IMG/VR virus record: IMGVR_UViG_3300042366_000722
Location: 1-35,972 of that record
Origin: a virus
Taxonomy: Duplodnaviria > Caudoviricetes
DNA: 35,972 nucleotides
Direction: 5' to 3' (one strand)
Shown: positions 1 to 35,972 of the stretch, piece after piece
Layout: every line of letters begins with the position of its first letter
Position numbering within the stretch: position 1 is the first letter of the stretch
Notes under the pieces: generated by a model
The model's input: the letters and a program-made list of their open reading frames with translations, nothing else
The model's database searches: none
Told to the model about the DNA's origin: nothing
Position numbers and translations under genes: made by a program

Positions 1-127
1 GCGCTTGATGGCGCAGTTCCACGGATGCGAGCGCAGCACCGCCTGGCGGGAGTTGTCCCACAGGTTAGAGCAGATCGTCGCCCGGTCGGAGTTCTCGGAG
101 AACGATGCGATGCTGGATTGCCCGAGC
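1..127. repeat. Terminal direct repeat, left copy (127 bp; circular assembly overlap)
   Basis: Bases 1-127 are identical to 35846-35972; the tail tubular A ORF continues across the junction. Confidence 0.95.
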
Positions 128-171
128 AGCAGGAGGGCGTTACTGCATACCTGAACTTCAGAGGTAGCCAT
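1..171 (-). CDS. Tail tubular protein A (T7 gp11-like), 5' part; continues at 35845..35450 on the circle (188 aa total)
   Basis: ATG at 171 gives MATSEVQVCSNALLLLGQSSIASFSE...LRSHPWNCAIKR, in frame with ORF 35450..35884; ICxxAL-like and HPWN motifs; lies between capsid genes and tubular B. Confidence 0.85.
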   Translation of the reverse strand, partial: MATSEVQVCSNALLLLGQSSIASFSENSDRATICSNLWDNSRQAVLRSHPWNCAIKR

Positions 172-184
172 GCGTCAGCCTTCC

Positions 185-225
185 AAAACGAAAAGGGGCC
201 GGCCACCCCCGAAAGGGCAGCCGGC
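185..225 (-). terminator. Rho-independent terminator after the capsid/decoration genes
   Basis: Minus strand GCCGGCTGCCC-loop-GGGTGGCCGGC followed by CCCTTTTCGTTTT; position analogous to the post-capsid terminator of T7-like phages. Confidence 0.6.
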
Positions 226-271
226 GAAACTGGCGGGCGGGGAGAAGGACCGCATCACCAGAGGAGGTTGC

Positions 272-781
272 TTAGGTGCCGTCCACGAAGCGGACTTTTG
301 CCGTGATGGTGCCGGCTGCGTCAGATGCCGCCGTCAAGGTGTAGCACACGTCGTACCAGATCTTCGGGTCAGCGGTGAGGCCGAGGGCTTCCCACAGGCG
401 GCGCTCGACATGAACGATGTCGAAAACCGCCGATTCGTGGGTGATGTCCACCGCACTCAGGGCGCCGGCATTCAGCACCAGAGCGGAGGCGAACAGGTCG
501 GCATCCACCACCGCGCCACCATCAGCCGCGGTCTTGTAGAGGCCCACATCAGCAATGGCCGTGGTGCCGTTGTCGTCGCTGTAGTGCAGGATTTGCGACA
601 CGCGGGCGCTGGACGGGATGCGGCAGATGCGATAGACCGAAGCGATGGAATCGCCGTTGACGGTTTCGACGGTGCCGACGCTCTCGCGCAGGCGGCCGGC
701 AGAGAGGTAGGCGCCAGTCAAATCGACCGGCGTTGCGTCGGCATTGGTAACAGCCGTGGACTTGGTGTTTACGACAGCCAT
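272..781 (-). CDS. Putative capsid decoration/cement protein
   Basis: 169 aa, beta-rich, directly downstream of major capsid, AGGAG RBS. Confidence 0.6.
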   Translation of the reverse strand: MAVVNTKSTAVTNADATPVDLTGAYLSAGRLRESVGTVETVNGDSIASVYRICRIPSSARVSQILHYSDDNGTTAIADVGLYKTAADGGAVVDADLFASALVLNAGALSAVDITHESAVFDIVHVERRLWEALGLTADPKIWYDVCYTLTAASDAAGTITAKVRFVDGT

Positions 782-804
782 GATTTATCTCCTTGGCTCA
801 GGGT

Positions 805-1668
805 TTAGTTACAGGCGATCTGCATGACTTTCGCGTCCTCGATGCGGACAGCGCCCAGCGACATGCAGGCATACGGCTGCATGGAGTAGGACTTGTCGGC
901 GCGCTCGGTGAGGCGGGTCGTGATCTCTTTGCCGATGCCCAGGGCAACACCGGACTTGGCCCAGGCGAGAACCAGATCGCTCGTGCCGTCGTTGGTGATG
1001 CGCTCGGTCGGCACCACGCCGAAGCCGAACAGCTTCTGTCCCTTGGGAATGTCGCCCGACATCATCGACAGAACGGTGTTGTACTGCGTGTCCGTCATCG
1101 TGGTATCGGTCAGCAAGTCCTCAAGCTGGTCAGACGAGTAGGCGATGTAGAGGTCTTCGCCGTTCTCGCCGTCGCATTCGTTCAGACGGAAGTTCTTGCG
1201 GGCGGTGATCAGCTTCGCCTTGGTCAGCACAGCGCCACCGTGCGCGATCTTCTGCGCAGCGGGCAGGGCCACCGTACCGGACGAGGAGCGGGCAGAGCCG
1301 TTCATCGCGGCAATGATCACATCGTCTTTGGAACGGTTCATGGCGGCAACACCGGCCTTGAGGTAGTCGCTGGCCGGATCGGCAAGCATCTTCTTCTTGT
1401 CCATGTCGTCGACCAGGTCCGCCCATTCGTAATCGTCAAGATCGACGTAGCGAGTGCTGTGCGGGGTTTCGATCAGCGGGGTATCGCCGTGGCGCGTGGT
1501 CTTGCGCTGGGCAGCGGTGGCGCCGATGCGGTTCATTTTCTTCGACTCGCCGACGATGCCGGATTCGACAACGACCTTCGATTCGAGGCGCGATTCCATC
1601 TGTTGCGACAGATGGTAGAAGTTCGCCGAGAACTGCGTGACGAACGCTTCGGTTACTTGGAATGACAT
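805..1668 (-). CDS. Major capsid protein
   Basis: 287 aa; FVTQFSAN..LSQQMESRL N-terminus, AAMNRSKDDVII and MSLGAVRIED C-terminus typical of podoviral HK97-fold capsids; follows scaffold. Confidence 0.85.
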   Translation of the reverse strand: MSFQVTEAFVTQFSANFYHLSQQMESRLESKVVVESGIVGESKKMNRIGATAAQRKTTRHGDTPLIETPHSTRYVDLDDYEWADLVDDMDKKKMLADPASDYLKAGVAAMNRSKDDVIIAAMNGSARSSSGTVALPAAQKIAHGGAVLTKAKLITARKNFRLNECDGENGEDLYIAYSSDQLEDLLTDTTMTDTQYNTVLSMMSGDIPKGQKLFGFGVVPTERITNDGTSDLVLAWAKSGVALGIGKEITTRLTERADKSYSMQPYACMSLGAVRIEDAKVMQIACN

Positions 1669-1943
1669 GATGAATCTCCCGAAAAGGAATAATTGAATGA
1701 ATCGTCTTTTCGGGTTGTTCGCTCATTTAGCCTTGCAGCCGAGCGGCCCTGGTGTGATGCGGTGCTACGGTTTGCGGGCTGCTGTGCAGTTGTTCCCGCT
1801 CTGTCTTGCTTCCCGGCTTGGCTGGCCTTGCGGTTGTTCAGCCGTGCCTTCGTGGGTGGGCTACTCGCTGCACGATCCAGCTATTCGGCTTGCGCCTCCG
1901 GCTGATCCGGCTTTATCAGAGCCGCGCAACTTTCGCCCATTGA
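1669..1943 (-). ncRNA. Candidate structured cis-regulatory RNA leader of the major capsid gene
   Basis: 275-bp gap without a credible ORF; several hairpins with GCAA loops, three GAACAAC copies in internal loops, 9-bp inverted repeat overlapping the SD. Confidence 0.5.
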
Positions 1944-2843
1944 TCATGCCGCCTTGCGCTGTTTCTGCTTGGCCTGCGCTTCGTGGTGGGCGCGAACCTT
2001 GGCTTTTACCTGTTCGTGCTTCGGATGGCTCTTGTCCCAATACGGCGAACCCTTCGCCATCAGTTCATCAAGGCTTTCAGCGGCCAGCACCGAATCACCG
2101 CCGACGCCGGGGTCTTCCTGCATTTCGCGTCCGACCTTGGCGAGAATCTTGATCACCGCCGGCATGTTGCCGATGCGGTTGATCTCCTTCGCGTCCGCCT
2201 CGTCGGCGTAGGCGTTGAACGCCTTGAACGCCAGCTTGACGTTCTCCGTGGTCTTCTCGGGCGTACCGTAGTAATCCTTCAGCGCCGCCTCGGCCTTGCC
2301 CTTGCCGAAGTTCATCATCTGATCAGCCAGCGCGGGAATCTGCGAGGCGTACTCGGTCATCACCGCTTGATACTGCTTCTGCGTCAGGCCGAGTTCGTGC
2401 GCCTTACCCTTGAACTTGGCGGTCAGGTCAGGGTCCGGCTCGAAGGCTTCCATGCCAGCAGGCGGCTCGAACTGGTATTCCGTCGCTTCCTTGGGCGGCA
2501 GGCCGGTATCTTTCATGCGCTGCTCAAGCCCGGTGTAGGACTTCGCCCAGGCTTCGTGATTAATCTCTCCCTTGCCGGCGTCCCAGAACTTGGCGGGAAC
2601 GTGCGCAGGGCGGCGGGCATCGGTCTCGCTGGCCTTGAGCGCCGCCTGTTCTGCGGTCTGCGGAGCGGGGTTCTGTTCATCAGTAACCGGAGCGGCAGCG
2701 GCAACAGCCGGGTCTTCCGACTTGCCGAGCGATTCGAGGATGCTGGTCTCAGTCTCGACCGTACCACTACCAGTGCCGCCTTCGGTGCCGTCAGTTGCTG
2801 CGTCCATCAGGGTGAATCTGCGCATCAGGCGTTGAATCAACAT
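1944..2843 (-). CDS. Capsid assembly scaffolding protein
   Basis: 299 aa; acidic/Ala-rich N-terminus, PAKFWD, AHELGLTQKQYQ and PYWDKSHPKH motifs; immediately upstream of capsid. Confidence 0.75.
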   Translation of the reverse strand: MLIQRLMRRFTLMDAATDGTEGGTGSGTVETETSILESLGKSEDPAVAAAAPVTDEQNPAPQTAEQAALKASETDARRPAHVPAKFWDAGKGEINHEAWAKSYTGLEQRMKDTGLPPKEATEYQFEPPAGMEAFEPDPDLTAKFKGKAHELGLTQKQYQAVMTEYASQIPALADQMMNFGKGKAEAALKDYYGTPEKTTENVKLAFKAFNAYADEADAKEINRIGNMPAVIKILAKVGREMQEDPGVGGDSVLAAESLDELMAKGSPYWDKSHPKHEQVKAKVRAHHEAQAKQKQRKAA

Positions 2844-2855
2844 TCTCGTTTCTCC

Positions 2856-3083
2856 TTAAAGTATCGGCGGGAACTTGGGCGTCCCGCTCTCGACTGAAAC
2901 AACGGCGTCCAGAATGAACCGGATCACTGACCGCTGACCTTCGTGGTACGCGGTCAGATCGCGCTGGCCAGGCACGAATGAAGCCTTGGCATCAAACCGG
3001 GCGATCAGGTCATCAAGCACCGCCGAACCTTCGTGATGCCCGACAAGCGCCGCGTAGTAGGTTTCCGGCGTGACCTGGCTCAT
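2856..3083 (-). CDS. Small head-module protein (Bbp19-like)
   Basis: 75 aa; G..VLDDL..F....F......TAYHEGQRSVI..I pattern, position before scaffold. Confidence 0.6.
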   Translation of the reverse strand: MSQVTPETYYAALVGHHEGSAVLDDLIARFDAKASFVPGQRDLTAYHEGQRSVIRFILDAVVSVESGTPKFPPIL

Positions 3084-3517
3084 GCTGTCGCACCTTCCAT
3101 GATCTGGCGGCGATACGGGTCTTTCTGCTCATCCTTGACCACGGCATACAGGCAGCGGATCAATTCATCGAGCCGCAGAAACCACGAGTCGTAGACATTC
3201 CCGTTTAACTCCACCCGGCACCAATGGCCGAAGCGTTGATGCGGATCGGGGCCGGGGTACAGATCAGCCCCACCACCGACGATGCGAGCGCCCGCCAATG
3301 CCGGAAAGTCCGTGACCTTCGGCACAACACGCAGCGACAGCATCTTCCCGGTGAGCTTGAGATTTACCATTTCGACAGCGTGTATCAAATCGGGGAGGGA
3401 GTCATACGCTAAAGCGAATATCCGCCCATTGCCCGCGACAAGCTGCCCCTTGCTCTGGCCCAACTCGATGCGGTCGATGACGCGAAGGTCGGCGATCTGT
3501 TCGGCGGTCAGCATCAT
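3080..3517 (-). CDS. Hypothetical protein
   Basis: 145 aa ORF with ATGA overlaps at both ends. Confidence 0.6.
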   Translation of the reverse strand: MMLTAEQIADLRVIDRIELGQSKGQLVAGNGRIFALAYDSLPDLIHAVEMVNLKLTGKMLSLRVVPKVTDFPALAGARIVGGGADLYPGPDPHQRFGHWCRVELNGNVYDSWFLRLDELIRCLYAVVKDEQKDPYRRQIMEGATA

Positions 3518-3795
3518 GCGGCCTTCGGGAGCACGGCGTACAGCGCCAGCAAGGCGAGTTCTTCATCCTCGCGCGCCTTCTTCTTCGCCGCGGCGAGGTC
3601 GCCGATGATCTTTTGCAAAAACCGGCGCCTGGCTGCAATCTCGAACGGCGTCAGGTGCAGCGAGGAGTAGTCGACGGCGAAGGCGCGGGAAATGTCGCCC
3701 GAATCGACAGCGGCACCCTCTGCGGCATCCACGGCATAGACGCCCCATGAGTCGCCCCAGGCCGGGCCGAATGAAGCGCCCCATGTGGAACTCAT
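3514..3795 (-). CDS. Hypothetical protein (WG-repeat N-terminus)
   Basis: ATG 3795 overlaps upstream stop; MSSTWGASFGPAWGDSWG; 93 aa. Confidence 0.6.
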   Translation of the reverse strand: MSSTWGASFGPAWGDSWGVYAVDAAEGAAVDSGDISRAFAVDYSSLHLTPFEIAARRRFLQKIIGDLAAAKKKAREDEELALLALYAVLPKAA

Positions 3796-4292
3796 GCCGG
3801 CCCCCATTCGGTGCCGGTTTGCCCGTCGCCGGTCACAGTGATGTCGTTGACCTGCTTGATGTTGGCAGCGATGGGCGCAGCAGTTGCCGCCGCAAGCACT
3901 GCCGCAGCATTCTCAATGTCTGTCGGAACGAGCGCGATAGCGGCGCCGTTCGCCGAAATCCCCGCATTATCCGGGGCCGTGTAACTGGCAGTCGGCAGGA
4001 CATCATCCACTGAGCGCGCCTCGACCAGCAGAACCATGTCGGCAGGGTCTGCGGCCGCGCCGGTGATGTGCAGCGCCAGATCGCCAAGCGTGTCGGTGTG
4101 CGATGCGGTCAGCGCCAGCGCATACCATCCATTCCCGCGCTCGGTTACGGTCGGCGTGATCGAAGCGAACGCCGCGCCGTCCTTGCTGGCGGTGATCGTC
4201 AGCGTCAGCCCCGTCTTGCCCGTCACATGATCGGTTGAGTCGACCATCAGCACCATGACGTTCTTGGAGGTGGATTGCTTGGCTTTACGCAT
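3792..4292 (-). CDS. Putative virion structural protein
   Basis: 166 aa, Thr/Ala-rich beta domain (TGLTLTITASKDGAAF...TERGNGWYAL), C-terminal ANIKQVND..VTGDG...WGP. Confidence 0.55.
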   Translation of the reverse strand: MRKAKQSTSKNVMVLMVDSTDHVTGKTGLTLTITASKDGAAFASITPTVTERGNGWYALALTASHTDTLGDLALHITGAAADPADMVLLVEARSVDDVLPTASYTAPDNAGISANGAAIALVPTDIENAAAVLAAATAAPIAANIKQVNDITVTGDGQTGTEWGPA

Positions 4293-5184
4293 TTGCCACT
4301 CTCGACCGGCTCATGCCGCTGCTCGCACCTGGACTGATCGGGATAGTCGGATCTCGCAGATAGATCGTTGTCGCCGCCACAGGCGTCACGTTGTTCTTCG
4401 TGATCCCGGCAAGGTCAGGGCTTCCCGGCTTGTACGCGGTCAGTTGATAGTCGATGTTTCGCAGCAGCATGGAGAAGTTCCCGCTACCGTCTGAGGTTGT
4501 CTCGGCGATGATTACCGGAGCGTTCCCCGCATACTGCCAGCCGGTTTGGTAAGCGATGACGCGGCAGTTGCCGAGGGCTGCGCCGGCCCCGTCCGTCGTC
4601 GTTCCTGTGAGGGTGAAAACCTGATAACTCTGCTGTGTTTCGTAAATCTTCAGGCCGAAGGTTTCGGGCAGGGTCGCGGCAGTCAGGACTTTCAGCAACC
4701 CGCTGTCTTTCACCTCACGTCGCGGATTCAGCAACGGCATCGGGTCAGCCATTGGAACCGCAGTCAGCACACGATCGAACGCGGGAGCTTGCTGCGAGGA
4801 CATCATCACGTCTAGCCCGTACAGTTCGCCGTTCGAGTCCTGCGAAACCTGTGAGTAAAGGGCAGCAATCGCCGGGTCAATCTGCTTCGGCGGAACAGGC
4901 TGCTTGCCAATCGGGATCATGCCGACAATCCCGCCTTGAATCGCCATAGGGCCAATCTGCGAGGCTTGCGCGAAGTCAGGAAACCAGCCAATCATCGCTC
5001 TTGGTACGGGGATTTCCGGCATCTTTGAAGTCTTCCACTCGCCCATCAAGCAACGCTCGCCCTGCCAATTCACGCCGTAGTCCTGCCACGGCTCGAAGGA
5101 CAGGCCGAGCGGAGTATCCCCGATGGTCAGGTTTTGAATCACCTGATCAGAAGGTTCTGGCAGAGTTGGCCGGAGGATTCTCAT
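4285..5184 (-). CDS. Putative virion protein with C-terminal Ig/transthyretin-like beta-sandwich
   Basis: 299 aa; C-terminus FTLTGTTTDGAGAALGNCRVIAY...AETTSDGSGNFS. Confidence 0.5.
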   Translation of the reverse strand: MRILRPTLPEPSDQVIQNLTIGDTPLGLSFEPWQDYGVNWQGERCLMGEWKTSKMPEIPVPRAMIGWFPDFAQASQIGPMAIQGGIVGMIPIGKQPVPPKQIDPAIAALYSQVSQDSNGELYGLDVMMSSQQAPAFDRVLTAVPMADPMPLLNPRREVKDSGLLKVLTAATLPETFGLKIYETQQSYQVFTLTGTTTDGAGAALGNCRVIAYQTGWQYAGNAPVIIAETTSDGSGNFSMLLRNIDYQLTAYKPGSPDLAGITKNNVTPVAATTIYLRDPTIPISPGASSGMSRSRVANA

Positions 5185-5330
5185 TCTGTCGGCGGCGGCT
5201 GCACGTCGTCAGGCGCGAATGGACTGTTCCCCTCCTCAAGCCATGCGAGGAAGTCGGGGTCGTCGAGCGGGACTTGCACCCAATCGGAGCAGCGCATAAC
5301 GACATCGGCAGAGAGTTGCTTATATTTCAC
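5181..5330 (-). CDS. Small protein resembling fibre-assembly chaperones
   Basis: GTG 5330 overlaps upstream TGA; 49 aa with VPLDDPDFLAWLEEGNSP motif. Confidence 0.5.
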   Translation of the reverse strand: MKYKQLSADVVMRCSDWVQVPLDDPDFLAWLEEGNSPFAPDDVQPPPTE

Positions 5331-5878
5331 GGGGTGAGCTGCTCGATGAGGAATTGGTGCATGGTCATGGAACCAGTCGCAGCTGTCTGCGTCCAGCGGA
5401 AGTCGAGTGCATTGGCAATGGTCGAGTCGAAGCCTGTGCCAACAACTGGAGCCGTATTGAACGGGACCAAGCAACCGCCGGGGCCAGGACCCGTCGCGGG
5501 AAGCGCGGTCAGGATGTTGGCTTCGGACAGCCAGTAACCTTGCCCGAACAGGGTTGCACTGACACCTGTACCCACCGAGCGGCAGGTCAACAGTACTTCC
5601 AGTCGCCACGAAACGTTCGTCTTAGCAACGATGTTCAGCGGGATTGCCAGCGTATCGAAAGCCGTTACCGCGCCCAGGCGCAGATCAAAACGTGCCGTCC
5701 CTGGAGTCGTAACCACAGTCGAGATGCGCCCCGACGCAGTCAACCGCCACTGCCGCCCGATCTGCCAGTAGCCCGCCGGAATCGACGTAGGAACATAAGT
5801 CGGCAGGCACGATGCCGCAGCCGCCGCTGTGAGTGTCGGGCCGTCGGTGTAGGAACTTGCGATTACTTGTACGGCCAT
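5327..5878 (-). CDS. Putative virion/fibre-like beta protein
   Basis: 183 aa, Thr/Gly-rich beta strands, AAGGAG RBS. Confidence 0.55.
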   Translation of the reverse strand: MAVQVIASSYTDGPTLTAAAAASCLPTYVPTSIPAGYWQIGRQWRLTASGRISTVVTTPGTARFDLRLGAVTAFDTLAIPLNIVAKTNVSWRLEVLLTCRSVGTGVSATLFGQGYWLSEANILTALPATGPGPGGCLVPFNTAPVVGTGFDSTIANALDFRWTQTAATGSMTMHQFLIEQLTP

Positions 5879-5881
5879 GAT

Positions 5882-6058
5882 TTACTCCTTGGTTTCAGCG
5901 CGCCACTCGGCGCACCAGTTGTCGGGCTTGCTTGCCGGGAATATGCCAACTACGCCGCTTTGCCCATTTGGGCCTTGCAACATCACCGGCTGCGGTGCGT
6001 GAGCGCGGCATTCCTTCGCTAGTGCCGAATACGCGGCGCAGGTTTCGCAGGTTTTCAT
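5882..6058 (-). CDS. Small Cys-rich (metal-binding) hypothetical protein
   Basis: Not in ORF track; ATG overlaps portal stop; MKTCETCAAY...ECRAHAP...FP....NWCAEW, 58 aa. Confidence 0.65.
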   Translation of the reverse strand: MKTCETCAAYSALAKECRAHAPQPVMLQGPNGQSGVVGIFPASKPDNWCAEWRAETKE

Positions 6059-7674
6059 GCTGGCTTCGCCAGCCCTGAAATGTTGCCCTTGGCGTCTCGG
6101 ACGACCGAGGCCATCATCTGCTGCTGCTGTTGCGCCTGCTGTTGCTGCGCGCGCTGGCCGCGGGCTTCTTCGACATCAGCTGCATCGACCATCAATTCAG
6201 CCGGCACGCCAAGCAACTCTGAACGCTTGCGCGTGGCCTTGTCCCATGCGTAGTTGTCGAGCAGTTCCATCTTTCCGGTGCCGGCTGCCTCTTGCACCAG
6301 CGCTGCCTCGAAGCGATCCATCGCGGCCACATCGACGGCCTTCTGGCTGCGCGCAATCGGGCTGCGGTACTGGACGCGGAAGGATTTCCCGGCCAAGTCC
6401 TGCGGCGGATTGCCGAAGGCACCATCGCGGAACATCAGGCCGAAGACCCGATCCACCATCGGCTGCATGTACTCCGACTGCATCCGGCCATACATCGGGC
6501 CAAGCTGCTGCCGGATCAGTTCCACGTTGATGGTGGCTTCCGTCGCGGTGATCGCCGGGCCATCCTTCGGCGTCAGTTGGTCAGCCATCAACACCTTGCG
6601 GATGGATCGTTGCAGGCGGTCGATCTCCAATACGGCAATGTCGAACTTGCTGGCCGGCTGGAGCGCCTTCATCGAATCGACCGAGTTCGCCACGATCACC
6701 TTGCGCGGGCCGATCCGGATGGTCTTGGGATTCAGCACCCCATCGTCCTCGGCGATCCACATGCCGGCGATGGCCATGTCCGCATTGGCGAGGACGTAGC
6801 GAACCACCTCGTTCAGCGTCTTGGCATCCGGCAGGGCATCGTGCATCGGGCCGAGGGCATAGACCGAATCAGGGAGAACGCCCCAGCGCGGAACGACAAC
6901 CGGCATTTCGTGGAAGCCCGACTCACGCAGGACGGTCTTGCTGTCCTTCTCGAAGTGGCAGGAGGCAATCGGCATGTTCTTCGCCTGGTTGCCCTTGCCA
7001 TCTTTGCGCGGATACACCGCCCACACCATCGAGATAGACTCGTCGGGCTTGCTCGTTGCCAGCTCGCGGGTCTTATCGCTGACCATGTTCGGGCCATACT
7101 CGGCGACGGCTTGTTCGGCAGACAGCACGAATTCACGGAACACCGTGTCAATCCCGCCGCCGCGCGTTGATGCGCCGAAGTAGCAGGACGCCAGCGGCCA
7201 TTGCTCGAACTGCAAGCCTTCCTCGTTCTCGGTGATGTAGAGCGCGAACATGCCGGCGATGCTCATGTCCAGGCAGCAATCGAAGCCCACAGCATCGAAG
7301 TTCGAGGCGTGGATGTTCTCCCACATCGACTCGGCTACCTCGTCAAGCCACTTGCGGCTGGCGTCCTCGTCATCCTCGCTGGTCGTGCCAGCATCCAGAC
7401 CGAACCAGCGGGAGTTCGCCGGGGTCAGGCCGGACATCAATGCAGATGCGTGGATGCGTATCCCATCCGTTGCGGTGCTGTCGAGTAGTTCGGCCTTCTT
7501 GCTCGCGCCTTCCGAAAGATTCCCGTCCGATCCTCCGGCGCCATTGGTCGCCAGCAGCGCCCCGCGCATCGGCATCGAGAAGTTGTAGCACTTCAGCCAC
7601 TCCTGCTCGACCACGGTACGCTTTGACTTCAGCGCCCCGAGGCGACGCAGCAGGGCGGGAACGTCAGCGGCCAC
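6055..7674 (-). CDS. Portal protein (head-tail connector, T7 gp8/Bbp21-like)
   Basis: 539 aa; LDSTA, SGLTPANSRWF, RESGFHEMP..VPRW....VY..GP, TATE motifs; Gln-rich tail. Confidence 0.92.
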   Translation of the reverse strand: MAADVPALLRRLGALKSKRTVVEQEWLKCYNFSMPMRGALLATNGAGGSDGNLSEGASKKAELLDSTATDGIRIHASALMSGLTPANSRWFGLDAGTTSEDDEDASRKWLDEVAESMWENIHASNFDAVGFDCCLDMSIAGMFALYITENEEGLQFEQWPLASCYFGASTRGGGIDTVFREFVLSAEQAVAEYGPNMVSDKTRELATSKPDESISMVWAVYPRKDGKGNQAKNMPIASCHFEKDSKTVLRESGFHEMPVVVPRWGVLPDSVYALGPMHDALPDAKTLNEVVRYVLANADMAIAGMWIAEDDGVLNPKTIRIGPRKVIVANSVDSMKALQPASKFDIAVLEIDRLQRSIRKVLMADQLTPKDGPAITATEATINVELIRQQLGPMYGRMQSEYMQPMVDRVFGLMFRDGAFGNPPQDLAGKSFRVQYRSPIARSQKAVDVAAMDRFEAALVQEAAGTGKMELLDNYAWDKATRKRSELLGVPAELMVDAADVEEARGQRAQQQQAQQQQQMMASVVRDAKGNISGLAKPA

Positions 7675-7676
7675 GG

Positions 7677-7916
7677 CTACGCCCCAAGGGTCGGCTTGGA
7701 TTGGGCGGAAGGCAGCCCGGTGACCGGACTGGACAGATCACCACCGCCACCAGTCGCCAGAAGCGACGAGGCCCGCGCCATGCGGCGGCGCTGCGTCTTG
7801 ACTTGGGCAGACTTTCCAGCAGCATCAGAGTCAGCTTTGGCCTGATCGGCAACCGGCGAGGACTGGACAACGGGAGGCGGCTTTTCACCACCGCCGAAAA
7901 GGGAATCAAGGCACAT
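7677..7916 (-). CDS. Small virion protein preceding portal
   Basis: MCLDSLFGGG..PPPV...TLGA, typical of the short pre-portal protein of podoviruses. Confidence 0.6.
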   Translation of the reverse strand: MCLDSLFGGGEKPPPVVQSSPVADQAKADSDAAGKSAQVKTQRRRMARASSLLATGGGGDLSSPVTGLPSAQSKPTLGA

Positions 7917-7918
7917 GG

Positions 7919-8254
7919 TCAATGGCTCCTTACAACGGGCTTGCGGTGGGAGTCGTTCGGCAGCTCAGGAGGACATACCCACCCCTGCTCGGTCAAGACT
8001 GAACGGGTAAGCGTGCCGGCCTTGAATGCAGCCATCGCCTCGTCGTAGCTCATTCCGGGCTTGGCGTTGATGCCCACGCCAGGCTCACGCAGCGGATCAT
8101 CAACCGTGGGAGCCGGAGGGGCGTCCCGGTGTTTCTTCACCCGGTGAGTGCCACCTCGCGCGGCAGCTTCGAGGGCCGCATCAACGCTGTGTGACGTGTC
8201 GGCGGTCTCGCCGGGGACTTGAACGGCTTCGGTGCGAGGCATGGGGCGCTCCAT
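7919..8254 (-). CDS. Hypothetical protein, first gene of the late operon (may start at 8242)
   Basis: 111 aa; VLTEQGWVCP C-terminal motif; coupled to next gene. Confidence 0.6.
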   Translation of the reverse strand: MERPMPRTEAVQVPGETADTSHSVDAALEAAARGGTHRVKKHRDAPPAPTVDDPLREPGVGINAKPGMSYDEAMAAFKAGTLTRSVLTEQGWVCPPELPNDSHRKPVVRSH

Positions 8255-8270
8255 CGGTTGCGATGGATGC

Positions 8271-8317
8271 CGTTTTACCCGTCAGCCTGTTGCGGTTGAT
8301 TCGCTATTGCGTATTTC
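8271..8317 (-). promoter_or_regulatory. Putative late promoter/activator site, copy 1
   Basis: Minus strand GAAATACGCAATAGCGAATCA-18 nt-GTAAAACG; repeated with the same spacing at 23305-23351. Confidence 0.6.
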
Positions 8318-8605
8318 CGCACTCGCTTGGCAGACAGTGGCATGCAGGATCACCAGCGACCGCCCCGATTCAAACCCCGGCTCGCTGCCATCCTTCCATC
8401 GCGCCAGCGTCCCAGGCGGAACATTCAAGGCCCGCGCAACATCAGCATTGCTCCACCCAAAACCCTGAAGATCGCAAAGCAGGCGAAACCAATCGACCGG
8501 ATCAGGCCGACGAATCAGCCAAGGGGATTGGTAACGCGCCCGCGCACGCGATAGATCAAGAGTCGGGCGCTTCATCCCCCGCTCACCGATGCGCTGGTCG
8601 GTCAT
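8282..8605 (-). CDS. HTH DNA-binding protein, candidate late-gene regulator
   Basis: GWSNADVARALNVPPGTLARWKDGSEP HTH; start uncertain (8605 or 8575). Confidence 0.65.
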   Translation of the reverse strand: MTDQRIGERGMKRPTLDLSRARARYQSPWLIRRPDPVDWFRLLCDLQGFGWSNADVARALNVPPGTLARWKDGSEPGFESGRSLVILHATVCQASAEIRNSESTATG

Positions 8606-8694
8606 CGATTTATCTTCCACGGACTGAGTGGATGCCACCACACCAACTCGCCGAAGCGGTATCGCCAGACCCATACCTGACGGGATAGCCATCG

Positions 8695-8848
8695 GTCCAA
8701 GCGAAACCACCCAAAGACACTCGGTCCAGAAACGGGTCCCCCCCTAAAGGGGGGGAACCCTGATTTTGGACCATCGTTTGGACTGTCCAAAAAGTACAAA
8801 TTGGACTGTTTTGGACTTTTGGACTGCTCAATTTGGACCGTTTTGGAC
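8695..8848. repeat. Iteron-like TTGGAC repeats and C7-TAAA-G7 hairpin; putative replication origin
   Basis: Seven direct TTGGAC copies 8766-8848, inverted copies at 8695 and 8785, palindrome 8738-8755, AT-richer tract just downstream of primase-helicase. Confidence 0.65.
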
Positions 8849-8942
8849 CAATAACGCGACGCCATGATTACCGGGTCAGCCGGCACGAAAATCATGGAAT
8901 GCAGACGCCGGATCAGCCGGCACGAAGTCTGCAAAATGTCGA

Positions 8943-10958
8943 TTACCGGGACCATATCCAATCCCCTCCAACATCAATAACCTGATTTGCTTGAAGCGAC
9001 ATGATGACTTTGCGAGCCTCGTATTTCCGCTTCTTAGGCTCGCATGTCAGTTTGCCGGCGCACGCTTCTACAGCTTCTTCGAGCAGCACGCACGGCGTCA
9101 ATGCCAACGCGCCACCCTGGCCAAACCGCTTTGAATTACGCAGCAGATCACCAATCACGGCATTGCATACCGATTGACGCTCACCACGAGGGCCGGCGGG
9201 TCGCGCCTTTTGCTCCGGAAGATCCATCGCCCGCACCACGCATGACGTAATCTCGTCGCCCTCGTAATCCTCGCCGATCACCACCGGGGCAAGCTCAAAG
9301 CCGAAATCATCGGTCTCCTTGCCGTCCTTGTTCTTGGCGATCTTCCATGACCGGACATCGCCGTCGCGAGTGATTTCCATCACCACATCGAGCGCAGCGA
9401 ACAGCGACGAATGCCCGCGCAATCCCCGGCTGGCGTCCTTGCCAACGTGATGCACGGCCAGCACCAACCCACCGATGGCGTGTTGCAGCTCCTGCATTCC
9501 CTCGATCACCGCGCCCATGCCCTCGCTGCTGTTCTCTTCCATGCCGAGCGCGGCCTGGGCCAGCGTGTCTAGGATGATGACGCCCTTCTCGAAAGCCATA
9601 TCCTGCAAGGTGCGGATAAGCTCGGCGCGGTCGGACTCCTGTCGAATGTCGAACGACTGCCGGACGATGAATGACACCGATTCGGGTATCTCGCCGAATT
9701 CGGTACGCCAGGCGCGCAACCGGCCGGAGAACCCGCCCGCACCCTCCAAGGCAAGATAAATTACCGGAGCCTTGAAGCAGCGATGACCGAAAAACATGCC
9801 CCCCTGACCGATTTGGAACGCGGCCTCCTGCGCAAGAAACGACTTGCCGGCGCCAGATTGCCCGCCCATGACGCCGATCCCCGTCTCCGGCAGGCAGTGC
9901 TTGATGCGCCAGCGCACCAAGGGCAGCGCCATGAGCATGCCGGCGGTCAGCGGCTGATACTTGCGAGTATGGCCGCGGGCGGTGCCCAAGTACCGCGCCA
10001 CGGCCTGCAAATCGGCCTCGCCGTGCATGTCGTTGATGTCGTAGTTGCTCGCCTTGTCAGCCGGCATTTCGACCCACTGGCAATCGAACGCGCGGGCGAT
10101 CTCGGCGGCCTGGTGTTCCTTGCCCTTGTCAGCCACGATAACGGGCTTGCAGGATAGGCCAGAAATCCACTCCACGGCTCGCAGCGTGTTCCCGGCACCG
10201 AAGGTGCAGACTGATACTGATCGACTCGCCTGGTGGCACGTCATGGCTGCGCCGATGCCTTCGCACACGTAGACGATGGAGTTGGCTGCGGGCTTACCGC
10301 CAACCACATGAAAGCCGGAGACCGGAAGGCCGGGGAAATTCAGCTTTGCCGAAGGCGTCACAAACTGGATCGTCGCCAGATCGCCATCGGGAGAATACGC
10401 CGGGACCATCAGTGCGCCATCGAGCGGGATGCCTTTCTGCGACACGCCACCGCGATACACGCGCAGGCCATCGGGCAGCATGCGCTTCTTGGTGATGTAC
10501 CAGTGCTCGAAGGTTGCCGCTTCGCCACCCTGCCATACGGCTTCGGCCTGTGCCACCGACGAGGCGGATGGGGTAGGCTGAGTCGCTCGCGCCACGCGAG
10601 CCGTGTGGATATTCACCACCCGTTCATCACGATGCCCTGCGGCGCGGGCCATTGCGAACAGCGTGCCGGCCTTGACTTCGCCATCCTTGATCGACTTCCA
10701 GACCGCCAGCGTATCGGCGGCGCCGCCGTAGTTGCTCGCCGAGGATGACCAGGCGTCGAATTCCTCGAAGGTGATTTCTGCCGCCTTGGCGGCCATGCCG
10801 ATCCTCACCCATTCTTCGCGGGGCACACCAGGATCGAGGGAATGCAGCGCGTTCAAGGCTTTCTCGTGGCTGTGGCGCATGCGGGGTCCGGTGCTGCGTC
10901 CGCTGTGGTAGGGGGCTGGGCGTGAGGGCCACCGGACGGAAACCCTCGGGCGTTGCAT
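8943..10958 (-). CDS. DNA primase-helicase (PriCT_2 + TOPRIM + RepA-type AAA helicase); may start at 10880
   Basis: REEWVRIGMA (PriCT_2), VYVCEGIG and IVADK (TOPRIM), Walker A GQSGAGKS, Walker B IILDT, HHVGKD..RGLRGHSSL. Confidence 0.88.
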   Translation of the reverse strand: MQRPRVSVRWPSRPAPYHSGRSTGPRMRHSHEKALNALHSLDPGVPREEWVRIGMAAKAAEITFEEFDAWSSSASNYGGAADTLAVWKSIKDGEVKAGTLFAMARAAGHRDERVVNIHTARVARATQPTPSASSVAQAEAVWQGGEAATFEHWYITKKRMLPDGLRVYRGGVSQKGIPLDGALMVPAYSPDGDLATIQFVTPSAKLNFPGLPVSGFHVVGGKPAANSIVYVCEGIGAAMTCHQASRSVSVCTFGAGNTLRAVEWISGLSCKPVIVADKGKEHQAAEIARAFDCQWVEMPADKASNYDINDMHGEADLQAVARYLGTARGHTRKYQPLTAGMLMALPLVRWRIKHCLPETGIGVMGGQSGAGKSFLAQEAAFQIGQGGMFFGHRCFKAPVIYLALEGAGGFSGRLRAWRTEFGEIPESVSFIVRQSFDIRQESDRAELIRTLQDMAFEKGVIILDTLAQAALGMEENSSEGMGAVIEGMQELQHAIGGLVLAVHHVGKDASRGLRGHSSLFAALDVVMEITRDGDVRSWKIAKNKDGKETDDFGFELAPVVIGEDYEGDEITSCVVRAMDLPEQKARPAGPRGERQSVCNAVIGDLLRNSKRFGQGGALALTPCVLLEEAVEACAGKLTCEPKKRKYEARKVIMSLQANQVIDVGGDWIWSR

Positions 10959-11443
10959 TCGCCCTGCCCAGCCTTGAGAATGGCCAGCACGTCATCCACA
11001 GATCGCGCCATGCCTGCCACGCCGCCATGAGCAGCGACCGTGGCCAAGAAGTTCTTTTGCGGATCGGACAGGCGTCCGACCTCTGATTTGCACTCGATGG
11101 CCAGTAGCCGGCCGTCTCGCATCTGCCCGATCACATCACTGCACCCAACAAAACCAGCGCGAAAAAATCGGGCATTGCGCCCGTCGCCGATCTTGAATGC
11201 GCCCGTATTCATCCGGCGCACCCACGCCACGGCGGGATGCAGCGCCAGCATCTTGAGCACAGCAGCGAGTATTCCCGCCTCGGGGCCGGGTTTCGGCTTG
11301 CGCTCCGAACGCGGAATGGCAGCCGGCGCTGGCTCAAGCGCGAACGTCGGCCCTTTGCCGAACGCCGCCGCGTAGAAATTCAGCGCTGCATCATTGGCGC
11401 GGCGCGTCTCCGCGAGGGTCTTGGTTTTTATCACGCGGGTCAC
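10853..11443 (-). CDS. VRR-NUC family nuclease
   Basis: GCSDVIG..DGRLLAIECKSEVGRLSDPQKNFL PD-(D/E)xK motif; GTG 11443 overlaps upstream stop. Confidence 0.85.
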   Translation of the reverse strand: MTRVIKTKTLAETRRANDAALNFYAAAFGKGPTFALEPAPAAIPRSERKPKPGPEAGILAAVLKMLALHPAVAWVRRMNTGAFKIGDGRNARFFRAGFVGCSDVIGQMRDGRLLAIECKSEVGRLSDPQKNFLATVAAHGGVAGMARSVDDVLAILKAGQGECNARGFPSGGPHAQPPTTADAAPDPACATATRKP

Positions 11444-11595
11444 AGCGTCGACCCGAATAACCGGCCCACCGGGTACGGCGCCGACCGCTGCCACCAGCTA
11501 CCCATGATCGCCTGCACCTGGTCCACCAGCGCATGGGGGGGGGCAATGCGCTGCCGAGAAATCACGCCATCATGGCAAACCGTTGCAACGATCAT
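11440..11595 (-). CDS. Hypothetical protein
   Basis: 51 aa, ATGA/GTGA coupling on both sides. Confidence 0.45.
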   Translation of the reverse strand: MIVATVCHDGVISRQRIAPPHALVDQVQAIMGSWWQRSAPYPVGRLFGSTL

Positions 11596-11780
11596 GCTGC
11601 CACCCTTGCGTGCATATCGTCCGCGATGCGCTGGCGCCACTGACGAATGTCCTGCACCTGCGTCAGCATGTAATCGACCAGTCCGGGCTTGTCGTCCGAT
11701 GCCCGATACCACTCGCGGATTTCTTCAATCGGGATGTCGAATTCGGCGGCGTACTCCTGCGCGGCTGTGGCGATGCTCAT
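11592..11780 (-). CDS. Hypothetical protein
   Basis: 62 aa, GGAGG RBS, ATGA overlap. Confidence 0.6.
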   Translation of the reverse strand: MSIATAAQEYAAEFDIPIEEIREWYRASDDKPGLVDYMLTQVQDIRQWRQRIADDMHARVAA

Positions 11781-12190
11781 GCCGCCCTCCCAACCAGTAG
11801 ATTTTTCAGCATGGCGTTTTCGGCTTCCGCCGCTTTTGCTCTGTCTTCGGCCTCATCGGCGCGGCGCTCGGCTTCGGACTGGATCACAACAAGGGTGCAG
11901 CCGATCTTGAACGCACGCCATTCGGGGTAGACCTTGTTTCCGACAGCGCGGCAAAACTCCGATTCCTTGTCGGCTTGTAGCGTGGCCTCCCCCTTCTTGA
12001 TGCGTGAAAACGTACCGGCATCAATGCCAAGCTGCATGTAGATTTCTTTGTCTTCCAGCCCGGAAGCCTGACAGGCCAATGCAAACGCTGCGGCCGCGCT
12101 ATGCTGGCGGCGGATCAGATCGATTGGAATTTCGGCCTGTTCAGGGGGGCGAGTCAGTGCCAGTTCTAGGTGGTGCGCAATCCGGTTCAT
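11777..12190 (-). CDS. HTH transcriptional regulator in the cII position
   Basis: SGLEDKEIYMQLGIDAGTFSRIKKG HTH plus C-terminal coiled coil; GGAG RBS before ATG 12190; downstream of cro. Confidence 0.65.
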   Translation of the reverse strand: MNRIAHHLELALTRPPEQAEIPIDLIRRQHSAAAAFALACQASGLEDKEIYMQLGIDAGTFSRIKKGEATLQADKESEFCRAVGNKVYPEWRAFKIGCTLVVIQSEAERRADEAEDRAKAAEAENAMLKNLLVGRAA

Positions 12191-12273
12191 TAAATTTGCT
12201 CCGAGTTGACTAACCAAAATTGGCGAAAAAAAGCAGAGTGACGGCATGAAAACAAACCGGATACACTCCCGCC

Positions 12274-12519
12274 ATGAACAAGGCCTTGGAATTCGTCGGA
12301 TTCAATCTCTGGCTGCTGGCCGTGACCGGCATCGCGTCCGGCGCGTTTCTGCTTTGCGCGAAGGTGATCAAGGCCATCGGCCTGAACGAAACCCCCGAGG
12401 CGTGGCTGCTGTGGGTCGTGTGCCTGCCCGTATTTGTCTGGACGTGGTACTTCGTCGGCAGCCGGTCGCTGCGACTGGTCCAGGCGTACTACAACCGGCG
12501 CGATCCGAGGAAGCATTAG
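12274..12519 (+). CDS. Small membrane protein (2 TM), antisense to the cro operon
   Basis: 81 aa with two hydrophobic segments; stop overlaps the cro stop. Confidence 0.55.
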   Translation: MNKALEFVGFNLWLLAVTGIASGAFLLCAKVIKAIGLNETPEAWLLWVVCLPVFVWTWYFVGSRSLRLVQAYYNRRDPRKH

Positions 12520-12722
12520 GCGGCCTTCGCCGTACCGCTGGCGCCGACTTTCGCCCGCCTGATCTGGCGCCGGAACATCTCGCCATGTTCCAGTTGAACT
12601 CGCGCCGGGATTCCCCGTGCGAGCCAGTTCGTTACTCGCTGCGGCCCGAACTGTCCATAGTTCAGCCGCCTTGCCAGTTCAGCCGGCCCCCCGAATGCTT
12701 CAATGACTGTTTTAGCTTCCAT
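12516..12722 (-). CDS. cro: Cro-like repressor
   Basis: 68 aa; IEAFGGPAELARRL....QRVTNWLARGIP; divergent from cI-like gene. Confidence 0.8.
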   Translation of the reverse strand: MEAKTVIEAFGGPAELARRLNYGQFGPQRVTNWLARGIPARVQLEHGEMFRRQIRRAKVGASGTAKAA

Positions 12723-12730
12723 AGGCCAGA

Positions 12731-12759
12731 AGTATTGCCGAATAAACGCGATGTGTCAA
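12731..12759 (-). promoter_or_regulatory. Sigma70 promoter for cro operon (PR-like)
   Basis: TTGACA-17 nt-AATACT on minus strand directly ahead of cro. Confidence 0.65.
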
Positions 12760-12793
12760 GCGCGATATACATTCATCTGTTTAGCATCAAGCG

Positions 12794-13201
12794 ATGCGAA
12801 TGACTACCGATAAACGGGTGCGCCTGCTAATGAAGGCGACCGATACCGAGGGCAACCAGGCCGAGTTCGGCCGTGTTGCAGGGGTCGGGCGCGCAACCGT
12901 CAATCAATGGCTCTACGCTGACAACACCAGGTCGATAAACTCCGAGGCCGCTTTCCGGCTCTCCGACAAAACGGGGATGTCCGCGCGCTGGGTTGCCTTG
13001 GGCGAGGGGCCGCAAAAAGACTTGAGCGCCAAATTCGGGAAGTTCGATGAATCTGATCTGGATGTTCTGGCCGATCTGTCCGAGCTTCTTTATGAGGATG
13101 CGGCGGACTTCAAGGCGAAGATTAGAAACGCCGCAGAAAAAGCCCGGAGATACCGGCAAAAGGAACCGGATTCCCCCATCCGGCGCACCGGGACAAGATA
13201 A
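12794..13201 (+). CDS. CI-like HTH repressor (no S24 peptidase domain visible)
   Basis: NQAEFGRVAGVGRATVNQWL HTH and SARWVALGEGP motif; divergent from cro; only 135 aa. Confidence 0.75.
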   Translation: MRMTTDKRVRLLMKATDTEGNQAEFGRVAGVGRATVNQWLYADNTRSINSEAAFRLSDKTGMSARWVALGEGPQKDLSAKFGKFDESDLDVLADLSELLYEDAADFKAKIRNAAEKARRYRQKEPDSPIRRTGTR

Positions 13202-13342
13202 CCCTCCCCCGGCTGCGCGTGATCCGGGTTAATGCTAAAGTCATATCTCTAAAGAGTTATATGGATAACCGTGACGAACTGATTAGGCTGGCTAAGTAGG
13301 CGCAGCGGCAGCGCTTTTGCCGTACTTATTTTGGGGCGCATC

Positions 13343-13633
13343 ATGAAAACCATCATTGCATCTGTACTGTTCGCGTCGTCAATGCTTCCGGCTTTTGCAG
13401 CCGATCACAGTCCGCTTGAGACTACCGATCAAGCTCGCCAGCGTCATTCTGCGGAAAACTACGAGGCACAGCGCAGGCAAGAAAACCAGTTGCTTACTCC
13501 GTCGTACCAGCATCCGCTGGGCAGCCCTTCGGTTTCCGGCATTGAACGGCCCGGCTACGTCTCCCCGCAACCGGCCTATCAGCCGGCTACCACTCATGGC
13601 GGAAACTGGCGGGACCGCGTCAAAGGGCGCTGA
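13343..13633 (+). CDS. Secreted/periplasmic hypothetical protein (moron-like)
   Basis: MKTIIASVLFASSMLPAFA signal peptide with AFA cleavage site; followed by terminator. Confidence 0.65.
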   Translation: MKTIIASVLFASSMLPAFAADHSPLETTDQARQRHSAENYEAQRRQENQLLTPSYQHPLGSPSVSGIERPGYVSPQPAYQPATTHGGNWRDRVKGR

Positions 13634-13682
13634 TTCTCTCCTGGCTGCGCTAGTCGGCGCCGGCTGAACCCCATCCGGTAAT

Positions 13683-13710
13683 AAAGCCCGCTCGGTGCGG
13701 GCTTTTTTTT
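13683..13710 (+). terminator. Rho-independent terminator
   Basis: AAAGCCCGC-TCGGT-GCGGGCTTTTTTTT. Confidence 0.9.
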
Positions 13711-13738
13711 CGCCTTACGTCTTACGCGTATATTCCTA

Positions 13739-13767
13739 TTGACACGCTTTGTTTATTCCTCCATACT
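13739..13767 (+). promoter_or_regulatory. Sigma70 promoter of the early recombination/integron/int operon (PL-like)
   Basis: TTGACA-17 nt-CATACT; shares TTGACAC-n5-GTTTATTC with the cro promoter. Confidence 0.75.
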
Positions 13768-13906
13768 GCCATCAATCGCTGAACAACGCGACAGGCAAAA
13801 GCCCCGAGCGGGCCGAGTCAGCCAAGGAAAGAAAGCCCTCTGCCACCGGCAAGGCGTGATCCGACAGCGACACAGCCGACCAGTGCAACGAACATAGGGG
13901 ATTGTC

Positions 13907-14200
13907 ATGGGGTATTTTGAACTCGCCGTAAATCTCACCCGCGCCGAAGCCGCGCCCACGCTGGCGAAGGTTGCCAGCAAGGCTATCGCGCTCAAGACGA
14001 TCAAGAACCGGGCACAGGAAACGTGCTGCTGTTCCTCGTATTCCTTCCCACACCGCGCCGGCTCTGGCTGGTGCCCCGGCGTGAATCGCAACGACGAGCG
14101 CAGCGCAGAAGCCGAGCGCACACGCGAAGAAATCAACGCCGAAGAACTCGCCCTGTTTGATCGGGCCGAGGCTCGGGCTGTCAATTCAGGGGCGCGGTGA
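13907..14200 (+). CDS. Hypothetical protein (Cys/His motif)
   Basis: 97 aa with CCCSSYSFPHRAGSGWC motif; TGATG overlap with next gene. Confidence 0.6.
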   Translation: MGYFELAVNLTRAEAAPTLAKVASKAIALKTIKNRAQETCCCSSYSFPHRAGSGWCPGVNRNDERSAEAERTREEINAEELALFDRAEARAVNSGAR

Positions 14201-14373
14201 TGAACGCCCTGCGCTCCCTGTTCATTCAAATGTGTCTCTGGTGGATCGAGCGCGACATTCGATTCATTCAGCACCAGCGCGAAATGATGCTCGAACACCT
14301 GACCGAAGCGCGCAATCAGCGCATGGCATGGCTGGCCGAGTTGGATGATATTTCAATGGATCGGCCATGCTGA
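14200..14373 (+). CDS. Hypothetical protein
   Basis: Not in ORF track; MNALRSLFIQMCLWWIERD..., 57 aa, overlaps neighbours at both ends. Confidence 0.55.
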   Translation: MNALRSLFIQMCLWWIERDIRFIQHQREMMLEHLTEARNQRMAWLAELDDISMDRPC

Positions 14374-14573
14374 CCAAGGACGCCGCCGTATTCGCCGGGG
14401 TCTGCGTAATGGGCATCTTCGCGCTCGGCCTTGAGATCGGCAAGCAGCATCAGCCGATGCTCTGTCCGGTCGTTCCCGGTCAGCAGATCGTCAGCACCGT
14501 GGCGCCGGATGTTTGCGTCTATGCCAGCAGTTACGGCAGGGCGCTTCGCAAAGTGAAGGCGGTCAAATCATGA
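14367..14573 (+). CDS. Hypothetical membrane-anchored protein
   Basis: 68 aa with N-terminal hydrophobic helix. Confidence 0.55.
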   Translation: MLTKDAAVFAGVCVMGIFALGLEIGKQHQPMLCPVVPGQQIVSTVAPDVCVYASSYGRALRKVKAVKS

Positions 14574-14660
14574 GTGATGACGGCGGCCAATGGTGGCAAA
14601 CCGTAGGACAGCAGGAGCAGCAACGCGCAGACGCGCAATCAACCGGACAGGAGATTAATC

Positions 14661-15536
14661 ATGTTTCAGAAAGCAACCAAGAAGCAAGCCAAGCTGCGGC
14701 TGGCAATCAGCGGCCCGAGCGGATCGGGCAAGACGATGGGCGCGTTACAGGTCGCCTCGGGTCTTGGCGGTAAGCTCGCTCTGGTCGATACCGAACACGG
14801 CAGCGCCAGTCTGTATTCCGGGCGCTTCGCCTTCGACGTGCTGGAACTGGCCCCGCCATTCGCGCCTGAACGCTTCATTGAAGCCATCAACGGCGCTGCG
14901 GCAGCCGGCTACACCGCGCTGATCATCGACAGCGTAACGCACGAATGGGATGGATCGGGCGGCATCCTCGACATTCACGACAAGGTGACACGCGCCGCCA
15001 AGAGCGGCAACAGCTACACCGCCTGGGCGGAAGTCACCCCGCGCCACAATGCGCTGCTGAATGCCATCCTGCGCGCCCCGATCCACATCATTTGCACCCT
15101 GCGCAGCAAGACCGAATATGTCCTGCAAGACGTAGGCGGCAAGTCGGTTCCGCGCAAGCTCGGCATGGCCCCGATCCAGCGCGCCGGCTTCGAGTACGAG
15201 TTCACCACGGTGCTTGATCTGTCCCTCGACAATCACCTGGCCACCGCCACCAAGGACCGCACCAGTCTGTTCGATGGACAGACACCGGAGGCGCTGTCTG
15301 CAGCCACCGGCAAGAAGATGCTTGACTGGCTCAACGATGGCGAACAGCAAGCGCACTACGACGTCGACGCCGCGCTGGCCCGCATGGAGCGCGCCCACAG
15401 CCTGGATGAACTCGCCGCCACCTTCACCGAGCTTTGGCCTGCCGTGCCGCTGGAACACAAGCAGCGCATCGCCGCCGCAAAAGACCACTACAAATCCAAA
15501 TTCAATCCTAATCCCACACAAGGAGCCGCCGCATGA
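14661..15536 (+). CDS. Sak4-like (AAA_24) ssDNA annealing ATPase
   Basis: Walker A GPSGSGKT, LVDTEHGSA, IIDSVTHEW, FEYEF; AGGAG RBS. Confidence 0.85.
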   Translation: MFQKATKKQAKLRLAISGPSGSGKTMGALQVASGLGGKLALVDTEHGSASLYSGRFAFDVLELAPPFAPERFIEAINGAAAAGYTALIIDSVTHEWDGSGGILDIHDKVTRAAKSGNSYTAWAEVTPRHNALLNAILRAPIHIICTLRSKTEYVLQDVGGKSVPRKLGMAPIQRAGFEYEFTTVLDLSLDNHLATATKDRTSLFDGQTPEALSAATGKKMLDWLNDGEQQAHYDVDAALARMERAHSLDELAATFTELWPAVPLEHKQRIAAAKDHYKSKFNPNPTQGAAA

Positions 15537-16249
15537 ACGCACCCACCACCCCGAATCTGACCACCCCGCCGACCTACGGCTACGACACCACCCACGCCGC
15601 TGCTGCTGACACTGGCGGAATGGGCAAGTTCATTGACGAGTCCGGCGAGTACGTCGGCGCCATCACCTACGCTCGCGCCGTCCAATCCTCGAAGGGAGGA
15701 TGGGGCGTCGAGATCGCATTCCAGGCCGACGACGGCCGCAAGACGAAATACCCAATGACCCTCTGGACGCTCGCCGCCGATGGCGCCCGCCAGTTCGGGC
15801 ATGACATCCTCGACACCGTTTTGATCTGCGCCGGCATGAAACCCGCGATGGCCATGAAGCCCGGCAAGGTCACGTACACCGTCTATGACTTCGACCTGCG
15901 CGCCGATGTCGAAAAGGAAGGCGACGGCTATCCCGGCCTGACCGGCAAGCGCATCGGCCTGCTGATCCAGCGCGAGATGTACACCACCAAGGCCGGCAAG
16001 GATGCAGCGCGGCACTCGATCTATGGCGCCTTCGATGCCGAGACACGGCAGGCAGCGAGCGAGAAGCTGGAAAGCAAGCCCGCGGTAATCACCGAGAAGC
16101 GCCTGGCATCGCTCAAGGATCGCGACTCGCGCACCGCTGGCGCACCGGCTGGAAGCTACGACAACGGGTTCAGCGCACCAAGCGGCGCACCGAATCCCGC
16201 GCCGGCTGCCGGATCGTTTGATGACATGGCTGACGATATTCTGTTCTGA
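15533..16249 (+). CDS. Putative single-stranded DNA-binding protein
   Basis: Follows Sak4; FIDESGEYVG start and acidic-aromatic tail DDMADDILF. Confidence 0.7.
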   Translation: MNAPTTPNLTTPPTYGYDTTHAAAADTGGMGKFIDESGEYVGAITYARAVQSSKGGWGVEIAFQADDGRKTKYPMTLWTLAADGARQFGHDILDTVLICAGMKPAMAMKPGKVTYTVYDFDLRADVEKEGDGYPGLTGKRIGLLIQREMYTTKAGKDAARHSIYGAFDAETRQAASEKLESKPAVITEKRLASLKDRDSRTAGAPAGSYDNGFSAPSGAPNPAPAAGSFDDMADDILF

Positions 16250-16251
16250 TC

Positions 16252-16755
16252 ATGGGACTCCCCGCCCTCTACGAACTGGCGTCTGAGTACCGCGCCGCCG
16301 CCGCGCAGCTTGCCGACCTCGACCTTCCTCCGGAGGTTGTGGCCGACACGCTCGAAGGCTTGGCCGGCGATCTGGAAACCAAGTCGACCAACGTCGCCAT
16401 GTTCATCCGCTCGCTAGATGCTACCGCTGCGCAGATCAAGGACGCCGAAGCCGCAATGGCAGCCAGGCGCAAGGCCATCGAAGCCCGCGCTGATCATGTA
16501 CGCAAGTACCTGCTGGACAACATGCAGGCGTGTGGCATTACAAAGATCGAATCGCCCTGGTTCAAATTGTCTGTTCGCCAGAATCCGGCTGCCGTGGTAA
16601 TTGATAACGCTGGACTGATACCGGGGAATCTGTACGTCTACCCGTCAGCGCCGGAACCCTACCCCGATAAAAAAGCGATCAAGGCCGCCATCGAAGCCGG
16701 TATTGAATTTGAGGGCGCGCACCTTGAGCGCGGCGTAAGACTTGAAATCAAGTGA
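16252..16755 (+). CDS. Siphovirus Gp157 family protein
   Basis: LYELASEY...DTLEGL.GDLETK...RQNPAAV...PDKKAIKAAI. Confidence 0.85.
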   Translation: MGLPALYELASEYRAAAAQLADLDLPPEVVADTLEGLAGDLETKSTNVAMFIRSLDATAAQIKDAEAAMAARRKAIEARADHVRKYLLDNMQACGITKIESPWFKLSVRQNPAAVVIDNAGLIPGNLYVYPSAPEPYPDKKAIKAAIEAGIEFEGAHLERGVRLEIK

Positions 16756-16943
16756 ATGACAGACACCACCAAGGCACCGAAAGCCTCCTAGAACTCGCCG
16801 CCGAACTCGAAGAAGTCGCGCCGAATGTCGAGGAATTCTTCAGCCACAAGCGGGCGGCGGCTCTCATGCGGAAAACGGCGGGAGTGGTGCGGAGGCTTGC
16901 GCCACTTGAACCGGAAATTGATGTCGTGCTGGGGGAGCATTGA
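16752..16943 (+). CDS. Hypothetical protein
   Basis: 63 aa, GTGA overlap upstream, TGATG overlap downstream. Confidence 0.55.
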   Translation: MNDRHHQGTESLLELAAELEEVAPNVEEFFSHKRAAALMRKTAGVVRRLAPLEPEIDVVLGEH

Positions 16944-17026
16944 TGAGTCTCAACGCAAAAGCTGTGGGGCTGGACGCCGCAGGCGGACAGTCCCACACGA
17001 GCGACGGGTTGTGCCCCGGCGATTGA
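16943..17026 (+). CDS. 27-aa mini-ORF reading through the attC hairpin
   Basis: MSLNAKAVGLDAAGGQSHTSDGLCPGD*; GGGGAG SD and TGATG coupling; stop lies just before the RBS of the cassette gene. Confidence 0.5.
   Translation: MSLNAKAVGLDAAGGQSHTSDGLCPGD
16948..17014 (-). other. attC recombination site (67 bp)
   Basis: Minus strand: R'' GCACAAC-5 nt-L'' GCTCGTGT...L' CCACAGC-6 nt-R' GTTGAGA; imperfect hairpin with unpaired extra bases on the R''-L'' arm. Confidence 0.85.
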
Positions 17027-17370
17027 ACGGAGAACGAAATGCAGCAATGCGAGCGACTGCGAAAGCACAACCGCTGGAGGCGCGGCGACAAGCGCCTGAA
17101 GATGCCAGACCCGAAAGAACTCGGGGAACTGATCGACGGCGTGGCCGACCGGCTGGAAGTGCTGGAGCGCGAACACACGGAGTTTTTCGACCGCTGGCAC
17201 GATGAGCGGCGGAAGCGAGAGAAGCTGGCGTACGACGTTGAGCGGTGTTATCGGATGCTGCTATCGGAGCCAGACACGAAGGGCGCACTTTTCAAGGCCG
17301 AAAACATCCTGCGCGAGGCGCTGGGCGACCAGAAAGTCGGCGCTGGCGGGACGGCACCCGAGGGGCACAA
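16954..17370 (-). mobile_element. Integron gene cassette (417 bp) carrying an inverted ORF
   Basis: Bounded by AAC crossover triplets at 16952-54 and 17369-71; GTTGTGCCCC (17008-17017) is a perfect 10-bp complement of GGGGCACAAC (17362-17371), as expected for R''/R' of one circular cassette. Confidence 0.8.
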
Positions 17371-17401
17371 CTTAAATTCAACGACACCCGATGTCGCGTG
17401 A
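17039..17401 (+). CDS. Cassette-borne hypothetical protein; last 9 codons and stop supplied by attI
   Basis: 120 aa, GGAG RBS; LRKHNRWRRG...PKELGELID N-terminus, helical remainder. Confidence 0.7.
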   Translation: MQQCERLRKHNRWRRGDKRLKMPDPKELGELIDGVADRLEVLEREHTEFFDRWHDERRKREKLAYDVERCYRMLLSEPDTKGALFKAENILREALGDQKVGAGGTAPEGHNLNSTTPDVA

Positions 17402-17424
17402 ACACCGGAACCATGTCGCATAAC
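17362..17424 (-). other. attI-like site
   Basis: Minus strand CGTTGAA-TTTAA-GTTGTGC simple site plus two direct repeats GTTATGCGACAT / GTTCACGCGACAT, between the cassette and the intI start; no attC-type hairpin. Confidence 0.7.
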
Positions 17425-17452
17425 TCTGCACGCATCCACGGAGGCCTGCACC

Positions 17453-18496
17453 ATGACTGAAGTCATTGAACGAAACGCGACAACGCCCGCCGTCAAACGC
17501 GACATGCCGACCGCTTCACCGGCACAGCAAAAGCCGGTCAAGTTGCTCGACCAGGTGCGCGAGCGAATCTGCGTGCTGCATTACGCCCGCGCCACCGAGA
17601 AAACCTACCTCTACTGGATCAAGTTTTACATCCACTTTCACAGCCTGCGTCACCCCCGCGACATGGGCGCCGCCGAGGTCGAAGCCTTCCTCTCGCACCT
17701 AGCCACGGCGCGCGACGTCGCCGCCGGCACACAGAACCAAGCCATGCACGCCATCCTGTTCCTTTACAAGCAGGTGCTCGGCATCGATCTGCCTTGGCTC
17801 GACGGCATCACCCGCGCCAAGCCATCGAAGCGACTGCCCGTCGTACTCACCCAGGGCGAGGCGCAGCGCTTGCTCGCCGCCACACGCGGCACGCCGGGGC
17901 TGGTGGTGCGCCTGCTCTACGGCAGCGGCATGCGCCTCATGGAAGGCCTGCGGCTGCGCGTCAAGGACATCGACTTCGAGCGCAACCAGATCACCATCCG
18001 CGGCGGCAAAGGCGACAAGGACCGCGTCACCATGCTGCCGGCCAGCATCGTCCCTGCCCTGCAGGCCCACCTCGCCGAACGTCGCCGCTGGCATGACAAG
18101 GATTTGGCCACCGGCATGGCTGATGTTGAACTGCCGCATGCGCTAGAGCGCAAATACCCGAATGCCGGCAAAGAGTGGGGATGGCAATACGTTTTCGCCG
18201 CCGCCGACTACAGCACCGACCCGCGCACTGGCGTGATTCGCCGCCACCACATTCACGAAAAGACCATCCAGCGCCACGTCAAGGATGCCGCCCAGCGCGC
18301 CGGCATCAGCAAGCTGGCGCATCCGCACACGCTTAGGCACTCGTTTGCCACACACCTGCTGGAGGCCGGCTATGACATCCGCACCGTGCAGGAGCTGCTC
18401 GGCCACAGCGACGTGGCGACCACCATGATCTATACCCACGTCCTCAATAAAGGCGGTCGCGGCGTTGTCAGCCCGCTGGATCGCGTCACGACATGA
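17453..18496 (+). CDS. intI: Integron integrase (IntI family tyrosine recombinase)
   Basis: R-K-H-R-H-Y residues ([37 protein letters not shown]) plus the IntI-specific insertion [24 protein letters not shown]...[13 protein letters not shown] and the SPLD tail. Confidence 0.95.
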
Positions 18497-18648
18497 CCGA
18501 ACGCGCCCAGCACATCCACTGCGCCCGCGTATATCTGACCGAGGCCCGCCGTCGCCGGACTCAGACCTTCGGCTTCGTGTTGCTGGAATGGGCCGGGAAT
18601 GCGAGAAGGCGGGCGATGGCGGCTACCGGGCAGGGGGAGTTGTTCTGA
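18493..18648 (+). CDS. Hypothetical protein
   Basis: Not in ORF track; ATGA overlap with intI; [22 protein letters not shown]...QGELF, 51 aa. Confidence 0.6.
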
Positions 18649-18650
18649 TC

Positions 18651-18962
18651 GTGGCTCCCGATCTGCTCACCTACGAAGCAGCGGCAGCACTGCTCACTGT
18701 CAGCCCGGCCACCGTGCGCCGGCTGGTGCGTGCCGGGCATCTGCGCGGGCACGCTATTACCCGACGCTGCCATCGGGTTGACGCCGCCAGCGTGCGGGCG
18801 TACCTTCGCACGTCCGCCATCCCCGTCCTCGTCCTATGTCAGTCTGGAAAAACCGCGATACCTGGCGCTGGCGCGTCATGCGCGGCGGCCTTGTCGCTAC
18901 AGGAAGCGCACGAACGCGCGAAACGGCGCTTGCGGCAGAAGCGGGCGCCCGCCGCGAACTGA
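18651..18962 (+). CDS. xis: Excisionase-like HTH protein
   Basis: GTG after GGGGAG; LLTYEAAAALLTVSPATVRRLVRAGHL; overlaps the integrase start. Confidence 0.7.
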   Translation: MAPDLLTYEAAAALLTVSPATVRRLVRAGHLRGHAITRRCHRVDAASVRAYLRTSAIPVLVLCQSGKTAIPGAGASCAAALSLQEAHERAKRRLRQKRAPAAN

Positions 18963-19861
18963 TCGCCGGAATCACCGGCACCCAGCCAAAGCGCACACTT
19001 GACGAAGCTCTGGTGCGCTATCTCGACAGTCCGGAATTTCTCACCCTCAAAAGCGCCGCCAGTTTGGCCGACAAGCTCGCTACCTGGCACCCCTACATCA
19101 CCGCGCAACCGATCGAGCGCGCCGCCGATGTCGCTGATGTCGCCGTGCGCGACTGGCTCGCCAATGACCTGGCCATCGCCACCATCAATCGCCGGCTTTC
19201 CGGGCTGCGGCGCATCTTGGCGCTGGCGTATAAGCGTTGGCAGTGGATCGACCGCGATATTGCCGTGCGAATCCCGCTGCTACCGGGCGAGAACCAGCGG
19301 CAAGTATGGCTTACCCGCGCCGAGGCTGTGCGCTTGCGTCGCGCCTGCCCGCCCGGTCGCAGCCGGGCCGCTATTACCCTGCTGGTCACCACCGGCCTGC
19401 GCGTGGGCGAATTGCTCGCATTGCGCGCCGAGCAGGTCCGCGACGGCGCCATCCATCTTGACGCGCGTACCAAGACCGGCCGCCCCCGGGCGGTGCCGAT
19501 ACTTCCCCCGGGTAATCGCTACACCAGCCATGTGCCGCTGCGCATGAGTTATGACGGACTGCGCACCGCCTTTGATCGTGCAAAGCGTGCCGCCGGCTTG
19601 CCATCGATCCGCCTGCATGATCTGCGACATACCGTCGGCAGTCTGCTGGCCGAATCAGGCGCCAGCTTGCGTGATATTCAGGTCTGGCTCGGGCACACCA
19701 GCCCGGTGACCAGCACCCGCTACACCCACGTCGAGCTTGCCCGGTTGCGCAGCGTAGCAGACCAGGTGCATGCGCGCAATCTGCGCGCAAAGGACAGCGC
19801 AAACCGGGCGCAACTGGCGCGAGTGACGCCAGAGACACAACGGGAAACGCAGCCTAAGTGA
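18836..19861 (+). CDS. int: Phage integrase (tyrosine recombinase)
   Basis: TGLRVGELLAL, TKTG, HDLRHT, LGHTS..TSTRYTH; ends 11 bp before a tRNA-derived att core. Confidence 0.92.
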   Translation: MSVWKNRDTWRWRVMRGGLVATGSARTRETALAAEAGARRELIAGITGTQPKRTLDEALVRYLDSPEFLTLKSAASLADKLATWHPYITAQPIERAADVADVAVRDWLANDLAIATINRRLSGLRRILALAYKRWQWIDRDIAVRIPLLPGENQRQVWLTRAEAVRLRRACPPGRSRAAITLLVTTGLRVGELLALRAEQVRDGAIHLDARTKTGRPRAVPILPPGNRYTSHVPLRMSYDGLRTAFDRAKRAAGLPSIRLHDLRHTVGSLLAESGASLRDIQVWLGHTSPVTSTRYTHVELARLRSVADQVHARNLRAKDSANRAQLARVTPETQRETQPK

Positions 19862-19988
19862 TTGTTTTTACGTGGTGCCCGGAACCGGACTTGAACCGGT
19901 ATGGCTTGCGCCGAGGGATTTTAAGTCCCGCGAATGCGTATTTGTAATCATGTAGTTAGCTTGTTTGTGCGCGCAAAATACGCGCAAC
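19771..19988. repeat. Putative integrase arm-type sites flanking the attP core
   Basis: Tandem TGCGCGCAA-like pairs at ~19771-19790 and ~19968-19988, with AT-rich tracts next to the core. Confidence 0.5.
19873..19929 (-). other. attP core: 3' part of tRNA-Leu(UAA)
   Basis: Minus strand GGGACTTAAAATCCCTCGGCGCAAGCCATACCGGTTCAAGTCCGGTTCCGGGCACCA has anticodon arm (TAA), long variable arm, T arm and CCA; 5' half is absent. Confidence 0.9.
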
Positions 19989-20098
19989 AGGTCGCAGAGC
20001 GCGCATTCTATACCGCTGCCGCCGCGCGACCTCACTCGGGAATGGCGCGTTCGCCCGCAGCTTGAGTGTCGAAACGTAGCAGCGGAGGATGCCGGACC

Positions 20099-20533
20099 TC
20101 ATTTCATTTTGTCGAGGATGGTGTAGCAGGCTTCGAGTCCGGCGTCTCCTCGGGCAGCAAGGGCAGCGATCCGCGCAAGAAATCGGCTATGAGCGCCTGA
20201 TAGTTCAGCCCCGTTGGCACCCTCACAACCAGATCGGGGAGCTTCGGACACTCCGGCGGGGCGCTCGGGGCGGTCGCGCAGGCTGTCAAGAGCAGTATCG
20301 AGAGTGCGCTGCACGCCAGCCAGGCGCGCGGCTTGTTTTTTCGTGGCTGCATCGTAAGCCTCCTGTAGTTTTCTTTCAGTGTCGCGGGCAGCTTTGAAAG
20401 AATCGGCCCGTTCTTTTTCAATCTTCGCCGTCCAGCGCGTGTCGGCGGCATTGCTGCCGTGGGCATTCCAATAGAACCCGTTGGCGACAAAAGCCAGCAC
20501 CACGGCCAGCAGAAGCATCGGATTGGGGATCAT
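20099..20533 (-). CDS. i-spanin (Rz-like)
   Basis: ATG 20533 overlaps endolysin stop; N-terminal TM then coiled coil, C-terminal Cys. Confidence 0.75.
   Translation of the reverse strand: MIPNPMLLLAVVLAFVANGFYWNAHGSNAADTRWTAKIEKERADSFKAARDTERKLQEAYDAATKKQAARLAGVQRTLDTALDSLRDRPERPAGVSEAPRSGCEGANGAELSGAHSRFLARIAALAARGDAGLEACYTILDKMK
20104..20352 (-). CDS. o-spanin lipoprotein (Rz1-like), embedded in Rz
   Basis: Signal with lipobox LLLTA-C then Pro-rich APSAPPECPKLP, in another frame inside Rz. Confidence 0.75.
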   Translation of the reverse strand: MQPRKNKPRAWLACSALSILLLTACATAPSAPPECPKLPDLVVRVPTGLNYQALIADFLRGSLPLLPEETPDSKPATPSSTK

Positions 20534-20958
20534 GACTCGAACATCAGCCGTTCTGCCATCCGGCGCCGAGTCAGGCCGGCCAGCACCACGCCGCCGCCCT
20601 TGTTCCACCTGTCGAACTGCGGCCCGCAGTCCTTTGCGGATTGCCCATAGTTGATGAGCTTCAGCAGAGTCGATCCTTTGAAAGCTTCGCGCCCAATGTT
20701 GTAGATCAAGCTGCACAGGGCGTCGTATTGTCCCTGAGTCAGTTCCACGGCCACCAGATCATCAACGGCGTCAGCGGCTTCCTGTAGGTCTTGGCGAAGC
20801 AATTCGCAGGCTTCGGCTTCCGTTACCGTGTCGCCGGGTTGCACGTTTTCGGTTGTCCCATAGCCAATCGTCCAGACTTTGGCGGGGCACTGGTAGGCGT
20901 GTTCCTTGAATCCCTCGAATGACTTGACCAGATCAATGCAGGCGCTGGATGGCTTCAT
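20530..20958 (-). CDS. Endolysin, GH24 lysozyme
   Basis: FEG...AYQCPAKVWTIGYGTT, YNIG, GLTRRRMAE. Confidence 0.93.
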   Translation of the reverse strand: MKPSSACIDLVKSFEGFKEHAYQCPAKVWTIGYGTTENVQPGDTVTEAEACELLRQDLQEAADAVDDLVAVELTQGQYDALCSLIYNIGREAFKGSTLLKLINYGQSAKDCGPQFDRWNKGGGVVLAGLTRRRMAERLMFES

Positions 20959-21269
20959 TTGACCGCCCCGAATTTATCCTCGGCCCACTTCTCGATCCGG
21001 AAGATTGCCCGGCTGCCCATATGGCCGCTGATGCCGATCAGTACGGCAGAGAGCAGCTTGTTGAGGTCGGCGGCCTCGCACAGCCAGAAGGTGAGCAGGC
21101 CGGCAAAGCCGCTGGTAATCAACTCGCCGACCAGTTCCGTGATGTTGAAGGCTCTGGCGCTGCCTTCTTTCACCTTTCGGGCAAAGTTCACCGCCCCGCC
21201 GAGCGCGGCAAGGCCGAGCACCCATAGATAGGTGATCAGCGAGTAGTTGCTAGGGTCTTTCTCGGGCAT
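20955..21269 (-). CDS. Holin (LydA-like)
   Basis: MPEKDP start, three hydrophobic segments, SGHMGSRAI; immediately upstream of endolysin. Confidence 0.8.
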   Translation of the reverse strand: MPEKDPSNYSLITYLWVLGLAALGGAVNFARKVKEGSARAFNITELVGELITSGFAGLLTFWLCEAADLNKLLSAVLIGISGHMGSRAIFRIEKWAEDKFGAVK

Positions 21270-21306
21270 GATGCGTTCCTTCCCGCCCTCTATGGGGCAG
21301 ATGCGT

Positions 21307-21624
21307 TTAACGACAATGACCACCACTTTGAAAAACGTCCAGCAGATTCTTGCAAACCCATACTGCAACACTCATTCGCCAATCCGACTCGCTGTACTTG
21401 TAGCGATTGAGTCTCTGCGTGAACATGTACTCCTGCGGCAAGTCCATGAAGATAAATGTCGCAACGAAGACGTTGAACACCACATCCAGCAACACCGCGA
21501 CAATCGCCACCGGAGCCAACAGGATGCGCGGCAGGATCGTCAGCGTCGGCCATGCCGCCTTCGCCGCCATCGTCACGACGAACAGAAGATAGAAGGCGTA
21601 GATGTAGAGGACGAGGTAGATCAC
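21307..21624 (-). CDS. Membrane protein
   Basis: 105 aa hydrophobic; LDVVFN...T.RL.RY...WVC..LLD.F...GHC pattern. Confidence 0.65.
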   Translation of the reverse strand: MIYLVLYIYAFYLLFVVTMAAKAAWPTLTILPRILLAPVAIVAVLLDVVFNVFVATFIFMDLPQEYMFTQRLNRYKYSESDWRMSVAVWVCKNLLDVFQSGGHCR

Positions 21625-21806
21625 AGCAGCGCCGCTACGTCTGGATTGGCGGCGAGGAACGCTCGCAGTTTTTCAACAGGATCAACCGGCGCTTGAACTA
21701 CCGGCGCAGGACGCGATGCAAGCTCTGCGATTTCCGCGTCAGTGAGCGGAACAACGATCTGCTCGCCGGTCTTCACATTCACTTCGATTCTGTTCATGAT
21801 GGTCAC
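21621..21806 (-). CDS. Small tail-fibre-associated protein
   Basis: 61 aa following fibre; NVKTGEQIVVPLTDAEIA, DPVEKLRAFLAANPDV. Confidence 0.6.
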   Translation of the reverse strand: MTIMNRIEVNVKTGEQIVVPLTDAEIAELASRPAPVVQAPVDPVEKLRAFLAANPDVAALL

Positions 21807-23275
21807 TCGTAGGCAATGTTGATTGTTCCGGCGTCAAATGTATCTGTGCCGCCGACTGTCGTTATACGCACTCGATCGAGAGTTGCTGAAAGGGGTTTTG
21901 AACCGCCTTGCGACCATATGTTTGCTGAATCGCTGCGACCTACGTTGCCGTTTGCTGTCCATATATTTGCTGACGAACTGAGCAAGCTGAGTGTCAGGCT
22001 CCCATGCCGCACCACTGTCCCCGATCCACCATCCTCTAGCAAAAACCCTGCAGAGTTATTCGCCGCAGACACTGATCCAGAACGACTGCTTGCGCCCAAA
22101 TAACCTGTAGCCTCAATACCGCCAGAATCGCCAATTTGAACCTGTACCGGGGAAGTTCCGTTTGTGCTGACCCCATCAAACATCACCGTGATTCGCTTCG
22201 TACCCGCAGGAATTGAAGTGAAATCAATCGACGTGCCGGAGGTTGATGCAACGGGAGTGCCGAGCGTGATGCCGGCGCTTGCCTGCGCGTCGACATACGC
22301 CTTTACGGATTGCTGGCTCGGCACCAACACCGCAGAATCAGATGCCATGCTGTCTTCATCGATGAACGCTACAGGAAGGCCCGTCTCTTTCACCGCAGTA
22401 ACCCGATACGTCGACGCCGTCTTGGCCTCGATAATCCAGCAGTCGCCAGCCGCAGCGGTCAGGTTCGCATTCCCGGCAATGTCGAACGTCGCGCCGTGCG
22501 TCAGAACCGTTGCGACGATTGGGTAGAACTTCCGAACTGCCCCGGCCTGCGGTGCATTCGTGCAAGCAGTGATTGTGACCGCTGATCCAGTCCCGTCAAG
22601 AATATCCGGGCTGGCAACAGCGAAGAAGTCCATCGTGGTCGCGTGCTGCGTGATGTTTCCACGGGCAGAGTTGATACCGCCTGTTAGGTTGCCGCCTGCG
22701 GTGCCGAGTGCGCCTAGCGTTGCGCGCGCTGCCGCAGCGTCGGCATCGTCGAGCAGGGTCAAAATGAAGGCAGAGACGGTCGCCAGATCAACATCCGCCG
22801 CAGCCAATAACGCCGGATCGCCCGCCGCATCAAATCCGATGATCTTCGACGCTCTTTCGGCTACCGTGTTCCCGGTCGGTAACACCTGGTCGGTTGTTAC
22901 GCCTGTCGGCAGCTTCACAGCGCGGCGAATCAACTGCCGAACTTGCTGCACCAGCATGGTGACGCGGTCGACGTCTTCGTCCAACGTTGCCGCGAGCAGG
23001 TCGCCGTTTTCCTGATAGTCGGTAGCGCGGGCGTAGTCCATGTCCCTCGACACAACGACTATCGCATCAAGAGCGGGCGCGGTGAGGAAGGTCACATTCC
23101 CGCCGCCTGAATTCCCTACTCCGCTGACGGTGTAATGCGTGGTCAGCGTCTTGGCTACGCCGTCGACCTCAACCAGTAAATCAGCCTCGGCAAGTATCTT
23201 GTAGGAGTAAGCAAAAACGGTTGTGACGCCGTTCCCGGTGAAACTGTTGGACGTGGTTTGATCGAGAACAGGCAT
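21803..23275 (-). CDS. Tail fibre/spike protein (T7 gp17-like N-terminal anchor)
   Basis: FTGNGVTTVFAYSYKI...DRVTMLVQQ anchor, LLDDADAAAARATLG, SQQSVKAYVD linker, Ser/Gly-rich lower-GC C-terminal domain. Confidence 0.85.
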   Translation of the reverse strand: MPVLDQTTSNSFTGNGVTTVFAYSYKILAEADLLVEVDGVAKTLTTHYTVSGVGNSGGGNVTFLTAPALDAIVVVSRDMDYARATDYQENGDLLAATLDEDVDRVTMLVQQVRQLIRRAVKLPTGVTTDQVLPTGNTVAERASKIIGFDAAGDPALLAAADVDLATVSAFILTLLDDADAAAARATLGALGTAGGNLTGGINSARGNITQHATTMDFFAVASPDILDGTGSAVTITACTNAPQAGAVRKFYPIVATVLTHGATFDIAGNANLTAAAGDCWIIEAKTASTYRVTAVKETGLPVAFIDEDSMASDSAVLVPSQQSVKAYVDAQASAGITLGTPVASTSGTSIDFTSIPAGTKRITVMFDGVSTNGTSPVQVQIGDSGGIEATGYLGASSRSGSVSAANNSAGFLLEDGGSGTVVRHGSLTLSLLSSSANIWTANGNVGRSDSANIWSQGGSKPLSATLDRVRITTVGGTDTFDAGTINIAYE

Positions 23276-23304
23276 GATGGCGACTCCGCGCAGGATGTTC
23301 GCCA

Positions 23305-23351
23305 CGTTTTACATTTCAAGCCTCGCCGGGTGATTCGCTATAGCGTATTTC
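23305..23351 (-). promoter_or_regulatory. Putative late promoter/activator site, copy 2
   Basis: Minus strand GAAATACGCTATAGCGAATCA-18 nt-GTAAAACG upstream of tail fibre; 20/21 and 8/8 match to copy 1. Confidence 0.6.
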
Positions 23352-24973
23352 TACGTTTCCAGCGCGACTTCATGCACCCCGCTGCTCGGGCGCCAGTCTG
23401 CCGGCCCCCGGCTCGGGTCGCCCTTCGGCGTGCCGCGGATGCGTTCCGGTGTGTCGGTCACGGCTGCCGCTGAAACGTCGATATAGTCGTCGCCCTGGTT
23501 CTTTGTCTCTGGGTTGAAGTCCTTCATCTGGTCCCAGAACGGGCCATCGAGAACGGACGTATGCGCCCACAGCATCCGCGCCGATATGACCGGCTCGAAG
23601 GCTTCGAGGATGCGCTTGTTCTTGTTGGCGATGGATGGTTCAGCTACCACCCCGCATTGCAGTTTCCGTTGCTTCAGGCAGGCTTTCAGCACCGCTGGCG
23701 CGAACTGCCCTATCCCGTTGGTTTCCACCACCAGCCGGGGAACGTGGAAGGATTCGATCAAGTCGCACAACTGCCACACCTGCCCCCCGGTGATGGTCTT
23801 GCCGTCCTCGGCAAACTCGGCAATCTCGCCGGTCAGGGCGATATTCCGGTGCAGGTAACGCCGTCCGTGTTCGTCTTGCAACAGAACAGCAGCAGCAGAC
23901 ACGTCGCTGTCGATCTTGCCGCTTGACGGGTCCCAGCGTGCCGACATTCCAGCGATGCGAACATGGCCGAGCCACATGGCCACCGTATCGTTGACGTGCC
24001 GTAGTTCAGGTTCCACGGCATAGGGCACGATCTTTGCCGGATCGAGCCGTGTTTCGCTGATCGGCTTGCTGTGCAGTTGGTACTGGCTGTCCCACTCGTT
24101 GATGGTCCGGCACTTCTTTCGGCGCTTGACGATCTCCTTGCGGTCGAAGCGTTCCGGCCAGGCGCAGCCCGCATACAGGTCGAGCGTCACACCGGGAGCA
24201 ACTGCGAACACCAGAACATTGCCTTCAATCTGGTAATCGACGCCAGTCTTCAGGACGGTCGTGAACTCCCCGATGCCAGCGAAAACGAAGTCCGGAATGA
24301 AATCACACTGAACTCGTTCCGTGGCATTCTCGACGCGGCGCTCCTGCGCGAATAACGGGATTCTCAGCACGTCAGCCCCCTTCCGGCCTTCCTCGTCATA
24401 GATTGAATCATGAGTATGTGGCGTGCCGACGTAGAGAATCCGGCCACCGGGAACCAAGATATGCGTTTGCTCCGACAGCCTGAACCGGAGTTTCTCGCGC
24501 GCCTCTGGCGTGGCGATATTTCTCGGGACTTCAACGTCATCGTTTTGCACCTCATCGGCCCGCGAACTGGTGATGTTCGACAGGATGCCGGCGGCCTGCA
24601 TGGATGGATTCCGCGCATCGTTCGCGCCGGAAACCCACCAGAAGGATATTTCGCCGACTGTTTCGCCCATGTCCCGCGTCAGGGGATGGCGCATCAGGAC
24701 GTTCTTGGTGTCTCGCGCGGTCTTGTAGGCGGTGCCGTCCTGGTCGCCCTGGTGCAGAATCCGGTACGTGGGGTCACGGTAGTAGCGCCATGCGTTGTAT
24801 ATGGCCAGATGCGTCGACTTCGCCGCCCCCCGGAACACTTGCAGGACGCCAATATCGCCCCGGTGTTCTAGCCAGTCCGCAATGCGGTAGTGAAACAGTG
24901 GAACTTCCCACCCTTGAGCCTCGGCCCAAATGTGGAAAAACTCCGCGTAGCTGGCCTTGTCCATGCCAGTCAC
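23351..24973 (-). CDS. terL: Terminase large subunit
   Basis: FRGAAKST Walker A variant, SRAD...DDVEVP Walker B, GTPH, WDPSSG nuclease motif, ETNG.G, DDYID. Confidence 0.9.
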   Translation of the reverse strand: MTGMDKASYAEFFHIWAEAQGWEVPLFHYRIADWLEHRGDIGVLQVFRGAAKSTHLAIYNAWRYYRDPTYRILHQGDQDGTAYKTARDTKNVLMRHPLTRDMGETVGEISFWWVSGANDARNPSMQAAGILSNITSSRADEVQNDDVEVPRNIATPEAREKLRFRLSEQTHILVPGGRILYVGTPHTHDSIYDEEGRKGADVLRIPLFAQERRVENATERVQCDFIPDFVFAGIGEFTTVLKTGVDYQIEGNVLVFAVAPGVTLDLYAGCAWPERFDRKEIVKRRKKCRTINEWDSQYQLHSKPISETRLDPAKIVPYAVEPELRHVNDTVAMWLGHVRIAGMSARWDPSSGKIDSDVSAAAVLLQDEHGRRYLHRNIALTGEIAEFAEDGKTITGGQVWQLCDLIESFHVPRLVVETNGIGQFAPAVLKACLKQRKLQCGVVAEPSIANKNKRILEAFEPVISARMLWAHTSVLDGPFWDQMKDFNPETKNQGDDYIDVSAAAVTDTPERIRGTPKGDPSRGPADWRPSSGVHEVALET

Positions 24974-25308
24974 TTGCGAACCGGCATGCCCTCTTTGGCG
25001 CGCTTGACGATTCCCACCACTTCCGCGCGAGCCGATTTGATCATGCGATCTATCCGCATGGTTTCGCTTTCATCGTTCTCGCCCCCGGCTTCGCCCTTGA
25101 TCTCTCGATTTTTGAGCATGATGAAGCTCTCTATGCGCGCGGCCACGGTCAATGATTGCGTCGCCATCTTGGTCAGCCAGTGCCGGTCGCCCCGTTCTTC
25201 CTTGGTCGCCAGCGTCAATTCGCTGGTAGCGTCCATTTCATCTATGGCGTGATTGACGGCCATGTCCTGAATGCGCTTGAGTTCGGATTCTTGCGTTTTG
25301 TCGATCAT
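24970..25308 (-). CDS. Putative terminase small subunit
   Basis: MIDKTQESEL..., 112 aa, AGGAGG RBS, GTGA overlap with terL; RGDRHWLTK motif. Confidence 0.6.
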   Translation of the reverse strand: MIDKTQESELKRIQDMAVNHAIDEMDATSELTLATKEERGDRHWLTKMATQSLTVAARIESFIMLKNREIKGEAGGENDESETMRIDRMIKSARAEVVGIVKRAKEGMPVRK

Positions 25309-25310
25309 GA

Positions 25311-28300
25311 TCAGCCTCCTGCGACTCGTGAAATGTCCGGAGCGCGGCTCGGCGCGGCGTGTCCAGGCTCCCAGAAATACTCCTGCCCAAATTCCCGCCG
25401 CGCCCGGCTTGCCATGCTCGACAGGTAGCCCGGCGAAAGCTCGTTCTGCAACTGCTGGAAGAACAGATGATCCGCCGCGCCCTTGACGTACCAAAGCGAT
25501 GCGCCCGGCGTCAGCCCCTTGGCAGCCTTGACCAGTTCCGCGCCGGCCCGCGTATCCTTGCCCTGCGCCATCTGGATCAGGTTGCCTTGCGTCAGGCCGA
25601 TCATTTCTTCCGCCAGCCCGGCCACCGGCCCGAGCATGGCCGACAAACCGCCGCCGCCGTGCTGCGTCGCCTCGGAGTAAATGAAGTCGCCGTACAGGCC
25701 CAAGCTGCCGCCCTTGAAGAACGCTTGCGCCCAGAACTTCGCCGCCTTCTTCGGATCGTCCCAAGGGTTTGCGTTCTTCGGATCGCGGCCGGCGAGGATT
25801 TCGGAGATTTCCACGGCCAGCCCGCCAAGCAGCGTCGTGCCGAGAACCAGCGGCATCAGGTATTTTGCCCGGCCGCCTGCCGTGCCGCCCGATTCGCCGC
25901 CCCAATTCATGCCGCGTGAGACGTGGCGCTCGATCATCGCCAGCGGGAAGGACTTGAACAGCCAGATGCTGCGCCACAGTTCGCCGCCGAGCGTGCCGCG
26001 CGACTGCGAGCCTTGCGTGATCACCTTGGTTCGCGCGCCGGGGGTGATGACGGCCATGTCGACTTCTTCGAGGACCGCGCCGAGTAGGCGGGTCGTTGCG
26101 GCGCTTCGTGCACGCCCTATGGCTTGCCCGATCTGCGGGTCAACGTCGCGCGCGATGCGATCCATGACGAACTGGCGGCGCTGCTGGCGCTCATTTGATC
26201 GGAACCAGAACGCGGCAAGTTCATCGCGGATGTCGTCAAGCCGCTTTGTCTCTGCCTTGTCGGCGCGCATGACCTCGGCGTCGGATGACCGCTCGGCGTT
26301 CCTGATCCTCGCTTCGATCTCGACAATGCGGCGGGTCAGCGCACCTTCACGCAATCCGTACTGGCGACCAAGCGAGCCGCCCGCAGAAGCAACCCGCGCG
26401 GCCAATGAATCGGCCTTCCCCTCAAAGATCCGCGATAGTTCCGAGTTCGCACCGGGAACGTACTCGTTTGCCTCATTGGTGGCACGATGGACATCCGCCA
26501 GCAGGCCGCGCACGTTGTCAGAGTTCTTTTCGTTCTGGAATGCGGCTTCTATCTCGGCTCGCACCTTGACGCGCTCGATTTCAGCCTGCACCAGATCAAT
26601 GCGCGCCTGCAATGCCTCGGACAGCTTCTGTACCTTGGCATCCTTGTCGACGGCCATCTTCCCGATTTTCTTCGCCGCTGCGGCCTGAGCATCCTTGAAC
26701 CTGTCTATGCGCTTGTCGACCCAACCCGTTTCCTGATCATTGCGCGCGTTCAGTTCGTCAATCTGCGCCTTCGCTGCCGCCTTGATCTTGTCGATTTCAG
26801 GTTGCATCACCTTGGCAATCTCAGCATCCGGAATTGCCCGCACCGCTTCAGGCGTCAGCATGGTCTCGTTGCCGCGCCATGTTTCCAGATTCGCCAGCCT
26901 CCACACTGCCCAATCGGTTTCGGTGACGCCCTTGGACAGTAGGATGCGGTGATCGAGCGGATCGAGCTTGTCGAATCCCTTGGTTTTCACCAGTTGCCCG
27001 ATGCTGTCCATCATCGTGGCGCCGAATGCCGCCTTCCTCGCCGCGGTCATCGCCGACAGCCCAGAGGCGCGAATCGTCGCCGTCGCCATCTTCGAGGCGA
27101 AGGATGCGCCCAGCCCTTCCTGCCCGAAGCGGCCGAGGTTCGATGCCATCACTTCGCCGGCCAGCCCCATGCGCGCCAGCAGCCTGCGGTCGGTCTTGTT
27201 GGCCGGGTTCAGCGCGGTCAGTTCGTTGCGGAGAATCTGCATTTCCGGCAGGTTGTTGACGTGGCCCATCAGCGCCATCGTCGCTTCGTCGGTGATCGAG
27301 GTAATCACGGCAGAGCCAAGCCGGGACGCGACCAACCAGGAGCGCAGACTGTCGAAGCCGCGCGCCATGCCCTCGTTCGCCACTGGCAGCACCTGGCCGG
27401 CGACATGGTTGAACAGGCGCGTCGTCTTCATCGCCTTTTCGTTGATCGCGTTCGGGTTGTCCGTCTTCGCCGCGATGCCGTCGAGAATGGCCTGATCGCG
27501 GAACAGTTCAAAGCTACGGTTCGGGTTCGGGCCGAAGGTTTCGACCAGCGCGATCTGATGCGCGATGCCGCGAACGTGGCCCATCATCACGTCATAGAAG
27601 CCCTGCTCGCCGTACTTGGTCTGGTAAGCCGTCCAGCCGTCGCCGTCCTTGAAATGGATCTGGCGCGACTCGCTGCCCCAATTGGCGCGCATCGCCGAGC
27701 CCGTCACCTTGCCCGGCTCGATCTTGTTCATGCCGTTGCTGCTGATCGTTTCCCATGCCTTGCGCAGCACGCCGTCCAGTTCGGCATCATCCATCAGGGT
27801 GCCATCAGGCCGGACGTACTTGTCACGGTTCAGCATGGGCATGATGTCCTTCACCCAAGCATCGGCGCCGGCCTTCCAGACCTTCGATTGCGAATGGTGA
27901 TGCGGCAGCCCCCAATCTTCCAGCTTGCCGATGTCGCCGCCGGCCTGGTTGAATCGCAGCCGCAGCGCCTCGGTCGTTTCCTTCCATGCCTTCGCGCCGG
28001 CTGCCGCCTCGGGCGATCCAGTGTTCTCGCCCATCATTTCCTTGACCAGCAGGCGCACGCCGGCCATGTCCTCGACCATGCCGAACCAGGTCGGATTCGT
28101 TGCCTCGAAGGTATTGACCAGTTGCCCGACTGCCTCGTCACCGATGGCCTTGCCCTGCGTCTCGATCGACATCACGCGCCCGGTAGCCTTGGCATCGAAG
28201 GCGACAAGCTGGTCTATCGCCGTCAGGCTGTCGATTCCGCGCGCCTTGGCCGTGGCGAGGTAGTTCTGCACGCGATCATGTGCCGCGATGGTGTTGGCAA

Positions 28301-28544
28301 TGCGCTGCTTGACCTTGGCGGCGTCGGCTTCCAGACCCTTGCTGGCGATCTCGGCGGCCATTTCCATCATGCTGCGCGGGGTCACGGCTTGGCCGGCCTT
28401 CTGCAATTCCACCCGAGCGGCAGGCATCGCCGACCGGACGCGATCCTCGATGTTCTTCAGTTCGTTGGCGTTCAGTGATCGGCCGATGGCCTGCGTCACG
28501 GCGTCTATGCACTCGGCTTTCACTATGCGGCCCTCAGAAAGCAA
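25311..28544 (-). CDS. Large internal virion (ejection) protein; likely start GTG 28523
   Basis: 1077 aa, helical; last of three internal-protein genes after tubular B; hydrophobic segments near C-terminus. Confidence 0.75.
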   Translation of the reverse strand: MLSEGRIVKAECIDAVTQAIGRSLNANELKNIEDRVRSAMPAARVELQKAGQAVTPRSMMEMAAEIASKGLEADAAKVKQRIANTIAAHDRVQNYLATAKARGIDSLTAIDQLVAFDAKATGRVMSIETQGKAIGDEAVGQLVNTFEATNPTWFGMVEDMAGVRLLVKEMMGENTGSPEAAAGAKAWKETTEALRLRFNQAGGDIGKLEDWGLPHHHSQSKVWKAGADAWVKDIMPMLNRDKYVRPDGTLMDDAELDGVLRKAWETISSNGMNKIEPGKVTGSAMRANWGSESRQIHFKDGDGWTAYQTKYGEQGFYDVMMGHVRGIAHQIALVETFGPNPNRSFELFRDQAILDGIAAKTDNPNAINEKAMKTTRLFNHVAGQVLPVANEGMARGFDSLRSWLVASRLGSAVITSITDEATMALMGHVNNLPEMQILRNELTALNPANKTDRRLLARMGLAGEVMASNLGRFGQEGLGASFASKMATATIRASGLSAMTAARKAAFGATMMDSIGQLVKTKGFDKLDPLDHRILLSKGVTETDWAVWRLANLETWRGNETMLTPEAVRAIPDAEIAKVMQPEIDKIKAAAKAQIDELNARNDQETGWVDKRIDRFKDAQAAAAKKIGKMAVDKDAKVQKLSEALQARIDLVQAEIERVKVRAEIEAAFQNEKNSDNVRGLLADVHRATNEANEYVPGANSELSRIFEGKADSLAARVASAGGSLGRQYGLREGALTRRIVEIEARIRNAERSSDAEVMRADKAETKRLDDIRDELAAFWFRSNERQQRRQFVMDRIARDVDPQIGQAIGRARSAATTRLLGAVLEEVDMAVITPGARTKVITQGSQSRGTLGGELWRSIWLFKSFPLAMIERHVSRGMNWGGESGGTAGGRAKYLMPLVLGTTLLGGLAVEISEILAGRDPKNANPWDDPKKAAKFWAQAFFKGGSLGLYGDFIYSEATQHGGGGLSAMLGPVAGLAEEMIGLTQGNLIQMAQGKDTRAGAELVKAAKGLTPGASLWYVKGAADHLFFQQLQNELSPGYLSSMASRARREFGQEYFWEPGHAAPSRAPDISRVAGG

Positions 28545-30166
28545 GCGACCGCAGCGCGCAAGCCTGTTTCCTGCTCGCGTGCGGCGGTCTCTAGGTCGGT
28601 GATGATGCCCTGCGCCTCGGCAACCGTTGCGGTGCCGCCGTCTTCGTCCATCGGGATTACGGCATCGGGGCGCACGGTGTCAGGGATGGTAATGCCGCCA
28701 GCCTGATCTGCTGCACCGGCAACAGGGGCGGCGGCGGGATCGGGGGCCGCCGTGGTGTCGGCGCCGACTTTTTGGGCTTGGAATGGAGCTTCTGATATTT
28801 GCCCAGAATCAAACACGACAACTTCGTCACCGCCGCGCCACACGATGCTATCGAACCCCTGCGCCTTCAGTTCTGCAATGCTCTCTTTTGTCATGTACGC
28901 AGGAGGCAAATCATCCTCCCACACCTTCGGATTCTTGATGTCGAGATACCTCTCCATCACGTTCTGCCCATATCCGGAAGCATCGTCACTTCTTGCGCTG
29001 AAATAAAAGCCCTGTCGATCAGGGAACCCTTTTGTCGACTTTGGCGCGGCAGGGTCAAATTCTGAAAAGACGCGATTTGTTCCGTGATAGAACGGTTGAT
29101 CCGGAGGAAACATCTGCGGGAGTTCGGGGGGCACCGGCTCCACCGCTGGCCGCAGCACTTCCGCGACATCCTCCTGCACCTTCGCCGCCGCAGGGTCGGG
29201 GATGAAGTCGCCGACCTCCTGCCGCATCGTCACGGGCCGGCCCTCGATCAGATCGTCAATCGCGCCGGTCATGTTGGCAACGTGCGAATCACGCGAGGCC
29301 AGATCAGCCGGCAGGCCGAAGCCGGGGCGCTCGATCTTTAGCTGCTCGGACTTCACCAGCGCCGCGTCGATGTCGGACGGCTTGAGCATGTCGGCGATCT
29401 TGGCGCGGTACTCGGCCATTGCATCGGCCTTGGCCTTCTCGCCGCGCAGTTGCAGCGCCCGACCGCCACCGGCAAACGCTGCGCCGAGGATGGCATCTAC
29501 CGCCATCGCTTCACCGTCCAGCGCCTTGAACTGCATCGCCAAATCAGCCCGCCCGGCCTTGGCGTAAATCTCCGAAGTCATGCCGCGCTGGAACACGCCT
29601 TGCGCGAGGTTGATGCCGGCGCCGTAGATCAGGTTCATGCCCAGCCCGGTGCTGCCGAGCGTCATCGGGGCGATTACGCCGGCTGTCATTGCTGCGCCCT
29701 GCACGCCGCCGACCTTGGCAGCCGTCTGAAGGTCGACGCCCTTGTCGAGCGCATCCAGCGTGCCGCCGACCGTTTCATTGACCAGCACGCCGCCCGGGCC
29801 GAAGGCTACCGCCTCGCCGCCGATCTTCACCAGCCCATGCAGGATTTGCCCCGCCATGCCGATTTCCTCGGCCTTCGGTGCCAGATGCCGGGAGAGCTTG
29901 TCAGCCGGCGTCACGATATGCTCGAACACCTTGTCCTGCGCCTTGATGGCGTCGCCGGTCAGCAGGTCGAAGCTGCCGGCCACTGCGCCCAGGGCGAGGC
30001 CGGTCGTGCGCTGCGTGTCGGCTGCCAGCCGGCCCAAGCCGGTGACCAAGCCCGTCCCCATGCCGGTGAAGAATCCAGCGGGTTGACTTAGATCAAGCGG
30101 ATTCGCCCGCGCCTGGTCGATCAGGCTGGCGCTGTCGTGATCCCCGGCAAGGTCGAAGGCGCTCAT
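28523..30166 (-). CDS. Internal virion (ejection) protein with an inserted ADP-ribosyltransferase-like domain
   Basis: Gly/Ala-rich membrane-like N-terminal half; YHGT..GFYFS..EVVVF domain at ~28795-29097. Confidence 0.7.
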   Translation of the reverse strand: MSAFDLAGDHDSASLIDQARANPLDLSQPAGFFTGMGTGLVTGLGRLAADTQRTTGLALGAVAGSFDLLTGDAIKAQDKVFEHIVTPADKLSRHLAPKAEEIGMAGQILHGLVKIGGEAVAFGPGGVLVNETVGGTLDALDKGVDLQTAAKVGGVQGAAMTAGVIAPMTLGSTGLGMNLIYGAGINLAQGVFQRGMTSEIYAKAGRADLAMQFKALDGEAMAVDAILGAAFAGGGRALQLRGEKAKADAMAEYRAKIADMLKPSDIDAALVKSEQLKIERPGFGLPADLASRDSHVANMTGAIDDLIEGRPVTMRQEVGDFIPDPAAAKVQEDVAEVLRPAVEPVPPELPQMFPPDQPFYHGTNRVFSEFDPAAPKSTKGFPDRQGFYFSARSDDASGYGQNVMERYLDIKNPKVWEDDLPPAYMTKESIAELKAQGFDSIVWRGGDEVVVFDSGQISEAPFQAQKVGADTTAAPDPAAAPVAGAADQAGGITIPDTVRPDAVIPMDEDGGTATVAEAQGIITDLETAAREQETGLRAAVACFLRAA

Positions 30167-32250
30167 TTCGGTATCCGGTCAGCCATACCTGACGGGTCGT
30201 TCGGGTCAGTCACGCGCAGCATTACCGGGTTGCCATCCTTGCCCAGCAGGTAGCCGGTCCCCGACTTGACCAGATAGCCGCCCTTGGTGTTCTGCAGCTG
30301 CATGCGCGGCCACTGGTCGGCGGTCTGCGGGATGCCGGCCTGCTTCACCGCGCCAATGAATTCCCGCTTCACCGTGTTCTTGAAGGTCGAGTCATCCATC
30401 CCCCACGGCTTGACCACGCGCGCCCCGTTGATGTCGGCAACGCCACCCGTCGACCGCTGAATGGCCTCTTTGAGTATTCCGTCATTGAGCGCGCCCGAGT
30501 AGTCGCCCTTCTGCGCCACCAGCCCGGCATAAGTCGCCCGCGCCGCCTGATAGGCGATCTGGTACGCCTCTTGATTCCCCGCAAAAGCATCGCCGGCCAT
30601 GCTGTTGAACTTGAGCCGGATATCGGCATCCTTCGGCATGGGGAACGTCGGCTTACCGTCCTGCCCCTTCGCGTCCTTGCCGGGGTTCAAGATGCGCTCG
30701 CCGGCCAGCATCAGGCCCGCCGTGCTGCCGGGGGTGAATGTCTCGTCGCTGAAGAATCCGCTGATCTTCATCGGGCGCTCGCGGGTTGCCACCATTCCAG
30801 CAAGAGCGGTAACGGGGGAATCTGCCGCGATCTGCTGCATCGTGGCCCTGAACACCTTGTCGTCGCCAAAGCCCTTGCGCAGCATCTTGAGCGTTTCCGT
30901 CTTGGCGGCATCCGAGCCTTCGGCGAGGAACTTTGAGAGCATGGCCGCTTCCTGCTGCATCAGCCCCTTGGGTGCCGCGCCCGTCCGCTTCGATTGCTCT
31001 TTCAGGATTTCGGCGCGATTCTGCAAATTCGATGCCCATGTGTCCGGCTTGGAAAAGTCCAGCGGTTCGACCACGGCGCCCTCGCGCTGTGCCGCGTATT
31101 CCAATGGGGCCGAGTGCATTGCCTTGATGCTGGTCTGCACGAAGTTCTGCATCTTGCCCAGGTGGGTAATCTGTTCCTTGGTCGGGGTTTTGCCGTAGCT
31201 GGCAGCCAGTTCGTTGACCTTGGCGGTCATCTGCTGCGGTGTCAGGCGCGAGAATTCCGCCGTGGCCTTCTGTTCGGCGGCGATCTGGGACGCGAAGCCC
31301 TCCATCGGCGTGCCCTTGCTGGCCTTGTTGAAGGCGTCGAACTCGGTAGGCGGGATGTCGCGCCCGTTCTCGACGTACCACGAGAGCCGAGTCGCCATCG
31401 TGTTCAGTTTCGACAGCCGGCGCCGTTCGGCGATCTCGCCCATCTGCGCCAGGTGTTGCTGATACCGCTGCACCTTGGCGTCGAGGAAATTGCGCTTTGC
31501 CGGGTCAAGCTCGGCGAACTGGTCAGAAGCCAGCGCGGTCGAGAGTTTCCCCAGCGCCTTGCCGTCGCGCTGCGCTGCGGTGACTTGCTTGTCCAGCAGG
31601 GTGAAAGTCACGCCTTCCTTGAATCCGGCCAGCGTCTTCTCGATCTCATGCGGGGCCATGCCGGCTTGCGCGCCGGATGCCCGAATGAAGGTGTCGACGT
31701 TGCCGATGGCCTCAACTCGTTCCGCGTCGCCGCGCGTGGCGTACCGTTGCATCTGCTCAAGGTAAGAGTCGATCCCGCCGCGGATGTCCTGCATGTCCTT
31801 CTTGGCGACCATCTGGCGCACGCCGCGCCCGGTACGCCCGATGTCATCCACCAGCGAGGCGTTGACCAGTTCGCGGTTCTCCGGAGCGACGCCCTCCATT
31901 ACCTTGTCGATCCGCTTGCGGGATTCGGTGTTGAATATCTCGCCGGCCTTGGTCTTGTCGTAGCGACCATCCGTCAGACCCGCCGCGATGTCGTCATGCA
32001 CATCGGCCAGGTGGTTCTTGATCTCTGCTTGAGCGGTGACAGCTTGCAGGCGGTTCGCCTCTGCCCGGCGTTGCTTGTCCTCGGCCTCCTGCTTACGCTC
32101 CTGCACACCAAAGGCTTGCGCGGCCACATCCAGCCCTTGAGCCAGCGGGCCAGCAAGGTCGGTGCCGAAGGTTGCGGCGGGAAGCTGCGGACCGGAAACA
32201 GCCGGCGCCGCCGCACGATTGCCGAAGTTGCCGAGTGGAATCCTAGCCAT
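30163..32250 (-). CDS. Internal virion (ejection) protein
   Basis: ATG 32250 (MARIPLGNFG), ~695 aa, helical, typical position. Confidence 0.7.
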   Translation of the reverse strand: MARIPLGNFGNRAAAPAVSGPQLPAATFGTDLAGPLAQGLDVAAQAFGVQERKQEAEDKQRRAEANRLQAVTAQAEIKNHLADVHDDIAAGLTDGRYDKTKAGEIFNTESRKRIDKVMEGVAPENRELVNASLVDDIGRTGRGVRQMVAKKDMQDIRGGIDSYLEQMQRYATRGDAERVEAIGNVDTFIRASGAQAGMAPHEIEKTLAGFKEGVTFTLLDKQVTAAQRDGKALGKLSTALASDQFAELDPAKRNFLDAKVQRYQQHLAQMGEIAERRRLSKLNTMATRLSWYVENGRDIPPTEFDAFNKASKGTPMEGFASQIAAEQKATAEFSRLTPQQMTAKVNELAASYGKTPTKEQITHLGKMQNFVQTSIKAMHSAPLEYAAQREGAVVEPLDFSKPDTWASNLQNRAEILKEQSKRTGAAPKGLMQQEAAMLSKFLAEGSDAAKTETLKMLRKGFGDDKVFRATMQQIAADSPVTALAGMVATRERPMKISGFFSDETFTPGSTAGLMLAGERILNPGKDAKGQDGKPTFPMPKDADIRLKFNSMAGDAFAGNQEAYQIAYQAARATYAGLVAQKGDYSGALNDGILKEAIQRSTGGVADINGARVVKPWGMDDSTFKNTVKREFIGAVKQAGIPQTADQWPRMQLQNTKGGYLVKSGTGYLLGKDGNPVMLRVTDPNDPSGMADRIPK

Positions 32251-32836
32251 ATCTGTCCCTATAGACGACTGGAGCGGGAGCCTGTTCAGCCTGAACCCCG
32301 CCATATTTGGAATACATCTGACCGCCCGCCGCCAGCAAGGAACCGGCAGCACTCGAATAGCCCTGCGCCTTGGCATTCGACCCGGCTACGCGCAGGCCGG
32401 ATGCCTCGCTATCCAGCTTCGTGCCCTTCCTGACGCCGGTCAGCAGTTCAGTCAGGGCATCGCCTTCGGAATCCTTCGCAATCTCTCCCTGAATCATCAG
32501 GGGCGTGCCGGCGTCAGCTACCACACCGGAGGCAGCCAGAGCAGACCGGGCGGCTGATTGCTGCGACTTGCCGGCCTTCCTGATCTTGTCGGCGTTGACC
32601 TGAGCAACTTCGCGCTCAACTTGCGCGTCGGCATTGGCTTGGGCGGCCTGGTAGTTCGCCATGTCCTGTTGCTGGCTGCCGCGATTCATTGCGGACATCA
32701 CCTGAAGCCCGGTCGATGCCAGCGTGAAAGCCCCGCCTGCGGTCATCGCTCCGGCCGCTCCGATCAATCCAGTAGTGGCCGCCGCTCCTGCTGTTGCTGC
32801 CGTTCCAAACAACAGCGGTTCTAGTCCTGTGCACAT
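32243..32836 (-). CDS. Internal virion protein (T7 gp14-like position)
   Basis: MCTGLEP start, Ala/Gly-rich hydrophobic N-terminus, AASGV motif; GGAGG RBS. Confidence 0.7.
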   Translation of the reverse strand: MCTGLEPLLFGTAATAGAAATTGLIGAAGAMTAGGAFTLASTGLQVMSAMNRGSQQQDMANYQAAQANADAQVEREVAQVNADKIRKAGKSQQSAARSALAASGVVADAGTPLMIQGEIAKDSEGDALTELLTGVRKGTKLDSEASGLRVAGSNAKAQGYSSAAGSLLAAGGQMYSKYGGVQAEQAPAPVVYRDRYG

Positions 32837-32838
32837 CG

Positions 32839-33279
32839 TCAAACCCTCCGCTTGAACACGCCGCCGACTTGCTCGAAGCCGAGCCGCTGATACAACTTCC
32901 CGGTTTCCTCGACCTTGACGCCGGTCGTGATGGCCAGGGTGATCTCCCTCGCGCCCTGCTGATCGCACCATGCGCTGAACTCGGACAGCAGATACCACGC
33001 CGCCATGCCGCCGCGCTTGCCAGGCACGATGAACAGCGCCAGTTCTGACGCAACACGTTCATTCGAGAACCACGGTTCACCCATGTAGCCGACCATGCCG
33101 CCGTCGATCTCGCCGTCACGCTCATGCACTCGCACGAACCCGGTCCCGATCAGCGTTTTCAGGGTGAATGCGACTTTCTCGCCGTCGTAGGCCATGAAGG
33201 AATACCGGCTTTCGGCGTGCATGATCTCGCCGATCCTGATCATGGCCGGGATGTCGTCAAGGGTCGCGTCCCTAACCAT
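32839..33279 (-). CDS. GNAT-fold acetyltransferase-like protein
   Basis: VRDATLDDIP, LFIVPGKRGG, LYQRLGFEQVG motifs. Confidence 0.75.
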   Translation of the reverse strand: MVRDATLDDIPAMIRIGEIMHAESRYSFMAYDGEKVAFTLKTLIGTGFVRVHERDGEIDGGMVGYMGEPWFSNERVASELALFIVPGKRGGMAAWYLLSEFSAWCDQQGAREITLAITTGVKVEETGKLYQRLGFEQVGGVFKRRV

Positions 33280-35449
33280 TGGCCGACACCTTCATGATCA
33301 CCGCCAGAACCTGCCACGGCAGCGGCTGAGATTGACGTACAACGATGGTCTTGTTGTCGCCCAGCATGGAAACCTTCTTGTCACCAGTGAAGGGCGTAAT
33401 CGAGGCGTCGAGTATCCCCGCGCCGAATTGCCTGAAGGGGATTGTCTCGCCCTGCACCGTTGCGCCCTGCGTCTCATAGAACCTGACGATGGCCTCATGG
33501 ATCGACAGGCCAGCGGCTGAACTGGTGCCGTTCGGCGCCTGGACTTCCGGCTCCAATGTCTCGATTTCGGATTCGTAGTGCAGCCCGATCTCGACCGCGT
33601 TCGCTGCGCGCGGGATAGTGATCGCGCCGGCCGTCACCGTTGCCTGCGGCATGACTACCCCATCGGCCACAATGTCGACCGTTTCACCTTCCAGATGATC
33701 CAGCCCGGACCACGTATCAGTTCCCGGCCCGCTGGTGCCGGTCACCGCGGAATCTGTGTTCAGGGTTGAATCCATGTATTCGACGTAGCGGACATCAGCC
33801 CCGTCAATGGTGCGCTGAACGATCACCCAGACCTGATCTTCGGCGCCGTTCGGGATGGATGCGACGGACTCGAACAGCCCGTCCGTGGTTCTGCGCCCCC
33901 AGCCGATAACATCCTGATCCCGGTCAATCGACATTGACGGCATGACGCCATCGCCGCGCACCATCCACACCACTTGATCCGGTTCCTGCGCGAAGGCCAT
34001 TTCAAAGATTTCACCCTGAGGGATATGCTCGGAGAGAATGGACACGTCGGGGCTGTTGAAGCTGTCAATGTCAGCCCGGTAGCCCAGGGCGCGGACCTTT
34101 TCACCGCCGCGGGTGACGAAGATGATTTCGTTGGCCACGCGAACCGGGCGAGTCACACTCACCCCGTAAGCGGTTTGGCTCCTGATCTGTACGTTCGTCG
34201 GGGTGATGGCCGAGTCATTTCCTCCGGTCATGGAGAACTCGCCGCCGTAGGTCATGGGCAGGAGAATCCGCGTCGACGTCAGGTGTTCTATCGGGTTGAT
34301 CTGGTCGGATGCAATCGTGAAGGCGAACCCGTCACCATCATCCACTCCGTCAGAGAAGTTGTAATACTCGCCCGTTCGGCTGCCCCAGATGGTTTGCGGA
34401 TAGCCAGGCGACCCGGCCACGATCAGGCGTTGCTCGAACAGCGTCCCGCAGCGAGGATACCCGTCCACCGAGTTCCATACCTTCGAGCGCAAGGCCCAGC
34501 CTCCCGACTGCGCCGCCGTGGTGGCGACCAGCACGGTATGAATGATGCCGGTAACGATGGTTGAGGACGTAAAGCCGGTGATCTCGATCAGGCCGCCGTT
34601 GATCTCTACGAACTTGCCGACATCGGTCACCTGTGCGGAATTCTTGAACGCCGCGGCCCCCGCCGTCAGCGTCACCGCCACGCCTTCCGGGTCTTTGACG
34701 CTCGGCGTCAGCGTGGTTTTCGGGGATTCGGTCAGCGTCCAGCTTTGCGAGGCAATTGGGCCAGCAGAGGCGAAGGCGTCGACAATGGTCACCGTGACGA
34801 CTGTCGTAGAGGTGTAAGCGGTGATTGTCGCAAGCCCCGCCCCGCTGGTAATCTGCCGGCCCACGTCGGACGCCTCGAAGCATGCCGCGGCTGCCGTCGC
34901 CGTTCTGCCGGCGCCGACAGTGGCAAGCGATAGCGTCAAGGTGGTAACCGGCTTGTCGCCCTTTTCCTCGCTGGGCTGAACCTGCCACGGCACCGCCGAC
35001 AGTTTCCATGACGTGTTGGAATACCGCACCAAGCGATAGACCGGATAACTCGGGTGGAACAGAAACATCGTGTCCGCAGACTGGATGTAGTGCAGATCGT
35101 CCAGTTCGTCATCTTGATACGGGCTGACGACTTCGACCGGCGTACCCGGAGGGCTTTCGACGCGCCCGGTCGTGGCGTAGAACCGGACATAGATATCGCC
35201 GAATTCCAGCACGAAGGCTTGCGTCCGGTTGAAGATGAACGGGATCAGCCGCGCGAGTTTCGTACTGTCCTTGGTCTCTGCGGCGTACCGAGTTCCCGGC
35301 GCCCGCTTCGCACCACCATGCGCCTGCGGAACGGCATTGAGACAGGTTTTTAGGCCGTTCTTGAAGCGGGCGACATCAACCCGGCCCAGCAGGCGGGGGG
35401 AAATCTCCCCAGCCGTGAAGTTGGTCTGGATGTAGTCGACGCGCGCCAC
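33272..35449 (-). CDS. Tail tubular protein B / nozzle (T7 gp12-like)
   Basis: 725 aa; QTNFTAGEISPRLLGRVD, GGAKRAPGT, YP....FEQRL, SGLDHLEGETV. Confidence 0.9.
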   Translation of the reverse strand: MARVDYIQTNFTAGEISPRLLGRVDVARFKNGLKTCLNAVPQAHGGAKRAPGTRYAAETKDSTKLARLIPFIFNRTQAFVLEFGDIYVRFYATTGRVESPPGTPVEVVSPYQDDELDDLHYIQSADTMFLFHPSYPVYRLVRYSNTSWKLSAVPWQVQPSEEKGDKPVTTLTLSLATVGAGRTATAAAACFEASDVGRQITSGAGLATITAYTSTTVVTVTIVDAFASAGPIASQSWTLTESPKTTLTPSVKDPEGVAVTLTAGAAAFKNSAQVTDVGKFVEINGGLIEITGFTSSTIVTGIIHTVLVATTAAQSGGWALRSKVWNSVDGYPRCGTLFEQRLIVAGSPGYPQTIWGSRTGEYYNFSDGVDDGDGFAFTIASDQINPIEHLTSTRILLPMTYGGEFSMTGGNDSAITPTNVQIRSQTAYGVSVTRPVRVANEIIFVTRGGEKVRALGYRADIDSFNSPDVSILSEHIPQGEIFEMAFAQEPDQVVWMVRGDGVMPSMSIDRDQDVIGWGRRTTDGLFESVASIPNGAEDQVWVIVQRTIDGADVRYVEYMDSTLNTDSAVTGTSGPGTDTWSGLDHLEGETVDIVADGVVMPQATVTAGAITIPRAANAVEIGLHYESEIETLEPEVQAPNGTSSAAGLSIHEAIVRFYETQGATVQGETIPFRQFGAGILDASITPFTGDKKVSMLGDNKTIVVRQSQPLPWQVLAVIMKVSANG

Positions 35450-35972
35450 TTAGCGCCTCGCTGCAAGGAAGGGGAAATCGCCTACTTCGTCGGGCGTGTC
35501 TTCCTGCCCGTCAACCGCTTTGGCTTGTTTCAGCAGGAGGGTGAATTCCTGATACACCGAGTCGCGCAGGCTGGTTGATTTGGTCAGGGCGTAGGCCATC
35601 GAGAAGGCCATGTAGCGCGTCATGCACTCGACCAGTTGCGAATCCCAGCTTGCAACATCCTCGTTGTCGTAGATGTATTTCAAATAGGCCGGATTGTCGT
35701 CAATGAGAATCTTGCGGCCTTCGAGCTTGTATTCGGGCACGTCGCCGTCCAGGCCGACCGACAGCACGCGCAGGCAATCGCCGGGCAGGGTAAATTGATA
35801 CGTCCAGTCGAAAGCGGGAGCGGCCACGTCCGGCGCCAGTGCGGCGCGCTTGATGGCGCAGTTCCACGGATGCGAGCGCAGCACCGCCTGGCGGGAGTTG
35901 TCCCACAGGTTAGAGCAGATCGTCGCCCGGTCGGAGTTCTCGGAGAACGATGCGATGCTGGATTGCCCGAGC
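35450..35972 (-). CDS. Tail tubular protein A, 3' part (start at 171 across the circular junction)
   Basis: HPWNCAIKR...YQFTLPGDCLRV...AKAVDGQE; open to the window end. Confidence 0.85.
   Translation of the reverse strand, partial: LGQSSIASFSENSDRATICSNLWDNSRQAVLRSHPWNCAIKRAALAPDVAAPAFDWTYQFTLPGDCLRVLSVGLDGDVPEYKLEGRKILIDDNPAYLKYIYDNEDVASWDSQLVECMTRYMAFSMAYALTKSTSLRDSVYQEFTLLLKQAKAVDGQEDTPDEVGDFPFLAARR
35846..35972. repeat. Terminal direct repeat, right copy
   Basis: Identical to 1-127. Confidence 0.95.

Follow-up and report, generated by a model that had tools for sequence, protein, structure and literature searches.

Organization of the integron and its phage

The window, that is, the whole stretch of viral DNA analysed (35,972 nt), carries an integron with a single gene cassette, which lies between a short phage gene and attI; intI, an excisionase-like gene (xis) and the phage integrase gene (int) all follow downstream of the cassette on the same strand. 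Profile searches of the PHROG type found genes for capsid, terminase, lysis, repressor, Sak4/SSB/Gam-like proteins, excisionase and integrase, and with the terminal overlap of 127 nt this gene content marks the window as the genome of a circular temperate phage. The best-matching sequencing runs were lake or freshwater metagenomes, 7 of them containing at least half of the window's words and 2 of these being possible sources; no RNA run was listed among the runs matching the window. The features are as follows.

13739..13767 (+), sigma-70-like candidate promoter after a terminator-like site, 10/12 consensus
16752..16943 (+), platform gene, 63 aa, its TGA overlapping the ATG of the mini-ORF; 100% identical in locus L001
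16943..17026 (+), predicted mini-ORF across attC, 27 codons, ATG to TGA
16948..17014 (+), attC, read as bottom strand: R' 16948-54, crossover between AA and C at 16953/54, left arm 16961-72, R'' 17008-14
16991, 16995 and 16999 (+), extrahelical bases T, A and G of attC
16954..17370 (+), gene cassette, 417 bp, delimited by R''/R' complementarity and by copies elsewhere in L001 and other phages
17029..17032 (+), Shine-Dalgarno GGAG of the cassette gene
17039..17401 (+), cassette gene: 110 aa within the cassette, then Asn and a 9-aa attI tail
17365..17424 (+), attI, kept upstream of phage IntI genes, variable 5' of AAC
17365-71, R box of attI, crossover between AA and C at 17370/71; candidate L box 17377-83
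17391-403 and 17413-24, two direct repeats of attI
17453..18496 (+), integron integrase IntI, 347 aa, on the cassette gene's strand, TIGR02249
18648-18962, excisionase-like gene preceding the phage integrase, from profile searches
18836..19861 (+), phage integrase, separate from IntI, from profile searches

The attC hairpin, on the + strand, bears AAC at the 5' end and GTT at the 3' end; counted from the R'' end, its unpaired G, A and T are bases 16, 20 and 24 (G16/A20/T24), the extrahelical positions named for attCoxa2 in PMC5027507. From these ends and the attCoxa2-like positions, the + strand is read as the recombining bottom strand, so that the cassette gene is carried on it, the reverse of bacterial cassettes; this orientation was absent from an earlier, sequence-only reading of the window. 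Because the gene is inverted with respect to attC, it ends at the crossover. The R'' box is the exact complement of the cassette's own end at 17365-71 (4/4 bases). Folding gave z −3.96 for RNA of 16950-17015 and a modest z −1.37 for DNA of 16945-17020.

At the left junction, the TGA of the 63-aa gene (16941-43) overlaps the mini-ORF ATG (16943-45), and the AAC at 16952-54 is the fourth codon of the mini-ORF. The latter spans the whole hairpin in the frame of the cassette gene and ends with the only stop between the two (TGA, 17024-26), 2 nt before the GGAG and 12 nt before the ATG at 17039. At the right junction, the AAC at 17369-71 is codon 111 of the cassette ORF, the last nine codons and the stop of which lie in attI. 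The sequence-only reading had taken both AAC triplets for in-frame Asn codons, with a TGATG-coupled mini-ORF running through the hairpin to just before the ribosome-binding site and a cassette ORF lacking an internal stop and ending in attI; coordinates and translations proved correct, the observation was confirmed base for base, and a script joining the two crossover points reproduced the single 13-aa ORF that excision had been said to restore. Two in-frame junctions alone have a 1-in-9 chance, and it is the family counts given below, not these two junctions, that make the frame non-random. The cassette protein had no Pfam, NCBIfam or PHROG match, and the Atlas gave unnamed clusters only.

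The IntI protein scored 482 bits against TIGR02249 (cut-off 265), with R161, H292-R295, H318, Y327 and the IntI insertion (226-248) all present. The AAC crossover of attI lies 84 nt upstream of intI, and relatives are conserved 3' of it and variable 5' of it; the boxes within attI are candidates, assigned by analogy with attI1. With IntI, attI and attC all recognizable from these features, the element is classed as an integron. A quick tree of 119 IntI proteins placed all 26 that have a phage-type attI in a viral-only group of 30 rows (SH-aLRT 93, not starred), for which a single origin is plausible; no bacterial-genome IntI was found inside the group, 4 of the 64 parts of the bacterial collection having been scanned. 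In locus L048 (475-950) only some 150 codons of a phage-type intI are present before the sequence passes into other phage DNA, which would be a deletion or a misassembly.

The promoter at 13739..13767 is a candidate driver of an early operon that would run through the cassette into intI; the match is weak, since 2 sites of this grade were found and 2.0 were expected from shuffles. The LexA-box motif CTG[TG]-N8-[AC]CAG, expected at the intI promoter of SOS-regulated integrons, had no match in 11001-20500, although the LexA box of the host may differ from this motif. Directly after the phage integrase, the 3' part of a tRNA-Leu(TAA)-like sequence was seen by eye (19873-19929, − strand) and is probably attP; ARAGORN found no full tRNA, and the Rfam search gave no match.

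Strand and reading frame across the family

At least 430 loci were fetched in addition to the window, and attC sites, genes and clusters were called with in-house scripts. The 424 adjacent-site pairs formed 292 clusters, which were kept if R'' and the following junction were complementary in no fewer than 3 of 4 bases (197/249 viral, 37/43 bacterial); 44 loci fetched later were left out of the family counts. A gene call was a full-length ORF led by a Shine-Dalgarno sequence. Three ambiguous calls among the 114 on the bottom strand were dropped, leaving 111 for the frame counts. The p-values below overstate independence, because cassettes and attC sites are related.

Among the 197 viral cassettes, 110 had a gene on the bottom strand only, 4 on both strands, 1 on the top strand only and 82 had no call, as against 1 bottom, 8 top and 28 without call among the 37 bacterial cassettes (viral vs bacterial p 1e-10). 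The canonical layout, with a top-strand gene 5' of attC, is therefore not that of the viral cassettes. In two loci (L005 3244-3326 and L122 5351-5461) a Shine-Dalgarno sequence and an ATG lie inside the attC terminal loop, so that the gene perhaps starts within the hairpin; such starts are mostly missed by the gene caller and may explain part of the cassettes without call.

The genes met the downstream AAC in frames 0, 1 and 2 in 64, 21 and 26 of 111 cases (p 3e-7), 58% being in frame, and those that crossed it did so in frame in 61/62 cases. This answers a check put forward with the sequence-only reading, the frame of AAC over many phage cassettes against an expectation of 1/3. The in-frame genes without a stop made up 61 of the 111, and 45 others stopped in their own cassette end (at −1, −8, −11 or −14). 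By frame, all 21 frame-1 genes stopped at −1, with a TAA overlapping AAC, and 25 of the 26 frame-2 genes before AAC, at −8 or earlier. Out-of-frame read-through was thus confined to 1/47. The result also held with one cassette sampled per locus, in loci not chosen by attC pattern (28/29 read-throughs in frame) and for the 35 PHROG-confirmed genes found among the 60 longest of the 114 scanned (15/15; frames 17/7/11).

Downstream of the crossover, frame 0 led to fusion with, or overrun of, the following start in 3/112 cases and the other two frames did so in 27 each; 200 shuffles gave 26.2±3.7 such cases for frame 0, with a minimum of 17. Outright fusion with the next gene was seen in 0/112. A stop at +6 was present in 51/191 viral and 2/36 bacterial attC sites (p 0.005), and at attI junctions the stop came within 17 codons in 33/33. 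A putative restart codon accompanied 41/45 of the stopped genes and 34/61 of the read-through genes (bacterial, 12/37), an enrichment that is partly circular for TGA at −8 and not significant for the −1 class alone (17/21 vs 34/61, p 0.07).

The claim that each attC supplies the tail and stop of the preceding gene consequently stands for AAC-frame genes, but not for the 45/111 that stop inside their own cassette. The idea that cassette length keeps the reading frame did not survive: lengths modulo 3 were spread over 56/73/68, and the 417 bp of the window are no rule.

Cassette movement and C-terminal tails

That AAC is the true crossover follows from the complementarity of R'' and the cassette end, from the point at which L001 diverges and from the limits of matches in other phages. 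L001, whose IntI is 100% identical to that of the window and which is taken as the same phage, has a left junction identical up to AAC plus three bases and then diverges; it holds the window's cassette (92% identical) at another array position, between two other cassettes. A 33,888-nt contig of run X5 matches 16250-16957 and 17369-18500 without differences, and contains two more cassettes, with extra DNA flanking both sides of the shared one. The identity of the flanking phage DNA does not extend into the shared cassette, which differs from that of the window at 34 positions (17048-17290); the window's allele was therefore likely acquired separately from that of X5. In runs X7 and X10 the cassette is present in other contexts, the match extending from 16951/16952 to 17371 and no further. 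By these comparisons, cassettes move as units at the crossover.

A natural empty site appears in L035, a locus in which no attC was called: a 118-codon frame ends in a TGATG overlap, and AAC is crossed by an ORF of 13 aa whose stop lies in attI. An empty form of the window's own phage was not listed in 8 runs, whose contigs show presence only. In two loci of other phages (L472 and L473), a homologue of the 63-aa gene is followed by a TGATG-N6-AAC junction into a related attC, and the end of this gene is therefore a recurring array start. The oldest attC of L001 (2612-2660), at the platform junction, looks shortened by deletion, and its AAC frame stops one codon later; the shortening would lock its cassette in place.

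The change of neighbours changes protein ends, as the sequence-only reading had anticipated. The cassette gene of the window carries the 9-residue attI tail here, G* in L001 and L431, A* in L350 and VK* in L432. In L001 an unrelated 173-codon frame reads into the window-type attC in the AAC frame and takes the mini-ORF peptide as its tail, so that the predicted occurrence of such a C-terminus on an unrelated N-terminus was borne out. Homologs of the cassette protein comprised 40 rows (44 loci given): by eye from the protein ends, 27 had a junction-like Asn followed by 19 different tails and 13 had none.

Proposed function of the frame rule and relation to known integrons

We propose that the one-frame, guaranteed-stop junction rule prevents fused or run-on proteins after cassette shuffling, a reading to which we give a probability of about 0.7. 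In this phage-resident integron, the cassette gene sits on the bottom strand of attC, runs in the direction of the early genes and intI, and reaches up to the crossover. Genes that meet AAC in frame lack a stop of their own and end in the attC or attI that follows, where a stop in this frame nearly always precedes the next start; genes in the two other frames are closed within the end of their cassette, either by TAA at −1 or by stops at −8/−11/−14, usually beside a start codon that reopens the AAC frame. Insertion by IntI would be at attI, as in other integrons, and transcription would run from the upstream early promoter (a weak match) through the array into intI; from these two steps the newest cassette would come last in the transcript. 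The mini-ORFs are presumed to be translated. Such a rule would tend to reinforce itself, since an overhang is safe beside any neighbour only if it is in the AAC frame, and its purpose is likely the safe reshuffling of cassettes.

Were the pattern a by-product of a core-site consensus that happens to hold stops in two frames, without translational selection, a similar motif would be no surprise in bacterial attC flanks, and a weaker one is found there (start codon at −9 in 14/52, stop at +6 in 6/52), which argues that part of the pattern was inherited. However, the viral cassette ends have T at −1 in only 120/197 and a stop at −8 in only 64/197, yet out-of-frame read-through is nearly absent, and the frame-0 overrun lies far below the shuffles; the by-product reading is already contradicted and very improbable. 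The rule might instead serve to carry ribosomes through each attC hairpin and so couple translation of the whole array, as the sequence-only reading supposed. The cassette of the window fits, its mini-ORF stop lying beyond the hairpin, so that ribosomes would be delivered beside the Shine-Dalgarno sequence, and in the homolog L432 a different in-frame stop lies 1 nt before the ATG; restart codons are enriched, and PMC8876359 reports that short ORFs in attC and ORF-11 aid downstream translation. But this is a minority arrangement: of 114 cases, frame 0 is closed by +8 in 39 and within the hairpin in 41, leaving 34 in which the stop lies beyond it, and ribosomes would be brought to 25 nt or less from the following ATG, with relays counted, in 48/112 against 48.2±3.8 in shuffles. 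The predicted accessibility of the initiation region barely changed, from 0.55 to 0.57 (n=108), when attC was held open. Family-wide coupling or relay, for which there is no excess over shuffles, was accordingly rejected, and as the purpose of the rule coupling is doubtful; at most it is a local extra that may apply to cassettes like that of the window. Two related candidates were also discarded: hiding of the ribosome-binding site by attC, given the negligible effect on accessibility, and pairing of the Shine-Dalgarno sequence and AUG with platform sequence in the minimum-energy RNA fold, which was lost on ensemble averaging.

Restart mini-ORFs could, without reaching the next start, keep ribosomes on the mRNA and limit polarity or decay in a long early operon. 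The restart enrichment and the position of intI, xis and int downstream on the same strand are consistent with this, as is the lowering of downstream mRNA by untranslated stretches in class 1 arrays described in PMC11511950; against it, a median of 39.5 nt still separates the frame-0 stop from the following ATG, and 39/112 tails have only 2 codons, and we regard this reading, too, as doubtful. A third alternative gives the tails a function. In a shufflon, a single gene exchanges its functional C-terminal domains through inversion between sites, and shuffling of cassettes might similarly swap C-termini to tune stability or activity, as the 19 tails among the homologs and the 17 cassette clusters with more than one downstream neighbour would allow. 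The phage tails differ in that they arise by IntI insertion and excision, affect many different genes and measure 2-36 codons (mode 2); they are low-complexity translations of hairpins, and about 45% of the called genes take none. A tuning function is accordingly improbable, and the tails are probably for the most part tolerated by-products.

Both phage-borne integrons and small ORFs that run across att sites have been described before. Jacquier (2009) is cited for ORF-11/ORF-18 of attI1 and the short ORFs in attC. As reviewed in PMC8876359, such a small ORF spans the crossover and receives its stop from the inserted cassette, as here, but ORF-11/ORF-18 are leader peptides on the top strand at the first position, whereas in the phages the cargo proteins themselves run across each junction, always on the bottom strand and in a single frame. 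The phage system shares with class 1 and chromosomal integrons (Nivina 2016, PMC5027507) the IntI family, the AAC crossover, R'/R'' complementarity, the three extrahelical bases, the polarity of attC relative to intI and insertion at attI. Unlike them, the phages carry their genes on the bottom strand with attC 5' of its gene, and expression would come from the operon at the far side of the array, not from Pc, with the newest cassette last. The phage-borne integrons and CALINs of Qi et al. 2023 (PMC9892861) share integron parts in phage genomes and DNA methyltransferase cargo, but their complete integrons are captured host or class 1 pieces, and a phage-only IntI group, inverted genes or a frame rule do not figure in the parts of the text covered. 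In the gcuF1-blaOXA-28 fusion (Hocquet 2012, PMC3375312) read-through of attC likewise makes the protein output position dependent, as a single in-frame fusion of the kind that the phage family avoids. The inverted-integrase integrons of Treponema (Cury 2016, PMC4889954) also have intI and cassette genes on one strand; there intI is flipped relative to attC, whereas in the phages intI-attC polarity is standard and the genes are flipped. No account of inverted, in-frame phage cassettes was found in the literature covered, which lay mostly outside subscription journals and took in Qi et al. 2023 without its supplements, where CALIN orientation is annotated.

Integrons are usually treated as bacterial devices of one polarity. 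That there is an IntI group confined to viruses, with an attI of its own, inverted genes and arrays that have changed recently, suggests that the early-gene content of temperate phages is varied by integron chemistry, and the frame rule would represent selection on reading frame across a recombination site. The C-termini of many metagenomic hypothetical proteins may be products of reading through attC hairpins, differing from one array position to another, and phage genes would be assigned to the wrong attC by cassette finders that look for it at the 3' end of the gene. The cargo genes scanned include DNA methyltransferases and PAPS-reductase-like, Mom-like, RNA ligase and nuclease families. 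It is conceivable, though rather unlikely as a whole, that a phage-native integron lineage has its own pool of bottom-strand cassettes, made from early genes (methyltransferases, PAPS-reductase-like, Mom-like, nucleases) and joined through a codon-level interface, in which array position sets the tail and thereby stability or activity, and from which host chromosomal integrons capture cassettes. If true, the origin of new cassettes could become directly traceable, since homologues outside cassettes exist for many of the cargo genes.

Host capture of phage cassettes is suggested by a single MAG contig of Gallionella (L122, 5351-6860), the IntI of which groups with chromosomal Gallionella integrases. 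Three phage-type bottom-strand genes lie nearest its attI, each ending on an in-frame Asn; farther out come a transposase-like ORF and genes on the top strand, among them a pair resembling a toxin-antitoxin system. A viral contig (L037, 1066-3635) combines an IntI of chromosomal type with bottom-strand cassettes.

Follow-up and report, generated by a model that had tools for sequence, protein, structure and literature searches.

Integrons are gene-capture devices that are normally found in bacteria, and the recombination of a folded attC bottom strand with attI by the integrase IntI is established for the family. The early regions of phages abound in small genes that can be swapped and, to our knowledge, how such genes are exchanged with gene-sized precision is largely unexplained. 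Integrons in phage genomes were described by Qi et al. (2023, PMC9892861), whose main text reports complete integrons, In0 and CALINs, finds that phage attC sites recombine with attI1 and notes divergent attC directions in one Polaribacter phage. Folded bottom-strand recombination with attI is summarised there and in the accessible text of Cury et al. (2016, PMC4889954), according to which the usual direction of cassette genes is the most frequent one, but not obligatory. The account available of PMC13366799 reports that no integrons were found in its prophages.

The window, i.e. the whole stretch of 35,972 nucleotides that was analysed, is a whole contig with a 127-nt terminal repeat and for that reason is taken to be the complete circular genome of a 36-kb temperate podophage. 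Genes for head, tail, terminase, lysis, repressor, excisionase and integrase were recognised with PHROGs, as in temperate tailed phages, and the large virion protein is 45% like its counterparts in podophages of the phiV10/SPN1S type. The terminase large subunit gene (23351-24973, minus strand) lies between a tail-fibre gene and internal virion genes, far from the head-tail connector gene at 6055-7674, and a protein of the virion module (28523-30166, minus strand) has an ART-PolyVal ADP-ribosyltransferase domain (E 8e-16). The public runs that best hold the locus are lake and freshwater metagenomes and, among those searched, no RNA run held it; runs with shares below 0.2 (X14-X24) were left out of the run comparison. 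The host is likely a betaproteobacterium because of the placement of the integrase in the tree and the family of the attC. The features of the early region are as follows.

13739 to 13767, plus strand: sigma-70-like promoter at the start of the early operon, agreeing with the consensus at 10 of 12 positions
16252 to 16755, plus strand: Gp157/Gam-like early gene (PF05565, E 3e-44; phrog_253), the upstream flank
16752 to 16943, plus strand: gene Z, a phage gene of 63 aa, the last fixed gene ahead of the array
16948 to 17014, minus strand: attC of cassette A, 67 bp, with the crossover between 16954 and 16955 and three extrahelical bases in the stem
16955 to 17371, minus strand: cassette A, 417 bp, its limits set by a perfect 10-bp complement (17008-17017 with 17362-17371)
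17039 to 17401, plus strand: cassette gene A, 120 aa, antisense to attC and on the intI strand
17372 to 17424, minus strand: attI, with the crossover between 17371 and 17372, a degenerate L box and two direct repeats (17392-17403 and 17413-17424)
17453 to 18496, plus strand: intI, the integron integrase gene, intact, 347 aa (TIGR02249, structure match and alignment)
18493 to 18648, plus strand: ORF of 51 aa without a family match, in ATGA overlap with the intI stop at 18493-18496
18651 to 18962, plus strand: excisionase-like HTH gene (PF12728, E 7e-9; phrog_66)
18836 to 19861, plus strand: the phage's own tyrosine integrase (phrog_1, E 3e-50), without the IntI insertion in the alignment
19873 to 19925, minus strand: stretch like the 3' half of a tRNA, read from the sequence behind int, a probable attP core, which we take to resemble tRNA-Leu

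There is no whole tRNA gene in the window. A terminator-like hairpin (13683-13705) stands directly ahead of the promoter-like site; two such sites were found against 2.1 expected from shuffles, and it is by its position that the one at 13739-13767 commends itself. From 13767 to 18554 the plus-strand genes are closely packed, and no plus-strand terminator was detected. Gene Z has the same sequence in the sister phage L001, and in one contig of runs X2 and X3 a variant of Z precedes a different attC-like start, which fits a fixed flank. The idea that gene Z is itself an old cassette was rejected, since its homologue in L048 lies outside any cassette or array and no complement of the terminal core is found upstream.

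A sequence-only reading of the window had proposed an intact tyrosine recombinase with the insertion peculiar to IntI, and this is borne out. The protein scores 482 bits against TIGR02249 (cut-off 265), with the XerC and XerD models far below their own cut-offs, and its best solved relative is VchIntIA (PDB 2a3v, E 1e-90). The insertion motifs occupy residues 227-266 and are absent from the phage's own integrase, a separate gene that starts 340 bp downstream of IntI. The catalytic residues R161, H292, R295, H318 and Y327 are invariant in the alignment and K186 is present. Purifying selection on intI was found in six of six comparisons (dN/dS 0.10-0.31). Among GenBank phages there is no close relative of the integrase, the best being 58% identical. 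The coupling of intI to the next gene by the ATGA overlap, also part of that reading, is indeed there, and a start/stop overlap behind intI occurs in 13 of 25 clade members. Its remark that transposon remnants are lacking agrees with the search for transposases, which gave no match among 52 ORFs of the window with PHROGs or 29 with Pfam.

The proposed attC, with its spacing of 5 and 6 nt, is readable on the minus strand, where the R'', L'', L' and R' boxes, the spacers and the extrahelical bases are those of an attC. Integrons were called with TIGR02249 and a covariance model built here, and both this model and a stem scan give the site as the only attC of the window; as the site was among those used in training, its score is so by construction, and the model also detects attCs on chromosomes, as well as one in the class 1 locus L190. 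The folding of this single site is modest evidence (z -2.2 for the bottom strand of the attC alone, with 6 of 200 shuffles as good, and z -1.4 with flanks). The 10-bp complement had rightly been seen to bound a 417-bp cassette; by itself it too is modest evidence (5 of the 386 AAC-ending 10-mers in the window have one, that of cassette A included), and it is from comparison that the strong evidence comes. In a set of 41 phage attCs picked by our own scan, the three core pairs are constant and each of the 12 stem pairs has changed on both sides; 88% of cells are paired as against at most 49% for slid controls, a control that favours the structure, which was derived from the same alignment. The attI-like site that had been placed upstream of intI also stands. 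It adjoins the 5' end of intI, the sequence switches at its crossover when carriers of one integrase are compared, and the GTTs of its repeats are 32 and 53 nt before the crossover G, compared with 32 and 51 in attI1 (from the class 1 record L190). The window belongs to an attI subgroup with both direct repeats and ~80 nt to intI; another subgroup (L010-L012, L019, L022, L028, L029, L034-L036 and L039) has the first direct repeat only and ~60 nt to intI. With intI, attI and an attC cassette, the locus reads as a complete integron in the structural sense.

What the sequence-only reading had missed is the ORF of the cassette, which is encoded by the same strand as intI, antisense to its attC, and runs out of the cassette without a stop; its last nine residues and stop come from attI. 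Its frame is the only one that is stop-free in both alleles of cassette A, which differ in 20 synonymous and 9 non-synonymous codons; the dN/dS is 0.10 and there are 308 homologues. Searches of PHROGs, Pfam, NCBIfam and the ESM Atlas gave no match for it, and the cassette DNA has no close relative among GenBank phages. No promoter-like site was found in 17372-18496, and the typical expression from Pc, with genes read away from intI and towards their attC, is not the arrangement here. A 311-nt joint inside cassette A was not used, as it arises from the 10-bp complement in another sequence.

In the comparison of related phages that the sequence-only reading had suggested, cassette number and content differ in three near-identical pairs. 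The window and its sister L001 show 1 difference in 6,616 bases upstream of the array and none in 3,378 downstream (17372-20749), the first being at 20750. The window has one cassette and L001 has three, namely X (547 bp), A and B (339 bp), with A between X and B. Divergence from the window starts at the attC crossover, and both L001 junctions are exactly at the core triplet. Cassette X has a weak match to Ead/Ea22, below cut-off. The other pairs have flanks that are 99-100% identical, with 10 and 8 cassettes in L003 and L004, and at least 4 and 1 in L039 and L042; the cassettes shared by L003 and L004 keep their order, which indicates gain and loss and not reordering. From such comparison of genomes, cassettes appear to move whole, breaking at the core triplet.

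Public runs contain both forms of the locus. In run X5 a single contig of 33.9 kb has the three-cassette form, both its flanks being free of differences, and in run X7 that form is present in pieces. The window form is on one 23.9-kb contig of run X1, identical from 15800 to 18405, and runs X2, X3 and X6 contain joints that skip 547 nt (cassette X) and 339 nt (cassette B); X6 also has cassettes A and B in a different genome, where the array is longer and their neighbours differ. X1 and X2 are possibly the window's own source and X5 that of L001, which makes X3, X6 and X7 the independent support. Assembly of a phage and a bacterial integron into a chimera has to be considered for any metagenome, the more so as attC repeats can mislead assemblers. 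Such an error is hardly conceivable here, given the X1 contig that spans the locus, the window's attI joint in X2, X3 and X6, an independent 33.9-kb contig with the same intI in the same phage, and the 127-nt terminal repeat. None of the four outcomes named as contrary by the sequence-only reading (an integrase grouping with XerC/D, failure of the attC, an invariant locus, a chimera) was what emerged. The empty-site and cassette-circle junctions that it had suggested looking for were not found in the contigs of seven runs, and contigs drop rare variants.

The allele of cassette A in L001 and X5, flanked there by two other cassettes, is 92% identical to that of the window. The alleles differ at 34 of 417 nt between clonal flanks, with both in one sample, and the window is therefore not simply L001 after two excisions; the difference would fit either separate insertions drawn from a common pool or homologous exchange, possibly of the whole array. 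Could turnover then be due mostly to a chromosomal IntI of the host acting in trans, together with phage annealing proteins that swap arrays at co-infection through the identical flanks, the phage intI being an optional helper? The 8% divergence of the two alleles would suit array swapping, as would the Sak4-like and SSB genes found upstream with PHROGs. Action in trans is conceivable because host-type chromosomal integrons in Betaproteobacteria have attCs of the same family (scores of up to 72 bits from the model built on phage sites, in a scan of 67 sources including 64 of 80 genome loci) and because several contigs have attI and an array without an intact intI. This explanation is nevertheless unlikely. 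Throughout the clade intI is intact, evolves under purifying selection and is accompanied by an attI of its own. New cassettes are found at attI, and the switch from one neighbour to another falls at the core triplet, a pattern that exchange driven by homology cannot produce by itself.

The distal attC of L001 (L001:6607-6632) has collapsed, with its core boxes 6 nt apart and the stem gone, and this should lock cassette X in place or make it hard to excise. The start of cassette X with a full attC is found in L008 and in an X7 contig. The idea that distal cassettes are generally locked by collapse of their attC was rejected, such a collapse being present in 1 of 14 arrays checked. Cassette X (L001:6617-7163) also has ends of ~35 nt and 54 nt in common with methyltransferase cassettes (L008:5393-6166 and L029:26-743), the genes being unrelated. 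Reuse of one cassette shell by unrelated genes was likewise discarded as a general rule, with five weak cases in 4,261 pairs (93 cassettes); the one clear case is that of X against L008 and L029.

A search for IntI relatives, seeded by window-specific words, gave 59 viral loci that encode one. The attI core motif is present in 35 of 54 sequences checked, the window included, and the arrays in 27 sequences that were walked have 0-10 cassettes, L035 being an empty platform. A quick maximum-likelihood tree was built from 119 rows kept from 139 loci and the window, after removal of partial or stop-containing integrases and duplicates. A phage clade, which the sequence-only reading had proposed to look for, is present as one branch of 30 viral rows (SH-aLRT 90) with no genome row inside, nested among betaproteobacterial integrases; L037 lies outside it as a separate capture and 12 more distant viral rows are scattered. 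Of 20 loci examined, 16 have a second phage integrase gene behind intI, encoded by the same strand, and 10 have genes for virion or lysis proteins in the flank; in L011 the integron is instead between terminase and portal.

The nesting of the clade, together with the separate capture in L037 and an AT-rich cassette without a long gene in L042, raises the question of whether the locus is a recent passenger, a piece of a host chromosomal integron as in the prophages of Vibrio and Shewanella; complete phage integrons of this kind are in the main text of PMC9892861. This is very improbable. None of the 30 clade rows is a genome row, in a tree whose genome loci come from 4 of 64 parts of the collection, and the pattern across the clade contradicts it. 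The best genome integrase, among 80 loci from 4 of 64 parts of the collection, is 66% identical to that of the window, well short of a near-identical host copy, compared with 79-100% for the closest viral ones, and the start/stop overlap of intI with the phage gene behind it, seen in 13 of 25 members, also speaks against it, as does the cargo, which is reversed, phage-type and higher in GC.

A pattern search for attI gave further viral contigs with an array and intI cut short or missing. In L048, L055, L140, L142, L147, L158, L168, L170, L172, L173, L179, L180 and L189 attI, mostly with an array, lies beside an intI that is truncated, internally deleted or absent, and such contigs are a likely route to reversed arrays that have no integrase. 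Two attI and two tandem arrays, one of them behind a truncated or missing intI, were seen in L015 (9607-11042), L143/L144 and L162/L163.

The reversed orientation of gene A is widespread among phage cassettes. With a ribosome-site filter, 58 of 80 phage cassettes had genes in the reversed direction only, 1 in the canonical direction only, 3 in both and 18 were uncalled, whereas of 57 chromosomal cassettes 3 were reversed only, 18 canonical only, none both and 36 uncalled. Without the filter 25 phage cassettes were reversed and 4 canonical, with 42 open on both strands, against 1 and 45 of the chromosomal ones. Because the cassettes share ancestry, Fisher values overstate the independence of these counts. 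The phage set is 80 of 95 cassettes, duplicates and bodies outside 150-1300 nt having been dropped; the chromosomal control at first had 16 cassettes and was enlarged to 57 with the covariance model. An orientation test by longest ORF (24 plus, 12 minus and 47 ambiguous of 83) is uninformative because the DNA is GC-rich, and it was replaced by start-site criteria. Two genome loci, L121 (Thiobacillus) and L132 (Halothiobacillus), have one and two cassettes called reversed, respectively, and the L121 integrase is near the phage clade.

Cargo was compared with PHROGs for 87 of 114 candidate ORFs, the frames scanned being the reversed ones. Matches were obtained for 30, which supports the reversed call, and 57, that of the window included, were without a family. 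Sixteen of the 87 are DNA methyltransferases (11), Mom-like (2), PAPS-reductase (2) or Lar-like (1), families with a role in escaping restriction. For methyltransferases this role is also given in the main text of PMC9892861. Phage cargo has a GC of 0.58 compared with 0.50 for chromosomal cassettes. L002:5521-6273 and L006:5680-6710 each have two overlapping plus-strand frames that match different methyltransferase families. The only cassette of L042 (7541-7913) has a long near-perfect inverted repeat and lacks a long gene on either strand; it may be host-type or non-coding.

The missing stop of gene A is also not peculiar to the window, as 38 of 61 reversed ORFs stop beyond the crossover. The tail of gene A is nine residues from attI in the window and one residue from the next attC in L001, and among 120 listed homologues of cassette A, 51 reach the boundary motif and have 46 different tails. 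A motif of ~25 nt adjoins the core GTT in 10 of 94 phage cassettes (window 17333-17360, L001:7650-7665, L029:1200-1225, L003:6905-6925 and L008:6115-6130 among them), in some at the gene-stop end on one strand and in others at the gene-start end on the other strand. This is the pattern that a conjectured flipping of the cassette body between two cores would leave.

The anatomy of the locus, the viral clade, the reversed orientation and the turnover of cassettes are matters of observation, and very probably the integron is resident in the phage early operon, with its own IntI likely inserting and excising cassettes, the sister phages differing at the exact crossover. The sequence-only reading had seen a phage gene-capture platform. 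The platform holds, with a viral clade, an attI of its own, purifying selection, the second phage integrase downstream in most loci examined and three variable pairs in its favour; the word capture needs correction, the cargo being phage-type and antisense. The comparisons accordingly support a platform that is phage-resident rather than fresh host DNA, and what looks like a phage cassette pool rather than the capture of ordinary host cassettes.

For the resident integron the following course can be proposed. A single transcript from the early promoter would run through gene Z and the cassette genes and on through intI, xis and int, and therefore no Pc would be needed. IntI would be produced on induction or infection, at a time when replication offers single-stranded DNA. 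By analogy with bacterial integrons we infer that it recombines the folded attC bottom strand with attI. An incoming cassette would land beside intI, at the promoter-distal end of the array, and with entry farthest from the promoter the first-position advantage of bacterial arrays would therefore be inverted. A reversed gene without a stop of its own would take its tail from whichever site follows. The pool of the clade may serve in part as a swappable kit of DNA-modification and anti-restriction genes, a counter-defence role that is read from family labels. A wider proposal is tentative and on balance doubtful, namely that temperate phages of freshwater Betaproteobacteria have an integron lineage and pool of their own, with genes reversed possibly by a body flip, shuffled at induction and serving as a counter-defence kit, a mirror image of the defence cassettes in bacterial integrons, the integrase-less reversed arrays being decayed copies.

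A site-specific machine in the early operon, with cassette differences that are exact to the base, makes the question of how phages swap genes testable by standard integron assays, and it reverses the usual picture of integrons as bacterial tools. It also suggests a phage-side answer to the defence genes that integrons carry. Read-through into attC gives one protein many tails and could explain variable C-termini of phage hypothetical proteins. If there is indeed a phage lineage and pool, they would make the formation of gene cassettes, an open question, accessible to study.

Comparison with described systems places the locus as follows. The phages of Qi et al. (PMC9892861) are like the window in having intI, attI and attC in temperate phages and methyltransferases among their cassettes. 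The three complete integrons of their main text, unlike that of the window, are Vibrio or Shewanella chromosomal pieces or class 1, and the integrases of their phages are 45-58% identical to that of the window; a phage-specific IntI clade, systematic antisense cassettes and turnover between sister phages are not described in that main text. No phage-specific clade with reversed cassettes was found in the literature searched, where subscription journals are thinly covered. Class 1 integrons have an attI core with two direct repeats at nearly equal distances and attC opposite to intI, as here. The window stands outside the class, with 57% identity to IntI1 and a different attI sequence; no transposon gene, of the Tn402 type or any other, no resistance cargo and no promoter like Pc was found, and genes are on the intI strand. 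The chromosomal integrons of freshwater Betaproteobacteria (Thiobacillus, Nitrosomonas, Gallionella) share the attC family and have the nearest integrases outside viruses (60-66%), but their genes are mostly canonical (45 of 57 without the ribosome-site filter), their GC is lower and they lie outside phage early operons.

The inverted-integrase integrons in the accessible text of Cury et al. (PMC4889954) also have intI and the cassette genes on one strand. In those it is intI that is turned relative to attC, with canonical genes, whereas in the window attC is on the minus strand and intI on the plus strand and the genes are turned within the cassette. The virus Rctr41k (KX853513.1, 4680-9434) has an IntI-like gene (48%) annotated as xerD, with four attC-like sites downstream on the gene strand, and looks like the inverted-integrase type; it is not among the phages named in the main text of PMC9892861. 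Phage-defence cassettes in mobile integrons, as presented in the available text of a preprint (bioRxiv 10.1101/2024.07.02.601719), are likewise a swappable kit in the conflict of phage and host. The genes there are bacterial defence genes, whereas here the kit would be on the side of the phage, with its role taken from family labels. Integrons in phages had thus been published, in the main text of PMC9892861, as captured bacterial pieces; what the window and its relatives add is a phage IntI clade, reversed cassettes and turnover between sister phages, in a locus that by its sequence departs from the typical integron in gene orientation, promoter and cargo.

Follow-up and report, generated by a model that had tools for sequence, protein, structure and literature searches.

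Integron function is held to require a correctly oriented gene behind the Pc promoter, and the integrons of phages have been portrayed as rare captured fragments. The locus analysed here raises the question of how a cassette gene that runs opposite to its own attC site is carried, exchanged and read in a phage genome. In the layout described below the gene is reversed, such reversal is general in phage arrays, and related arrays differ by breaks that fall exactly at AAC. Our best explanation, which we consider probable, is an integron platform lying in the early operon of a temperate phage, where the gene stands opposite to attC and is likely transcribed from a PL-like promoter and not from Pc.

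An integron platform in the early operon of a temperate phage

The window, by which we mean the whole stretch of DNA that was analysed, is a whole virus record, 35,972 bases long and ending in direct terminal repeats, and is a complete temperate phage. Its minus strand carries the capsid, portal, terminase, lysis and primase-helicase genes. On the plus strand a cI-like repressor is followed by a terminator-like site, a promoter-like site at 13739, small ORFs, an AAA ATPase, SSB and Gp157, and the same strand continues through the cassette and intI to an xis-like gene and a phage integrase. The features of this region are:

12516..12722, minus strand: cro-like regulator (Pfam YdaS, below the cut-off), behind the PR-like promoter
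12759..12731, minus strand: PR-like promoter from the promoter scan, preceding the cro-like regulator
12794..13201, plus strand: cI-like repressor (PHROG transcriptional repressor matches, E 4e-7)
13683..13705, plus strand: intrinsic-terminator-like site from the terminator scan, directly 5' of the PL-like promoter
13739..13767, plus strand: PL-like promoter (TTGACA-17-CATACT), a function assigned by inference
13907..16943, plus strand: early operon with small ORFs, AAA_24 ATPase, SSB, Sipho_Gp157 and a 63-aa ORF
16948..17014, minus strand: attC including the R' and R'' boxes, from the structural scan, HMM and junctions
16954..17370, minus strand (attC orientation): cassette of 417 bp, delimited by R''/core complementarity
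17039..17401, plus strand: cassette gene A (120 aa, three predicted helices, no family), its stop codon within attI
17365..17452, minus strand: attI, with core GTTGTGC at 17371..17365 and conserved repeats; it holds the intI GGAG ribosome site (plus strand)
17453..18496, plus strand: integron integrase IntI (347 aa; TIGR02249, 482 bits against a cut-off of 265)
18651..19861, plus strand: xis-like HTH_17 gene and phage tyrosine integrase
19867..19935, minus strand: attP-like stretch, similar in sequence to the 3' half of a tRNA

This is the layout of a lambdoid PL operon, with a cro-cI switch and two similar promoters, followed on one strand by recombination genes, xis, int and attP. The genes between 13907 and 16943 are tightly packed, with intergenic gaps of -7 to +2 nt in a list that includes one short ORF added by eye. 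The PL-like and PR-like promoters flank the repressor and have a common 8-mer in their spacers. They are the only two promoter-like sites in 12500-20100 and shuffles average 1.7, so that their position and mutual likeness, not their number, carry the argument. The scan found no terminator-like site on the plus strand between 13705 and 18554; promoter and terminator calls are consensus matches only. Rfam gave no relevant family over 13000-20100. The tRNA that the attP-like stretch resembles is presumably tRNA-Leu, and ARAGORN returned no whole tRNA there.

Three further features of the record were noted. Just 3' of the PL-like -10 box lies CTG-N10-CAG (13779-13794), a partial LexA-box match that is possibly due to chance and was left unused. 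Between repressor and terminator, a moron-like 96-aa ORF with a hydrophobic N-terminus and no family match occupies 13343-13633, and the virion region encodes a protein with an ART-PolyVal ADP-ribosyltransferase domain (28523-30166, Pfam E 8e-16).

The attC site and the limits of the cassette

A structural scan of both strands of the whole window gave a sole attC match, at 17010..16952 on the minus strand, made up of R'' (GCACAAC), a 5-nt spacer, L'' with an extra C, L', a 6-nt spacer and R' (GTTGAGA), that is, the hairpin with R and L boxes and an extra-helical base found in integrons. An attC HMM, trained on 60 sites from bacterial genome loci only, matched the same place (17013..16952, minus strand, E 1.2e-4), with the next match at E 2.1 and none on the plus strand there. 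Among 60 dinucleotide shuffles of the window, 27 held a loose attC match and 2 an equally good one, and the chance of a match within 600 nt 5' of intI is about 0.009. In an alignment of 76 attC sites 95.5% of cells were paired and two-sided changes occurred at 11/11 stem pairs, which is partly by construction as the sites were selected for pairing.

The cassette ends match, with GTTGTGC/GCACAAC on both sides, and the crossover in attC would fall between 16954 and 16953. As in a canonical cassette, matching core and inverse core bound the unit, and the identical 418 nt in another phage shows it to be mobile as a single piece; a gene upstream of, and co-oriented with, its own attC is not found. 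A plus-strand gene A is preceded in L060-L065 by an attC body that is the same or related, and the sequence left of AAC is unrelated in each, and since the attC body stays constant while its left flank changes, attC belongs to the downstream gene.

We also considered that attC might lie on the plus strand and belong to the upstream ORF 16752-16943, in which case the cassette would be canonical and only intI flipped. That ORF does stop 8 nt before the site, like a canonical gene, but only the minus strand accommodates the extra base and the 5/6 spacers, the site moves together with the gene 3' of it, and L001 retains the upstream ORF yet swaps the site at AAC. We give this reading almost no credence, and the junctions refute it. 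The preliminary description of this DNA had placed attC on the minus strand, pointing away from intI, and the structural scan, the bacterial-trained HMM and the junctions all agree with that placement.

Gene A is the conserved gene of the cassette and ends inside attI

With attC on the minus strand and gene A on the plus strand, the gene is inverted relative to its site, as previously proposed. A GGAG ribosome site lies 8 nt 5' of its start. We found 303 homologues, and across 24 distinct homologous stretches the gene A frame is open in 24/24, against 9/24, 4/24 and 4/24 for the three antisense frames. In six alleles, third codon positions hold 410 of 580 pairwise differences, and codon changes are 380 synonymous against 148 non-synonymous (pairs not independent). 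The proposal that the plus-strand ORF at 17039 is the credible cassette gene is therefore borne out, as it is the only conserved gene, open in 24/24, with third-position-biased variation.

Could the true cassette gene instead be one of the minus-strand ORFs 16864-17178, 16748-17200 or 16950-17288? The third codon positions of the first coincide with those of gene A, and over the tested part this ORF is stop-free in 7/7 close alleles, with its start codon lost in 3. Starts or frames of the minus-strand ORFs are nevertheless broken in 2-4 of 7 alleles, two of the three leave the cassette into the phage flank, none has a Pfam or PHROG match, and antisense frames are open in at most 9/24 homologues. 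We regard this alternative as extremely improbable.

A point missed by the preliminary description is that gene A extends beyond the cassette across the attI core, taking its last 9 residues and its stop from attI. Its homologues carry diverse tails after a constant His-Asn or Pro-Asn. No Pfam, NCBIfam, PHROG or PADLOC match was obtained, matches in the ESM Atlas were confined to unnamed clusters (best 0.90) and one weak lead, Ead/Ea22, at 0.80, and the gene A DNA had no match among GenBank phages. The AlphaFold model (pLDDT 84) has three helices with residues 104-120 disordered, and Foldseek found no match to it in BFVD at E 0.001 or better. By position and build, the product is likely a small helical early accessory protein.

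Two kinds of variants were also seen. In runs X7 and X9 both ends of cassette A are kept and 219 other letters stand between them (window 17021-17333), which is a different gene, and in P0090, P0111 and P0118 the C-terminal half of protein A is swapped.

The integrase and its attachment site

IntI is a tyrosine recombinase of the IntI family with the integron-specific insertion, it aligns end to end with 2A3V (E 1.4e-90), and we take its catalytic motifs to be intact in that alignment. As in other integrons, an attI with a GTT core adjoins the 5' end of intI, and in phage-clade loci the sequence right of AAC is conserved and the left side variable. In a tree of 120 rows the window falls inside a viral-only group of 31 rows (SH-aLRT 94, by a quick method) whose neighbours are betaproteobacterial and Geobacteraceae IntIs. 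The GenBank phage set holds no IntI of this clade among 9 matches, all below 60% identity.

One locus with inverted cassettes, L037, falls outside this group: a constraint placing it with 23 group rows was rejected (p-AU 4e-7, 54 rows, the group having been picked after the first tree), and it likely represents a separate intI capture. In this locus (3062-6951) IntI groups with Gallionella/Thiobacillus IntIs, the attI spacer is longer and the Pc-like score is 9. A separate, long-branched, viral-only group of IntI-like proteins (L023, L025, L026, L033) has no attC match nearby.

A survey of 75 hand-picked ORFs 3' of intI in 22 loci found a co-oriented phage integrase in 14/22 and an opposed one in 1 (L044); other genes at this position encode ParB, HNH, RusA and portal proteins. 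The succession of intI and integrase is absent in L011, L017, L039 and L002. Because head-tail adaptor and portal genes follow intI in L011, and RusA in L039, the PL setting is not universal.

Inverted cassettes predominate in phage arrays

The preliminary description had proposed surveying ORF orientation in other phage intI loci. Relatives of IntI led to 59 viral loci and, with 4/64 parts scanned, to 80 loci in bacterial genomes, and a gene A search gave 14 viral and 34 metagenome loci, so the viral sample is seeded by the window's own IntI and gene A. L004, L064, L067 and L074 were omitted as duplicates, and cut, partial, duplicate and a few weak matches were dropped before counting. An attC model, R1, which acts mainly as a sequence model (the supplied structure string was off by three columns), recovered 160 sites from 71 viral sources; in 157 cases the site lay on the minus strand and intI or gene A on the plus strand.

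Orientation was scored by a symmetric test on complete cassettes of 120-1300 nt, requiring a ribosome site, a start within 90 nt and at least half of the cassette covered. Inversion predominates among the 103 viral cassettes: 74 were inverted, 3 canonical, 2 both and 24 neither. Metagenomic cassettes (n=40) gave 29 inverted, 0 canonical, 2 both and 9 neither, and those from bacterial loci (n=77) gave 3 inverted, 25 canonical, 1 both and 48 neither. Of the three viral cassettes scored canonical, one is miscalled, because its inverted ORF is a DNA methyltransferase; single sites scored canonical lie in L014 (at a contig edge) and L058 (outside the clade). PHROG matches were found for 33/103 inverted-strand ORFs and 0/103 canonical-strand ORFs of the viral cassettes; in loci picked by IntI alone the count is 25/67, the remaining 36/103 cassettes coming from gene A-picked loci. 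For bacterial cassettes, canonical ORFs had a Pfam match in 19/72 and inverted ones in 1/72, a library that differs from the one in the PHROG count. R''/core complementarity holds at 7/7 positions in 75/103 viral and 60/77 bacterial cassettes. Inverted ORFs (n=103, viral and metagenomic) end before the core in 23 cases, inside it in 19, six bases into the next site in 24 and further on in 37.

The phage cargo is of early-gene type, comprising DNA methyltransferases, Mom-like, PAPS-reductase-like, DHH phosphoesterase, exonuclease and Lar-like genes. PADLOC matched 0/20 hand-picked cassette proteins, and none of the viral cassettes had a match spanning 80% of its length in the 80 bacterial loci. 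These findings suggest that the swappable genes exchanged among phages form a largely separate pool. The earlier idea of a phage-specific pool holds as far as phage enrichment goes (PHROG 33/103 against 0/103), but "specific" is too strong, given inverted cassettes in two bacterial integrons: a Halothiobacillus assembly (L180:3019-3776) has two between canonical ones, one matching phrog_1273, and a Thiobacillus assembly (L169:2320-2609) has one phage-like inverted cassette between canonical ones. The pool leaks into bacteria and is not sealed. The inverted L180 protein had no match among GenBank phages. The sole inverted Pfam match among bacterial cassettes is a DUF5131 gene in a Gallionella integron cassette (L125:5686-6558).

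Probable turnover of arrays at the AAC junction

Up to the left AAC, L001 and the window are 99.98% identical across 4,619 nt, and their IntI is identical, whereas their arrays, three plus-strand cassettes in L001 against one in the window, change exactly at the attI core/AAC. A 33,888-nt contig of L001 type is present in run X4, run X8 has the same junctions, and runs X5, X6 and X11 have window-type junctions. The window cassette is identical to the L060 copy (418/418 nt), the L060/L028 phage having an IntI of 69% identity, and differs from the L001 copy at 34 positions (92% identity). That L001 copy of cassette A is in turn identical to those in L062 and L063, and the attI-proximal cassette of L001 to one in L063. 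Since the same backbone occurs with another array and identical cassettes occur elsewhere, the window-type array likely turns over. L002 and L003 have distal cassettes in common and differ near attI and mid-array, the pattern that insertion at attI together with excision should leave. Neither an empty attI nor a circular cassette joint appeared in contigs of 8 DNA runs, which cannot exclude either.

The differences falling exactly at AAC are the indirect basis, in sequence, for the putative IntI-catalysed attC x attI recombination, and cassettes could be swapped by a recombinase source other than the window's IntI. Along this line, the inverted pool might be older than, and independent of, the window's intI, spread by host IntI or another recombinase through attC x attC or GTT-like secondary sites, with the phage intI a later passenger. 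Among complete records with gene A, whole or part, 4/5 lack IntI (L061, L062, L063, L069) and one of these has 17 attC sites, L037 combines inverted cassettes with an IntI of different lineage (AU p 4e-7, group chosen afterwards), and cassette insertion outside att sites is described in 10.1101/2022.09.11.507474. Against this stand the intact, clade-conserved IntI of the window, the conserved attI and the L001/window changes exactly at the attI core, and the uniform orientation is not explained by an older pool alone. We therefore consider the older pool somewhat unlikely, while noting that it is compatible with the platform in the early operon, and both may be true.

The complete record with seventeen sites is L061 (1800-7835), and L063 has eleven. 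In L001 the distal attC (4613-4632) is reduced to two R boxes and a 6-nt spacer with its hairpin lost, and that cassette would thus be fixed in place.

Which promoter reads the cassette?

Consensus matching gave no Pc promoter that could drive the array from its attI end. The best Pc-like score in the window is 7 of 12, and sites scoring at least 9 of 12 upstream of intI occur in 0/22 phage-clade loci against 26/61 bacterial ones, in line with the previous suggestion that Pc is not the driver. Pint-like promoters (0/22 against 18/61) and LexA-like boxes (0/22 against 7/61) follow the same trend, a contrast that is crude and confounded by lower A+T upstream of phage intI (0.55 against 0.68).

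The inverted cassettes might be read from promoters of their own, which some bacterial cassettes possess, and then PL would not be needed. Promoter-bearing cassettes, antisense included, are reported in 10.1101/2023.11.21.568050, and a 95-nt gap lies 5' of gene A. This gap is, however, occupied by attC, the distance from the core to most starts, about 18-37 nt, leaves little room, and the scan found no promoter-like site in it, so that we find cassette-borne promoters quite unlikely. The single cassette of the window lies 3.3 kb from the PL-like promoter, from which its gene would be read, and a reversed expression gradient along the array may be envisaged.

A possible route to reversed cassettes

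On the explanation that we favour, intI and attI would have been captured sense-wise into the operon, with Pc and Pint lost, and IntI would still join the attC bottom strand to attI. IntI prefers this strand, fixing cassette direction at attI, according to PMC5027507. The attC of each inserted cassette would then point away from intI, and with attC direction fixed and intI read in the operon direction, the operon transcript would read only gene-reversed cassettes. Lifting of the repressor would lead to IntI, the cassette genes and xis-int being made together. New cassettes would enter at attI, the promoter-distal end, many genes draw their stop codon or a short tail from the adjoining site, and phages without intI might use the IntI of the host or of an intI-bearing phage.

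Taken jointly, the observations allow a wider reading, a serious possibility that we offer tentatively, in which phages run a mirror-image integron economy with a shared reversed pool, a polarity firewall and position-dependent C-terminal tails. A phage IntI clade, acquired at least twice, would shuffle reversed cassettes among phages with and without intI; host cassettes, anti-phage ones included, would be silent at phage attI and phage cassettes silent behind host Pc. As stop-less genes take C-terminal tails from the neighbouring attC or attI, shuffling would alter proteins too.

With an intact, turning-over integron wired into a phage operon and a large reversed pool to draw on, site-specific recombination would have a role in the mosaic early regions of phages. 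That cassettes can be built with either polarity is relevant to how they are made, and a single IntI and attI, together with identical cassettes shared by different phages, make a small, tractable system.

Relation to known systems

The system is integron-like yet departs from integrons in Pc and gene orientation. It resembles canonical bacterial integrons (class 1, Vibrio, betaproteobacterial chromosomal) in the IntI insertion, an attI located 5' of intI, attC sites directed away from intI, the conserved extra base and R''/core complementarity. Unlike in these, the cassette genes face intI and not away from it, there is no Pc-, Pint- or LexA-like site, intI lies 81 nt from the attI core within a phage operon, and the cargo is of phage early-gene type.

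Integron parts in phage genomes, with methyltransferase cassettes, are described in the accessible text of Qi et al. 2023 on phage integrons and CALINs (PMC9892861), which also reports that phage attC sites recombine with IntI1. That text does not mention gene inversion relative to attC. Both phages whose orientation was checked are canonical: Shewanella M16-3 has genes away from intI, a LexA box and weak attC matches, and in TJE1 attC and genes share a strand. Model R1 found no attC in Virus Rctr41k. Over titles and abstract starts, with most subscription papers outside coverage, we found no published description of reversed phage cassettes.

Wrong-way insertion by top-strand attC recombination, as given in Nivina et al. 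2016 (PMC5027507), likewise leaves a gene facing away from Pc control, but there gene and attC flip together. In the window the attC direction is normal and the gene alone is reversed, so the cassette was built that way. The "reverse orientation" integrons of Spirochaetota (10.1101/2022.02.06.479319; here L172 and L179) are alike in having intI and cassette genes on one strand, and differ in that L172 and L179 carry the array 3' of intI with a canonical gene-attC relation. Separately, in L015 (7610-9038) a second run of inverted cassettes lies 3' of intI.
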